Assembly (NCBI RefSeq): GCF_004010195.1 | Contig: NC_057751.1 | Span: 6,998,133 to 7,062,132 of the forward strand | Reading direction: 5' to 3' | DNA from: Chiloscyllium plagiosum | Taxonomy: Eukaryota | Length of the DNA: 64,000 bases | Shown: positions 1 to 64,000 of the stretch, piece after piece | How the letters are laid out: the number at the start of each line of letters is the position of its first letter | Numbering within the stretch: position 1 is the stretch's first letter | Position numbers and translations under genes: made by a program | Notes under the pieces: model-generated | Told to the model about the DNA's origin: nothing | What the model saw: the letters and a program-made list of their open reading frames with translations, nothing else | Database searches by the model: none

Positions 1-700
1 TCCTTTGCTGAGGACTGATCGTTCGTCCTCAGTGAGGGGAAGGTCTGGAGGGATGGTGAAAACTCAGTAGGGCTGGGAGCTGGGATCTGGTGTGGGTGTG
101 GAGCTGGGTGTGGGGGGCGGAGCCAGTAACTGGAGTATTTCAACTCCAGTGTGATGGTGGGGGGAATGGGGGTGGAGTCATGAGCAGGGGTAGTGTTCCC
201 CTCGGGGTTCTGGGGGGTGGGGATAGTGACAGTCGGGTCTGTGGGGGGCATGTCAGCAGAAAGCAGGTGAGTGGCGCTGGTGGGGGTGGCGGAAGTCACT
301 GAGTGTGTAACATCAGTGATGATGTGAGGGGCAGAAGTGATGTCACGTGTGATGCATGAGGAACTGTGAGGGGCAGAAGTGGTTGTGGGCCATGATGGGG
401 GCGGAAGTGACATCATCAATCAGCGTGGGGGTGGCAGCTGCACCAGCCACATGGCTAATGGCGTCCGAGCAGTTCCAGAGGCTGGGGAATCTTCTGAAAT
501 GTTTGAGGAGCGCTGGTTATGGAGGTGAGTAGATAAAAATTTGTTGTACTTACAGTTTTTGATGTTTGAGTTGGAGTTGAAATACTATTTGTTGAGAGTA
601 TGAATTCTCCTGAGGATGTAGCACAGAGTGGGTCCTTTGCAATTCTGAGAGAGTGTGGCCCTCAGCTGAGGCAGGGCTGACTGTAGAGAGGTTAGGTGAA
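1..700 (-). mobile_element. Penelope-like element, N-terminal ORF region (continues past window start)
   Basis: The minus strand at the window edge reads VFTIPPDLPLTEDERSVLSKG, the LxxxExxVLSKG motif that precedes PLE reverse transcriptase. Upstream is a low-complexity Pro/Thr-rich linker with repeated acttc(c/t)gcccc units. Confidence 0.7.
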
Positions 701-714
701 GGTTGCAATTCCTT

Positions 715-1352
715 TATGCTTTCCTTTATTGGTTAGAGCATTGAGTGTAGGGGTTGGGATGTCATGTTGCAGCTGTACCAGATATTAATTAGGCCATTAT
801 TGGATTACAGTGTTCACTTCTGGTCTCCCTGCTTTAGGAAAGATGTTGTGAAACTTGAAAGAGTTCAGAAAAGACTGACAAGGATGTTGCCAGGCTTGGA
901 GGATTTGAGCTATAGGGAGAGGCTGAATAGGATGGGGCTGTGCTCCCTGGAGCCTCGGAGGCTAAAGGGTGACCGTGTAGAGGTTTATAAAATCATGAGG
1001 AGCATAGATACAATAAGTAGAAAAGGTCCTTTATTCCGTGGTAGGGAGACCAAAACGAGAGGGTGCAGGTTTAAGATGAGAGGGGAAAGATTTAAAAGGG
1101 ATTCAAGGGGCACCTTTTTCACACAGGAGTAAGTGTATGGAGTGAGCTGCCAGATATAGTATTTGAGGCTGGTATAATTACAACATTTAAAAGGCATCTG
1201 GATGGGTATATGAATAGGAAGGGTTCAGAGGGATAGGGCCAAGTGTTGGCAAATGGGGCTAGATTCGTTTAGGATATCTGCTCGGCATGGATGAGTTGGA
1301 CCGAAGGGTCTGTTTCTGTGCTGTACATCTCTAAGACTCTAAGATTCTAAGA
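715..1352 (+). mobile_element. CR1-clade LINE (HER1-like) 3' end
   Basis: ORF2 C-terminus LYQILIRPLLDYSVHFWSP...LERVQKRLTRMLPGL..LSYRERL, then a 3' UTR ending in a short tandem tail (ctaagactctaagattctaag). Confidence 0.92.
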
Positions 1353-3280
1353 CCAAGATAGATCATCCCAGAGGGGTGGCAATCAGAATCACATATCTGA
1401 GAGGGGGGCAGTTGCAGATGGGTCAGTGACAGGATGTAATGAAACTATCAGGAAGGTTTCTCACGCGATGAAACAAAGGGATTGGTTAAAGTGTGTTTGC
1501 TTTAACGCAAGGAATGTTAGAAGTAAGAGTGACAAACTTAGAACATGGATCAGTACTTTGAGCTATGATGTTGTGGCCATAATGGAGACGTGGGTTTCAC
1601 AGGGGCAGGAATGGTTGCTTGATGTTCCAGGGTTTAGGACGTTTAGAAAGAGCAGGGAGGGTGGAAAATAGGAGGGGGTGTAGCATTGCTAATCAGAGAG
1701 TGCATCACAGCTACAGAAATGAAGATTGTTGAGGAAGGCTTGTCTTCTGAGTCAGTATGGGTGGAAGTTAGGAATAGCAAAGGAGCAGCCACCTCTTCGG
1801 GGGTTTTCTACAGACCCCTTAATAGCAGTAGAAAGATTGAAGAACTCATAAGCCGGCAGATTTTGGAAAAATGCAGATGTAGCAGGGTTGTTGTTATGGA
1901 TGATTTCAACTTTCCCAATATCGACTGGAACCTCCTTCGTGCAGATGGTTTGGATGGAAATGTTTTTGTCAGGTGTGTTCAGGAGGGTTTCCTTACTCAG
2001 TATGTAGACAGGCCATCAAGGGGTGGGGCTCGGCAATGAGCCAGGACAAGTGTCAGATCTCACGGTGGGAGAACACTTTGGTGACAGTGATCACACCTGC
2101 CTCACATTTACCATAGCCTTGGAGAGGGAAAGGGACAATTACCGTGCAAAGGTATTTAATTGGGGAAAAGGAAATTATGACGCTATCAGACAGGAGTTGG
2201 GAAGTACAGACTGGGAGCAATTGTTCCACAGAAAGGGCACAGCAGACATGTGAAGACTATTTAAGGTGTAGTTGTTGCAAGTGATGCACAAATTTGTTCC
2301 ACTGAGACATGGAAGAAGGGGTAAGATTAAGGAACCTTGGATGACAAGAACGGAGGGGTTTCTCATCAAAAAGAAGAAGGCAGCTTACGTAAGGTGGAGG
2401 AACCGAGGATCTACCACAGCTTTAGAGGATTACAGGCTTGCTAGAAAGGAGCTCAGAAATAGACTGAGGAGATCCAGGAGGGGCACGAAAAAGGCTTGCC
2501 AAGAAGGATTCGGGAGAACCCAAAGGCATTTTACTCGTACATGAGGAATAAGAGAATGATCAGTGAGAAGCTAGGGGCGATCAGGGATGGAGGAGGGAAC
2601 TTGTGCGTGGAGTCTGAGCAGATAGGGGAAGCCCTAAATGAGTTTTTGCTTCACTTTTCACTTAGGAAAGGAACCTTGTTGTGAATGAGAACTTTGAGGG
2701 GCTGGGATACAGGCTTGACCAGATCAAGATTAATGAAGTTGATGTGCTGGAAATTTTGGCAAACAATAAGATTGATAAGTCCCCAGGGCCAGACGAGATG
2801 TATCCTAGGCTGCTCCGGGAAATGAGAAAGGAGATTGCTAAGCCACTGGCAAAATTCTTTGCCTTTTCACTCTCCACGGGAGTCGGAGGTGACAAAACAG
2901 GTTGACGAAGGTCGAGCAGTAGATGTGATCTATATGGACTTCAGCAAGGCATTTGATAAGGTTCCCCATGGTAGGCTCATTCATAAAGTCAAGAAGTATT
3001 GGATACCGGGAGATTTGGCTATCTGTATTCAGAATTGGTTGGCTGACAGAAGGCAGAGACTGCTTGTAGATGGAAAATATTCTGCCTGGAGGTCAGTGTT
3101 GAGTGGTATCCTGCAGGGCTCGGTTGTTGGGCCTCTGTTCTTTGTAGTTTTTATAAATGACTTGGATGAAGAGATTAAGGGAATGGGTTAGTAAAATTGC
3201 AGATGACTCAAAGGTTGGAGGTGCCATTGCTAATATCGAGGGCTATTGCTGGCTGCAGCGCGACATAGACAGGATGCAGG
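1353..3280 (+). mobile_element. CR1-clade LINE ORF2 fragment (APE endonuclease and RT, frameshifted, internally deleted near 2885)
   Basis: CFNARNVRSK, YDVVAIMETW, VFYRP, MDDFNFPNIDW, GDSDH (endonuclease); KSPGPDEMYPRLL; YMDFSKAFDKVPH, ILQGSVVGP and IADDSK (RT). Confidence 0.93.
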
Positions 3281-4446
3281 GGAGGGAGGAGCTTTTTGTG
3301 GCTTTGTTTAGTGGGACATCACGAAGCACACCTGGTTGTGACAGGATTGCACAGCTCACATCTGATTTGTTGGTTGTGGAATCACTTAGCTCAGTCGGTC
3401 ACTTGCTGTTAATGTTGTTTGCTATGCACTCAAAGTTAATTGGCTGTGAATTGGTATATATATGGGGAGCTCGTAATCAGAGCAGTGTGAGCTTTATGGA
3501 TATTTTTGACTAAACTAAAGCTCTCACTAAAGGTGTGGACTTGGACTCTGTTGAAAATATTTATCTTCCAGCATATAATGCATCACACCATAATCACGTC
3601 ATGTGATGACAGTTCAGGACATCCATTGACTATACTCAGCCTGGTCTCTTATCAGCAGAGCCTTTCTACCACTTACTCTCTGCCCTTTGTTCAACAATGA
3701 TTTACCAGATTGCACCGATTCTTACTGAACATGTTGAACATGCTGCAGGGCTGATGCTTAGTTCAAGTTGAGAAGTTGAAGAAAACGTGCTTCAGTGTTA
3801 AGTACATGGCTGCAACGTGTGGCTTTATGGGAGATATTCATCCAAATATGACATCTCTTTTACTGCATTCTGTCTTCACGTTGAGAGAGCAGATGGCATG
3901 TGGCCAGGATTGTGGCTAGCTCATGTGAATTACTCTAGTAGGCCCTGCCAAGGTGGTGACATGCTTTGTGACTGCAATATGATTACATGTCTCCAGATGA
4001 CGACAAGCAGTTTGAGCACCAGCCTCCAACTTGGCTTTGTGTCACTTCCAAGAAGAGTGCAGCCAAGAGAAGGGCAATAACAACCATAGTGCGCTCTCTA
4101 AATTGAGGGGTGGCCAAGAAACTGCCCTTCAGTGATCTCTGTTTGCAGACTTCCTATTTTCAGCATTCTTCACGTTCACATTCTTCAGATTGGGCAGGTA
4201 GAGGGAAAGCCATATGGAGAATTTTATGCTGCCTCCAAGCCCCACATCACCAACTCTCTGGGGCTTTGTTATATTGTGGCCATGAGGGAGAAATGATATA
4301 TTCCTGGGGTGAGGTGATAGGGTGCACAGGGAGTGATGAAATAGCACAGACCTGGGGGTCTGATTGACCTGTTTCTTGTGCTGTAAATATTATGTACAGT
4401 TCAAGTGGTGAGCAATTTTCATTGTTTTCCCCCAAATGTCAATACA

Positions 4447-4616
4447 CAGAGGAACCTTGATTATCCGGCATTCAATTAACCAAATTGGATCATCCAAACA
4501 AGATCGCAAAGTTCCAATGCGTGGCTAACTATGTTATCTGGCAACGATTATCCGGCATTCAATTAACTGAACGAAATACTCTCCTCTATGTCCTTTGGAT
4601 AATCGAGTTTCCTCTG
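4447..4616. mobile_element. Tigger/pogo-like MITE
   Basis: Terminal inverted repeats CAGAGGAACCTTGATTATCC and GGATAATCGAGTTTCCTCTG, plus an internal direct repeat gattatccggcattcaattaac. Same terminus as the element at 18251. Confidence 0.8.
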
Positions 4617-6614
4617 TGCTTTGTTGTGTAAAGTCACGCAAAGTGGGAGATCATTTAACACCGCGCAAATGTGGGCATGATCGATGTTATTATATTTGCC
4701 TTAATGTACAGATTGTTTTTTTTTGTACTAATTAAACCCCATGGGAGTAATCTGAGCATGTCTTGCCCATCAAAAAATACTCAAGATTGGGTCAAATACT
4801 GACTTTGACACTTGCTCATTTTGACTCTCCAGTGAGGTCAATAGCTAAAAATAGCTCATAGCAATACTAAGCGCTGGGGAAATGTAGCAGTCTGGCAGAG
4901 GGAAACAGAGTTAACATTTGGAATTGCAAGAGGACTTAATGGTTCTAAACAAGAAGAGTATTTGTCTCTAAGTGTTAATTCTGTCTGTCTGTGCCTAACC
5001 TGCTGCATTTTTCCAGCACTTGGCATTTTAGTTTCATATTTGCAGTATTTGGCTTTTTGTTTACTGATAAAAATAAATTCCTCACTTTAATTTCTCCAGA
5101 TGGAGTGTTGAGGGAAGAATTTTGCTTCTTCACGGTATCTGTTAGCAATCATCGTGGCCCATAGTAAAAGATTATTCATCTTAAATTAAAAATACTCATT
5201 CCTGTCCATGTACTGGTTGTGTGAATATAAACTTGATTGATTGATATCAATGCTTAGACAGAACTCCAGCTTTGCCAAGTGCCCACCATTCTATCTGCTC
5301 TTCAGTAAGATTCTGCCAAAGCAGGACGAGAGTACAAATTGATTTATGAAAAGCAGCTTTCATCTGCGTGGCTGCAGTGTATAATGAGAAATGTATTAAA
5401 TCTAATGAAGGTAAAATGTGCTTACTGGGGTTGCATGACTGCACCGCGATTAAGTGATTCAATATTCCCCCCTGGATTAATTTAGACAATGTGCTGGGTA
5501 ATATAATGGCCTTTCTACCGAGAACGTGGCTGACAAATACCATTCGATGAAGATTAATGCATTTAATTGTGTTGATGAAATCACAGCATAATCACAGAAG
5601 TGCAAGTGAACAAGATAAATGTGTCGATGAGGGTCTTTGATTAATCAGTGTTACTTAGATTCATTGCTCCGGATACTCTTTTTTTACTTTGAGACATCCC
5701 TATGCTGGCAACATTCAAAGTATGATGCCAATGCAATTTGATGGTTTGAAGACAGAAAATGTCGTTGTTCACAAATGGTGTCTGTCCTGAGAGGAAGAAT
5801 GGTGCAGCAGCTGTTGTTGACCACACTCGGTGTGAATGGGCGCGACGATTCACTTTAACAGAGCTCATTTCAAGACTGTCGTGTCAGTCAGCATGTGGCA
5901 ATTATTTTCTGTAATTGGAACAAATGTACCAATTAGGCAAAGTTATCCCTTGACGCCCAATACAGGGTTATTGAACAAATCCATATACGTCTTTGCATTT
6001 CCATTATAGATCTTTTCATTATTAGCCAGGCGCTTGGGTTTACACTGGAATTTCAATTGGGCTGATGTTTCCAACGAACAAGAACGATCAGAATTTCAGA
6101 GCATGTTCAGTTTACAATATTGAAATTTTGATTCCAGCCATGCTTTCACCTGTCTGGAAACAGTTCATTCTTTCTAAGCATTATTGTGACAGACCAATTT
6201 AAGAACCCCCATTGCTGATTAGAATTAAATCATTGGTTTCCCTGGAGCAAAATAACAGTTTTTGCCCTCTTCTATTTTAAGCGACCAGGACAAAACATGA
6301 CAGCAGGTGAGAAACCATCAGTGAGAAACAGCATGTTGTTTTCCTTTGTCAGATTTGAAAGAAGTAATAAAAGAGAGCAGAGAAAAATACTTTTCAACCT
6401 AGTTTTGGGTAAATTTCCTTTCTGGAAAGGAATGGATTTTCTCATGCCACCTGCCAAAGTTACATTTGGTCATAAAAAGGAATTATTTTGAGACTTGTGT
6501 TTGTTTGCAGGAGCAGCAGCAGAAAACAAAATCATCACGATGCACTTGGTTATCACACAGGGACTCTCATGCAAACTCCTGCTAATTTGTTTTCATGAAT
6601 TGCACAAATTTGGA

Positions 6615-6774
6615 AGGGGTTAGAAGACTTGACAAAGTGGCTGTGGCGAGATTATTTCCCCTTGTGGGAGAATCTCAGACCAGAGGGCATAATCTCAGAA
6701 CAAGGGGTCACCCATTTAAGACTGAGGTAATAAGAAATTTCTTCTCTTGGAGGATAGTGTATCTATAGAATTCT
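6615..6774 (+). mobile_element. CR1 3' region, interrupted by a Penelope insertion (resumes about 8200-8360)
   Basis: LFPLVGESQTRGHNLR-type sequence. The matching CR1 3' UTR (aaggggaatcaatggttatgggg...cagccatgatctcattgaatgg) continues after 8200. Confidence 0.8.
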
Positions 6775-6777
6775 ATA

Positions 6778-8175
6778 TGTATGTTTGCTCGCAGAACTGG
6801 AAGGTTCGTTTTCAGACGTTTCATCACCGTACTAGGTAACATCTTCAGTGAGCCTCCGGATGAAGCACTGGTGGTGTAGCCCGCTTTCTATTTTTATGTT
6901 TGTGTTTCATTGGGATGGTGATGTCATTTCCTGTGGTGATGCCGTTTCCTGTGATAATGTCATTTTCTGTTCTTTTTCTCAGGAGGCGGTAAATGGGATC
7001 CAAGTCAATGTGTTTGTAGATAGAGTTCCAGTTGGAATGCCATACTTCTAGGAATTCTTGTGCATGCCTTTGTTTGGCTTGTCCTAGGATGGATGTGTTG
7101 TCCCAGTTGAAGTGGTGTCCTTACTCATCCGCATGTAAAGATACGAGTGAGAGTGGGTCATGTCTTTTTGTGGCTAGTTGATGTTCAAGTATTCTGGTGG
7201 CTAGTTTTCTGTCTGTTTGTCCAATGTAGCATTTGTTACAGTTCTTGCATGATATTTTGTAAATGACATTACTTTTGCTTGTTGTCTGTATCGGGTCTTT
7301 CAAGTTTATTAGCTGCTGTTTTAGTTCTGTTGGTGGGTTTATGGCTTTCATGAAGCCAAGCGGTCTGAGTAGTCTGGCAGTCATTTCCAAGATGTCTTTG
7401 ATGTAGGCTAGAATTTCTGAATGCATTTATCTGCTTGTTTGTTGCTGAGAAATTGGCGGGCTGTGTTCATTGGGTACCCATTCTTTCTGAATACATTGTA
7501 TAGGTGACTTTCCTCTACTCTGCGTAGTTCCTCCATGCTGCAGTGTGTGTTGGCTCATTGTAATAATGTTCTGATGCAGCTTCGTTTGTGGATGTTAGGA
7601 CGATTGCTTCTGTAGCTCAATATTTGGTCCGTCTGTCTTGTTTTCCTGTAGATGCTGATTTGAAGTTCCCCATTGGCTGTTCACTCTACTGCGACATCTA
7701 GGAATGGCAATTTGTTGTTTTCCTCCTCTTTAATGAATTTTATGCCAGTAAGGGTATTATTGATAGTCTTGAAGGTTTCCTCTAATGTATTTCGTTTAGT
7801 GATGACAAAAGTGTCATCCACGTAGCAGACCCCAAGTTTGGGTTGGATGTTGCCACAGTTGTTTGTTCGAGTCTCTGCATTACTGCCTCTGCTAAGAACC
7901 CTGATATCGGAGGTCTATGGGTATTCTGTTGGTTTGTCTGTAGATTTTGTTGTTGAAGGTGAAGTGGGTGATAAGGCATAGGTCCACTAGCTTGACGATA
8001 CTGTCCTTGATGATGAAATTGGTGGTGTTTTCTAATAACGTAGTCATGATTCCTTGGCCAGGTTGATGTTGTCATGCATAGGTCCACTAGCTTGACGATA
8101 CTGTCCTTGATGATATGTGTCTTTGGTTCTTCTAATAACGTAGTCATGATTCCTTGGCCAGGTTGATGTTGTCAT
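6778..8175 (-). mobile_element. Penelope-like retroelement (family A), 5'-truncated: partial RT, GIY-YIG endonuclease and pseudo-LTR
   Basis: Minus-strand ISGFLAEAVMQRLE and YVDDTF (RT); SNVIYKISCKNCNKCYIGQTDRKLATRILEH (GIY-YIG). Contains frameshifts. Confidence 0.92.
6812..6851 (-). ncRNA. Minimal type-I hammerhead ribozyme motif in the PLE pseudo-LTR
   Basis: Minus strand TCA-CTGAAGA-T-GTTACC-TAGTAC-GGTGAT-GAAA-CG-TC/TGA: intact CUGANGA and GAAA core, 6-bp stem II, palindromic ACGT stem III, GUC cleavage triplet and stem I TCA:TGA. Confidence 0.75.
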
Positions 8176-8956
8176 TACCTTTGTCATTACGTATAATCAT
8201 GGCTGTTACAGACTTCTAATGAGTAAGGGAATCAATGGTTATGGGGAAAAGGTAGGAAAGTGGAGTTGAGGATTACCAGATCAGCCATGATCTCATTGAA
8301 TGGAAGAATAGACTCAATGAGCGAAAAGACTCATTTTACTCCTCCATCTTATGGGCTTACAGGAGTTCACAACTTTTCAAATTTGCTGTTTGTGGCATAT
8401 TCTGGGCATCTCAGCACAAAATCAAGAATGCAACAGCCCTCCAAAAGTCAGAGTTCCCAAGTTTGTTATCACTCATCAAGCAGAGGTTACCTGGGCTCGC
8501 CGTGGAAAGATGGGGGCAACAAAAAAACTTTAGAACGGGGAGTTATTTGAGGCCGGCTGTCCTGAAAGGATGCCGTAGCTTAATTTGAAGTTGCTTGCCA
8601 ATATGACATCAATGCATTATAGATCCGTTATGAATATGGGAGATATGAGTTGATGAGAGACAAAGTTGGTTACAGTGGATGTGTGTCGGTCTACATCACC
8701 ACAATGGTAAGTTGCTACTGGCGCCGACTCCTATCACAACTACTCAGAGCTACATCAGAACACCATTTGTGCCACTTACGGCAAACAGTTCAAGTGCACC
8801 ATGTGAAACTACTTTGTTCCCAGCGGATTTATTTTCTCATTATCTCCTGCACATGGAAGATAACTGATAGTGTGGAACCCATTTGGAAATGCAAAGACAG
8901 CATGTTCGGAAGGCTTAGCTAACTTCCCAGACCTTAGAGGTCGAGTCTCATGGAAA

Positions 8957-11170
8957 TACATAAGAACATAAAAACTACGAGCTGAAGTAGGCCACCTGGC
9001 TCTTTGAGCCTGCTCCACCATTCAATACGATCATGGCTGATCTTTCTGTGGCCTCAGCTCCACTTACCCACCCTCTCACCATATCCCTTAATTCTTTTAC
9101 AGCTCAAAAAATTATCTTAGCTTTAAAAACATTTACTGAGGAAGCCTCAACCACTTCACTGACAGGAAACTCCAGAGATTCATAACCCTCTGGATGGAGA
9201 AGTTCCTTCTCAATTCAGTTCGAAATCTGCTCCCCCTAATTTTGAGGCTAAGCCCTCTTGTCCTAGTTTCACTTGCCAGTGGGCACATCCTCTCTACTTC
9301 TATCTTATCTATTCCCTTCATAATTTTATATGTTTCTCATATGTTCTTCTAAATTTCACTGAATGTAATCCCCAGTTTACTCAATCTCTCCTCATAAGCC
9401 AACCCACTCAACTCTGGAATCAACCTCGTGCACCTTCTCTGCACTCCCTCTAATGCCACTACATCTTTTCTCAAGTCAGGAGACCAAAACTGAACGCAGA
9501 ACTCCAGATGTGGCCTCACCAACACCCGATACAGCTGCAACATAGTGTCTCTGCTTTTGAACTCAATCCCTTTAGCAACGAAGGACAAAATTCCATTTGC
9601 CTTTTTAATTACCTGTTGCACCTGCAGACCAACCTTCTGTGATTCATGCACAAGGACACTCAGTTCCCTCTGCACAGCAGTGTGCTGTAACTTTTTTACC
9701 ATTCAAGTAATAGTCCTTTTTACTGCTGTTTCTATCAAAATGGATAACTTCACATTTATTCATATTGTACTCCATCTGCCAGACCTTTGCCCACTCACTT
9801 AAACTATCAATGTCCATTTGCAAAGTTCCACAGTCCTCTGCACACTTTGCTCTACCACTCATTTCAGTGTCATCTGCAAACTTTGATACACTACACGTGG
9901 TCCACAACTCCAAATTATCTATATAAACTGTGAATAGTTGTGGTTCCAACACTGATCCCTGAGGCCTCACGAGTCACTGATTGCCAACCAGAATACCACT
10001 TATTTATTCCCACTCCTTGCTTTCTGTTAGTTAACCAATCCTCTGTCCACACTGATACATTGTCCATAATGCTTTGCATCTTTACCTTATGCAGCAGTCT
10101 TCTGTATGGCACCTTGTCGAATGCCTTTTGGAAATCTAAATACACCATCTACTGGGTCACCGTTGTCCATCATGATCATAATGTCTTCATAGAATTCCAA
10201 AAGGTTAGTTCAGCATGACCTGCCCTTCCGAAACCCATGTGGCGTCTGCCCAACGGGGCAATTTCTATCTAGATGCCTTGCTATTCCTGATGAAGGGCTT
10301 GTGCCTGAAACGCCGATTCTCCTGCTCCTCGGATGCTGCCTGACCTGCTTTGCTTTTCCAGCACTACACTCTCGAGTCTGATCTCCAGCATCTGCAAGTC
10401 CTCACTTTCTCACTTTGCTATTTCTTCCTTGATGATAACATTTTCCCCACCCCAGAAGTTAAGGTAACTGGTCTATAATTCCCCATGTTTTGTCTACCTC
10501 CCTTTTTAAACAGTGGTGTCACACATGCTGTTTTCCAATCTGCTGGAACTGCCCAGAGTCCAGCGAATTTTGGAAAATTACCATAATTTGCTATATCTCC
10601 CGCTATCTCTTTTAACACCATGGGATGCATTCCATCAGGTTCTGGATTAGTGGTGCTGGAAGAGCACGCCCTTCCGAAACCCATGTGGCGTCTGCCCAAC
10701 GGGGCAATTTCTATCTAGATGCCTTGCTATTCCTGATGAAGGGTTTGTGCCTGAAACGCCGATTCTCCTGCTCCTCAGATGCTGCCTGACCTGCTTTGCT
10801 TTTCCAGCACTACACTCTTGAGTCTGATCTCCAGCATCTGCAGTCCTCACTTTCTCACTTTGCTATTTCTTCCTTGATGATAATATTTTCCCCACCCCAG
10901 AAGTTAAGGTAACTGGTCTATAATTCCTCATGTTTTGTCTACCTCCCTTTTTAAACAGTGGTGTCACACTTGCTGTTTTCCAATCTGCTGGAACTGCCCA
11001 GAGTCCAGCGAATTTTGGAAGATTACCATAATTTGCTATTTCTCCCGCTATCTCTTTTAACACCATGAGATGCATTCCATCAGGGCCAGGACACTTGTCT
11101 ACCCTTAGCTTCATCATATTGCCCAATGCTACCTCTTTCGTGATATTGATTGTTTCTAAGTTCTCACCTA
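8957..11170 (-). mobile_element. CR1-clade LINE ORF2 3' half with internal duplication and mini-element insertions
   Basis: KCPGPDGMH, PLFKKGGRQNMGNYRPVTLTS, YLDFQKAFDKVP, PQGSVLEPQLF, KFADDT, LYRVLVRPHLEFCVQFWSP. The 3' tail (cataagaacata) is at about 8957-8970. Confidence 0.93.
10286..10414 (+). mobile_element. Hammerhead-bearing PLE-end mini-element (family B), TSD TTGCTATT; second copy at 10732-10859
   Basis: Begins cCTGATGAAGGGCTTGTGCCTGAAACGCCGATT, then gatgctgcctgacctgc...ccagcatctgca. Flanked by TTGCTATT at 10278-10285 and 10415-10422. Confidence 0.8.
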
Positions 11171-11204
11171 CGGTGTTGATGTCTGGTTAATCATGTTACG
11201 TTTG

Positions 11205-11325
11205 GTTGATTATTTTTGACTCAACCAGTTCAGAGATCTTGTAATATACCCCAGAACAGGTTGGATTTGAAACTGGGCTCCTGACTTTGAGGTTTTGACA
11301 TAATCTCTGGGCCATAAGAGCTCCT
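11205..11325 (-). mobile_element. Short tRNA-derived SINE fragment (related copy 61080-61198, + strand)
   Basis: Both copies share a B-box-like gtttcaa(a/g)t(c/t)cca and the tail atctctgaa..ggttga.t.aaaaa. Confidence 0.5.
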
Positions 11326-11429
11326 TTTTTTTGTTTATTTTCCCCCCTCACTACTTCCATGCAGCAATAGTGCTTCTCTTCCAACACCCATGTTAAGGTG
11401 CAAGATACAGTGAAAACACCAAGTGAAAA

Positions 11430-11935
11430 TAACTTTATTAACACTCCACCACCAGGAAGGACATCCGTCTGGCCAATGAACCAGTGACAAGCAAAGCCCA
11501 GAGCAAGTAATGCTTACATGAAAAAAGTGAAGGGGAGGATAGGTCCTAATTCAAAATAGAATTGGAGGGGGAAATAAAGCACTCCACTCCCCATGGTGAC
11601 CACTTCTCCCTCCATCTCCAGGGACATCTGGGCCCGAACATAACATGGAAAAGGTGAAGACAGTCAGCCATAATGATCTCCTCTATGGCTCGCTGCCGGG
11701 AACTGTTAATGGCCAACCTAGCCAGGCACAGGAGTAGACCTATGAGGAGATCCTGTGACCTGCCCACCCCCCTCCACACTGGGTGCCCAAAGTTCAGGAG
11801 CATGGGATTGAAGTGCAACCAAAAACATCAAAGAAGATCTTTAAGAAAACTAAAAAGCAAGTGCAGATGCGAATATCCCATGCATACATGGTCCATAGAC
11901 TCCACAACACCACAGAACAAACAGTTGGGCTGAGC
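11430..11935 (-). mobile_element. Tx1/L1-clade LINE 3' end
   Basis: Minus strand PNCLFCGVVESMDHV (zinc-knuckle-like), then LHFNPMLLNFGHPV...DLLIGLLLCLARLAI. AATAAA near the 3' end. Confidence 0.75.
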
Positions 11936-12139
11936 TCCTCTTAAGTTTGATATTGACTTCAAGTTGATATGAAACAGGTTATTCAGTTATATATGAGCAA
12001 CCACAAATGAAACACTGTACCTGTAAGACTGGGTGGAATGAGAAAGAGTAAGATTGCAGAAGTGAGGATCTCTCTCTCTGAGTGATGAGATAGATGTTGT
12101 CATGAAGATGTGCCATATGTAATATTACTTAAAAGACAT

Positions 12140-12445
12140 GGGTGGCACGGTGGCACATTGGTTAGCACTTCGGTCTCACAGCACCAGAGACCCAGGTTCA
12201 ATTCCCGCCTCAGGCGACTGACTGTGTGGAGTTTGCACATTCTCCCCGTGTCTGCGTGGGTTTCCTCCGGGTGCTCCGGTCTCCTCCTACAACCCAAAAA
12301 TGTGCAGGTTAGGTGAATTGGCCATGATAAATTGCCCGAAGTGTTAGGTGAAGGGGTAAATGTAGGGGAATGGGTCTGGGCGGGTTGCGCTTCGGCCGGT
12401 CGGTGTGGACTTGTTGAGCCGAAGGGTCTGTTTCCACACTAAGTA
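12140..12445 (+). mobile_element. HE1-type V-SINE
   Basis: tRNA-like head (GGTGGCACATTGGTTAGCAC...GGTTCAATTCCC), V-domain (gtggagtttgcacattctccccgtgtctgcgtgggtttcctccgggtgctccgg) and CR1-like tail ending aatctaa. Confidence 0.93.
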
Positions 12446-13077
12446 ATCTAAAATCTAATCGAACCTACGTTTCAAAGGATTATGCAAAAAATGATTTATT
12501 TCTAGTTTTATGGACAAACATAGCATGATCTCTCTAAAAGAGGTTATTTAAGTTTATTGTGCACATTGGAAACTACTTCTTAACATGGCTTCCCAAAAGT
12601 CACCTGACTGGTGATATTCCTACAGTCCAGGCTGGGGCTGTTTTTGAATAATGATTGGCTCAGAGAGGTTATTGTTCTATGTCGTTCACTAGAGGAAAGC
12701 CTTCCAGAAACAAGCTGCACATTTGGTCTCTCCCACTTCTGAAAAGAAAATTCTGTTATTGAGTTTCAGAAGGAAGCCCACTGCTTTTTTTTATGAAAGA
12801 CTGATCAGTGACTGGGCCACACATGCTAAAATAGCAAACGACCAGACTCCAGACCATCGTACACTTTATCCTTTTGTCTTTAAGAATAAACCCTTGGCAA
12901 ATTTTGTTTTCCAGAATAACAAACTCTGCACTTTTTAAAATCCTCTTTTCCTGAAGTGCATGTGCGTTTTGGGGATGTGTAAGAGAGATTAGCATTTATG
13001 CTTGTATTCTGGTTGAATATGTTAACCCATTGTCCATCTAAATTGAATAAGTGGTTTGATCATAAACCAGTATTTGT

Positions 13078-13465
13078 GTTTATTCACTCGTGGGACATGG
13101 GTGTCGCAGGCTGGCCAGCATTTATTGTCCTTCCTAGTTTCCCTTGAGAAGTTGGTGGTGAGCTGCCTTCTTGAACCACTGCAGTCCACATGCTGGAGGC
13201 TGATCCACATGCCTTAGGGGGGGAAATTCAGGACTTAGACCCAGCAATGGTGAAGAAGTGGCAATATATTTCCAAGTCAGGATGGTGAGTGACTTGGAGG
13301 GGATCTTGCAGGGGGTGATCTTCCCATTGTCCGCTGCCCTTATCCTTTGTCGATGCAAGTCGACTTGGGTTGGAAGATCCTGCCTCAGGATCTTTGGTGA
13401 ATTTCTGCAGTACATTTTGGAGATTGGGGGTACACAGTGCCACTCCTCAGCATCAGTGATGTATT
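13078..13465 (-). mobile_element. L2/CR1-group LINE 3' end (same family at about 20083-21075, 32950-33730, 46195-46875, 63645-64000 on minus; 33870-34195, 50400-50660 on plus)
   Basis: Minus strand SLTILTWKYIA...GLQWFKKAAHHQLLKGN*, followed by aataaatgctggcc...cccatgtccca. Confidence 0.75.
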
Positions 13466-15689
13466 GAGATACAGTGATTAATTGGTCATTTGGGAACTGG
13501 AAAATCATTATTATTTGAGGTTGTGACCTATGGAGACTTGGAGCTGAAACAAAAATACCCTGCTCGAGTTTTGGTCAAAAATTTACTTAGATTTCAATCT
13601 CTTCAACTGGCTTGAAATCTGTTGATAAGCTTTGATCCTTCAGGGCAAAAAATGAATGAATTTACTTGAGACTGAATAGAACACCTGCCTTCATGTGGAG
13701 ATGAATAATATTACACAAAAGCTTATAACTTCACAGATATTGGCTCTTGTTGCCCTTCTGGGCTAAAAACAGGCAAAATTACTCATTGTTTCTGGTACAT
13801 GTCTCATGTCCCATTGATGTCTGAAATAATTCAACATCTACATGATGTTTGATTTTATGGTGACCATGTCAAATAAACATTTGGGCCTCTTGTATGTTTT
13901 CATGAGGGACTGAATATCTATCATAAACCAAATTGGGGCACAGTGCCACTCCCTAATTTCCTGTTACAAAAGCAAATTGGCCTTGCTGCCCGATCATCTC
14001 ATCCATGGCACTCCTAAAAGTCACTTCCACCTTGTAATTCTACCCCCCCCCCAATCACCTGTCTCGCCAAGTCCCATTTGCAGTGGATACTGTCTGTGCA
14101 CCTTTATTTCCGGTCATCAGCGATCTCTACATTGGGAGACATCTCTGAAAACTTTGCAGAGCAATCAGTTGTGCGTCTTCATGGAGCTGGGGCAGAGAAT
14201 TGAATGCGTCGGCCAGAGTTTCCTCGATACTAGGAAATGCATGAGCAACAAACAATTGTCTTATCGCGGTCAGGACATGACCAATACACATTGTAGAGAC
14301 TGAAGAGATTGTTTCAGAAAGGTTCCATCTGGCATTACTTTCACCTTTACACAAATATATGAGCTAAAATATTGGTACAATGAACAGCCAGGGATATGAA
14401 GCATTCCATGTTGGAATAATCACAAGAGTGTAGCTTTTGTGTGGCAATTAAGACTGGCATGCAATTCCGTATGAAAATTTCTGAAGTCAGATAATTAAGA
14501 CTGATTGCTATCTGTGAAAGCTGTATTGCAAAATCATTAAGTGTAACGTCTTACTTATCGAGTACCAGACAAAAGACAGACACTGTTGCCATGGTGACTG
14601 CTGTGACATTTTTTTGCGAACAGGAGATAATTTTGAAGAACTATCAGTTTGTACATGCGCGAAGGAAGAATCACAAGAAGAGCTGTGTTGGCCATTCATC
14701 ATTGATGCGTGCTTACATGAAAAACATCCATCCAATATTCTAAGTCGCTGAATAATATCAACATTGATGTAATCTATTGAGTCAGTGAAAATACCCCAGG
14801 GTATCACAGTTTTCATTATAAATGTGGTGAAAAATGAATAACATAATTTGTGTTACAGCTGGGATTTATCACTCACTTACGGGCATAAAGTATTTCGTTT
14901 CTTGATGTGTCATTCAGTGAATGGAGGGGTACTCACCTGTGTAAAATACTAACTTCCCCTGCAGCCTATCCACCAAGTGACTGTCTGTGCTGCAAAATCG
15001 TCACAGAAATCTTGCCAGAGAGGGTATGAGCACCTGCCGGTCAGTTTTGGCAGTGCATTTGCGACAGGATATGTTGCAAGGATTGAGTTGCAAGTCCTGG
15101 AGAAAGACCTGCACGTCGAGGGTTTGCCCCAAATGCTGGTGTTTTTGTGCAGAGTTTCTGGGTGGGTGTGCGGATTCTGGAGTTGCGGACATGTGCCTCA
15201 ATTTATGATGAAACACTCTCGTTACATCCTCCGCTTCTCTCCTGAACAAGCCGGCCATCTGTGACTGGTGATGTTCATGGAAGTGGCAATTCAAAAAGTT
15301 GCTCAGCAGCAATATTTGGGGATCTCTGAACAGGAGTACAAAGGGATCAGAGTGATCAAGTCAGACTTATGTGAAGGAAATACAGGTGACTGTTAGAAGT
15401 GCTGGTTTTTGGTTATTTTGCAAAGAAAACAACTGAACTGCATGGATTCTGTTTCTGGGACAAGGTGCATTTGGCATTCTCTGTTGTGTTACAACTCAAA
15501 CCAAGTTCTAAGATTTATTCGGCAGCTAGGTGTTGCAGTCAGGGCTTGGAAAAGGTTCTTGAGATTGTATTGCTCACAAGAAGCAAAGTGCCACCAAGTG
15601 TTTAGGACATCTCAGAGTGGAACTTGGTTGTACTTACTTGATTTAACTGAGCAAAATTAGAGCTGTGAGAAAAATAACAGAAATATTAA

Positions 15690-16310
15690 AGAAAAACAGA
15701 TATTGCTGGAGAAACGTTACAGGTCCAGCAGCATCTGTGGAGATTTAAGAGCTAATGTTTTGAGTACAGTGATCCTTGTTCAGAACTTATAGTTGCTGAG
15801 TAAAGCTGAAGCCAAAAGGTGTTATTGCGGGGAGAAAAGGAATGAAGGACAGTAAGGCAGAAACAATAGCGGGGCAGACAAAGGGACGGATGATAATACC
15901 ACCAGGGAGAAAGAAAAGCTGACAATGGGGACCACAGGTAGGTGCAAATGGATTGTCTGTGCTGAGAGCAGCCTCGTGTCATGTCAAGTGTGAGGACGGG
16001 GAAAGGACATGGAAGAAGGTGCTCCGGCCCTGAAATTATTGGACCAGATATTGAGTCCTGAAGGCTGCACGGTCCCCAGATGGAAAATGAGATGCTGTTT
16101 TTCCAGCTTGTGCTGAACCTCACTGGAACACTGCAGCGGCTCCAAAAGAGAAATGTTGGCCAAGGAACATGGTGGTGTGTCGAAGTGGCTGTCAACTGAA
16201 GCTCAAGATCATTTTTGCGGTATGTAGGTGTTCCGCAAAGTAGGTCACCCAGTCTGTCATTTGTCTCCCCAGTGTGGAGTAGGTCAGATTGTGGGCTATT
16301 TTGCATGGGG
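15690..16310 (-). mobile_element. Penelope-like element (family B) 3' fragment with GIY-YIG C-terminus
   Basis: HTGETNDRLG...FAEHL and QCSSEVQHKLEKQHLIFHLGTVQPSGLNI across frames. The 3' end carries a decayed hammerhead and cagatgctgctggacctg. Confidence 0.8.
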
Positions 16311-16671
16311 AAGTGAAAAACTGTACCAGTAAATAAATACTGGATTGCAGTGGAACATAGGAAAAGGAAACTGTTGGGACCAGAACAGTTTTGTTGCAGT
16401 CCTTGATAGTCTGGCTATTCAGAAAGAGTTTCAAGGCCAGATCAGCAACATGAAGAATTGTAACCTCATCTGAAGTTTAATTAAATTCAATTAATTGATG
16501 GAGGGGGCTACTGCTGAAAAATTGAGAAATCACATTTGATCGCATTTGATACTTTCATGCATACACTGGGATGTTTGATCACAATATGTTTCCTGTGTTT
16601 GCAAAGTGTTGATTCTGTGTTAAAAATAAGTTAAGCATGGATTGTAGATTGTAGATCTGACTTGTATCATA

Positions 16672-17545
16672 TACAGTCATACCTGTCCGTGCGGACCAAG
16701 CTAAGCTAGTTGCACTTGGCTGCATTTGGCCCATATCCTTCGAAACCTTTCATATTCATGTACCTGTCGAGATGTCTTTTAAATGTTGTAACTAAACCTG
16801 CATCTGCCACTTCCTTTGGCAGTTCATTCCACATATGAACCAACCACCCTCTGTGTGAAACTATTGTCACACAGGTCTCTTTTAAACCTTTCTCTTCTCA
16901 CCTTAAAAATATGCCTCCCTAGTTTTGAACTCCTCCAAACTAGGGAAAAGACCTTAAATATTCAACTTATCTACAGGTGACATGATTTTATAAACCTCTA
17001 TAAGATCACCCCTCAACTTCCTACACCCCAGTGAGAAAAGTCCCAGCCTATTCAGCCTCTCCTTATAACTCAAACCTTCCAGTCCTGTCAACATCTGGTA
17101 ATTCTTTACTGAATTGTCTCCAATTTAATAATATGCTTCCAATAGTAGAGTGACCAGAACTGTATATGATACTCCAAAAGTGGCCTCACCAACATCCTGT
17201 ACAACCTCAACATGACGTCCCAACTCCAACACTCAATGGTCTTAGCAATGAAAGCAAACATGCCAAATGCTATCTTAACCACTTTACCTCCCTGTGATGC
17301 AACTTTCAAAGAACTATGTACCTGAACCGCAAGGTCTCTCTGCTCGACAGCACTACCCCAGGGCTCTTCCATTAATTGTATAAGTTCTGTGCTTCTTCGT
17401 TTTACCAAAATGCAAAACCTCACATTTATCCAAATTAAACTGTATCTGCCACACCTCAGCCTATTGGCTCAATTGATCAAGATCCTTTTGTAATCTTAAA
17501 TAATCTTCTTCACTGTTAACTGTACCATCAGTTTTGGTGTCTGTG
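16672..17545 (-). mobile_element. CR1-clade LINE 3' part
   Basis: QRDLAVQVHSSLKVASQ...LYRMLVRPLLEYHIQFWS, followed by a CR1 3' UTR. Confidence 0.9.
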
Positions 17546-18043
17546 GAACCTTTTGGCTTTATTCTCTTAGTTCGCCCACTGGTTATCAGCTGTTTGTCTC
17601 CTTTAAAAATAAAGATTATTTGATTCTCAGCAGAGCATGAGGCGGTTTGGTGCTCTCACTGTAAAGTTTAGTCTGGGCACTGTAAAATGTTTCGTTAACA
17701 CCTCGGGAGTGAGGGCATCATCATCTCTCTGGATAAAGGAACAGTCCTCGGAGAGATGAAGAGAAAGTTTTTTCGCTTGGCCCTTTTGCTCTTCAGAACA
17801 CTCAAGCCCAGAGAAATAATTTGTTGTGAAGATCGTTCAAAGCAGAGCTTGGATCAGCTCTGGGGCACTGAAGAATTTGAGTGATATGGTTATTCGGTAG
17901 GAAAGTGGAATAGACTTTGAAGTTTATTGACTGGTGTGGTTGACTCCAGGGGCTCTGGATGATCTAATCTTGAATTATTACATTCTCAAGCAATGTTTCT
18001 TTGAAAACTTGCATCTCAACAGTTTCTTTGTCTTGCTTTTCAG

Positions 18044-18224
18044 GTTGAATGGCTGAAGAATGAGGAGCCGATTGATCCAAAGCGTGATCCGAACATTTAC
18101 AGCACCGCAGAGCATGATCTCATCATTGAGCAAGCGCATCTCTCTGACTCAGGCAACTACACCTGTGTCGCTACAAATGTGGTTGCCAAACGACGCAGCA
18201 CAGCTGCCACGCTGACCGTGTTTG
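18044..18224 (+). CDS. UNC5D: Netrin receptor UNC5D-type, exon encoding C-terminal part of Ig domain 2 (181 bp, phase 0 to 1)
   Basis: Acceptor tcttgcttttcag|GTT and donor TTTG|gtaaga. Translates [60 protein letters not shown], matching the UNC5 Ig2 motif (VEWLKNE...LSDSGNYTC...VAKRRS). Not in the ORF track. Confidence 0.95.
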
Positions 18225-18250
18225 GTAAGAAGTGAGACCCTGTGGCAATA

Positions 18251-18830
18251 CAGAGGAACCTCAATTATCCGAACGAGATGGCCAGGCACTATTTCATTCG
18301 GATAATTGATTATTTAGTTAATTGATTTACTCTGGGGCTCGGAGTTTTCCGTGAAGTCTGTTCCCATTCAGGATTCTAGGCAGCAGCACAATGCACGCCA
18401 CCCCTCCCCTCAACCCCATCTGCCCCCAGCCCCCGGGACAGTCGGTCTGGACACCAACAGTAAGACTGCTGCCTCCTTTGTGGGGTGAGTCTCCAAATAG
18501 CGCACACACACAGCCACATGGCCATGTTTTTACTGCAACCTTTTGACAGGTTCCACCTTTGCCCTGTACAGGACAATGTTAGAGAGATTATCTGGGGAAT
18601 GGGGGTTTAGGGTTCACCCCTGTGTCGAACTCCAGGGGAAGTGTAGAGTGAGAGAGACAGAGGGCAGGAGGTCAGTCATTTGGAGACGGTGCCTGGACTG
18701 TCCAGGACTGTTCTCGGTAGTATTTCAGTGAGCCAAGTTTGTTTTTAATCAATGTATCTGTAAACAAAGACACAGTCAGGGTTGAAACAGTTCTTTGATG
18801 TAATGTTTCTATTGGGACCTTGGGATCCCT
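18251..18830. mobile_element. Tigger/pogo-like non-autonomous DNA transposon, one terminus only
   Basis: TA|CAGAGGAACCTCAATTATCCGAA terminus, same family as 4447-4616. No matching right TIR found, so the right boundary is uncertain. Confidence 0.6.
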
Positions 18831-19747
18831 GACTGTTCAGCAGAGTCTCCGACGGAAACAAAAGAACTGAGTAGAAGTTTGAAGCTTTGTTTATCAGGAA
18901 ATTGGGTGATGTGGTAGGCGAGCGTCTCTTTCCCCTTTATGAAGCAGAACAGGGAAGTTTACAGCCACCTGTGAGGGCCAGCAGAGCCCCATTAACATTT
19001 TTGACGGTTTTGACATGGGGAGAATTACGTTGACGCAGGAGGCGTCTTTGGAGCTGTCTATGTACCCTGGAGAGCTCTGGATACTCTGTCATTGAGTTTA
19101 TTTGCAACAGAGACTGATACATTTCTGAGTACTGAAGAAATTGGAATAGAGGTATTGTGCAGGATCGTGGCATTGATGACAGTGGATAGCCGGTTTCAAA
19201 GAGTTTACTCCTTTTCCACATATCAAAGACAACAGACCAGATTATATGGGGACCTGTGTTCTTTGTATCTGTACCACACCTAACAACACCACCTCCCCAC
19301 CCCACCCCACCCCCTTCAAAACTATCGGGTCAGTGGGGACCACATCCATGATAAAAGCAGGCTGGCCAGGGTCATGTTACACTGGAAACAGCAGTCCAGG
19401 TGACACTTTTGCCCTCATCCGGCAAAGACATCCCGGCAGATCTGAGAGATAGTCAGAGTTTGGAGGGATCTGTTGAGACTACAGCCACACCTCAAAGGAG
19501 TTTAGACTCTCGAGGCCAGACTGTAACCCCGTGCAGAGTTGAAATTGGCTGGTTCTGGCTTCAGAGCCAAGGCCGGTCAAGGGAGGAGAGCTAAAGGCAG
19601 GATATGACCTTGTAAAGGTAGTTCCCATGGGCATAGGGCTCCAACCAACCTTTCCTGATACTAACTGGCTATCTGTTTAATTCAGGCCTCCCTTTATTAT
19701 GGCTTAGATAGACCATAAGAAATAGGAGCAGAAATTAGGCCATTCAG

Positions 19748-19826
19748 TGTGCTCGAAATGTTGAGTCTCCTCCTCCTTGGATGCTGCCTGACCAGCTGTG
19801 CTTTTCCAACACCACACCTTTTGACT
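19748..19826 (+). mobile_element. PLE-end mini-element (family B) inserted in a CR1 3' end, TSD CATTCAG
   Basis: Starts within hammerhead stem II (gtgctcGAAATGTTGA), then gatgctgcctgacc. CATTCAG at 19741-19747 and 19827-19833. Confidence 0.75.
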
Positions 19827-20127
19827 CATTCAGCCCATCGAGTCTGCTCTGCCATTCAATTATGGCTGATAAGTTTCTCTAAGACCAAAAGACGTCGAGG
19901 CAGGGGAGGATGAGACCCTGTAATGACTATAAGTTTGTCATTTAATTGACTATGCCCAAGGGCAGGAGGGATGCCCAAGACATTCACTGCCCCGCCCACC
20001 TTCTCTTCGCAGTCCCCACCCTCCCTGCACCTCCTGCCCCACAAAATGAAGTTGGCTACATTTTGCAAGCTTTTGTTTTTATTAATTCTTGGGATGTGGG
20101 TGTCGCTGGCTGGGCTAGTATTTATTA

Positions 20128-20298
20128 GAGACAAAAAAACTGCAGATGCTGGAATCCAAAATACAGTTGACAAATAGGAGGCTGCAACAGCACAGCAGGC
20201 AGTCCTGAAGAAGGGCTAAGACCAAAACGTTGACTTCTCCACCTCCTGATGCTGCCAGATTTGCTGTGCTCTTCCAACCTCCTGTTTGTCTACTTTGG
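20128..20298. mobile_element. Palindromic PLE-end mini-element with central hammerhead motif, inserted in an L2-like 3' end
   Basis: Inverted arms gacaaataggaggctg...cacagca and tgctgtgctcttccaacctcctgtttgtc. Centre AGTC-CTGAAGA-AGGGCTAAGACC-AAAACGTT-GACT (stem I AGTC:GACT). Degenerate TSD ag(t/c)atttatt. Confidence 0.7.
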
Positions 20299-20699
20299 GT
20301 CAGCATTTATTGTCCAACCCTGGTTGCCCTTGAGAAGGTGGTGGTGAGCTGCCTTCTTGAACCACTGCACTGCAGATGCTATATGTTGACCCACAAAGCT
20401 GTTAGAGACGGAATTCCAGGATTTTGATCCAGTGACAATGATGGAACAGTGATATATTTTCAGGTCAGGATGGTGCGTTGACTAAAAAGTGTTGTGATGT
20501 TCTCAGGTACTTGGTTTTCAAGCTGGAAGTGGTCGTCATATTGAAAGATGCTGCCGAAGGATCTTTGGTGAATTTCTGCAGTGCATCTTGCAGGCAGCAC
20601 ACACTGCTGCCACTGAGTGTTGGTATGCGAGAGAGTGGATGTTTGTAGATGTGGTGCCAGTCAAGCAGGCAGCTTTGGCCTGGATGAAGTTGAACATCG

Positions 20700-21012
20700 T
20701 GGGTGGCACGGTGGCACAGTGGTTAGCACTGCTGCCTCACAGCGCCAGAGACCCGGGTTCAATTCCCGACTCAGGCGACTGACTGTGTGGAGTTTGCACA
20801 TTCTCCCCGTGTCTGTGTGGGTTTCCTCCGGGTGCTCCGGTTTCCTCCCACAGTCCAAAGATGTGCAGGTCAGGTGAATTGGCCATGCTAAATTGCCCGT
20901 AGTGTTAGGTAAAAAGGGGTACATGTAGGGGTATGGGTGGGTTGCGCTTCGGCGGGTCAGTGTGGACTTGTTGGGCTGAAGGGCCTGTTTCCACACTGTA
21001 AGTAATCTAATC
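20700..21012 (+). mobile_element. HE1-type V-SINE inserted in an L2-like element
   Basis: Full tRNA head, V-domain and tail ending gtaagtaatctaatc. Confidence 0.94.
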
Positions 21013-21184
21013 TTGAGTGTTATTGGAGCTGTACGCATCCAGGCAAGTGGGGAGTATTCCACCACACTCCTGATTATGCCTCCAGAGCTGGTGATGGAGG
21101 CAGCTACGACATGGACTTTTAAGGGATTTTTAGATAAGCATGTGAATATTCAAGGAATGGAGATATATGGACCAAAGGCAAGCA

Positions 21185-23315
21185 GAAGGCGTCCTCACAG
21201 TCCACTGGAGTCATGCCAGATAATTGCAGGGTGGCAAATGTTATTCCCTTGTTCAAGAAAGGGAAATGGGAAAACCCTGGGAAGGATGTAGGACCATTCG
21301 GCGCAGCCACTTTGGCGCAAGCGATTCAGCGCAGCCGGTTTGGCGCAGACCCATTTAGGCGCGGAACTGTTTCGGCTCAGCTCATATTTATTCCTTTTCA
21401 GGCTTAGTTACAAGCATTAATGAAAGCAATAAAAAGAAAAATAATGTTTATCCTCTTCAGTAAAAATGTTAAAAAGAAAATAAAAATGAAAGAAATAAGG
21501 TAAATACGAAAAATCTGAAATATGACATTTATTCAAAATTATGGGCAATCCCTCGTAAATACTCAGTCATTTCTCTCACTAAATCTTCTTACAAGTGTTT
21601 GTATTCTAGCATCTGCTTCCCTGAATTTCTTCAATTTCAACGGAATATCATTTTAATGGGTTATATTTTATTTTAATAATAACTACAAAGCACTGAATAA
21701 CTACAAACTACTGAATAACTACAAAACAGTTCTGCGCCTAAATGGGTCGCGCCAAACCGGCCGCGCCAAATTGCTCGCACCTAAATGGGTCTGCACCAAA
21801 ACGGGCTGCGCCAAACCGGCCGCGCTGAATCGCTCGCACCAAAGTGGCTGCGCCGAATGGTCCCACTCCGCCCTGGGAATTGCAGACCAGTCAGTCTTAC
21901 GTCAGTAGTGGGCAAATTATTGGAGAGGATTCTGAGAGACAAGATTTGTGACTACTTGGAAAACCATAGTTTGATGAGAGATAGTCAGTATGGTTTTGTG
22001 AGGGACCAGTCATACCTCACAAACCTTATTGAATTCTTTGAGGATGTAACAAAACACATTGATGAAGGTAGAGCAATGGTGGATGTGGTCTACATGGAAT
22101 TTAGCAAGGTGTTTGATAAGGTAGGCTCATTCAGAAAGTAAGGAACCTTGGGAAATTTGGTTGTTTGGATATAGAATTGGCTGGCCCACAGAAGACAGAG
22201 GGCGGTGGCAGATGGAAAGTATTCAGCTTGGAGCTCAGTGCCCAGTGGTGTTCGGCAGAGATCTGTTCTGGGATCTCTGCTCTTTGTGAATTTTATAAAT
22301 GAATTGGATGAGGAAGTGGAAGGATGGGTTAGTAAGTTTGCCGATGACTCTAAGGTTGGTGAAGTTTTGGATAGTGTGGAGGTTGTTGTAGGTTGCAACA
22401 GAACATTGACAGGATGCATAGCTGGGCTGAGAAGTGGATGGTGGAGTTCAACCTGGAAAAGTGTGAAGTGATTCATTTTGGAAGGTTGAATTTGGAAGGC
22501 AGATTGCATGGTTAAAAGCAGGATTCTTGACAGTGTGGAGGTACAAAGGGATCTTAGGGTCCACGTCCACAGATCCCTCAAAGTTGCCACTCAGGTCGAT
22601 CGGGTTGTGAAGAAAGCATATGGTGTGTTGGCTTTCATTAGCAGGGGGATTGAGTTTAAGAGCTATGAGGTTATGCTGCAACTCTATTAAGCCCAGATTA
22701 GACTACAGTTGGAATATTTTGTTCATTTCTGGTCACCTCATTATAGGAAGGATGTGGAAGCTTTAGTTCAGATGAGATTTACTAGGATGCTGCCTGGACT
22801 GGAGGGCATGTCTTATTAAGAAAGGTTGAGAAAGCTAGAGCTTTTCTCATTGGAGCAAGAAAGGATGAGAGGTGATGTGATAGAGGTGTACAAGATGATG
22901 AGCACAGATAGTGAACAGCCGGTGACTTTTTCCCTGGACTGAATGGCTATTACGTGGGGGTACAATTTTAAGGTGATTGGAGGAAGGTTTAGGGGAGATG
23001 TCAGAGTTAAGTCATTTACACAGCGAGTGGAGGGTGCGTGGAATGCACTGCCTGCAGTGGTAGTAGAGTCAGATGCATTAGGGACATTTAAGTGACTCTT
23101 GGATAGGCACATGGATGATAGTAAAAGGAAGGGTACGTTGGTTAATTTGATCTGAGAGTAGGAAAAAGGTCGGTACAACATTGAGGTCCAAAAGGCCCAT
23201 ACTGTGCTGCACTGTGCTATGTTCTGTGTTCAATTTGGCGTCATGTTTGGCACAACACCATGGGCCGAAGGGCCCGTTCCTGTGCCATACTGTTCTATGT
23301 TCTGTGTTCTATGAC
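21185..23315 (+). mobile_element. CR1-clade LINE ORF2 3' half, interrupted at 21284-21870; duplicated 3' terminus at about 23235-23315
   Basis: ANVIPLFKKGKWENP|GNCRPVSLTSVVGKLLE, YMEFSKVFDKV, KFADDSK, then a 3' UTR with a tgttct tail. Confidence 0.93.
21284..21870 (-). mobile_element. Non-autonomous Mutator-like (MULE) DNA transposon, 587 bp, 9-bp TSD
   Basis: CCCTGGGAA at 21275-21283 and 21871-21879. Long TIRs (GGACCATTCGGCGCAGCCACTTTGG...) built of 14-15 bp subrepeats. AT-rich interior with minus-strand KKFREADARIQTLVRRF / EYLRGIAHNFE* at about 21529-21632. Confidence 0.85.
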
Positions 23316-23608
23316 TCAGAGTCAAAGGTGCACTACGTCAAAGTGCATCTTTCCCCTCGCCTGCACAGTCCCCAATAATCTGCTCATGTTCACCATTTTT
23401 AAGGCCAGTGCAGATGGATTCTTGATCACAGAAGAGTCAAAGGCTACTGAGGATACATGGGAGTGTAGAGCTGAGGCAACCAACAGATGATCCATGATTT
23501 TGTAGAATGATTGGGCACACTTGAGGAGCCAAGTGACCTGCTTGTGCTCTTCGTTCATCTGCTCACTGAGCATCTAATGTGTCTGACCCGTGTGCATTTC
23601 TTTTGCAG

Positions 23609-23776
23609 TGAATGGTGCCTGGTCAATGTGGACAGAGTGGTCACCTTGTAGTGTCCGATGTGGCAGAGGATGGCAGAAACGAACACGGACCTGCACCAAC
23701 CCGGCCCCGCTAAATGGGGGAGCCTTTTGCGAAGGGACTTCAGTTCAGAAAATCGTCTGCTCCTCCCTCTGCCCAG
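23609..23776 (+). CDS. UNC5D: UNC5D-type exon, thrombospondin type-1 repeat 1 (168 bp, phase 1 to 1)
   Basis: Acceptor catttcttttgcag|TG and donor CCAG|gtgaga. Translates (V)[55 protein letters not shown], with WxxWxxW, CSxxCG and RxRxC motifs. Confidence 0.97.
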
Positions 23777-24536
23777 GTGAGAGCCCCAACTGGAAAATGA
23801 AAGAACTGGCAAGATTGTAAACATTGAGGTTGCTTGGCAGCCACGGGGTGTACACATTGATTTTTGTCACTCTCATCATCTCAAAGTGTGGATCTGCACA
23901 GCAGACCATAAGAGCAATCAGTATTGTCATTACATTGAAATACGTTATGCTTGATAGTCATATTATTGAAACCAATATAAAACAGAGGAATTGAGCAATT
24001 TCAGCTGCTTGAAGGTAATAAATTAGAAATTCTTTTGTAACAGTACAACAATCAGAAAGGATTGAAGTGGGTGATGTTCACAGGGTTGACATGAAATCCA
24101 ACCAGCTTTCTCTCATCATCATTAACATCAGTGGGACACTTACCATTCAGGAGTTGAAGTGGCAATGAAGGAATAAGTGATGAAGATTCTACAAAAAAGT
24201 ACATTAGTTATGAGAGAAACACAGTTAGCGTGTCAGGCTGGTGAGTCTTCATTTGAACTGGTAAATGTTTGAGCTGTAGCTGACTTGAAGCAAGTACACT
24301 GCTGGGAAAGCTGCAAAACGGGATCATGCAGGGCAGGCAACATTAAACATTGAGAGAGTTATGCTTGAAGAGAAAGTGAGGTGATAAGGGCAAATCTGAA
24401 AACAAACAATGGGCCTAAAGACAGGAGATGTAATTGGGAATTAGAGAATCAATACTCACACCTGCCTTCAGATAATCAGAAATTGTTGAACTCTGTGCTG
24501 AGTCTGGAAGATTTGAAGTTATGATTAAGGCTTTCA

Positions 24537-24708
24537 TAGAATCATGGGAATCCCTACAGTGTGGAAACAGGCCATTTGGCCCAACTGACCCTCCGAAGAG
24601 TATCCCACCCAGATCCATTTCCCAAACCCATTACTCTACATTTCCCCCTGACTAATGCACCTTGCGTACACATCCCTGAACACCATGGGCAATTTAGCCT
24701 GGCCAATT
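24537..24708 (-). mobile_element. HE1-type SINE 3' half
   Basis: Reverse complement of ttggccaggctaaattgcccatgg...cctgtttccacactgtagggattc. Confidence 0.85.
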
Positions 24709-25584
24709 TGCTGAAAGTTGGGCTACTTGACTTGACGAGAAATACATTCACTCACCGGATTTGAGAGACTTTGGAACTGTGTTCAAAATAAGTTGAACTG
24801 AAGGCTCTCATTTACCTGTTCTCTCATTCCTGTCCTGAGACAGACTCCTGGTAAATCTGCTCACTTCTCTTGGCTCTCATTTCTATTCTGTAACAAGACA
24901 CCCATTGACCCACTCCCTGGAGGGGAAGATGGTGGGAGGCTACAGCACTCTTTGTCATCACCGTGTCCCTTCATTGGCACTCGGCACCTTCATGCCATCC
25001 GAGGAGGTGCCATTGATGACAATGTTCATCCACCACACACATCCTTCTTGAGTGCTCTTCCTTTTCTCTGGATCCTGGGGCATAAACTACCCACTGTTTG
25101 CACCAGGAAAGTACCCTCTCCACCAGCACTCACCACACAAGAGTCTGGCCACAGCCCCAGTTTCACATTTTCATTGGTTGCTGGGCAATTGCAGCTAATC
25201 GAGAGATGTTAATGGGAAGTGGAAAACTGCACTTCACTTGCTGCTGGAGAAATGTCAGCCTCGTTGAAATCCATTGTACTGAAGGAGGCCACTCTGCCCA
25301 GACTGCTCTCAGGAACCTGTCTGTTAAGCTCCACGCCCCTTCTTCTATGTTGTTTGCAATTTCTTTTTTCCCACTACAGTAAGACTGAGAGTGATTGCTA
25401 CGTTTTACTAAAGGCACCACATGCCACACTTTCTTTCACGAAGCACACATTCACTGCAAAGGAGTGTCTTCTCAAAAACACAATGGGAGAACCACAATAA
25501 TGAATGGAAAACATATAAAAGGGAAATTCCGAAGAGAAGTTACAAATGAATGCTGAAGTATGACTTTGTATAATAGGTGTAAAT

Positions 25585-26375
25585 GCATAAGACCAGAAGA
25601 TATAACTGCAAATGGAGGCCATTTGCCTCATCCAATTTGTTCTGCCATTTGATCTTGGCTGATAGCTTTCACAACCCCATTCGCCTGACTTCTGTCCATA
25701 ACCCTTGAAGCCCTTACTCATCAAGAACCTATCTGTCTCTGTCTTAATGACTTGGACTCCACTGCCTTCTGAGGCAATGTGTTCCAGAGCATCACCACCC
25801 TCTGGCTGAGGAAATTCCTCCTCATCTCAGTTCTAAAGGGTCTTCCCTTCACTCTGACGCTGTGTCCTGAGGTGTTGGCCTCTCCCACTTGTGAAAACAT
25901 CTTCTACACATCCACTTCAGGTCCTCTTAGTATTCTGTCAGTTTCACTGAGATCCCCCCTCATCCTTCTAAGCTCCATTGAGTACGGACCCAGAGTCCTT
26001 AACTGCTTGTCCTATGACAAGCCCTTCATTACCAGGATCATCCTTGTCAACCTCCTCTGGACCCCTTTCAAGGCTAGCACCTCCTTCCAGAACTGCTCAC
26101 AATATTCCAAGTCTGGCCTGACCAGAGTCTTATACAGAGTCTAGATGTGAGTGGTGTTGGAAAAGCACAACAGGTCAGGCAGCATGTGAGGGAAAATCGA
26201 CATTTCGGGCAAAAACCCTTCATCAGGAATGTCGATTTTCCTGCTCCTTGGATGCTGCCTGACCTGCTGTGCTTTTCCAGCACCACTGTAATCTAGACTC
26301 TGATCTCCAGCATCAGCAGTCCTCACTTTCGCCAGAGTCTTATACAGCCTCAGCAGTACATCTCCGCTCTTGTAA
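25585..26375 (-). mobile_element. CR1-clade LINE 3' part, interrupted by a mini-element
   Basis: YKSGDVLLRLYKTL|VRPDLEYCEQFW and a CR1 3' UTR ending cataagaccagaag. Confidence 0.88.
26138..26331. mobile_element. Palindromic hammerhead-bearing mini-element (family B), 16-bp TSD
   Basis: CCAGAGTCTTATACAG at 26122-26137 and 26332-26347. Inverted arms. Minus-strand ATTC-CTGATGA-A-GGGT-TTTT-GCCC-GAAA-TG-TC/GATT at about 26195-26230. Confidence 0.88.
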
Positions 26376-26769
26376 TCATTGTTTATTGGTTCAAGTGGCA
26401 AAGTTTAAAAGAATAATAGGACAGTGAGTGGCCTTGAGGTTATTTTATTGGACAAATAATCAAGAAATAGGAGTTTAAATACAAATTGTGGCTGGAGAGA
26501 AATTTAAATTCAATAAATTAAGTGTCCCTGGAGAAATAATCTTGTATCAGCAATATGGGCCATGTAACTCCAGGATTATTTTAAAGACCCAACTCATTCT
26601 CTCCTGTCCTTTTACAAAGAAAATTTGCTCTCCTCACCCACTCAAGCACACCTATTCTTAATCTGCCTTCTGCAATGGCTTAGTAAACTGGAGAAAAACA
26701 TAAACTGTTGAGAAACTCAGCATGGTCTGGCAGCATCTGAAGAGAGAGAAAAACAGAGTCGCCTCAAGG

Positions 26770-27700
26770 AGCAAATTACTGCAGATGATGGAATTTGTAT
26801 TGAAAACAGCATAGGCTGGAGATCACAGCAGACAAGCGGGAGGCTAGAAGAATGCAACAAGCCAGGCAGCATCCATGTAGAAAGAGCAAGCTAACATATC
26901 GAGTCTCGATGACTCTTCATCAGAGCTGAAATGAAGTTTGGAGGGGGTGGCTTTTATGCAATAGTGTGGGAGAGTTGAGTGGTGTGCAGGTAGTGGGTGC
27001 AGAGTGCTAGCGGAGAAGAGATATTAATAGTTCAGATTTAGTGATTGGAATGTGAGAATGGCAGAGCAATGGTGTGTCTAACCGCCAGACTTGAAAGAGA
27101 AGACAGTCCCACTGGGGTGGGGGGAGGGGAGAGAGGACATGGTGACAGGGAATGTAATAAGTAAAGCTAAAAGAAAGAAATGGGAGTTGGTTCACAATCT
27201 GAAGGTGTTGAATCCAATATTAAGTCACAGAGTCGTAGAGCGATACAGCAGGTAACAGACCCTTCGGTCCAACCCGTCCATGCCGACCAGATATCCTAAG
27301 TTAATATAGTCCCATTTGCTAGCACTTGGCCCATATTGCTCTCTAAACTGTTGCTATTCATGTACCCATCCAGATGCCTTTTAAATGTTGGAATTGAACC
27401 AGCCTTCACCACTCCCCCCGGCAGTTCATTCCATACACTCACGATCCTATGCTTGAAAACGTTGCCCCTGAGGTCCCTTTTAAATCTTTCCCTTCTCACC
27501 CTAAACCTCTGCCCTCTAGTTCTGGACTCCCCCATCCCAGGGACAAGACCTGTCTATTTACCCAGTCCATGCCCCTCATGATTCCAGAAGGCCATAAGCT
27601 GCCTAGTCTGAAGATGAGATGTTGCCCCTTGCGTTTATGCTGTGATTCACTGGAGCACTGCAGCGTGCTGATGACAGACACATGGGCATGCAAGCAGAGT
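26770..27700 (-). mobile_element. Penelope-like element (family B) 3' fragment, split by a CR1 3' end (27226-27583, minus)
   Basis: QCSSESQHKRKGQHLIFRLGSLWPSG|LNIGFNTFRL rejoins across the CR1. Minus-strand hammerhead GCT-CTGATGA-A-GAGTC-ATCGA-GACTC-GATATGTT-AGC at about 26889-26926. Confidence 0.82.
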
Positions 27701-29462
27701 TACCTCTGCTCATTTATGAATCTTCTTCAGAACTGTACAGTACCAAATTCCAAATAAATCATCATCGATTGGAAAGATTAACTGAGTTTATCTTTTCACA
27801 GATGCTCCCAGACCTGCTGAGTGTCAGCAGCACTTTTGGTTTTTATTTCAAATTTCCACCATCTGTCGTGCTTTGCTTACATTTCCACAAGACACTGAAG
27901 TGTATCAAAAGATATAAGCATGATTTTTTAAAAAAGTGGTTCAGTAATTTTTGAAAGGTTAAGGCAAGAGGGGTAATAAACGCTTCCCTTGCCAGCAACA
28001 TGCACATTCAATTCATGAATTTTTTAAAAAACGTGTTGATCTCTGATCCTTGCTCCTTCCACTGAGTTCAGTTCTAAAGTCTGTCATTAGCACCCCGACT
28101 CGTTAAGACTCAAATCAGACTTTCTCATCTGCATGAGCTCCGTTTCTAATTTTATTAAGATCCCTTAGCAAAAAAAAACAGCTGAGCCCTTTACAAGTTG
28201 AATCAAAGCCAACGTTGCCATTTAGAATGTGCCAGATATTTTGTCTTAAATCTCTCTTTGTTAATCATTTGATCATAATCTTTAAAGTGTATTCAGAGAG
28301 GAGCTTGCATCTGTTGAGTTATTGAATTAGTGGAACGCTTTTTGCAATCAAGATTTATTGTTGAAACATTGGGGGATAGATCTTCTCTCTCAAGGTGTGC
28401 TAATTTTAAGGAATTTTAGCTTTAATTCAAGATATAATTAGGTTGTCTGGATTTATTCTGTGCAGAAGCAAGAATCCAATGCAGTCAGCACTCTGCAAAC
28501 CCTCCTCGTGGAGCAAGTGCAATGTTCATCCTTATCATAATCAAAGTCGAAAGGAAAAGGAGGAAGCTAAATGGCCAGTTACCTCAAGTCTGTTCTGCCA
28601 TTCATTGACATCGTACATAGTCTCTATTGAAACTCTATATTCTTGCCCGAGTCACATATCCATTAAAATCTGTCGATGTCAGCTTGAGATGGTATGTTGT
28701 ACCTGACTCCCTGATCTATAAAAGCTGCAACAGCGGAAAGCAGCTCTGACTTGGCCACTTGAAAATGTCAATTGGCAACTTAGCAAGGATCAATCTGTCA
28801 ATATTCATACCACTGCCGGTGGGGCATGGCAGAAGGTAGACTTTGGTCGCTCCCTTCCCACATCATTTTGCCAGCCTTCTTGCCTCACAGCCTGCCCTCA
28901 AAGAACCAGGAAAATTCTTATCTCTGCATCTTATACTGAGATATCCTCTGTGATGCATTGGCAGGTTGCTGTTTTTGGACATGCTGCGTAGACCATTCAA
29001 TCATTCACAAACATTGACATTTGTAGAATCAGTTGCGTGAAAAAGCTTGCTGATTTTTCTTTTGTCCTCTAAATGTTAATGTTTGTAAAAATCTAACAAA
29101 TTAGATCAATGTCTGCCCCCCAGCATCTGGTATTTATAAATATGGAAAATATTTTCACCAAGTATACATGGTTGTGCCAACATGTGTCAATGAAAGCCCT
29201 TCTTACAATTTGTAGAATACATATCATTATTAAGAGAAATCATGTTTGTGGCTAATGATTTGCTGATGCCAATTTATAGCTCAATCAATTCAACTGGCCT
29301 TCACATAATTGCATAAATTTGAACAGAATTCACAGGACATTTAGCTGACTGGTCCATGCCAGCGTTTATGCTCCATCTGAGCTTCACTAGCCTTAATTCA
29401 TCAAATCCCATCTGTACTCGTTGAGCTTCCCACGAAAGTTATTGATGTTATTTGTCTGAATA

Positions 29463-29790
29463 ACAGTGGTTAGCACTGTTGCCTCACAGCGCCAGGGACC
29501 CAGGTTCACTTCCAGCCTCAGACAACATGAAGTTTGCGCATTCTCCCCATGTCTGCGTGGGTTTCCTCCGGGTGCTCCGATTTCCTCCCACAATCCAAAG
29601 ATGAGCAAGTGAGATGGATTGGCCATGCTCAACTGTCCATCATATCCAGGGACGTGACGGCTAGGTAGATTAGCCATGGGAAATGCAGAGTTAGGGTAAT
29701 GGGGCTGTGTATGGGTGGGATGCTCTTCGGAGGGGTTGGTGTAGTCTCAATGGGTCTAATGGCCTGCTTCCACACTATCAGGATTCTTTA
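29463..29790 (+). mobile_element. HE1-type V-SINE (diverged)
   Basis: cagtggttagcactgttgcctcacagcgccagggacccaggttc head, V-domain and tail. Confidence 0.88.
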
Positions 29791-30332
29791 ATTCAACATC
29801 TTGCCCACCGAAAATTCCACACTTGAGCTATGCCCTGGCTAAATAAAAAGTTCTATAGTTGAATTTACGAGTGATTGTCACAGATATGTGACTCTTTGTT
29901 TTGGTCTCCTCCACACCTCAAAACAATTGAACATCTGCCCTCTTGAACTTTTTCATACTCTTAAGCATCTCAGTCAGGTCACTGCTCTGAATCTCTTTCA
30001 TGGAGAAAAGAGCTGGTGCTTTTTCAGTTTTTCCAGACTGGAATAGCCTCTCAGGTTGGTCTCGTCCTTCCAAATGTCTTTTGGACTTCCTCCAGCATCT
30101 TTTATTTTTGACCATGCCCACTACAGTTTTAATTGGCTATTGTGAAAAATAAACAGATGAAATAATTAATGTCGGGTCATGGCAACTTCTCGATAATTGT
30201 CACCGGTCATAAATATTGTTGTGTCGACAGCATCACAAAAGAAGAGGGCATGCTGTCTCACCTGACTTTTCTGTAAGTGAGATTCCTTAAAAATGAAACC
30301 TGTTTCTGCTTCTTCCTTCCATTCATTCGTAG

Positions 30333-30497
30333 TGGATGGTGCCTGGGAGCCCTGGAACGTGTGGTCACCCTGCTCCTCCGAGTGTGAACACCAAAGAGTC
30401 CGTGCATGCGTGGCTCCTGAACCGAGGTATGGCGGAAAATTCTGCGAGGGGCTGAGCCAGGAGTCTAAGAACTGCACCGAGGGACTCTGCATTCAAA
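30333..30497 (+). CDS. UNC5D: UNC5D-type exon, thrombospondin type-1 repeat 2 (165 bp, phase 1 to 1)
   Basis: Acceptor cattcattcgtag|TG and donor CAAA|gtatgt. Translates (V)[54 protein letters not shown]. GLSQESxNCT is as recalled for UNC5D. Confidence 0.97.
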
Positions 30498-30877
30498 GTA
30501 TGTAGTGCCATCGCAGTATTTCGTCAAACAACGGGAAACTAAAACCCACTTATGTTTGTTGATTTAAAGGCAGCCTGTTGTGACTGTTTTCAACACAGCG
30601 TTGGTTTTTTACAGACATAAGTTATCTCAGGATCAAAGATGACTCTGAGAAAATGAGTTGCCAAGTCTTACAGTTAAAAGAACAGGAAGCTCCAGCATTC
30701 AAGTGCAGTGACAAACCTTAATCCAATTCATGTTTCTCACATACTTGATGTGTTGCACTGAGAAATCCAAATAATTTTGTATCCTAATTGTCACTTGGTA
30801 AATCAACATTTGCTTTTATTCCAGAAAGCAGTAGCCATTGCACCTAGACATGGGTCTTGATTGGAAATGCTTTACAG

Positions 30878-31222
30878 AGGGAGGCACATTGGCCTAATGG
30901 TTAGCACTGCTGCCTCACGGCGCCAAGGGCACAGGTTTGATTCCACTCTCGGGTCACTGCCAGGAGTTTGCACATGCCTGTGTAGGTTTCCTGTGAGAGT
31001 TCTGGTTTTCTCCCAGGTCCAAAGATGTGGAGAATCGGTGGATTGGCCATGCTAAATTGCCAGTAGTGTCCCCAGATGTGCAGTCTAGATGGATTAGCCA
31101 TGGGAAGTGCAGGCTTGTTGGGTTGGCAGGGGGGTGGTTTCTGGTTGGGATGCACTTCAGAGGTGCGGGGTGGACTCAATGGGCCGAATGGCCTGCTTCC
31201 ACACTGTGTGGGGATTCTATGA
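30878..31222 (+). mobile_element. HE1-type V-SINE (diverged)
   Basis: tggttagcactgctgcctcac head, gattggccatgctaaattgc and tail ggcctgcttccacactgt..ggattctatg. Confidence 0.85.
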
Positions 31223-31679
31223 TGGGATTGGGCAACATAAAGAAAGAGTATTATTTCCTTCACTTGAATTTTCTGAATTTTGAGTAATCCAGTTCCCCTT
31301 CACACCCTTTCTATTTCTCTTCTGCACTGTCACATTCTTCACACCTGCATTAAATTTGGATTTACTTTTAGTTTCAGAAACTGAAATTTTCAACAAAAAA
31401 TTAATCTCATGAAAAATCTAAGCTTTTCCAATTTTTTCTCAAAGGTTCTTCACTTCTTCAAGGATATAGGGATAACACAGATTGCAGCACACTCTGTGTT
31501 ACAAACATGTTGGTCATCATCTGTGTGCTGCTCAGGATCTGTTAATTGTTTAAACTCCTTGTACTTTATTATTGTGTCTGCCTCCTCTTCTGTTTTTGCA
31601 TATGTCAACATCATCCAATCCAATGTAAAAGAAATCCCAAGTTTTTTAAAGGCATCTGAACTGTACAAGGATCATAAAA

Positions 31680-32925
31680 GGCTCCTAGGGACCAGAAAGA
31701 GGACAAAAATGTGGAAGCAGAGGCCATGACTGAGATAGTAAATGAATATTGTATGTCTGTCTTGACCAAGGCTGAAGGTGCTGCCAAAGTCACAGTGAAA
31801 GAAGAGAAATCTGAGTCTCTAGCTTGATGGAATATTGACAAATGAAGAAATTAGAAGGGTTGTTTGTACCTAAAGTTGATAATTGATTCAGGCTGGATGA
31901 GATGCAGCCATGATAAGAGAGGGAGGTAAGGGTGGAAAAGAATGGAGGCAGTGGTGACATTTTTCAGTCCTCCTTAGATATATGGTGGTGCCAGAGAGCT
32001 AGACAACTGCAACTGTTATTCAAGAAAATTTGTGTAAAGGATGAGTCCAGCAGCTACAGATCAGTCAAATTAATCTCAGTTGTGGGAATGCTTTCAAAAG
32101 TGATCATTTGGGGTGGAAAAATTAACACTAACGTGGACAATTTCCACTCCATTAAGGAAAGCAGATAGATTTGTTGAGGACAACTTGTGTTGATCTATTA
32201 TGATTGAGATTGTTGAGGTCACAGAGGGTTGACTAAAGCTGAGTGTGGTATGTGTAGAGTTCCAAAATGCATTTCATTCATGCCAAGCATGTTGCTGACC
32301 GTGGAACAAAAAGGACAGTGAATAACATGGCTATGAAGCCTACTGGATGACAGGAGACAGAGAGTAGTGGCGACCATTTCTTTTTGGAGGAGAGTATAAA
32401 GTTATATCTGCCAAGGGTTGGGTATTCATACTACTGCCTCCCTAGGTCTGTTTTAAGGGTAACAAACTTGCAAGATACACAGTTTTCAACACTTGCAGTT
32501 AACACAAAACGTGGAAGTATTGAGAACTGTGAAGAAATACAGTGGACTCAAAGAAACAATCTGATTGAATCGGCAATTGTGGCAATGCAATTTAATGCAG
32601 CCAAGTGTGAAGTGATACATTTCAGAGAAAGAACAAGGAGAGGAAATACAGAATCAAGATCTAACACTGTGAAGGTTTTTGAAGCAGAGATACGTGAGGG
32701 ATGTATGCGCAAGTTGTTGAAGGTAGGAGGTAAAATTGAGAAAGTTGTTAACAAGCCAATGAGATCCTAGGTTTTATAAATAACTTGCTACAGTACAAGA
32801 GTACAATACTTCTGTGAAGCACAGGTTCAGCCTCAAGTTGGGTATTGTGTCTAAGTTTGGGTGTTACACACTGAGAAGGATGTGAATCATTAAAGAGGTT
32901 GCAGAACAGATGTAATAGAGAGATC
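31680..32925 (+). mobile_element. Old, heavily decayed CR1 ORF2 fragment
   Basis: LLFKK...SSYRSVKLISVVGML, MQFNAAKCEVIHF and LKVGGKIEKVVNK. Confidence 0.7.
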
Positions 32926-33114
32926 CAGGAACACACACCGGTCTGACTGGAAGAAATGTCCAGGATTTTGACCCAGCAACAGTGAAGAAACGGTGATTCT
33001 GTCTCAAGTAGGATGCTGTGTGGCTTGGAGGGGACCTTTTACTCGGTGGTGCTCCCATGCATTTGCTGCCCTTGTCCTTCTCAGTGGGAAATGTTGCAGG
33101 TTTTAAAGGAAGCT

Positions 33115-33303
33115 TACCGGATTTTGAGAAGATTTGTAGCTCAGGTTGAGGTTCTGGATGTAGGTTTGCTCGCTGAGCTGGAAGGTTCATTTCCAGACAT
33201 TTTGCCACCCTACGAGGTAACATCTTCAGTGGGCCTCCGGGCGAAGCACTGCTGATGATTCCTGCTTTCTATTTATATGTTTATAAGTAAAGAAACTCAA
33301 ACA
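33115..33303 (-). mobile_element. Solo pseudo-LTR of Penelope family A, 13-bp TSD, inserted in an L2-like element
   Basis: Homologous to 6778-6900 and 59250-59410. TTTAAAGGAAGCT at 33102-33114 and 33304-33316. Hammerhead remnant CCA-CTGAAGA-TGTTACC-TCGTAG-GGTGGC-AAAATGTC-TGG. Confidence 0.85.
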
Positions 33304-35100
33304 TTTAAAGGAAGCTGTTGAAGGGAGCCTCAGTGCAACCTGTAGATGGTACACACTACTGCTTCTGTGTGTCGGTAGTGGAAGTAGTGAATGTTGAAGG
33401 TGGTGGATAGGATGCCAGTCAAGCGAGCTGCTTTGCCCTAGATGTTATTCTTGACTGTTGTTGGAGCTCAACTTATTCAGACTTGTGGAGAATATTTTAT
33501 CACCCTCCTGACTTGTGCTTTGTTGATGGCAAACAGGGTTTGGGGAGTCACTAAGTGAGTTATTTTCTTCAGAATCCCTGACCTCTGCCTACACTGTTGT
33601 GTAGGCTGGCCCAGTTCTGTGTTGGTAGTGGGAGATTCCAAGATGGTAGTGCCATTGAAGGTCAAGGATAGATGATTAAGTACCGTTCTGTTGGAAATGG
33701 TGTTGCCTGGTAATGGTCCCCTGCTCAAATAAGTCCAACAGCAAGCTGAGGAGAAGCTTCTTTGATGAGACTGAATGTGACTGGAATGGAGAGCTTATAT
33801 TTGATCTGTCTGTTATGGGATCATTTAGCTCCAACACATTCTGATTCTGTCGCAAGAGCAGGTCAGAAAGTAGGACTTCTGTGACAAACAACTCACCTCC
33901 TGACTTCCCATTGCCTGTCTATCACCTACCAGGCACAAGTCAAGGGTGTGATGAAATACCGTGCACTTGCCTGGATGGGTGCAGCTCCAAGAACACTCTA
34001 GAAGTTTAACGCCATCCAGGACAAAGCAGCCCAATGCCACTGTTGCTGGGACAAAGTCTTTGGAACTTTGATAGATATCCCAAGAACTGCAGTGATTGAA
34101 GAAGACAGCTCACCCCGACCTACCACAGGACCTTTAGTGATGGGCAAAAAGTACTGCCCTAGCCTGAAACGATCACCTCCCACAAATTAATAAAACAAAT
34201 CCTAAAAGATGTTCAGACATGGAACTTAGGACCACGGAGAGCAGTTAGACAATGGGCACAAATAACATAAGGGGAAGTAGGTAAGCAAATGAAGGAAGTA
34301 GAAAGGAACGGAAGAATAATCTGATCAGGTCAGAAAAAGAATGGGGATGATGTGGTTATGGTGAATGCACACCATTACTATTCTTTTGGGCTTATTTGGC
34401 AGAATGGCCTGCTTCTGTGCTGGAAACACTTTGTAATAGCATACACGGGTAGCCAGAAAGCCCTGAGAGAAAGATGTCGGGTTGCTAGCCAGACCTCCCT
34501 TATGATAGGACAGACAATTAGACACTGGACTGGATGGGTACAGATGCAGCCAATGGAACAATGGCAAGGAGAGACAGAAAATAAACTTTTTTTTTAAATC
34601 AAAAATTACACCTGCATCCTATTTGCAAAAAAAATAAATTGCTTGTTCTGTCTTTGGTTAGTGTCAGTGATGGAGCTTGCAAGGAGGTATTTTCATTGTC
34701 ACAGCCAGCAGTCAGAATTGTTTGCCTCAAAACGAATTGGCAGCAGCTTGGTTAAGGCTTGCTCTTTGCCACACAATCGTGGGTTCTAAACCACAGTGTG
34801 TCTGACACTTGGCCCGTCCACTTTGTTGAGTTTGCCAGGTTGTCGTTAAGAGTTGCTCGGCAAGACACAGGGGAAATATGAATCCTGTCAATCACACTCC
34901 ATGGTGATGTGCCCCCTACTAACCAATCAGACATGCATTGAAAACTACTGAGAGCATCTGCAGTCCACTTGTGACCCAATCCAGCTGGCAAAATGCTGCA
35001 ACAAAAAAAAACAGTGTAAACAGAAACTGAAATGAAAAACTACATTTGCACACAAAGATTTTGCACGCATACTGTTTACTTGCTCTGTTCGTTTCAACAG

Positions 35101-35133
35101 GCCAGACACCTCTGCAGGAAGTACAGCCTCAAA
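35101..35133 (+). CDS. UNC5D: UNC5D-type 33-nt mini-exon (11 aa, extracellular juxtamembrane linker, phase 1 to 1)
   Basis: Acceptor ttgctctgttcgtttcaacag|GC and strong donor AAA|gtaagt. Translates (S)QTPLQEVQPQ, which aligns to the 11-aa mammalian UNC5D linker as I recall it (DKKPLHEIKPQ). Phase fits both neighbouring exons. Confidence 0.88.
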
Positions 35134-36979
35134 GTAAGTGTTTCTAATTATTCTATTTTCAATTTATTATAAATAATGTTTTCTGATAAGGTAACTGCAG
35201 ATGAGGGAGGTCATGTAAATCCAATTTTGCTCAGTTCCTAAAAATAATCTTAACAGCCTCACATTGGCCATTTCAGGATAATGTCCTCTTGAATCACCTT
35301 TAAGGAATGCTTCGATTGAGTTTATTGTTATCATTTAGCTGAGAGTATGTTTCTATGAATCTTCTCCCAGTCGCCTCCTTTCAAGGTGAGTACGTCCCCG
35401 TATCTCTGGTCTTTCCTCAGAAGTTATTCCTTTGATACAATGGATCAGCTCCAACAAGAAACAACGTTGTATCGTGTCTCTTATATGGAGAGACATCTGC
35501 CAGAACTTTACAGTAATGGGATGTGGCATGCAATAAATCATATTCTGTTTTATATTTTAATACATTCTTCTGTACACCACCTTCATAGTTTGGATATTTG
35601 CCTTGTGTCTTTCAGGGTCAATCATTCCATTTTTCAGACAACCTGCAGTTTGGTCTGATGCTCCCACATCGTGAAGGCATTGCACCCCATTCTGCAATTA
35701 CATATATTGTTCTTTTAAATCAATATATGTTCATTTGTTTCAACTTTTTGGATTTTCACATTTTAAGACACACAAGTGAGAAAGGATAGTCTTTGCCAAA
35801 CTCAAGCTCAAAGGTCAACACACACCATAGGGCATTCTACTCGTTAAAATTAAAATTAACCATACAAGCGCAAGCAGTCACGTGTGCTGCCAGGATGCAT
35901 AACTTCGCATGAGGAGATTGAATTTGTAAAATGTACGTGCCTGATTGTGTACTGCATGTGAGTTTCAGTTTTAACCACATATTGAAATATTCTTTGACCA
36001 TGGTCAGTGATAAGGTGCAGCTGCAGAAGTCAATTGCTTTCTGGCAAAAATTTGGAATTAAACCCCAGAAATGTTCTATAATATAATCTTATATTAAATC
36101 AGACTTCTATTTAAGAGAGGAGTGAACCGATTTAAACACAGTTGTTCAAATAGCAAGAAAAAAAGGACTGAGGTGAATACATTAAACATTGAAGCGTGGA
36201 AATCATTCAGCTTAAAGTTCATGATTAAGTATGCTAATTGTGCGGCTTAGTCAGAAACCTCTGGACATGCCTGCTACCTCGGAACAGTTGTGTTTATCAA
36301 TTTTCCTATTCCGTCTGCTGTTCACGTCCCTGTTTCATGTAAGTTTTATTGTAGAGCCTGCTGAGAGTACAATTATTGACTTTCTTAATACGAGTGTGAG
36401 GACAAGACAACGGGAACTCGGAGCTTTTATTCTAATTCGCACAATTTGTTTTGCTTCCTTTAAAACCTTAACAACGTGAGAACTAGGAGGAGGAATGAAG
36501 AATTTGACCCCTCTTGCCTGGTCTGCTGATCATTGAGATCAGACTGACTTTCTCCCTCTGCTCGACTCTCTTGTGTGGACCCTCTATTCCTTGATTCCCT
36601 TGCTGGATATCAATCCACACCATGATCCATTCAAACGTTCAAGCGGAAAAGCATTGGGAACAAGACTGTTCCACTTATTCTGATTTAGTGATTCTCATTG
36701 TCTGACATAGATTTTAAGTATGTTTGTCAGATATCTTCAAAACGTAAAATGCTTTGCAGGTGCTTAATGGGAGTAAGTGCATGTCAAGCCCAGTCATGGT
36801 TATTACAGTTGTAGAACATGTCACATGGGGATGATCAAAGCCTTGGTTGGAGAGATAGTTTAACAAGATATGCTTAAAGGCAGAGAAATTGTGTTAGGGG
36901 GATCCTATCAATGAAACGAAGATAACTGAAAGATCATCAACATCTTAGCCACTGTCCCCTACACAACCGACATGAATAA

Positions 36980-37192
36980 AAACTGAAAGAACTGCGGATG
37001 CTGTGAATCAGAAATAAAAGCAGAAATTGCTGGAAAAACTCAGCTGGTCTGACAGCATTCGTGAAGACAATTCAGAGTTAACGTTTCGGGTCTGGTTCTG
37101 GGGAAGGGCTACCAGAACCGAAACATTAACTGATTTCTCTTCACAGATGCTGCTAGACCTGCTGAGCTTTTCCAACAATTTCTGTTTTTCTA
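36980..37192. mobile_element. Palindromic PLE-end mini-element (older subfamily) with central decayed hammerhead
   Basis: Inverted arms cagaaattgctggaaaaactcagctggtct and agacctgctgagcttttccaacaatttctg. Centre gttaacgtttcgg...gttCTGGGAAGGG...CCGAAACATTAAC. Confidence 0.75.
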
Positions 37193-37524
37193 ACCTACAT
37201 GAGCTGGATGCTAGCAAAGAAATTAGAATGAATTGTTCTCCAATGCTGCTCTTCTCCCAAGTAATCAAGTTATTTTAAAGAGCAGCATTTTGTGTTCTTC
37301 ATTTTGATTTGGAGACATTTATAGAAGCATTTCCTGAAAATGAAACCAAGAATCTCACGCAGTAGAAGTTGGATTTAACTTGTTTAGACACCCAGCCATT
37401 TTTCAAGGCCACTCAACATGTTCAGTGGGCAGCATCTAAACTGATGAGTTTCTGAAACAACTGCCTCCTCATCAGATCCTTTCAGAGGATGGTCATTTGT
37501 GTTTCTGGTATTGCCTTGACAGAG

Positions 37525-37690
37525 GATAGCCTCTGAGCCAGAGTTTGTTAGTTCAAGTCCCACTCCAGCTCTTGATCATAAAAGTATAGGCAAACACCGA
37601 CAGAGCAGTGTTCAAGGAAGGCTGAAGTGTTGCAGGTGCTATCTTCTGGATGCAATGTAAAAGAAAGGCATTGTTAGCCCTTTCTATTCT
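37525..37690 (+). mobile_element. DeuSINE (SacSINE1/AmnSINE1-related) 5' fragment
   Basis: ctctgagccaga...gttcaagtcccactccag head followed by gtgttgcaggtgctatcttctggatg, resembling the start of the Deu domain as I recall it. Confidence 0.55.
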
Positions 37691-38631
37691 GAGATATTGT
37701 TGCGAGTATTTCTAAATGCAACCCTGTGACCTTTGGACACAACAAAGGAATTCACTGAAGAAATTAAACATTTTCAACTTACTGGGTTCCAGAAAAAGAA
37801 ACCATTTTGTTGCAGAGAGCTGACGTAACCGCATGTATCTTGTTCTTATTAGTTTGCGAAATGGATTGGCGTTGTTTTAAAACAGCTGCAACTGGTTAAT
37901 TGTCTTCAGGTGGCTTAAGTAATATAATCATTAGGTGTTATGAGCATATTCATTACGACAGAATGTTTGTTAATCGTACCATGACTGAAACCAAACTGTC
38001 AGTAAACCAAACAGTGACATGTGCATGGGCAGATAGGAAGTTAAAATGTGTTCTCCTTCACTGAATTCCATTGGGCATTAAATGCCACTGGAGATTCCGT
38101 TTTCATGTACAGATGCCAAACTTCCTTTTGCTCATCTTTCACATCATATTGCATCTGATTCGAGTGTTGTCGGTTCGTAAAACAAAGTCTTACAGTTCTT
38201 CTGCTCCCCCCCCCCCCTCCAAAAATGTATCTGCAGTTCTCGTGCAATCAGTTATGTTGAGGTTCCATGCATGCTTGCTGCCGAATGAGCCAGTGGTGTG
38301 TGCACAGCAAGATCCCACCACAAACAGATGGCTGTTTGAAGAACATTGGTCTGGATGGGCCGCACTGCCAAGCCAGAATCTATTGGCCTTTTGATCATTT
38401 CTGTGAAAAATGCATCCGTTTAGGCAGACATTGCACAGACTTTTAACATTGCTTGGATGTTTTCACTTCCGTGCAGACAATATTTGTCCGTAATACAGAA
38501 TGGGTAAAACATTGTGGCTTGACGTGCACAGAAATAGTCAGTTCCAGCTGCCACCATTGCAAATATCTGACAGCTTGTCTGAGGAGGAGAAAGATCCGCA
38601 GAGTTACATCTCATGTATTTGACTTCTCTAG

Positions 38632-38817
38632 GTATTGAAACCAACAGCGATGTGGCTCTATACTCTGGCCTTGGCGCAGCAGTGATAGCCGTCGCAGTGC
38701 TTGTGGTGGGCATCACATTATATCGAAGAAGTCAAAGTGAATATGGTGTTGATGTTATTGATTCTTCGGCTCTGGCCGGTGGCTTTCAGTCCTTCAACTT
38801 CAAGACTGCCAGACAGG
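38632..38817 (+). CDS. UNC5D: UNC5D-type exon, transmembrane helix and caspase site (186 bp, phase 1 to 1)
   Basis: Acceptor tttgacttctctag|GT and donor CAGG|gttagt. Translates (S)[70 protein letters not shown] and [18 protein letters not shown] are UNC5D-diagnostic. Confidence 0.97.
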
Positions 38818-39494
38818 GTTAGTATCTGCTTCCTTACATTACTTCAGACTAACTGTTGCAGGGTTGTTCTTTTGAGTGGCATGTGTATGAGGTGAGAATG
38901 AGCGGCCAGGTCAGTCGATGTTTTCAATGCTCAAATGAGACATAAGGGCCAGGGAATAGTCCACCAAGACGTTCTGGGGAAGGAAGATACTTAAGGCTTG
39001 TGTGATTTTCACAAACACTTGTTGCGTCTTGTGAAATGATAAGGTGAATCTTAAAAAAAAGATCAGAAGGGCTTTTGGAGAATGGGTGATGTTAGATGCA
39101 GGAAAGTCGATGGTAAGTCTTCAGGTCATTTTTTAAAAAAAATTTTCGTTTATAAGATACTGGCAAGTCCATTTGTTTATTGCCTATCTGTAATTGTCCA
39201 TGAAAGTGTGTTAGTGAGCCGATTTGTTGAAGGGCTGCAATTCGTTTGGATAGGGACACCCAAAGTGAGGAAGGGAGTCCAAGATTTCAATCCACTGATA
39301 AAAATTGAATAGGTTCGCACGGGAGATGCCCCTCCAGCTGGCTGATGTTCCTGTCATCATTGAGGACTGTGGCAATCTTGCAGCCTCACGGGAGACCCAT
39401 TAACCCAGTATCTGGAAATCTATTCATCCCAGCAGGACGAAAAAGAACACTAAATCCCACGTTTGCTACATTATTAGAAATATCAATCATTTAG

Positions 39495-39828
39495 AATTAC
39501 GGAATCCCTACAGTGCAGACGCAGGCCCTTTGGCCCATCAGGTACCTACTATGCAAAGAGCAACCTACCCAGATCCACCCCATCCCTGTAACCCTGCATT
39601 TCCCATGGCTAACCCACTGAGCCTGCACATCCCTGAACACCATGGGCAATTTAGCTTGGCCAATCCGCCAAACCTGCACATCTTTGGACTGTGGGAGGAA
39701 ACCAGAGCACCCAGAGGAAACCCACTTGTATAATATGCAAACTCCACACAATCACCAGAGCCTGGGATTGAACCCAGGTACCTGGCGCTGTGAGGCAATC
39801 GTGTTAACTACTGAGCCACCATGCCACC
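39495..39828 (-). mobile_element. HE1-type V-SINE
   Basis: Reverse-complement head gggtggcatggtggctcagtagttaacacg...gggttcaatccc, V-domain and tail. Confidence 0.9.
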
Positions 39829-40957
39829 CTGAGTGTTCTCAGTGATATGTTGCAAATGGAAAAGAAACCAAGGAAAATCTCATTCACAGTGCCGTTCTTA
39901 AGGCTTTAAAATCTTTATGCCATAATATTCCTGCTCTAGTTGCATCCTGCTGACACGGTTGTGTGTGAGTCAGTGATTTCTGCATCTCATTTGCGTTGTT
40001 GGTGAAAGACATTGACCTTATGCCGCGTGCAGCTCCGAGGGGAAGGAGAACAATCCAAAGGCTAATTCACCTCAGGTCATTTTCACACAGCTCCTCAAGG
40101 CCAGCTTGGGAGAGGGAGGCATTGGCACAGTTCCCTGGATAATGTGCAATTGACCCACTTCAGCGACTGCTCTCCAGTTTAGTATTCACAGAGGTAGCAA
40201 CAGACCCTGTTAATCTGCTGTCTGAGTGTGTGAAACGTGAAATGACTTTAAACTTGAAACAGAAGTAAGTATAATAAAGGTCATTGTCATTTTGTGGACT
40301 ATTGTTCCATGGAGATTAATGGAATGCCGCTTACTGTGGGAAAAGCAGAGTCTTAAAGGAAGTAGACTAATAAGTTCAGCACAGTAATTTTCTATTTGAA
40401 TCATTGTAATTGCTATCATAATTGCATACGAGTAGACTTAGACAAAAAGCATTCCCCACTAGAATAAACAGATAAACTGAATCAATTGAAAGCACTTTAT
40501 TCGACAGTTATTGTCATTGACAAAATGTTCTGTCTGCTGTGTGCACAGCTGATTAATACCCCCGCAAAACCTCTTTGTAATCAGATTGAATTTTCTGAAA
40601 ACATTGGGTCAGTGTCAGTCACTAGGACCTACTTCGCATTGATTGATTTATTGTAAATTGTTTGTTTGGAAATCCTAATAACTTGCTCTGAAGTTCATTT
40701 ATGGGAGAATTTCTGACCCAGTGTGCCACCTGTGATGATACTATGGCTTTAAGAGGTGTATTTCGTCCTGGGTTTCTTTTTAGGAAGAAAGGTTGAAACA
40801 GGGGTGACAAGCAGTCTCCTCCAAAACAATAAAGTAGACAGCTTATGAGATCTGGGGACTTTTTTTTAAGTTGGAACAATGGAAGCAGCCTGAATGGGTG
40901 GGGTTAATCTCCCACAGAACCAAGATCTTTTTTAGTTTTAGCCTTCAGTAGCAGTTA

Positions 40958-42065
40958 GAGTCATAGGGTCATAGAGTCCTACAGCACACGCCAGTCCATT
41001 TGGTCCATGCTGACCAAAATGTCCGTCCACGCTAACCCCATTTCCCTGTATCTGGCCCATATCCTTCTAAACCTTTCCTATCCATGTATTTGTCCAAATT
41101 AATCTTAAATGTTGTTATTGTACCATTATGGCTGGCAACTCATTCCATATGTGTACCACCCTCTGTGTAAAAAAGTTACCCCTCAGGTTCCATTTTATTC
41201 TTTCCCCTCTGACCTGAAATGGATGCCCTCTGGTCCTCGATTTCCTCACCCTGGGAAAAGAAGACTGAGTACATTCACCCTATCCTTGCCGCTCATGATT
41301 TTATACACTTTTATATCTCCTGTGCTCTAAAGAAAAAGTCCGAGCTTGTCCAACCTCTCCCTATAACCCAGCCACGTGAGTCCTGGCAACATGCTTGTAA
41401 ATTTCTTCTGCACGCTTTCCAGTTTAATAACATCCTCCCTCAAGCAAGGTGACCAAGGTGACCACCATATTATAAGAAAGATGTGGATGCTTTGGAACAG
41501 GTTCAGAGGAGGTTTAAGAGGATGCTGCCTGGACTGGAGGGCTTATCTTATGAGGAGAGGTTGACTGAGCTCGGACTTTTTTCATTGGAGAAAAGGAGGA
41601 GAAGAGGGGACCTAATTGAGGTAAACAAGGTAATGAGAGGCATAGATAGAGTCGATAGCCAGAGACTATTTCCCAGGGCAAAAATGACTAACACGAGGGG
41701 TCATAGTTTTAAGCTGGTTGGAGGAAAGTATAGAGGGGATGTTAGAAGCGGGTTCTTTACACAGAGAATTGTGAGTGCATGGAATGCGTTGCCAGCAGCA
41801 GTTGTGGAGGCAGGGTCATTGGGGACATTTAAGAGACTCCTCGACATACATATGGTCACAGAAATTTGAGGGTGCATACATGAGAATCAGTGGTCGGCAC
41901 AACATCGTGGATTGAAGGGCCTGTTCTGTGCTGTACTGTTCTATGTTCTATGTTCTCTATGTTCTATGTTCTAAAACTGAACACAATATTACCAAGTGCA
42001 GCCTTGCCAACATCCTGTACAACTGCAATGTAACTTCCCAGCTTTTATACTCAATGCCCTGATGA
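40958..42065 (-). mobile_element. CR1 3' part (minus) with a nested younger CR1 3' end on the plus strand (41456-41972)
   Basis: The host reads caaggtgacca|aaactgaacacaatatt across the insert. The insert encodes MDALEQVQRRFKRMLPGL...FKRLLDIHM and ends in a (tgttcta)n tail. Confidence 0.88.
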
Positions 42066-42879
42066 ATTGCTACTGGGGTCTTGAAGGTGGATGTGGAAGC
42101 TGTCTCTGTTACAGCTGAAGGTTCTCTTTCTGCTGCTAGAATTGCATGTGAGACCATCTATTTTACTGAATTTACCTTTGCCAAGGTTGTATTTATGGAA
42201 TGATACCATATTGAAACAGTTAATGTTTAGTAGTTCAATAATCTATTCTGTTAAATTATTCCAATTCTTCCTTTCACCGTATTTTAACTATAATGTATGG
42301 ATGGCATGTGTTTTGCTTTTAGACTGGTAGTTGGAGCACTCAAACTACATTTGGAATGTAAGGCCTGACACTGGCCTTTAAAATATGAAAAAGTTACAGT
42401 CCAAGCTATCTTCTTCATATATTTTGAGGGGGTTTGGTCTGGTCCATAACACACCTCCTTCAGAGGAAACAGTCAATTTGGACCATTGGGCACTGAGGAA
42501 GAGTCATGGGACTCAAAACATGAACTTGATTTCTCTTTCCCGGACACTGTCAAACCTACTGAGTTTCTCCTGCACTTTCTACTTGCATTTGTGTCCCACT
42601 GACATTGGACTGCTGAAGACTGTGTGGTGGTTTTCGATGTCTTATTTGCTGTGGCACCTACTGAAAGCAGGAACCAGTCAGGGTTCAGTCGTACAGATCT
42701 TATCAACCTTTCAGCTGCCATGGCCGTTAAAAATTATGCCCAGTCACTTTTCTCATCTGGCGTCCAAACCTGCAGTCACCAGGGGGCTAAACCTTGTTGT
42801 ATTAATTCATCCCCCTGTGATTTTGAGGCCAATTGTGGTGCTTCAATATTCTGTATACACAAACCCAAAATTTAGAAAC

Positions 42880-43205
42880 AGTACCATGCAGAAAGGGGCC
42901 ATTCAGCCCATAGAGTCTGCACCACCCAGCATGAAGAATATCCCACACAGGCCCAACCCCCCCCCCCCAATCCCCTACACCCAGCATTCCACATGGCCAG
43001 TCCACCTATCCTGCACATCCCTGGACACTGTAGGACAGTTTAACATGGCCATCCACCTATCCTGCACATCTTGGCATTGTGGGAGGAAACCAGAGCACCT
43101 GGCAGAAGCCCATGCAGACATAGGGAGAATGTGTAAACTCTACACAGACAGTCAACCTGACACTGTGAGGCAGCAATGCTGACCGCTGTGCCAATGTGTG
43201 CCGTC
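42880..43205 (-). mobile_element. HE1-type V-SINE (diverged, internal duplication)
   Basis: tgtgggaggaaaccagagcacctggcagaagcccatgcagacatagggagaatgtgtaaactc is the reverse V-domain. Confidence 0.82.
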
Positions 43206-43278
43206 CTTAGGAACTAGGAACAGGTATACATCATATGGTGTCTTCACCCCTAATCAACATTGACTCCCTTATTCAAGC

Positions 43279-43580
43279 TGTGAGTGACTTTAAGTGAAGG
43301 ACCCCCCTCCCCCCATTACCCTCTTTATTTTCACCCAGCACCTCTGAAATAACTCCACAGAGGCCAGTATACTGTCACTAAGGCACACTTTATTTAAACA
43401 TGGAGGGTCCTTGACACTGATCCAGCTCCCTCAGAGCCAGCTCTCAGAGTGAACAGAACCTCTGACACTCCTGTTAATATCTGTCAGCCAAGGCTCCCTG
43501 ATTGGACCAGGTTAAAAGCCTCAGTTGGGGAGCTCAGATTCTATGAGGTCCACCTGGGTGGCTTCATGACAATCGCTACA
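43279..43580 (-). mobile_element. Solo LTR-like element (probably Gypsy); related shorter copy at 51529-51741
   Basis: TGT...ACA termini (TGTGAGTGA / TCGCTACA) and minus-strand AATAAA. Shares ctttattt, gtcagc..gggctccctgattgg and ctca.attc.atgag..ccac with 51529-51741, which interrupts a CR1 with AAGG on both sides. Confidence 0.6.
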
Positions 43581-44047
43581 ACCTCTGTAAGCTTTACCAT
43601 GACAAACTTCATCGAGGAAGAATTGGGTCAGCATTCCACATCCTCTTTCCTGAATAAATGCCCACCAGCCTCCAAACTGACCAGAGGGAAGGGCAAAATC
43701 TTCCGACTTGAGTGCAGACAGCCCTCTGACGGTCAAGGATTTCAGAGTTGCACTGTCAAGTATTTTTCTTCATCTCTGTTCTAAATGGCTAACCCATCAT
43801 CCTGGGACTACTATCTCTCAGCCCTTCAACCAGGGTAAGATGCATTGCACAGTACCTCACCTGTCAAGCTCATGTCATTCAAACTGAGGAAGAAATCTGA
43901 GTCCCTCCCATCTTTATAACTGAAGAAACACTTATCCACTCGGTTCTTTCCTAGAATGTACAGTAAACATATGTGTTCATACAGACATTAATGCTTCAGA
44001 AATACACCATGTTGAGAGTAATACTGTTTTCTGTTTCCTTTTTCAAG

Positions 44048-44422
44048 GCAATTCTCTGCTTTTGAACCCATCAATACAGCCTGACCTGACGGTGAGCAGG
44101 ACGTATAGTGGACCAATCTGCTTCCAGGACCCTGTGAACAAAGAACTCATGACCCAGTCACCACTCTTTGACTCTCTGCCAGGGATCAAAGTTAAAGTAC
44201 AAAGTTCTTTAATGGTGTCACTTGGAGTTGCCGATGGAGTGGAGTATCATGGGAGGGTACCATCCCGGACTTACCCTCGTAATAGCAGAAGTGTTGACAA
44301 AATACATGCAAGAAGCAATGCATCAAGTTCTCAGCATCTCTCTGCCGCAATTACAAAGGCTGAAAACAGAACTTCCGGCATATTTGGGTGTCTGGGTGGA
44401 TGCCTGGAGGGACCAACGAAAG
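44048..44422 (+). CDS. UNC5D: UNC5D-type exon, cytoplasmic juxtamembrane region and start of ZU5 domain (375 bp, phase 1 to 1)
   Basis: Acceptor gtttcctttttcaag|GC and donor AAAG|gtatga. Translates (G)[60 protein letters not shown]...[33 protein letters not shown] and [15 protein letters not shown] are UNC5D-specific. Confidence 0.96.
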
Positions 44423-44751
44423 GTATGATACCAAGAACCTGTAACCTAGTTTCTCAATAGATTTTACTTCAATTCAAACAGTTGAGTGAAACTTCCCTTG
44501 ACTTGCTGCTCTGTCATAACTTAAAGTTCAATTTCTTATTTGGGATGAAGTAAGTATGGATTTAAGACCGACCCTTGCCCAAAAGTAGTTCACATGTAAC
44601 CAGCTATTTCATGTTACAACACATGGCAAGGGCCTCACTTGGACCCCTCATTGAAATAACATTACTCTGCATGAAGCTTACATTCCATACTCAATTTCTG
44701 GTATGGGGCTTGAAATAATTCAAAGTCAATTTTTCCTGGAGTGTTGGAGGA

Positions 44752-45378
44752 TGAAATTTTTCATGCAGAGGGTGGTGTGTAAGGAATGAGCTGCCAGAGG
44801 AAATGGTGGAGGCTGGTACAATTGCATTATTTAAAAGGCATCTGGATGGGTATGTGAATAGGAAGGGTTTAGAGGGATATGAGCCAAGTGCTGGCAAATG
44901 GGACTAGATTAGGTTGGGATATCTGGTCGGCATGGACGAGTTTGGACTGAAGGGTCTGTTTCCATGCTGTACATCTCTATGATTCTATGACTCAATGAGG
45001 GGTAATGTTCTAGAAGTTTATAAAATCATGAGGGGCATGGATAGGGTGATTAGACAAGGTTTGTTTTTCCCCAGGGTAGAAGAGTCCAAAATGAAAGGGC
45101 ATAGCTTTAGGGTGAGAGGAGAAAAATATAAAAGGGACCTCAGGGGCAACTTTTTCACGCAGAGGGTGGTGCATGTATGGAATGAGGTGCCAAATGAAGT
45201 GGTGGAGGTTGGTACATTTACAACATTTAAAAGGCATTTGGATCGGTATATGTGTTGGCAGAGTTCAGAGGGATATGGGTCAAATGGGACTAGACTAATT
45301 TAAGATATCTGGTCAGCTTGGACGAGTTGGACCAAAGGTCTGTTTCTGTGCTGTACATCTCGATGTCTCTATGGCTCA
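44752..45378 (+). mobile_element. Two tandem CR1 3' ends (44752-44995 and 44995-45378)
   Basis: The block cagagggtggtg...tttaaaaggcat...gctgtacatctc occurs twice. EVYKIMRGMDRV...FFTQRVVHVWNE. Confidence 0.9.
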
Positions 45379-45637
45379 ATATTGCCAACTAAAAGCCCAT
45401 CTGTAAAGCTCTACTCTTGATTGTTTGTTTCATATCTTCACACACATTTCTCCCCCATTGTGGAATATGGGCAAGTGTTGGAAAGATAAGAAAGCTGGTT
45501 GTCAATTTGTTTGAATCATGAGATGGTGTTTTTTCCGTGACCTACGTATCCTGGAATGGAACTTGAGCAGGAAACTTGTACCGAGTGGCAGAATATTCCT
45601 TGCTGACTCACAGTAACTCCACTGAAGTAGTGTTATT

Positions 45638-45859
45638 CAGTCAAGATTAGAGTGGTGCTGGAAAAGCACAGCAGGTCAGGCAGCATCCGCGCAGCAGGAG
45701 AATTGACGTCTTGGACGCAAGCCCTTCATCAGGAAAGAGGAAGGGCTTTTGCCCGAAACGCTGATTTTCCTGCTCCTCGGATGCTGCCTGATCTGTGCTT
45801 TTCCAGCACCACTCTAATCTTGACTCTAATCTCCACCATCTGCAGTATCCACTTCTGCC
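45638..45859. mobile_element. Palindromic hammerhead-bearing mini-element (family B), 10-bp TSD
   Basis: TAGTGTTATT at 45628-45637 and 45860-45869. Arms agtcaagattagagtggtgctggaaaagcacag and ctgtgcttttccagcaccactctaatcttgact. Two back-to-back hammerhead remnants in the centre (cccttcatcagg / aagggcttttgcccgaaacg). Confidence 0.88.
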
Positions 45860-46039
45860 TAGTGTTATTTCAGTGAAGGAGATTTGGAATCCCAGAATGG
45901 GAAGTCAAGTATTTCCTTGTGTGGACCGAAGATAATGGGCATTTTGCACGTTAGGGAACCTTAAATAAAAACGTAGTTGATCATTTTTTTGGCCAGGAGC
46001 TTGTTGACAATCCAGTGCACAACTGACTGGGTCAACCAG

Positions 46040-47010
46040 TGTCAGAGGTGTTGTCATTTCAATGAAACATTAAGTCAAAGCTTCTTCTGATCTGTTAGGT
46101 AGAAGTAAAAGATCCCATGCGATTATTTCAAAACAGAACTGAGTTAGCTCCATTCTCCTGATCAACACTTATCCCTCAACAGCTTCAATTTTTTTTATTC
46201 ATTCGTGGTATGTGCGTGTCACTGGCTGGCCAATATTAAGAAAATAATAGCAAGCTGCCTTCTTGAACCACTGCTCGGCGTTGACACACAAAGCCACGAG
46301 GGAGAGAATTTCATGATTTTGACCCAGCGATAGTAAAGGGACTGCAATGTAATTCCAAGTCCGAATGGCTCAGACGGGATTGTAAAGATGGTGGTCAAAA
46401 TCCTGGAATTCCCTTCGTCATGGCATTTCAGATCAACCCACAACCGAATTATTAAATTAGTATTCAATTATTAAATTAAATGATTTAGCCAGGTGCTCGA
46501 TTCCAAACATGCATGTTCTTCTAAGAAGTGATTTGTTAATTTGTTTTGTTCCTTTCCTGTCTCCACTGTGTCCGAACACCACTACTTGTTGGTACATACT
46601 CGCTGACAGCTAATCCCTCTGCACTGGTGACCGTTACTCATGTTTGAGTATTAATCACCATGTGTCTGCTGCCCTCGTCCTTTTTGATGGAAGTGGTGGT
46701 GGTGGGTTTGGAATGTCCTGTCTGAAGATCTTTAGTGAATGCCTACAGTGCATCTGGTAGATAGAACACACTGCTCCTACTGAACGTCGCTGGTGGAGAG
46801 TACTAATGTAGTGCCAGTCTGGTGGACTGCTTTGTCCTGGATGGTGTCAAGCTTCAAGCGTGTTGTTGGAATCTCATTAAAGGAGATGACCTGACCACGA
46901 TCACACTGTTGTTTATGGGAGCTTGCTGTGCACAAATTGGCTGCTGCATTTCTTGCATTACAGAAGTGACTGCATTTAAGACAAGTATTTCATCAGCTGT
47001 AAGGTGGTCT
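46040..47010 (+). mobile_element. DeuSINE core split in two (46040-46185 and 46880-47010) by an L2-like insertion
   Basis: gtcagaggtg...gtaaaagatcccatg...ttatccctcaac, and later atcacactgttgtttatgggagcttgctgtgcacaaattggctgctgcatttcttgcattaca, matching the Deu-domain consensus as I recall it. Confidence 0.7.
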
Positions 47011-47154
47011 GGTCAGTTAGGGATGAGCAATAGCATGGTGGCCTTGCCAGTGCCACTGAAATATTGTAAATGCATGAATAAAAGAATGAAGGGGGAAAAA
47101 GCCCTGATCGCAAAGATTTGAGGAATCTCATGGGAAGCGGCCACAAACCTATGG

Positions 47155-47465
47155 GACGGCGCAATGGCTTAGTGGTTGGTACTGATGCCTGACAGCACCA
47201 AGGACCCGGGTTCGATTCCTGCTTCTGGCGACTGTCTGTGTGGAGTTTGCACGTCTTCCCCATTTCTGTGTGGGTTTGCTCCGGTTTCTACCCGGTTAGG
47301 TGAATTGGCCCTGCTAAATCGCCCCATAGTGTTCAGAGATGTGTAGGTTAGGTGTATTAGTCTCGGGTAAATGTAGGGGAATGGGTCTGGGTGGGTTATT
47401 CTTCAGAGGGTTGGTGTGGACTTGTTGGGCAGAGGGGCCTGTTTCTACACTGTAGGGATTCTGTA
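47155..47465 (+). mobile_element. HE1-type V-SINE
   Basis: gacccgggttcgattcc B box, V-domain and tail cctgtttctacactgtagggattct. Confidence 0.9.
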
Positions 47466-50089
47466 TCTATATCATACCTTTTTAACCACTTCCTCCCATT
47501 CCTTCTGGATGGCTGTTGTTAAAATTAACCATGACAGGAGATTGGGTTCAATAAATAATTAGTTGTATCGCTCGAGCAAGAAGCATGTGAGAGACAGGAT
47601 GAGATGGCAAATATGGGTGTGGGTTAATCTATCAGACACAGATGCGCTTGTTAAGCCGAACGCCGTTTTATTGTTCCTAAAGGATTTGTGTTCCTACCAC
47701 AATAAATCTTGTGAAATCTGCTCCATCAGTTAACAGTCACATTGTTGTGGCTGAATTAGCTTTTATGCCATGGCATATGGTTCTTCATAAGTACAGAGAT
47801 GGTGAATGATTTGGTTTCTGCAGTTAACAAATAATCTGTAAAGCTATAATTGGAAAAGGAAGAAGTGACTTGCACTCTTAAAGACTGTATTTTAGAATGC
47901 TTCTTGCAGAAATCAGCATTGTGTACAATAGCAGAAGCTGTGTTTATTTACATCCACAATCTGTTGGCCATGCTGCTCCTCTCAAATTAAAAACAATATA
48001 GTGTTCATAACTTGAGGGGTCCACCCACTGATCGACCACACATTGACTCCCCATTGAACAAGATCTCAATATTAAAATTCTCACACATTTTCATATTCCT
48101 CCGTTACCTTGACTCTCCCCCTCCCTCCTCTCTTTGTAACCACATCCAGTTCTAACATTCAGAAACCTGCATTGCTCTTCTTGCTTCTCCATAACTTGAA
48201 TTGATAGATTGTTGGCAATTGTACCTTACTGTGAGGCCAGAAGCTTTACAAATTCCATCCCCAAGCCTCTCCACCTCACTACTTCTCTCTCCTTTTTGGC
48301 CAAGCTTTCTGCCACTTGTCCTGCTGGCCTTTTAAGAAGGAGACTGCTGTCCTGACCAGGTGTGCCGCACAAGTGACTCCAGACCCTCAGCAATACGATT
48401 GACTCTTAACTGCTATCTGCTATTAGGGATGGGTAATAAATGCTGGTCTGGTCAGTGATGTCCACATCCTGTGGATGAATACAAAAATAATAATGTGGCT
48501 CATGTCACATTTAATTTTGTTAATGCTTCTGTAAAGTATCTTTGGATCTTTCACCGTGTCAAAGGCATTATATGAATACACGTTATTTTTGGCCTGATAA
48601 ACTGTGAAAGTTCACACTTGCAACTGTGTCTACGGCACAGATTTTCATCTTCCAGCCCCAGAGACTCACGAAAGATGCCCGAATAGTTTGATTCAGTCTC
48701 CAGGACTCGAACGATCAATGTATTCTTATATAACTCATGTTTGTTCACTCACTTACATGTGCCTTGATGCAATTTGGGGAGCTGAAAATGCCATTCTGGA
48801 CGTTCAGGTAGGAAAGTACAGGTCACAGGTTTTGCTCAGAGTCCTCAGAATTCTGCCTGTATTTGTTCATAGTTCCTCTGTGAGCATATATGGAGATTAA
48901 AACAGCACTGATGTGTGGTCTGTTGCTGCCCTGTTAATTATACACTGCACCCTTAACTTTCAGTTGACACTGGGGCTCAAGGTCTGCTTATTTCCATTCA
49001 ATCTTATCAACCTCCATGATCCTCTTGGCACCTCACCAATCTGCTTGCAGGCGACTGAGAAATCACAGACTCGCATTCACCAGCGCACTGGCAACTGGCA
49101 TTGAAAGGCGACAGCAAAGATACTTTGTGAGCACAAGCAATCACTCACCTCATGGTTTGGCATCTCATGGGTGCTTACTTGTTCCTGTAACGTTAGCTCA
49201 CTTATCACCTTCCTGTCTGCTCACTCCCAATCCATGCCTTGCCTCGCCGATTAGCACAGTCACAAAGCTAGGAGCTTTGCTGTCCCCAACAAGATGTACA
49301 CCCTTTTGACTGAAGACTATTGACCAAAAGGCAATGTACCAAGTCAGTCTCACACTTGGTCCATGCACAAGCAGTTTGCCTGGCAAAAACAAGCAGGAAG
49401 TCATGGGTCAAAATCTGACGGAAGTTGTCCTCACTGAAGTCTGCAGAGGCAATCAGCAGTCTGGGGGTCCTACCACAGCAAGTCAACTGCAGCTTCCCAT
49501 TACCAGTCAAAAGGATTGGCCATCAGGGTAATTTCAATGAGGGAGCCTCTGCAGCTGGAGTCCAGGGAATGGGTGAAGCTCTACGTTACCAATCTACCAC
49601 ATCTGAGGAGACGTACCGGCATCAGATAGGGGTCTTGGAATTTCTCATCCAGGCCCTGTGGTGAGGTGAACCAAGCTCATTCCATTGGGTTCATCAACAG
49701 AAACTCAGGAGAACGAGGTTTGGTGTTGGGTTGAGGGTAGTGATGAACAAGAGGAGCCTCTGCTGTGGGAAGGTGAACTGAGGGACCAGGATTTGGAACT
49801 GCACCATGGGGATCAGAGGGGGGATGAGAATCATGGAGGGCGCAACTGTGTCTACCGTACAGCGCGGAGGTCAAGAGGTCTGTGCATTGGGAGTTCTGTC
49901 CACAATCAGGAACACTCTGGCTTCAAGGAAAGGGCAACATATGAAGATTTGTGACATGATCTTCCACTTCTCCAATATTTTCAGAATCCGTCCAAGACCA
50001 AGCAGAACAGCTTTGGAATGCTATTGCTTTTCCTTGTGCCCAGAGGCTTGCTGGTCATTTGACAGATATTCAATGAATGACAGATTTTA

Positions 50090-50220
50090 CTGATGAAGGA
50101 TTAAGCCTGAAACGTCAACCTTTTCGCTCCCCAGATGCTGCCTGACCTGCTGTCCTTTTTCCAGCACCACACTTTATTGACTCTGACTTCTCCAGCATCT
50201 ATAGACCTCACTGTCTCCTA
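50090..50220 (+). mobile_element. Hammerhead-bearing PLE-end mini-element (family B)
   Basis: Starts exactly at CTGATGAAGGATTAAGCCTGAAACGTC, then gatgctgcctgacctgctgt...ccagcatct...ctcactgtctcc. Confidence 0.8.
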
Positions 50221-51369
50221 GCTTGTCAGGGACACCATGGAGTGAGGTAGATTGTGAATGAGTTGAGTTCAGTAAGGTGTGCTCAAACTTAAGGTGAGAA
50301 GCTCCCAAAACAACTTGCACAATTCTCCTTGAAGAAAGTAATGTTTAGCCCACTTTTAAATTATCTTTAATTGGCACCACCTCCACACAGTTCACTAACA
50401 ATGCTAAGTCACAGTAGTGTGTACTACCTATAAGATGCATTGCAGAAATTCACCTCAGATGAAGGTGGATTAGGCAGCACCTTCCAAATCCATGACCACT
50501 TTGATCTCGAGGGACAAGTGCAGCAGAAACATGAGAATGCCACCACCTGAAAGTTCACTTCTGAGCCACTCACACTTGGAAATATATCACCATTCCTTCA
50601 CTGTTGCTGGGTCAATATCCTGGAATTCCCTTCATAATGGCATTGCTGATCAACCCACAACTAAATTATTCAATTATTAAATTAAATAATTTAGCTCAGT
50701 GCTCAGCAACAAGGATGAATGTTCTTCTAAGAAGTGACTTGTTGATTTGTTTTGTTCCTTGTCTGTCTCTGCTGTGTCCTAACAAGACCCATGACTTGTT
50801 GGCAGACACTTGCTGACAACAAATCCCTCTGCACTGGTGACGATTACTCGTGTGTGACAATTAATCATCATTTTTCGGAAGACTACTTCAGAAGGCTGAT
50901 GGAGCTGAGTCCCATTATCTCCACAGTTAACGCTCACCACCATCGGCAGTGATGATCACTCACTAACGACTGTGATTGTCCTTCGCGGAGATTCTGTGTC
51001 ACGCTGGTCATGGGTTCTCTGGTCCTTGCATAGCTGATGAGCCCAATCTGAGAGCCACATTTCCACCCACACATTTGGCAGGTGTTTCCGGGAGTTGGAA
51101 TTGGTCTTGTCCTTGAGATTGCTTGCGTTACTTTTTCAGGTTCCTTTTCCGTACTTCTTCTTCCTCCTAATGTGTGTTTCTCACAGAATTATGCCCCTTC
51201 ACACAGGTGGTACCTCCAAGTCAGTTTCTCCCTAACTAGAGTCTCCCATGCATTCACATCTGTGTTACATTTCCTGAGGGAAGCCTTCAGAGAGTCTTTG
51301 AAAGACCTCCTTTGTCCTCCTCTCTGAAGGTTAATTCTGGGTACAGAGGGAATTTTCTGTAATGAAGGT

Positions 51370-52022
51370 TGAGTGTTTTGGGTCTGTACTCATTCGAGTT
51401 TAGACAAATGAGAGGTGACCTTACTGAAACATATGAGATTCTTAGCAGACTTGATGGTGTTCATGTAGAGAGGTTGTTTCTCCTTGTGGGAGAGCCCAGG
51501 TCCAGAGGGCATAATCGCTGAGTAAGGGTGAAATTACTGTACAGAGGCTGGATCCCGTCACCATGTCATGCTTTATTTGCATGTGCCCTGTGCATGGCTG
51601 TCATCACTCAGCTCAGAGGAACCCTTTTGAATCTCCTGTTTACACGTCAGCTTGGGCTCCCTGATTGGCCCATGTTATCAGCCCCAAACAAGGATCTCAT
51701 ATTCAATGAGACCCACGCTGGCCATGGTACCAGTCACGACAAAGGAGTCACCCATCTAAGATAGCAATGAGGAGGAATTTCTTCTCATAGAGGGTAGTGA
51801 ATCACTGGAATTCTTTACCACAGAGGGCTTTGGAGGTGGGGTCATTAAGTCTATTCAAGGCTGAGACAAACATCTTTTTAAGCTGTCAGGAAATCAAGGG
51901 ATTTGGGGAATAGGTCAGAAAGTGGAGTTGAAGATCATCAAAATAGCTATATATCATTGAATGACATAGCAAGCCGTTGGGCTGAATTGCATACCTCTGC
52001 ACTTACATCCCTTGGTCTTATG
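51370..52022 (+). mobile_element. CR1 3' part, interrupted by an LTR-like piece (51529-51741)
   Basis: RGDLTETYEIL...RLFLLVGEPRSRGHN, followed by a CR1 3' UTR. Confidence 0.8.
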
Positions 52023-52224
52023 ACTGAGAGATTCTTTTGGTATGCACTTATATGATTGTAGTATCATCAAATCCAGAAAAAAATTCACAAGTAGGCAAAA
52101 TTTATATTAGGTCCATTGCAACTTCCCTTTCACAACTGTATCCCAGTTTCCTAATTTTTGTACTCACCCTTTTGTGTCAAGACATTGTGCACATCTGACT
52201 TTCTGACTGAAGTGTTCACAGACT

Positions 52225-52555
52225 TGTAGTCTCTGACAGCATGGTCCATGCTGACCAAAATGTCCATCCACACTCACCCTATTTCTCTGCACTTGGCCTA
52301 TATCCTTCTAAACCTTTCTTATCCGTGTATTTATCCAAATGCTTGTCGTTCATGTGCACGCCTCAACCACTTCCGCTGGCAGCTCATTCCATATGCGTAC
52401 CATCCTCTGTGTAAAAGCATTGCCACTCAGGTTTCCTTTTATTCTTGCCCCTCTAACCTTAAACTGATGCCCTGTCATCCTCGATTCCCCAACCCTGGGA
52501 AACAGACTGAGTGCATTCACCCTGTCCATGCCTCTCATGATCTTATACACTTCTA
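52225..52555 (-). mobile_element. CR1 3' end
   Basis: YKIMRGMDRVNALSLFPRVGESRMTGHQFKVRG...FTQRMVRIWNELP. Confidence 0.88.
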
Positions 52556-52877
52556 CCAGTTTATGTCAAAAAAACATTTTCAATTTGAAGAAATCCAGCA
52601 AGGAAGGTTCACATCGATGCAGAAAAGATCAAAGCTTTTCAGTGATTCTCAATGTGCTTCAGAAGCCACACGTCAGTTTGAATTGCACTATGAGGAAAAT
52701 TCAGCAGCAAGATCTTACTGAGGTGATGAAGCTGTCAACCAGGTGGATGTTATATTTGCCAGGAGAGGAATATTCACCAGGGCTGTGGGCGATCTCCCTG
52801 CTTCCCTTTGTATAATGTCACTGTATCTTTCACATTCACGTAAATGATATTATCAATTTTCTGACAGAGACTACTCT

Positions 52878-53001
52878 CTGACGAAGGGCTTATGCCCGAA
52901 ACATCGATTCTCATGCTCCTCGGAGGCTGCCTGACCTGCTGTGCTTTTCCAGCACCATGCTTTCAACTCTGATCTCCTGCATTTGCTGTCCTCACTTTCT
53001 T
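52878..53001 (+). mobile_element. Hammerhead-bearing PLE-end mini-element (family B)
   Basis: CTGACGA-A-GGGC-TTAT-GCCC-GAAA-CA-TC/GATT with a perfect stem II. Flanks gactactctctg and gactaccctctg form a degenerate TSD. Confidence 0.82.
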
Positions 53002-56000
53002 CGAGGGACTACCCTCTGTCAATGCAGCAATTTCCCAGTGAGCCAAAGTTTTGCACGCTCAGTACTTTTGTTGTACCTGAACCTGAGCAAACAGGTGATT
53101 TCAGATAACAAGCACACAAGCTGTGGGCTGAATGGCTTTGTTTTGTTCTGGAAATCCGATGATTTTTGTAACAACTTACCTGGAGGACATCCAAACTATT
53201 TGCTGCAGTGGAAGTGAAAATGCCAAATTTTTATTTTGTTCACAAAAGCGAAAGAGAACAATGAAATGTCAGTTTAAATCCGGCTACAGGACTGAGAGAC
53301 AATGATGTGCTCTAATTTTCAATTACAACTTTTAAACTTTAATCACTGCATCTGAGAAAAAAAAATGCATTGCTTTTTTTTTGATACAGAATGGGTATAT
53401 CAGAGGCAATCTGATAAAGCTTTCTTCATTGAATTTTGTGTAGAATTTGAGGACCATTATCTGCTGGCTAAATCCATCATTCTAAAGCTAGAACTCTGTC
53501 TTGTAATTTAAATGCATATTAGCATTTCAGGAACCGTGTCTGATGGGAAAAATAATTCATCGGAAGTGTGCATGCAATTTCTGGTGTAGACACAAAAGCC
53601 CGAAATGTATTCAGAAAGGCTGAATATTGCCACAGATAATGAAGCATGTGCTCAAGGACTTGAAATAAATTCCTTGTTAGATCATTTTCTTTTCCAAATC
53701 TTATGCTAATCTGAGTGGGTGATGTTTGTGCTGGGGGAATGGAACATTCCCTGTTTGAAGAACTCAACATCACTGCCAGCACAAATAATCACATTTTGCA
53801 TTTCAGAGTACAGCTCCCTTTCTGTTGTCCTGTCAGTCAGGTTAGATACAGCTCAGCTGTCTTGACACTGCCCCGGGACAGACACAGCATATTTGCAGAG
53901 TAAAAACCTTCTATACCTCAGTTTTTCAACATGTGGCCCTCTGGCCAGAATCCAGCCAAGAGTTTCTATCCAATTTTCCAAGCCCCAACAAACCAGTGTC
54001 CAAAATTCTCCTTCGCAAAAGTAAACATATTATTAAGCTGCAGAGTTTTCAGGAGAGATTTGCCAGGATGTTGCCATGTATGGCAGGTTTGAGTTTTAAA
54101 AATGTCTGGAGAGGCTGGGACATATTTCACTGGAGCATACGAGGTTGAGAGGTGACCTTATAGAAGTTTATAGAAGTACAAAATTCTGAAAGGAGCTGCT
54201 CTTCCAATGACAAGCTGTTTCTAACACATGTTTGCTGCTGATGGGCTCACTGCTGAGAGGGAGAGTACAAATCTGTGACTGGATGAGCTGTGAGGAGTGC
54301 ACATTGGTAAGCAGCATTAGAACTGGTGTGGAAGAGGACAGATTGTTCGGTGTGAATGAAGTTTGCCCTGTGGATTTTTTTTTTTCAAAGGCTTCGCTTA
54401 AAGACACACTTCCACTAGATGGAGGACAATGTACATGGATATACAGGTTGAGAACATTGCACACCTCCATCAGAACAGAGTGACAGAGTGGCAGCTTCCT
54501 GTCATCAAGATGGGGTACTGTCCACATATCGGCAAGTTAGAAGCTCTGAAGCTTCCCTGGTGATATTAAATATTCTGGTCATGAAGGCTTTATTCGTCCA
54601 GCGCACAAGATTAAGCCCGCCACCCATCCAATTGCAGTAAATATTCTATCATTTGAATGCAAATGTGATTGTTCCAGAAAAATTACATCTTGAAGTCTTA
54701 TGTGCGCAATTTGTTTTAAAATAGATACTGTATGTGATGTCATCTGTGCATACTCAGAGAAATGCCAGCAGTTAAAAGATCTTGTGCAAGACGGCGACAC
54801 ATTTGTGTTTGTCCACGCTTCCTTGGCAGCTATCTTCATGGCACCATGCTTTGGGAAGACAAACTCCATTTTTGGTTAAACTAAACCCCGATTAACCTCT
54901 TATCCAAAGCAGCCTCTTGCAGCTTAAATCTCTGCCCCTCAGCTCAGTAACCTCCTTCATGGTGGTCACCACTTCATTCCCATCTCATAAAGTACTTGGT
55001 GAAAACAAATGGCAGAACATATTCCAAAAGATTAGGAATAGGCCATTTGGCCCTTCCAGCCCGTTTCTACAGTTTATGAAGATCACGACTGACCTGGTTG
55101 AGGTCAGAAAAACTACAACTACTTATCTGCACTCCTGTAACCCTTGACTTTTTGTCACTCAAAAATCTATCTCACGCAGCCTTGAATAAAGTTATTGACC
55201 CAGTTTAAATAAACAACCCTTCATTGCCTTCAACTGACATATCAATTGGATTAAATCATAAATCATCATAAAATGTTTGAGGCAACATTTCAGAAAAGTA
55301 TTATCTCTTACTAAATTACAGAGCAGCTCACCAGGAACACAAAGCCATACAAACATTAGATTTTTACATCAATTTCTGGAATCATTGGTGAATTGAAGAT
55401 TTAAATTCACAACTGGAAGATGACAGGCAGTTGATCCAGCAGGCTGTATTGTTCATTGTGTCTGCAGCTATATTTTTGAAAGGTGAAACTGATTCTTTGC
55501 AAGTTTCAATGAAAACATTAACTATTTCTCCTTTGTGGAACGCTTACTTTACAGTGACACAGTTATCTCAGCCGTGAACCATTCCAATCCAACATACGTT
55601 AGAAACAGAATAAAGTTTCCACTGTCCCCTTGTTTCCAATTTCTTTTGACCCATCTTTAGCCATTGCTGAAAACCAATTTAGTCTTCTTATCAAGGGAAT
55701 GTAAGACTGAAACGACAAGTGCACCTTTGCATCAACCAGCCAGTGTTAATCTTCTATTAAACAGGCTTTTTGGACTTTAGCTAACTTGCAAAGTGTTACA
55801 GGTATTTGGAGGTTCTACTTTTAAGTCATTCTGAAGTTTGGTTGATGATCCTGCAATAATGTTGACTGTACCATGTGCACAAGTTAACAATTGATGGGAA
55901 AGCAAATAACTTTCAAATGCTTGTTTTGATGATTACTTTCAGGGTAGGAACTTGATATTGTTTTTGCAATTGGGAGCTTGTGTAGATGCTGTGCATCTAA

Positions 56001-56609
56001 GTGATTACAGTTGCTGGTGATATTTAATTCTCACAGACCAGCAAGATCCATGTATGGATTTCCAATCTCCATTTCAGCAGAAAATGTGTTCAATTCTGGA
56101 TGACTTTGCTGATTGATTGGTAAAGGAAATAACCTAAGTTTCCACACACACTTTTCTTCATCTTGTTCATCCAAATGTAATCTAAGTTTCACTGCATTCT
56201 CATGCATTATGCTTCCAATGTTCACTGACATAAAGAAAGATTTACTGTGCTGGAGAAGTGCTGCAACAGCTGAGGGTGAATTGTCTTACTTTTGTAAAAG
56301 TACTACCTTTTAATTTGATCCTTTCTACGAATTAGTGGGGTGGAGAGTTTGGGAGGGGGGGGAGGGGGTGGGGAGGAATGTAGGGTTACAAAGCAACAGG
56401 ATATGGCAGCATGACAGGGCAACTATTTGGATAACAATACCCAGAGGAGGACAGGAAGGGTAGAATGCACAAAAAGAGAAAATGGAATATGAGGGGAAAA
56501 CTAGTAAAAATTGATAATTCTTTATTTAAGAAGTATTCAGAACAAAATAAATGAATTCATAGAATCTATGGAATCCTGCTGAGACTGAGTCATGAATAAG
56601 GATGTTATT

Positions 56610-57250
56610 GCTCTCAAGGGAAGGAGCAAAGGTTTACCATTTCATTCTGGGGGTGGTGGGACTGACGTATGAGGAGAGATCGACGAGGTTAGGATTGTTT
56701 TTGCAAGAGTTCAGACGAGTGAGAGGGGACCTCATAGATACTTATAAAATTCCAACAGGACTAGATGCACGGACGATGTTCCCGTTGGTGGGTGTATCGA
56801 GAACCAGCGGTCACTGTGTGAGGATTCGAGGTTGGACGGAGATGAGGAGACATTTCTTCACCCAAAGGGTGGTGAACCTTGGAACTCATCGCCACAGGAA
56901 GTAGTTGATGCCAGAACATTGAATGTATTCAAGAGGCAGCGAGATACAGCACTTGGGGCGAATGGGATCAAAGATAACGGGGAGAAAGAAGGGTTAGGCA
57001 ATTGGGTTGGATGATCAGCTATGATTGTGATGAATGGCAGAGCAGGCTCAAAGGGCCGAATGGTCTCTTTCTGCTCTATGTATATTCAAGGCTGAGGTAG
57101 ACAGATTTTTATTCAATAAGGGAGTCAAGGCTTGTGGGAAAAAGTGAAAGTGGAGTTGAGGATCAGAACAGCCATGATCTCATTGAATGGCAGACACAAT
57201 GGGCTGAATGACTGCCTTCACCTCTGCTGTTTTGTGGTCATATGGTCTTA
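56610..57250 (+). mobile_element. CR1 3' ends (two adjacent termini)
   Basis: GLTYEERSTRLGLF..EFRRVRGDLIDTYKI...HFFTQRVVNL, followed by two 3' UTR blocks. Confidence 0.85.
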
Positions 57251-57629
57251 TCCCTAAATGGCTGACCTCTAAATTTCAGATTATGGCTTGGTCTGGTTTA
57301 AAGAAATTCGTTTTCTGCAGTTACTTTGCATCATATGAAATACTTCAATTAGGTCACTTTCAATTTTCTGAATTCAAGGATCTAGACCATTGGAGAGTCT
57401 TCATTTAAACATTTACCTCTGAATTTAACCCTTTACATCTCAGTGTCTTTCTGTTCAATCCAGGCTATATACCTTCATGACCCATTTCTTTGCCTGAAGT
57501 TTACTTCCAAAATTGAACACAAATCCCCAGCTGTGATCTGACTAAGTCTTTGTACAACTGAAGTTTTCACTTACATCCTTTCACTGATACACTCTAACTC
57601 CCATGTGGAAAATTTACCAGGTGAATACA

Positions 57630-58157
57630 TACAACATAGAACAGTACAGCGCAGTTCAGGCCCTTCGGCTCTTGATGTTGTGCTGACCTTTTGTCCTACT
57701 CTGAGATCAAACTAACCATCATACCCTTCAAGTTAAAATCCAAGAATCACTTAAGTGTCACAAATGTATCTGACTCTACGACAACTGCTGGCAGTGCATT
57801 CCATGCACCCACCACTCTCTGTGCAGAGACCCTACCTCTGATATCTCCCCGAAACGTCCTCCAATCACGTTAAAATTATACCCTCCTGTGATAGCCATTT
57901 CTGCCCTGGGAAAAAGTCTCTGACTCTTTACTGTATCTATGCCTCTCATCATGTTGTACACCTCTATCAAGTCACCTGTCACCCTTCTTTGCTCCAATGA
58001 GAACAGCCCCAGCTTCCTCAACGTTTCTTCATAAGACATACCCTCCAGTCCAGGCAGCATCCTGGTAAGTCTCCTCTGCACCCTCTCTAAAGCTTCCACA
58101 TCTTTCCTCTAATGAGGCGACTAGAACTGAACACAATATTCCAAGTGTGGTCTAACC
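57630..58157 (-). mobile_element. CR1 3' end
   Basis: EALERVQRRLTRMLPGLEGMSYEETLRKLGLFSLE, with an acatagaaca tail. Confidence 0.9.
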
Positions 58158-59410
58158 GGTTGGAATACTATGGTTCTCAGAGTTCTCACGCGTGTCGTTG
58201 CTTGTCTTGTCCTCGGATGGATGTGTTGTCCCAGTCAAAGTGGTGTCCTTCCTCATCCATATGTAAGGATACTAGTGAGAGAGGGTCATGTCTTTTTGTG
58301 GCTAGTTGATGTTCATGTATCCTGGTGGCTAGTTTTCTGCCTGTTTGTCCAATGTCGTGTTTGTTACTTGCACGGTATTTTGTAAATGACATTAGTTTTG
58401 CTCGTTGTCTGTCTAGGGCTTTTCAAGTTCATTAGCTGTTGTTTTAGTGTGTTGGTGGGTTTTGTGGGCTACCATGATGCCAAGGGGTCTGAATAGTCTG
58501 GCAGTCATTTCCGAGATGTCTTTGATGTAAGGGAGAGTGGCTAGGATTTCTGGTCGTGTTTTGTCTACTTGTTTGGGTTTGTTGCTCAGAAATCGGCGGA
58601 CTGTGTTCATTGGGTACCCGTTCTTTTTGAATACACGGTATCGGTGATTTTCCTCTGTTCTACGTAGTTGGGTGTTGGGATGGTTGCTTCTGTACAGACC
58701 CACCCACAAACGAAGCTGCATCAAACATTATATCAACGAGCCAACACACAATGCAGTACAGAGGAATTACGTCAAAGACATCTTGGAAATGACTGCCAGA
58801 GTACTCAGACCCCTTGGTATCATGGTAGCCCACAAACCCACCAACACACTAAAACAGCAGCTAATGAACTTGAAAGGCCCTAGACAGACAACGAGCAAAA
58901 CTAATGTCATTTACAAAATACTGTGCAAGGACTATAACAAACACTACATTGGACAAACATGCACAAAACTAGCCACCAGGATACATGAACACCAATTAGC
59001 CACAAAAAGACATGACCCTCTCTCACTGGTATCTTCACATACGGATGAGGAAGGACACCACTTTGACTGGGACAACACATCCATCCTAGGACAAGCCAAA
59101 CAAAGACACACATGAGAATTCCTCGAAGCATAACATGCCAACCTGAATTCTATCAACAAACACACTGAGTTAGACCCCATCTACCACCCCCTGAGAAAAG
59201 GAACAGGAAGTGACTTCACCACAGGAAATGACATCACCAACCCAAACATATAAATAGAAAGCAGGAATTTTCAGCATTGCTTCACCTGAGGCCTACTGAA
59301 AATGTTACCTAGTAGGGTAACGAAAATCTGGAAATGAACCTTCCAGCTCAGCGAGCAAACCTACATCCAAAACCTCAACCTGAGCTACAAATCTTTTCAA
59401 AACTCGCTGA
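58158..59410. mobile_element. Penelope family A element with inverted structure (minus arm about 58158-58693, plus arm about 58695-59410 ending in a pseudo-LTR)
   Basis: Both arms encode the GIY-YIG region (TNVIYKILCKDYNKHYIGQT..KLATRIHEHQLATKRHDPLSL). The plus arm ends in a pLTR with decayed hammerhead CTGAAAATGTTACCTAGTAGGGTAACGAAAATC at about 59296-59328. Confidence 0.9.
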
Positions 59411-59759
59411 TAGAATTATGATCACTGGCCCAAAAGTGCTCCCCTGCTGACACCTCATTCACTTGCCCTGCCTTATTTCCCATCAGTACGTCATGTTTTG
59501 CACCTTCTCTCACAGGTATATCCACATACTAAATCAGAAAATTTTCTTATGCACACTGAATGAGTTTCTCTCTGTCTAAACACAATGGAAGTCCCAGTCT
59601 ATTTGTGGTAAGTTTAAAACCCCTACCATTACCACCATATTATTCTTACATATAAAATAAAGTGAAATGAACGGAAAATTAAAACAAAGATGCTCAGGAA
59701 TTTGATGAAGAAGAACCTTTTCATTCAAAGAGTGGAGAGAATGTGGAATTATCTGTTGG

Positions 59760-60972
59760 AATTCAAAGAAGATGTAACTAGTAAAATGTACAAGGGGGAG
59801 CCAGTCGATGTGATATATTTGGACTTTCAGAACACATAAGGAAGATTACTTTGCAAGGTTAAAGCGCATGGGATTGGGGAAAGGATATTGAGATGGATAA
59901 AAAACTAGTTGGGCATTGAGGAGACAAAGAGTAGAAATTAATCGGTCCTTTTCAAATTGATAGGCAGGAACTAGTGGTTCCACAAGGATTGGAGTTAGGA
60001 CCCCAGCTATTCACAATATATATTAATGATTTGGATGAAGGAAGAAAATGTAACATCTCAAAGTTTACAGATGATTGAGTGGGAGGGTGAACTGTGACAA
60101 GGATGCAGAGATCCTTCATGATCAGGGCAGGCTGGGTGAGTAGGCAAATCAATGACAGATGCAGAATCATTTGGATAAACATGAGGCTATTCACTTTGGA
60201 AGCAAAAACAAGGAGGCAGATTACTACCTGAATGGCTGTGAATGGCAGGGAGTGTGCAGCAGGACCTGGGTGTCCTTGTGCACCAGTCGCTGAAGGTAAG
60301 CATGCAGGTGCAGCAGATGGTTAAGAAGGCAAATGGTATGTTGGCCTTCATTGCGAGAGGTTTCGAGTACAGGAGCAGGGATGTGTTGTTGCAGTTATAT
60401 AGGACCTTAAATACCTTAAGCAGTTTTGGTCTACTTTTCTGAGGGAGGATGCTCCCGCTCTCGAGGGAGCGCAGTGAAGGTCCACCAGACTGATTCTGTG
60501 GACAGTGGGACTGACATATGAGGAGAGATTGACTCGATTAGGATTGTTTTTGCTGGAATTCAGATGAATGGGGGGGGGGATCTCATGGAGATGTATAAAA
60601 TTCTAACTGAAAGAGACAGGGTAGATGCAGCAAGGATGTTCCCTAAGGTGGGTGAATCCAGAACCAGGGGTCACAGTCTGAGGATTCAGGGTAGACCATT
60701 TAAGATGGAGATGAGGAGACATTTGTTCACCCAAAGAGTGGTGAGCAGGTGGAATTCATTACCATAAGAAGTAGTTGATGCCAAAACATTGTATGTATTC
60801 AAGAGGTGGCTGGGTATAGCACTTGGGGTGAATGGGATTAGAAGTTATGGGGAGAAAGCAGGATTAGGCTATTGAGTTGGACAATCAGCCATCATCATAC
60901 TGAATGGCAGAGCAGGCTCAAAGGACCAAGTGGCCTCCTCCTTCTCCTACCTTCAGTGTTTCTATGTTTCTA
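59760..60972 (+). mobile_element. CR1-clade LINE 3' part
   Basis: VDVIYLDFQ, VPQGLELGPQLF, QQDLGVLVHQSLKVSMQVQQ, FTQRVVSRWNSLP and tail tgtttctatgtttct. Confidence 0.9.
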
Positions 60973-61827
60973 TTAATTCCCCAAAAGGCTTGATTGAGTC
61001 TGTTGGAACTTTGACAGATTTTTATTGGTTGAGATACCAAGGAATATTTTTTCAAGATGGGTCAATGAAGTTGAGGTGAAGGCCCTCTTGTGATGCAGTG
61101 GTGGTGTCCCTACCCCTGAACTGCGAGGCCTAGTTTCAAGTTCCACTTGGTCCAGAGGTGTGTAGTAACATCTCTGAATAGGTTGATTAGAAAAAACATA
61201 GGTTGCATAAAGAAGTAAAGTTGAGCTGCAGATGAGCCAGCAACCTGCAAATGGAGGTGGCTGATTGGTCAATTCCAATTTTCCTCCTTTTAAACCCTCA
61301 TTAAGATGTGCCTCTTTCATCAAACTATTGACCAGCCCTCCTAGTCTCTATTAGCTTTGCATCCATTTTTCTATTATTCCTGTGTTGTCTGCCAGAATGA
61401 GATGAAGTCATTTTTGCCCCTCAAGAAACTTCAACATGCTGTTCACGTGCAGAATAGAATTTACTCCTGAGGTATCACCATACATTATGGTTGCCAGCAG
61501 CCAGAAGAACAGATATTGATGAGTTTCTAACATGTGGGAGAAGCCCTTAGGTCTGAGATTCAGGTTGCAAAAAGAACTAATCACTTGTTTACGTTTGAAC
61601 ACTTGTGTTGTCTTGAGGGTTACAAACCAGAACCCCACCAGGAGATTGAGAGATTGCTGAAGTGGAAATTAGCAACATTTCGTTGGTCTGAAATGAGGAT
61701 AGAAAATATTTTGTGAACTCCCCCTGAGAACACTGACTTGATATTCAGTGAAAGCAGTGAATTCAATGCAGAGACCACAAAACATTCAGAATGCTGTGAA
61801 TCAGGATTCTGAAAATGGCATTTGATC

Positions 61828-62147
61828 TTTAGATTAGATTACTTACAGTGTGGAAACAGGCCCTTCGGCCCAACAAGTCCACACCGACCCGCTGAAGCGC
61901 AACCCACCCAGACCCACTCCCCTATATTTACCCCTTCACCTAACACTACGGGCAATTTAGCATGGCCAATTCACCTGACCTGCGCATTTTTTGGATTGTG
62001 GGAGGAAACCGGAGCACCCGGAGGAAACCCAAGCAGACACGGGGAGAACGTGCAAACTCCACACAGAGAATCGCGTGAGGCGGGAATTGAACCCGGTCTC
62101 TGGCGTTGTGAGGCAGCAGTGCTAACCACTTTGCCACCGTGCCGCCC
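61828..62147 (-). mobile_element. HE1-type V-SINE, near full length
   Basis: Reverse of gggcggcacggtggcaaagtggttagcactgctgcc...gggttcaattcccgcc, V-domain and tail gtaagtaatctaatctaa. Confidence 0.94.
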
Positions 62148-64000
62148 CTGCACCAAGCCCATAAGGTCGCTCACCACCACCTTCTCAGAGGCAACTAGAG
62201 TTGGGCTAATAAAAGCTGAATTTGCCAGTCATGAAAAATGAGCAAAAATAACTTTGAAAGCTCGATTCTGCTGTGATGAGCTGCACCTTTGTAAAATTTA
62301 CTCTTAAATTTGGTAAACAGCAAATCAACTAAACAATCAATTTCGAAGCAAGCTATGTAGCTGTGCAATATTTCTCTGCAATTTAAAGTAATCTGTTCAT
62401 CAGCTTTCTTCTTGTGTTGTATTGGTCTTGACATAAAAGCACGAAGTTCATGGTTGCAACAGTGAATTTCAATGAGTTGGCCTGATTCCTAATTCTTCAG
62501 ATTTTCAGCTTTTTCAGTGCAGTAACAGTTTAGATTATTTGTAAAATTGATAATAATTTGTTATCGACAAGAAGCTTTCCTTGGGTTGCTGTATTTTAGT
62601 GAGATTGTGAATGCACAGAAACATTTCCCTTGTTATTCTATTCTAAGTGAAATTACAGGTGCATTTGGAAAGACAATGTTATAATAAGTGACCAGAGAAA
62701 AGTTTCTGAGTTTTCACTAGCACTGTTTTATGTTTTTCTTCAGGCAATCTCTGATAAAAGAAACAATTATGACCTCGGAAATAACTGTTTCTGCCCAAAG
62801 TGATTGCATGACACAATAATACCGTTGTTGATAAGTATTGATTGTTATCATCTGTATACAACACCTGTCACTTGAATGTTTTTAATGTCCTTTTAGGTTT
62901 CTCTCTTTGCACTGTGTGACAATTTGACCTCTGAAAGGAGCAGGGCAGGTTTGAAATGTTTTGCAGCAACGCACAGCAGGACAGCTTATTGTGATGTGAC
63001 ATCTTACCAGATTTCTGTCCTTACAAGCAGCTCCTTCACCAAACAATTGCTGTTTCTGCTCCCATTGCTGACCCTGATTCCCTCCTGTTGCTCCATGCTA
63101 TGGGCATGTAGTGAGGTTGCAAAATCACCCAAAGACAAGTTGACAGTGCTGAATCATGCCCTGTCCCCTCCGTGGACCATGACACTTTGTGTGTTACTGC
63201 TCATTGTTATAAATTGTGAAAGTAGACCTTATATTTCAGGAATTGCAGGAGTATAGCACTATGCTGGGTTGACTCACACAGTTGTGATGAACAGGCTGTC
63301 GTGCTATGTTGTTACATGTTAAATCTCCAACTGCACTGAGATGACAATCTACAGCTGATCCTGATTTTTGAACTTTTAGTGGTTCAGGATCAAACTTCCA
63401 CAATTAGAATTCAGGATGGTAATCCCTCATCTCTCTGGTATTCTGCTGTGGAATGGGATGCGTCCCTGTTTCATTTAAGACTGCATGTTTATGGCTATGT
63501 TTGCACTGATACACATTGGCTAAGGTAGGCTTCTAGTCAAGAAAATAACATAGACCATTCGTGAGCATGTTGAAGTCCTGAAGCATTGAATTTCCTCCAA
63601 GAGGATATTTCTACTGCTTTGTTTTTACTTTGCTCATGGGCATGAACATCATTGACCGCCCAGCATTTATTGCCCGTCTCTAGTTGCCTTTGAGAAGGTG
63701 GTGGCGAGCTTCCTTCTTCAGCAACAATGTTCTTCGGGATGGAATTCCATGGTTTTGATCGAGCGAGGTTGAAAGAATGCTGATATATTTCCAAAGCAGA
63801 ATGGTTGACTGACATGGAGGAGAACCTTCGGGGGTGGTGTTTCCATCTGTTGTCTTTGTCCTTGATGATAGTGATCATGGGTTTGGAACTTGCTGTCTCA
63901 GGAACTTTGGTGAATTTCTGTGGTGCATCTTGTTGAATGTACACACTTCTGCTACTGAGCATCTGTGCTGGGGGTGAGTGGATATTTGTGGTTATGGTGC

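Follow-up and report, generated by a model that had tools for sequence, protein, structure and literature searches.

Miniature head-to-head insertions of a Penelope-like element in a shark genome are probably made by twin priming

The DNA analysed here is a stretch of 64,000 nt from the Chiloscyllium plagiosum assembly (GCF_004010195.1, contig NC_057751.1, positions 6,998,133 to 7,062,132 of the forward strand), referred to below as the window. At 26138-26331 it carries an insert of about 200 bp, insert A, which consists of two 3' ends of a Penelope-like element (PLE) of Neptune type, inverted and placed head-to-head between exact target-site duplications (TSDs). Each PLE end, read outward from the hammerhead, is called an arm, and element positions are numbered so that 0 is C3 of the hammerhead box CUGANGA and the predicted cleavage lies between +27 and +28 (Table 1). 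At the tailless end, the last three bases of the left TSD (CAG) also match the continuation of the element and are therefore microhomology. A whole hammerhead is present in just one arm of A, where it carries GAAAUGUC instead of GAAACGUC; its predicted cut would fall between 26199 and 26198. An earlier note on this DNA, made from the letters alone, had described inserts of this kind as two copies of one end joined back-to-back at a hammerhead. The inversion and the closeness to the motif stand, but the arms of A are unequal in extent and their join, at +25, is near the hammerhead and off its cleavage site (+27/+28). The insert folds as one long hairpin (-111.6 kcal/mol, z = -13.1; 0 of 200 shuffles equal it), and a fold of the minus strand pairs the hammerhead motif, cleavage triplet included, into that hairpin. 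Insert A is itself nested in an older LINE-like repeat (25820-26350) that has relatives at 41476-41553 and 57979-58157.

Table 1. Features of insert A and related copies in the window (positions from the first letter of the window).
Feature	Position	Strand	Description
Left TSD of A	26122-26137	+	16 bp, exact, CCAGAGTCTTATACAG
Inverted tailless arm of A	26138-26230	-	PLE 3' end, -4 to about +92
Decayed minimal type-I hammerhead of A (predicted)	26195-26230	-	CUGAUGA-A-GGGU/UUUU/GCCC-GAAAUGUC
Direct arm of A	26231-26331	+	starts at +25 (GTCGA...), runs to +125, without hammerhead core
One-sided tail of A	26300-26331	+	32 nt
Right TSD of A	26332-26347	+	exact copy of CCAGAGTCTTATACAG
Insert B	45628-45869 with TSDs (insert 45638-45859)		palindromic, A's subfamily group
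Insert C	20128-20298, bounds approximate		older head-to-head palindrome, another subfamily, TSD-like repeat 12/15
Insert D	36980-37192		older head-to-head palindrome, third subfamily, TSD-like repeat 9/10
Solo arm with tail	10283-10410	+	starts at -4; duplicated with flanks at 10729-10855
Solo tailless arm	19748-19827	+	8-bp flanking repeat
Solo arm with tail	50087-50216	+	
Solo arm with tail	52871-53000	+	passes minimal-hammerhead descriptor
5'-truncated PLE	15690-16310	-	GIY-YIG C-terminal coding remnant, 3' UTR and decayed arm
PLE 3' remnant	26770-27700	-	arm 26799-26923; LINE-like repeat interrupts at about 27240-27575

Four palindromic inserts had been reported in the window, and in all four (A to D) inverted arms do lie head-to-head at the places given; the two clean TSDs, exact over 16 bp at A and 10 bp at B (TAGTGTTATT), were likewise found. 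B has its tail on the right arm and a junction that differs from A's. C and D belong to subfamilies more distant from A, and the TSD-like repeats there have decayed. All five of the single-arm copies listed earlier are present, but those at 10285 and 10731 are copies within a tandem duplication of 446 bp and so represent a single insertion. This duplication occupies 10222-11091, its copies being 96-98% identical. The same PLE end had also been assigned to two GIY-YIG coding remnants. That at 15690-16310 is borne out by tblastn, which matches the coding remnant at 16017-16196 to the C-terminus of the partner open reading frame (ORF) described below (E 4e-6). At 26770-27700 the assignment stands on matches of other copies at the DNA level and on a terminal motif visible by eye, but tblastn against the partner ORF gave no match. 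Another PLE family, unrelated to the first and with a GIY-YIG remnant of its own, is also present in the window (6805-7600 and 58158-59300) and is presumably to be labelled Poseidon-type. Its hammerhead, at 6848 (minus strand), is a separate variant with a T bulge and a longer stem II, and the family's copy at 58158-59143 forms a large inverted repeat in its own right.

The source of the arms can be followed in longer copies. In blind genome stretches these extend upstream, by way of several related 3' UTRs, to coding sequence in which a CX4CXXC linker is followed by a C-x-x-C...YIGETG...H endonuclease motif; the linker reads CNRRRCKTC in loci L254, L256, L258, L261 and L263, among others. The GIY-YIG label of this partner ORF is a reading of that motif, and a Pfam search with a 320-aa piece of the ORF returned no match. 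On the strength of the linker, the source PLE is provisionally taken to be of Neptune type. A search of the genome for a full-length master recovered truncated or gapped copies alone, none with a full reverse transcriptase (RT). In the published classification, a CX2-5CXXC zinc-finger-like linker between RT and endonuclease (EN) marks the Neptune and Nematis clades (PMC8557442). The source sequence goes on past the tail: a pattern lengthened by six letters beyond the tail matches 1,036 loci, two retrieved loci share a longer continuation, and a sister subfamily has a related one. The ends of the inserts are therefore internal to the template. With their inverted pseudo-LTR (pLTR), one-sided tail, TSD and EN ORF, the short inserts are insertions of an EN+ PLE, putatively of Neptune type; the layout of inverted pLTR, one-sided tail and TSD has been published before (PMC3846280, PMC8557442, PMC2377424).

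Abundance was estimated from a blind sample of 160 stretches of 10 kb, taken at round-number positions on 43 large contigs (1.555 Mb without N). The arm profile was built from eight window copies, and the counts cover the families that this profile detects. The search found 373 arms in the 1.555 Mb; in the first 100 stretches a shuffled control gave 0 arms against 222 in the real sequence. Pairs within 35 nt of each other were head-to-head in 84 cases, direct in 2 and tail-to-tail in 0, and where both arms scored at least 40 bits (n = 62) the pair had one tail in 57 cases, two in 4 and none in 1. The PLE origin and high abundance proposed in the earlier note are thus upheld by longer copies that reach the GIY-YIG ORF and by these close head-to-head pairs. 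Short palindromes have a density of about 54 per Mb, which extrapolates genome-wide to about 190,000 short palindromes and 830,000 arms in the profile-visible families; at 210 bp apiece, this would imply that about 1% of the genome is long hairpin-forming sequence. One complex insert (L054:60-290) has sequence from downstream of the tail inverted tail-to-tail and nested between two arms.

The minimal type-I hammerhead predicted in these arms is real as a class of motif. Its descriptor matches 82 times in the 1.555 Mb and not once in 5 shuffles. Stem I, on whose pairing the descriptor makes no demand, is paired in 88, 89 and 83% of matches at positions 1, 2 and 4 and in 35% at position 3. Pair 2 of stem II, where the descriptor does demand pairing, is G-C in 73, T-A in 7 and A-T in 2, the T-A cases belonging to another PLE family. 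An Rfam scan of the window reported no hammerhead family, only chance hairpin matches. The earlier description of the inserts as hammerhead-bearing holds for the motif class but not for most of the individual motifs: A has one whole, decayed motif, both cores of B are broken, those of C and D are also broken (by eye), and under the strict minimal-hammerhead descriptor the solo copy at 52878 is the sole member of A's family in the window to pass. Minimal hammerheads have been described in fish PLEs, where single motifs are inactive as monomers and where pairs of motifs on opposite strands, separated by 100-700 bp, were already noted (PMC4209133).

A real minimal hammerhead with a paired stem I is what one would expect of a retrozyme, whose RNA would self-cleave at two hammerheads, circularise and reinsert, and one locus (L274:386-1030) is retrozyme-like by the tandem criterion, being a head-to-tail array of about 205-bp units with two intact hammerheads on the same strand. 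In the palindromes, however, the motifs lie on opposite strands, and a single transcript therefore cannot supply two hammerheads on one strand, as the minimal type requires. Because the arms meet or overlap inside the motif, often only one hammerhead is whole, and minimal hammerheads were found inactive as monomers (PMC4209133). The insert ends correspond to RT start sites and not to cleavage sites, +28 is rarely the position of an inner end, and in A the motif is paired into the hairpin. A retrozyme origin of the short inserts is accordingly very improbable. The units at L274 run past the tail into the element body and then jump back to about -20 or -3.

If the short inserts were copied as finished units, their inner junctions should tell, and here the picture is one of diversity. 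The exact 26-mer that spans A's junction occurs at 11 loci, which differ in tail sequence and in the arm that bears the tail (8 and 3). Both arms are intact and no more than 28 nt apart at 5,525 loci of a young subfamily, the search pattern restricting which junctions can show up. Counted by eye, the 50 of these loci that were listed contain 27 junction kinds, the commonest in 7/50; eight kinds recur, in 7, 6, 5, 3, 3, 3, 2 and 2 loci. Seven of the eight show inverted microhomology of 2-3 nt and the eighth has 3 nt by eye; across the short inserts, junctions mostly have 1-3 nt of microhomology. Core lengths are just as varied, with 27 different values among the 43 anchorable of 48 strong blind pairs. 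The earlier note had held that random junction positions would point to independent truncations and away from a discrete family. What was found is intermediate: the junctions are not fixed, yet they pile up at -6 to +11. Microhomology density near -5 is high (12/320) without being exceptional, other bins reaching 10-14/320.

The pile-up raises the question of where the cDNAs end. An apparent pile-up of 5' ends in reference alignments and read depth was discarded as confounded, the subfamilies diverging upstream of -5; TSD-bounded solo arms were used instead. Among 110 solo arms examined, 9 of the 25 bounded by a TSD end at -6 to +5 (control 1/60). Hammerhead cleavage was also rejected as the cause of the junctions: inner ends at +28 are few, and the join of A is at +25. 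The cDNA may stop near -6 to +5 at an RNA 5' end or at a structural stall. The sequence TCATTCC at -6 may be initiator-like. In a poly(A) single-cell run (X21, about 2% read), 2,108 reads fell on both strands without a point at which many of them start or stop, a result that speaks neither for nor against a start site or a circular RNA. Several subfamilies have, by eye, a short inverted repeat at -11 to +8 that overlaps the first hammerhead box and carries wobble-compatible variants; it could stall the RT or switch the ribozyme off. In the same run, reads over L135:1440-1937 show T>C at 24 places compared with 8 in DNA contigs, and A>G at 22 compared with 15-17. Given that individuals differ and subfamilies are mixed, these mismatches are a weak hint of A-to-I editing of PLE hairpins.

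The two arms of an insert resemble each other more than they resemble other arms. In the blind pairs, with CpG columns excluded, own arms are 91.6% alike and arms of different inserts 85.4%, own-arm identity being the higher in 42/47. In the first 100 stretches (n = 26), 99 of 173 minority bases are common to the partner arm, compared with 28.8 expected; a column-by-column search of these 26 blind pairs for bias by arm role found none. The earlier proposal of a discrete retrozyme-like family is not supported by these results, since the junctions are many and variants are common to the arms of one insert and not to an arm role. The 29 inserts that best match A point the other way: their own arms agree at 91.3%, hardly more than the 90.4% between inserts, and by eye a G is confined to the tail arm in 9 of the 29, although the query biases this set. 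A sharper view comes from the first 30 of the 1,051 loci that have the commonest young junction. A diagnostic base is concordant between arms in 20/20 scorable inserts (15 with T, 5 with C), and at a second marker the arms are discordant in 1/20 scorable inserts (L167). Because the marker agrees within inserts and differs among them, the same junction must have arisen repeatedly from different sources.

The outer ends of these 30 young loci are equally informative. A TSD of at least 9 bp is present in 29/30 (median 15), compared with 6% of 870 mismatched control pairings. The tail end is tight, at +122 to +126 in 19/29, and the tailless end looser, at +86 to +93 in 24/29, with a mean of 1.9 nt of microhomology to the target compared with 0.38 in controls. 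Of the two arms, the one beginning at +9 carries the tail in 25 loci and the one beginning at -1 in 4; the remaining locus is cut short by N. One tail per pair, TSDs and concordant arms are what a stereotyped inversion product of PLE integration would leave, and it is this alternative, which the earlier note had also raised, that the data uphold.

Within that alternative, the short inserts are probably the shortest PLE integration products, likely made anew each time by twin priming and head-to-head joining of the cDNAs, a reading drawn from the geometry of the ends. The target would be cut at staggered sites about 15 bp apart; priming would begin at the tail end on one nicked strand and about 33 nt inward of it on the other, and both RT starts would lie inside an RNA that covers the pLTR-body junction. 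The two cDNAs would stop near -6 to +5 and then anneal to each other. The hammerhead would be a passenger, and the insert would not be mobilised by it. In support, a PLE protein from an anole nicks and extends both strands in vitro, with two internal RT starts that bound the tail and with no requirement for hammerhead cleavage (PMC11167929). Several points count against twin priming: gene conversion between arms could also make the arms alike, one insert (L167) has discordant arms at the second marker, and the anole enzyme belongs to the Poseidon clade and, in the available text of that study, shows no homology at its RT starts, while the tailless end here has microhomology.

Matching arms within one insert would also follow if a single cDNA, or an antisense template, snapped back near the hammerhead and copied itself into a second arm. 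The stretch from -11 to +11 is partly self-complementary, and self-priming on an antisense template has been put forward for rotifer PLEs (PMC3846280). The position of the tail is hard to reconcile with such fold-back. If priming at the tail were followed by fold-back, the tailed arm would always be the one that starts further upstream, so that fold-back accounts for just the 4 loci of that kind; the geometry is possible in 4/29 young copies and 3/11 copies with A's junction. In 25/29 young and 8/11 A-junction copies it is the arm starting further downstream that has the tail, an arrangement that a single sense-derived cDNA cannot template. A cDNA primed at about +90 has no tail to copy, so 25/29 require a second antisense template, and two cDNAs primed from two nicks would, we infer, be its simplest source. 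Many of the fold-back stems, moreover, would be only 2 bp long. Fold-back is thus an unlikely origin for the short inserts, and twin priming is the preferred one.

While the short inserts have many junctions, a separate and longer palindrome of about 600 nt has one. The notion of a single family with a fixed junction holds for this palindrome and not for the short inserts. A search with one of its arms found the same inverted junction in 24 of the best 40 matches, and the pattern for the palindrome (loci L131 and L184-L193 included) matches 180 loci, the junction being identical in 50/50 of those listed. The join, -215/-200, is blunt and without microhomology. One base is arm-specific (9/10 left arms, 8/10 right arms), the tail can be on either side, and the TSDs differ. 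Many copies adjoin assembly gaps (N), and this, together with the 0 changes in the 50 listed copies, led to an assembly artefact being suspected at first. A gap-filling artefact was not upheld: contigs that cross the junction have summed depths of 777-1625 in all four DNA runs, from two studies, many times the single-copy level (apparent single-copy pieces have a depth of about 7-25 in two runs), although summed depth is not copy number. The depth ratio suggests tens of real copies, roughly 70-110, and the count of 180 may be inflated. Three other loci (L133, L134 and L135) are 100% identical over 444 nt, and their direct arms share one starting base (about -350). Two of the three directly follow N gaps, and the set represents either a second fixed junction or a gap-filling artefact.

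The junction of the 600-nt palindrome is inherited from its template, by way of the palindrome alone or of a longer master. From a template that was already inverted, the two cDNAs would be complementary over the whole arm and the junction would be passed on. As this family is copied with its junction, being made anew is not universal. Its fixed blunt junction, arm-specific base, multi-copy depth, variable tail side and differing TSDs are the features expected if non-autonomous palindromes retrotranspose as units, MITE-like in shape but driven by RT, with a PLE end on each strand as the signal. The short inserts do not share them: their junctions are diverse, no arm-specific variant was found in them, A's junction 26-mer recurs at 11 loci only, with tail sequence and tail side varying, and they are without the past-tail sequence that the anole enzyme needs. 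The 600-nt copies, for their part, could derive from one longer master with the junction at its 5' end, and many adjoin assembly gaps. That the short inserts spread as units is hence distinctly unlikely, and twin priming is still favoured for them. A broader and rather doubtful idea would join the two classes: PLE integration may be intrinsically two-ended, and two-end palindromes may become self-sufficient RT-mobilised units in which the inner junction is inherited and the outer ends are cut again. If this were true, the roughly 190,000 short inserts would document the mechanism across the genome, and the 600-nt family would count as the first "retro-MITE".

For two decades PLEs have been known to carry an inverted repeat and a tail on one side, and in the available accounts the origin of these features is still described as unvalidated. 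Young minimal insertions, present in the thousands, allow twin priming to be told apart from fold-back by the statistics of their ends and junctions, and these statistics yield predictions for the existing in vitro PLE system; what is explained least well is the inherited junction of the 600-nt family. The literature searched, with subscription journals, Dfam and Repbase lying outside it, contained no description of this insert family or of PLE twin priming. Twin priming itself is familiar from L1, where a second target nick primes a second cDNA and leaves an inverted segment with microhomology at the join. The inverted piece in L1 is an upstream part of the RNA, whereas both arms here are the same terminal segment.

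Among PLEs, head-to-head 3' ends like these are found in Pen2a_Av of Adineta vaga (PMC3846280), in the scheme of PMC8557442 and in Penelope of D. virilis (PMC2377424). These EN+ elements share with the inserts a one-sided tail of 30-40 nt, a TSD, 5' truncation and a GIY-YIG partner ORF; the inserts differ in being reduced to two ends of about 200 bp in total, with junction and concordance data available in the thousands. The hammerheads of PMC4209133 have the same plan (CUGANGA-A-stem II-GAAACGUC, no helix III, weak stem I), while the arms here abut or overlap inside the predicted motif. The Poseidon element of Anolis carolinensis (PAc, PMC11167929) is alike in that both strands are cut and extended, RT starts at two internal sites and the template spans the pLTR-body junction. 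PAc belongs to another clade, the available text of that paper makes no mention of cDNA joining, and it is reported to have no homology at its RT start sites, compared with a mean of 1.9 nt of microhomology at the tailless end here. Non-LTR retrozymes (PMC7229834; bioRxiv 10.64898/2026.07.22.740005) are, like the inserts, non-coding, hammerhead-bearing and PLE-related. They are defined by tandem units on the same strand with a hammerhead in consecutive units, whereas the inserts are inverted pairs (2 close direct pairs compared with 84 inverted) and are not in tandem. The short inserts are a very abundant miniature variant of the known PLE layout and not a retrozyme.
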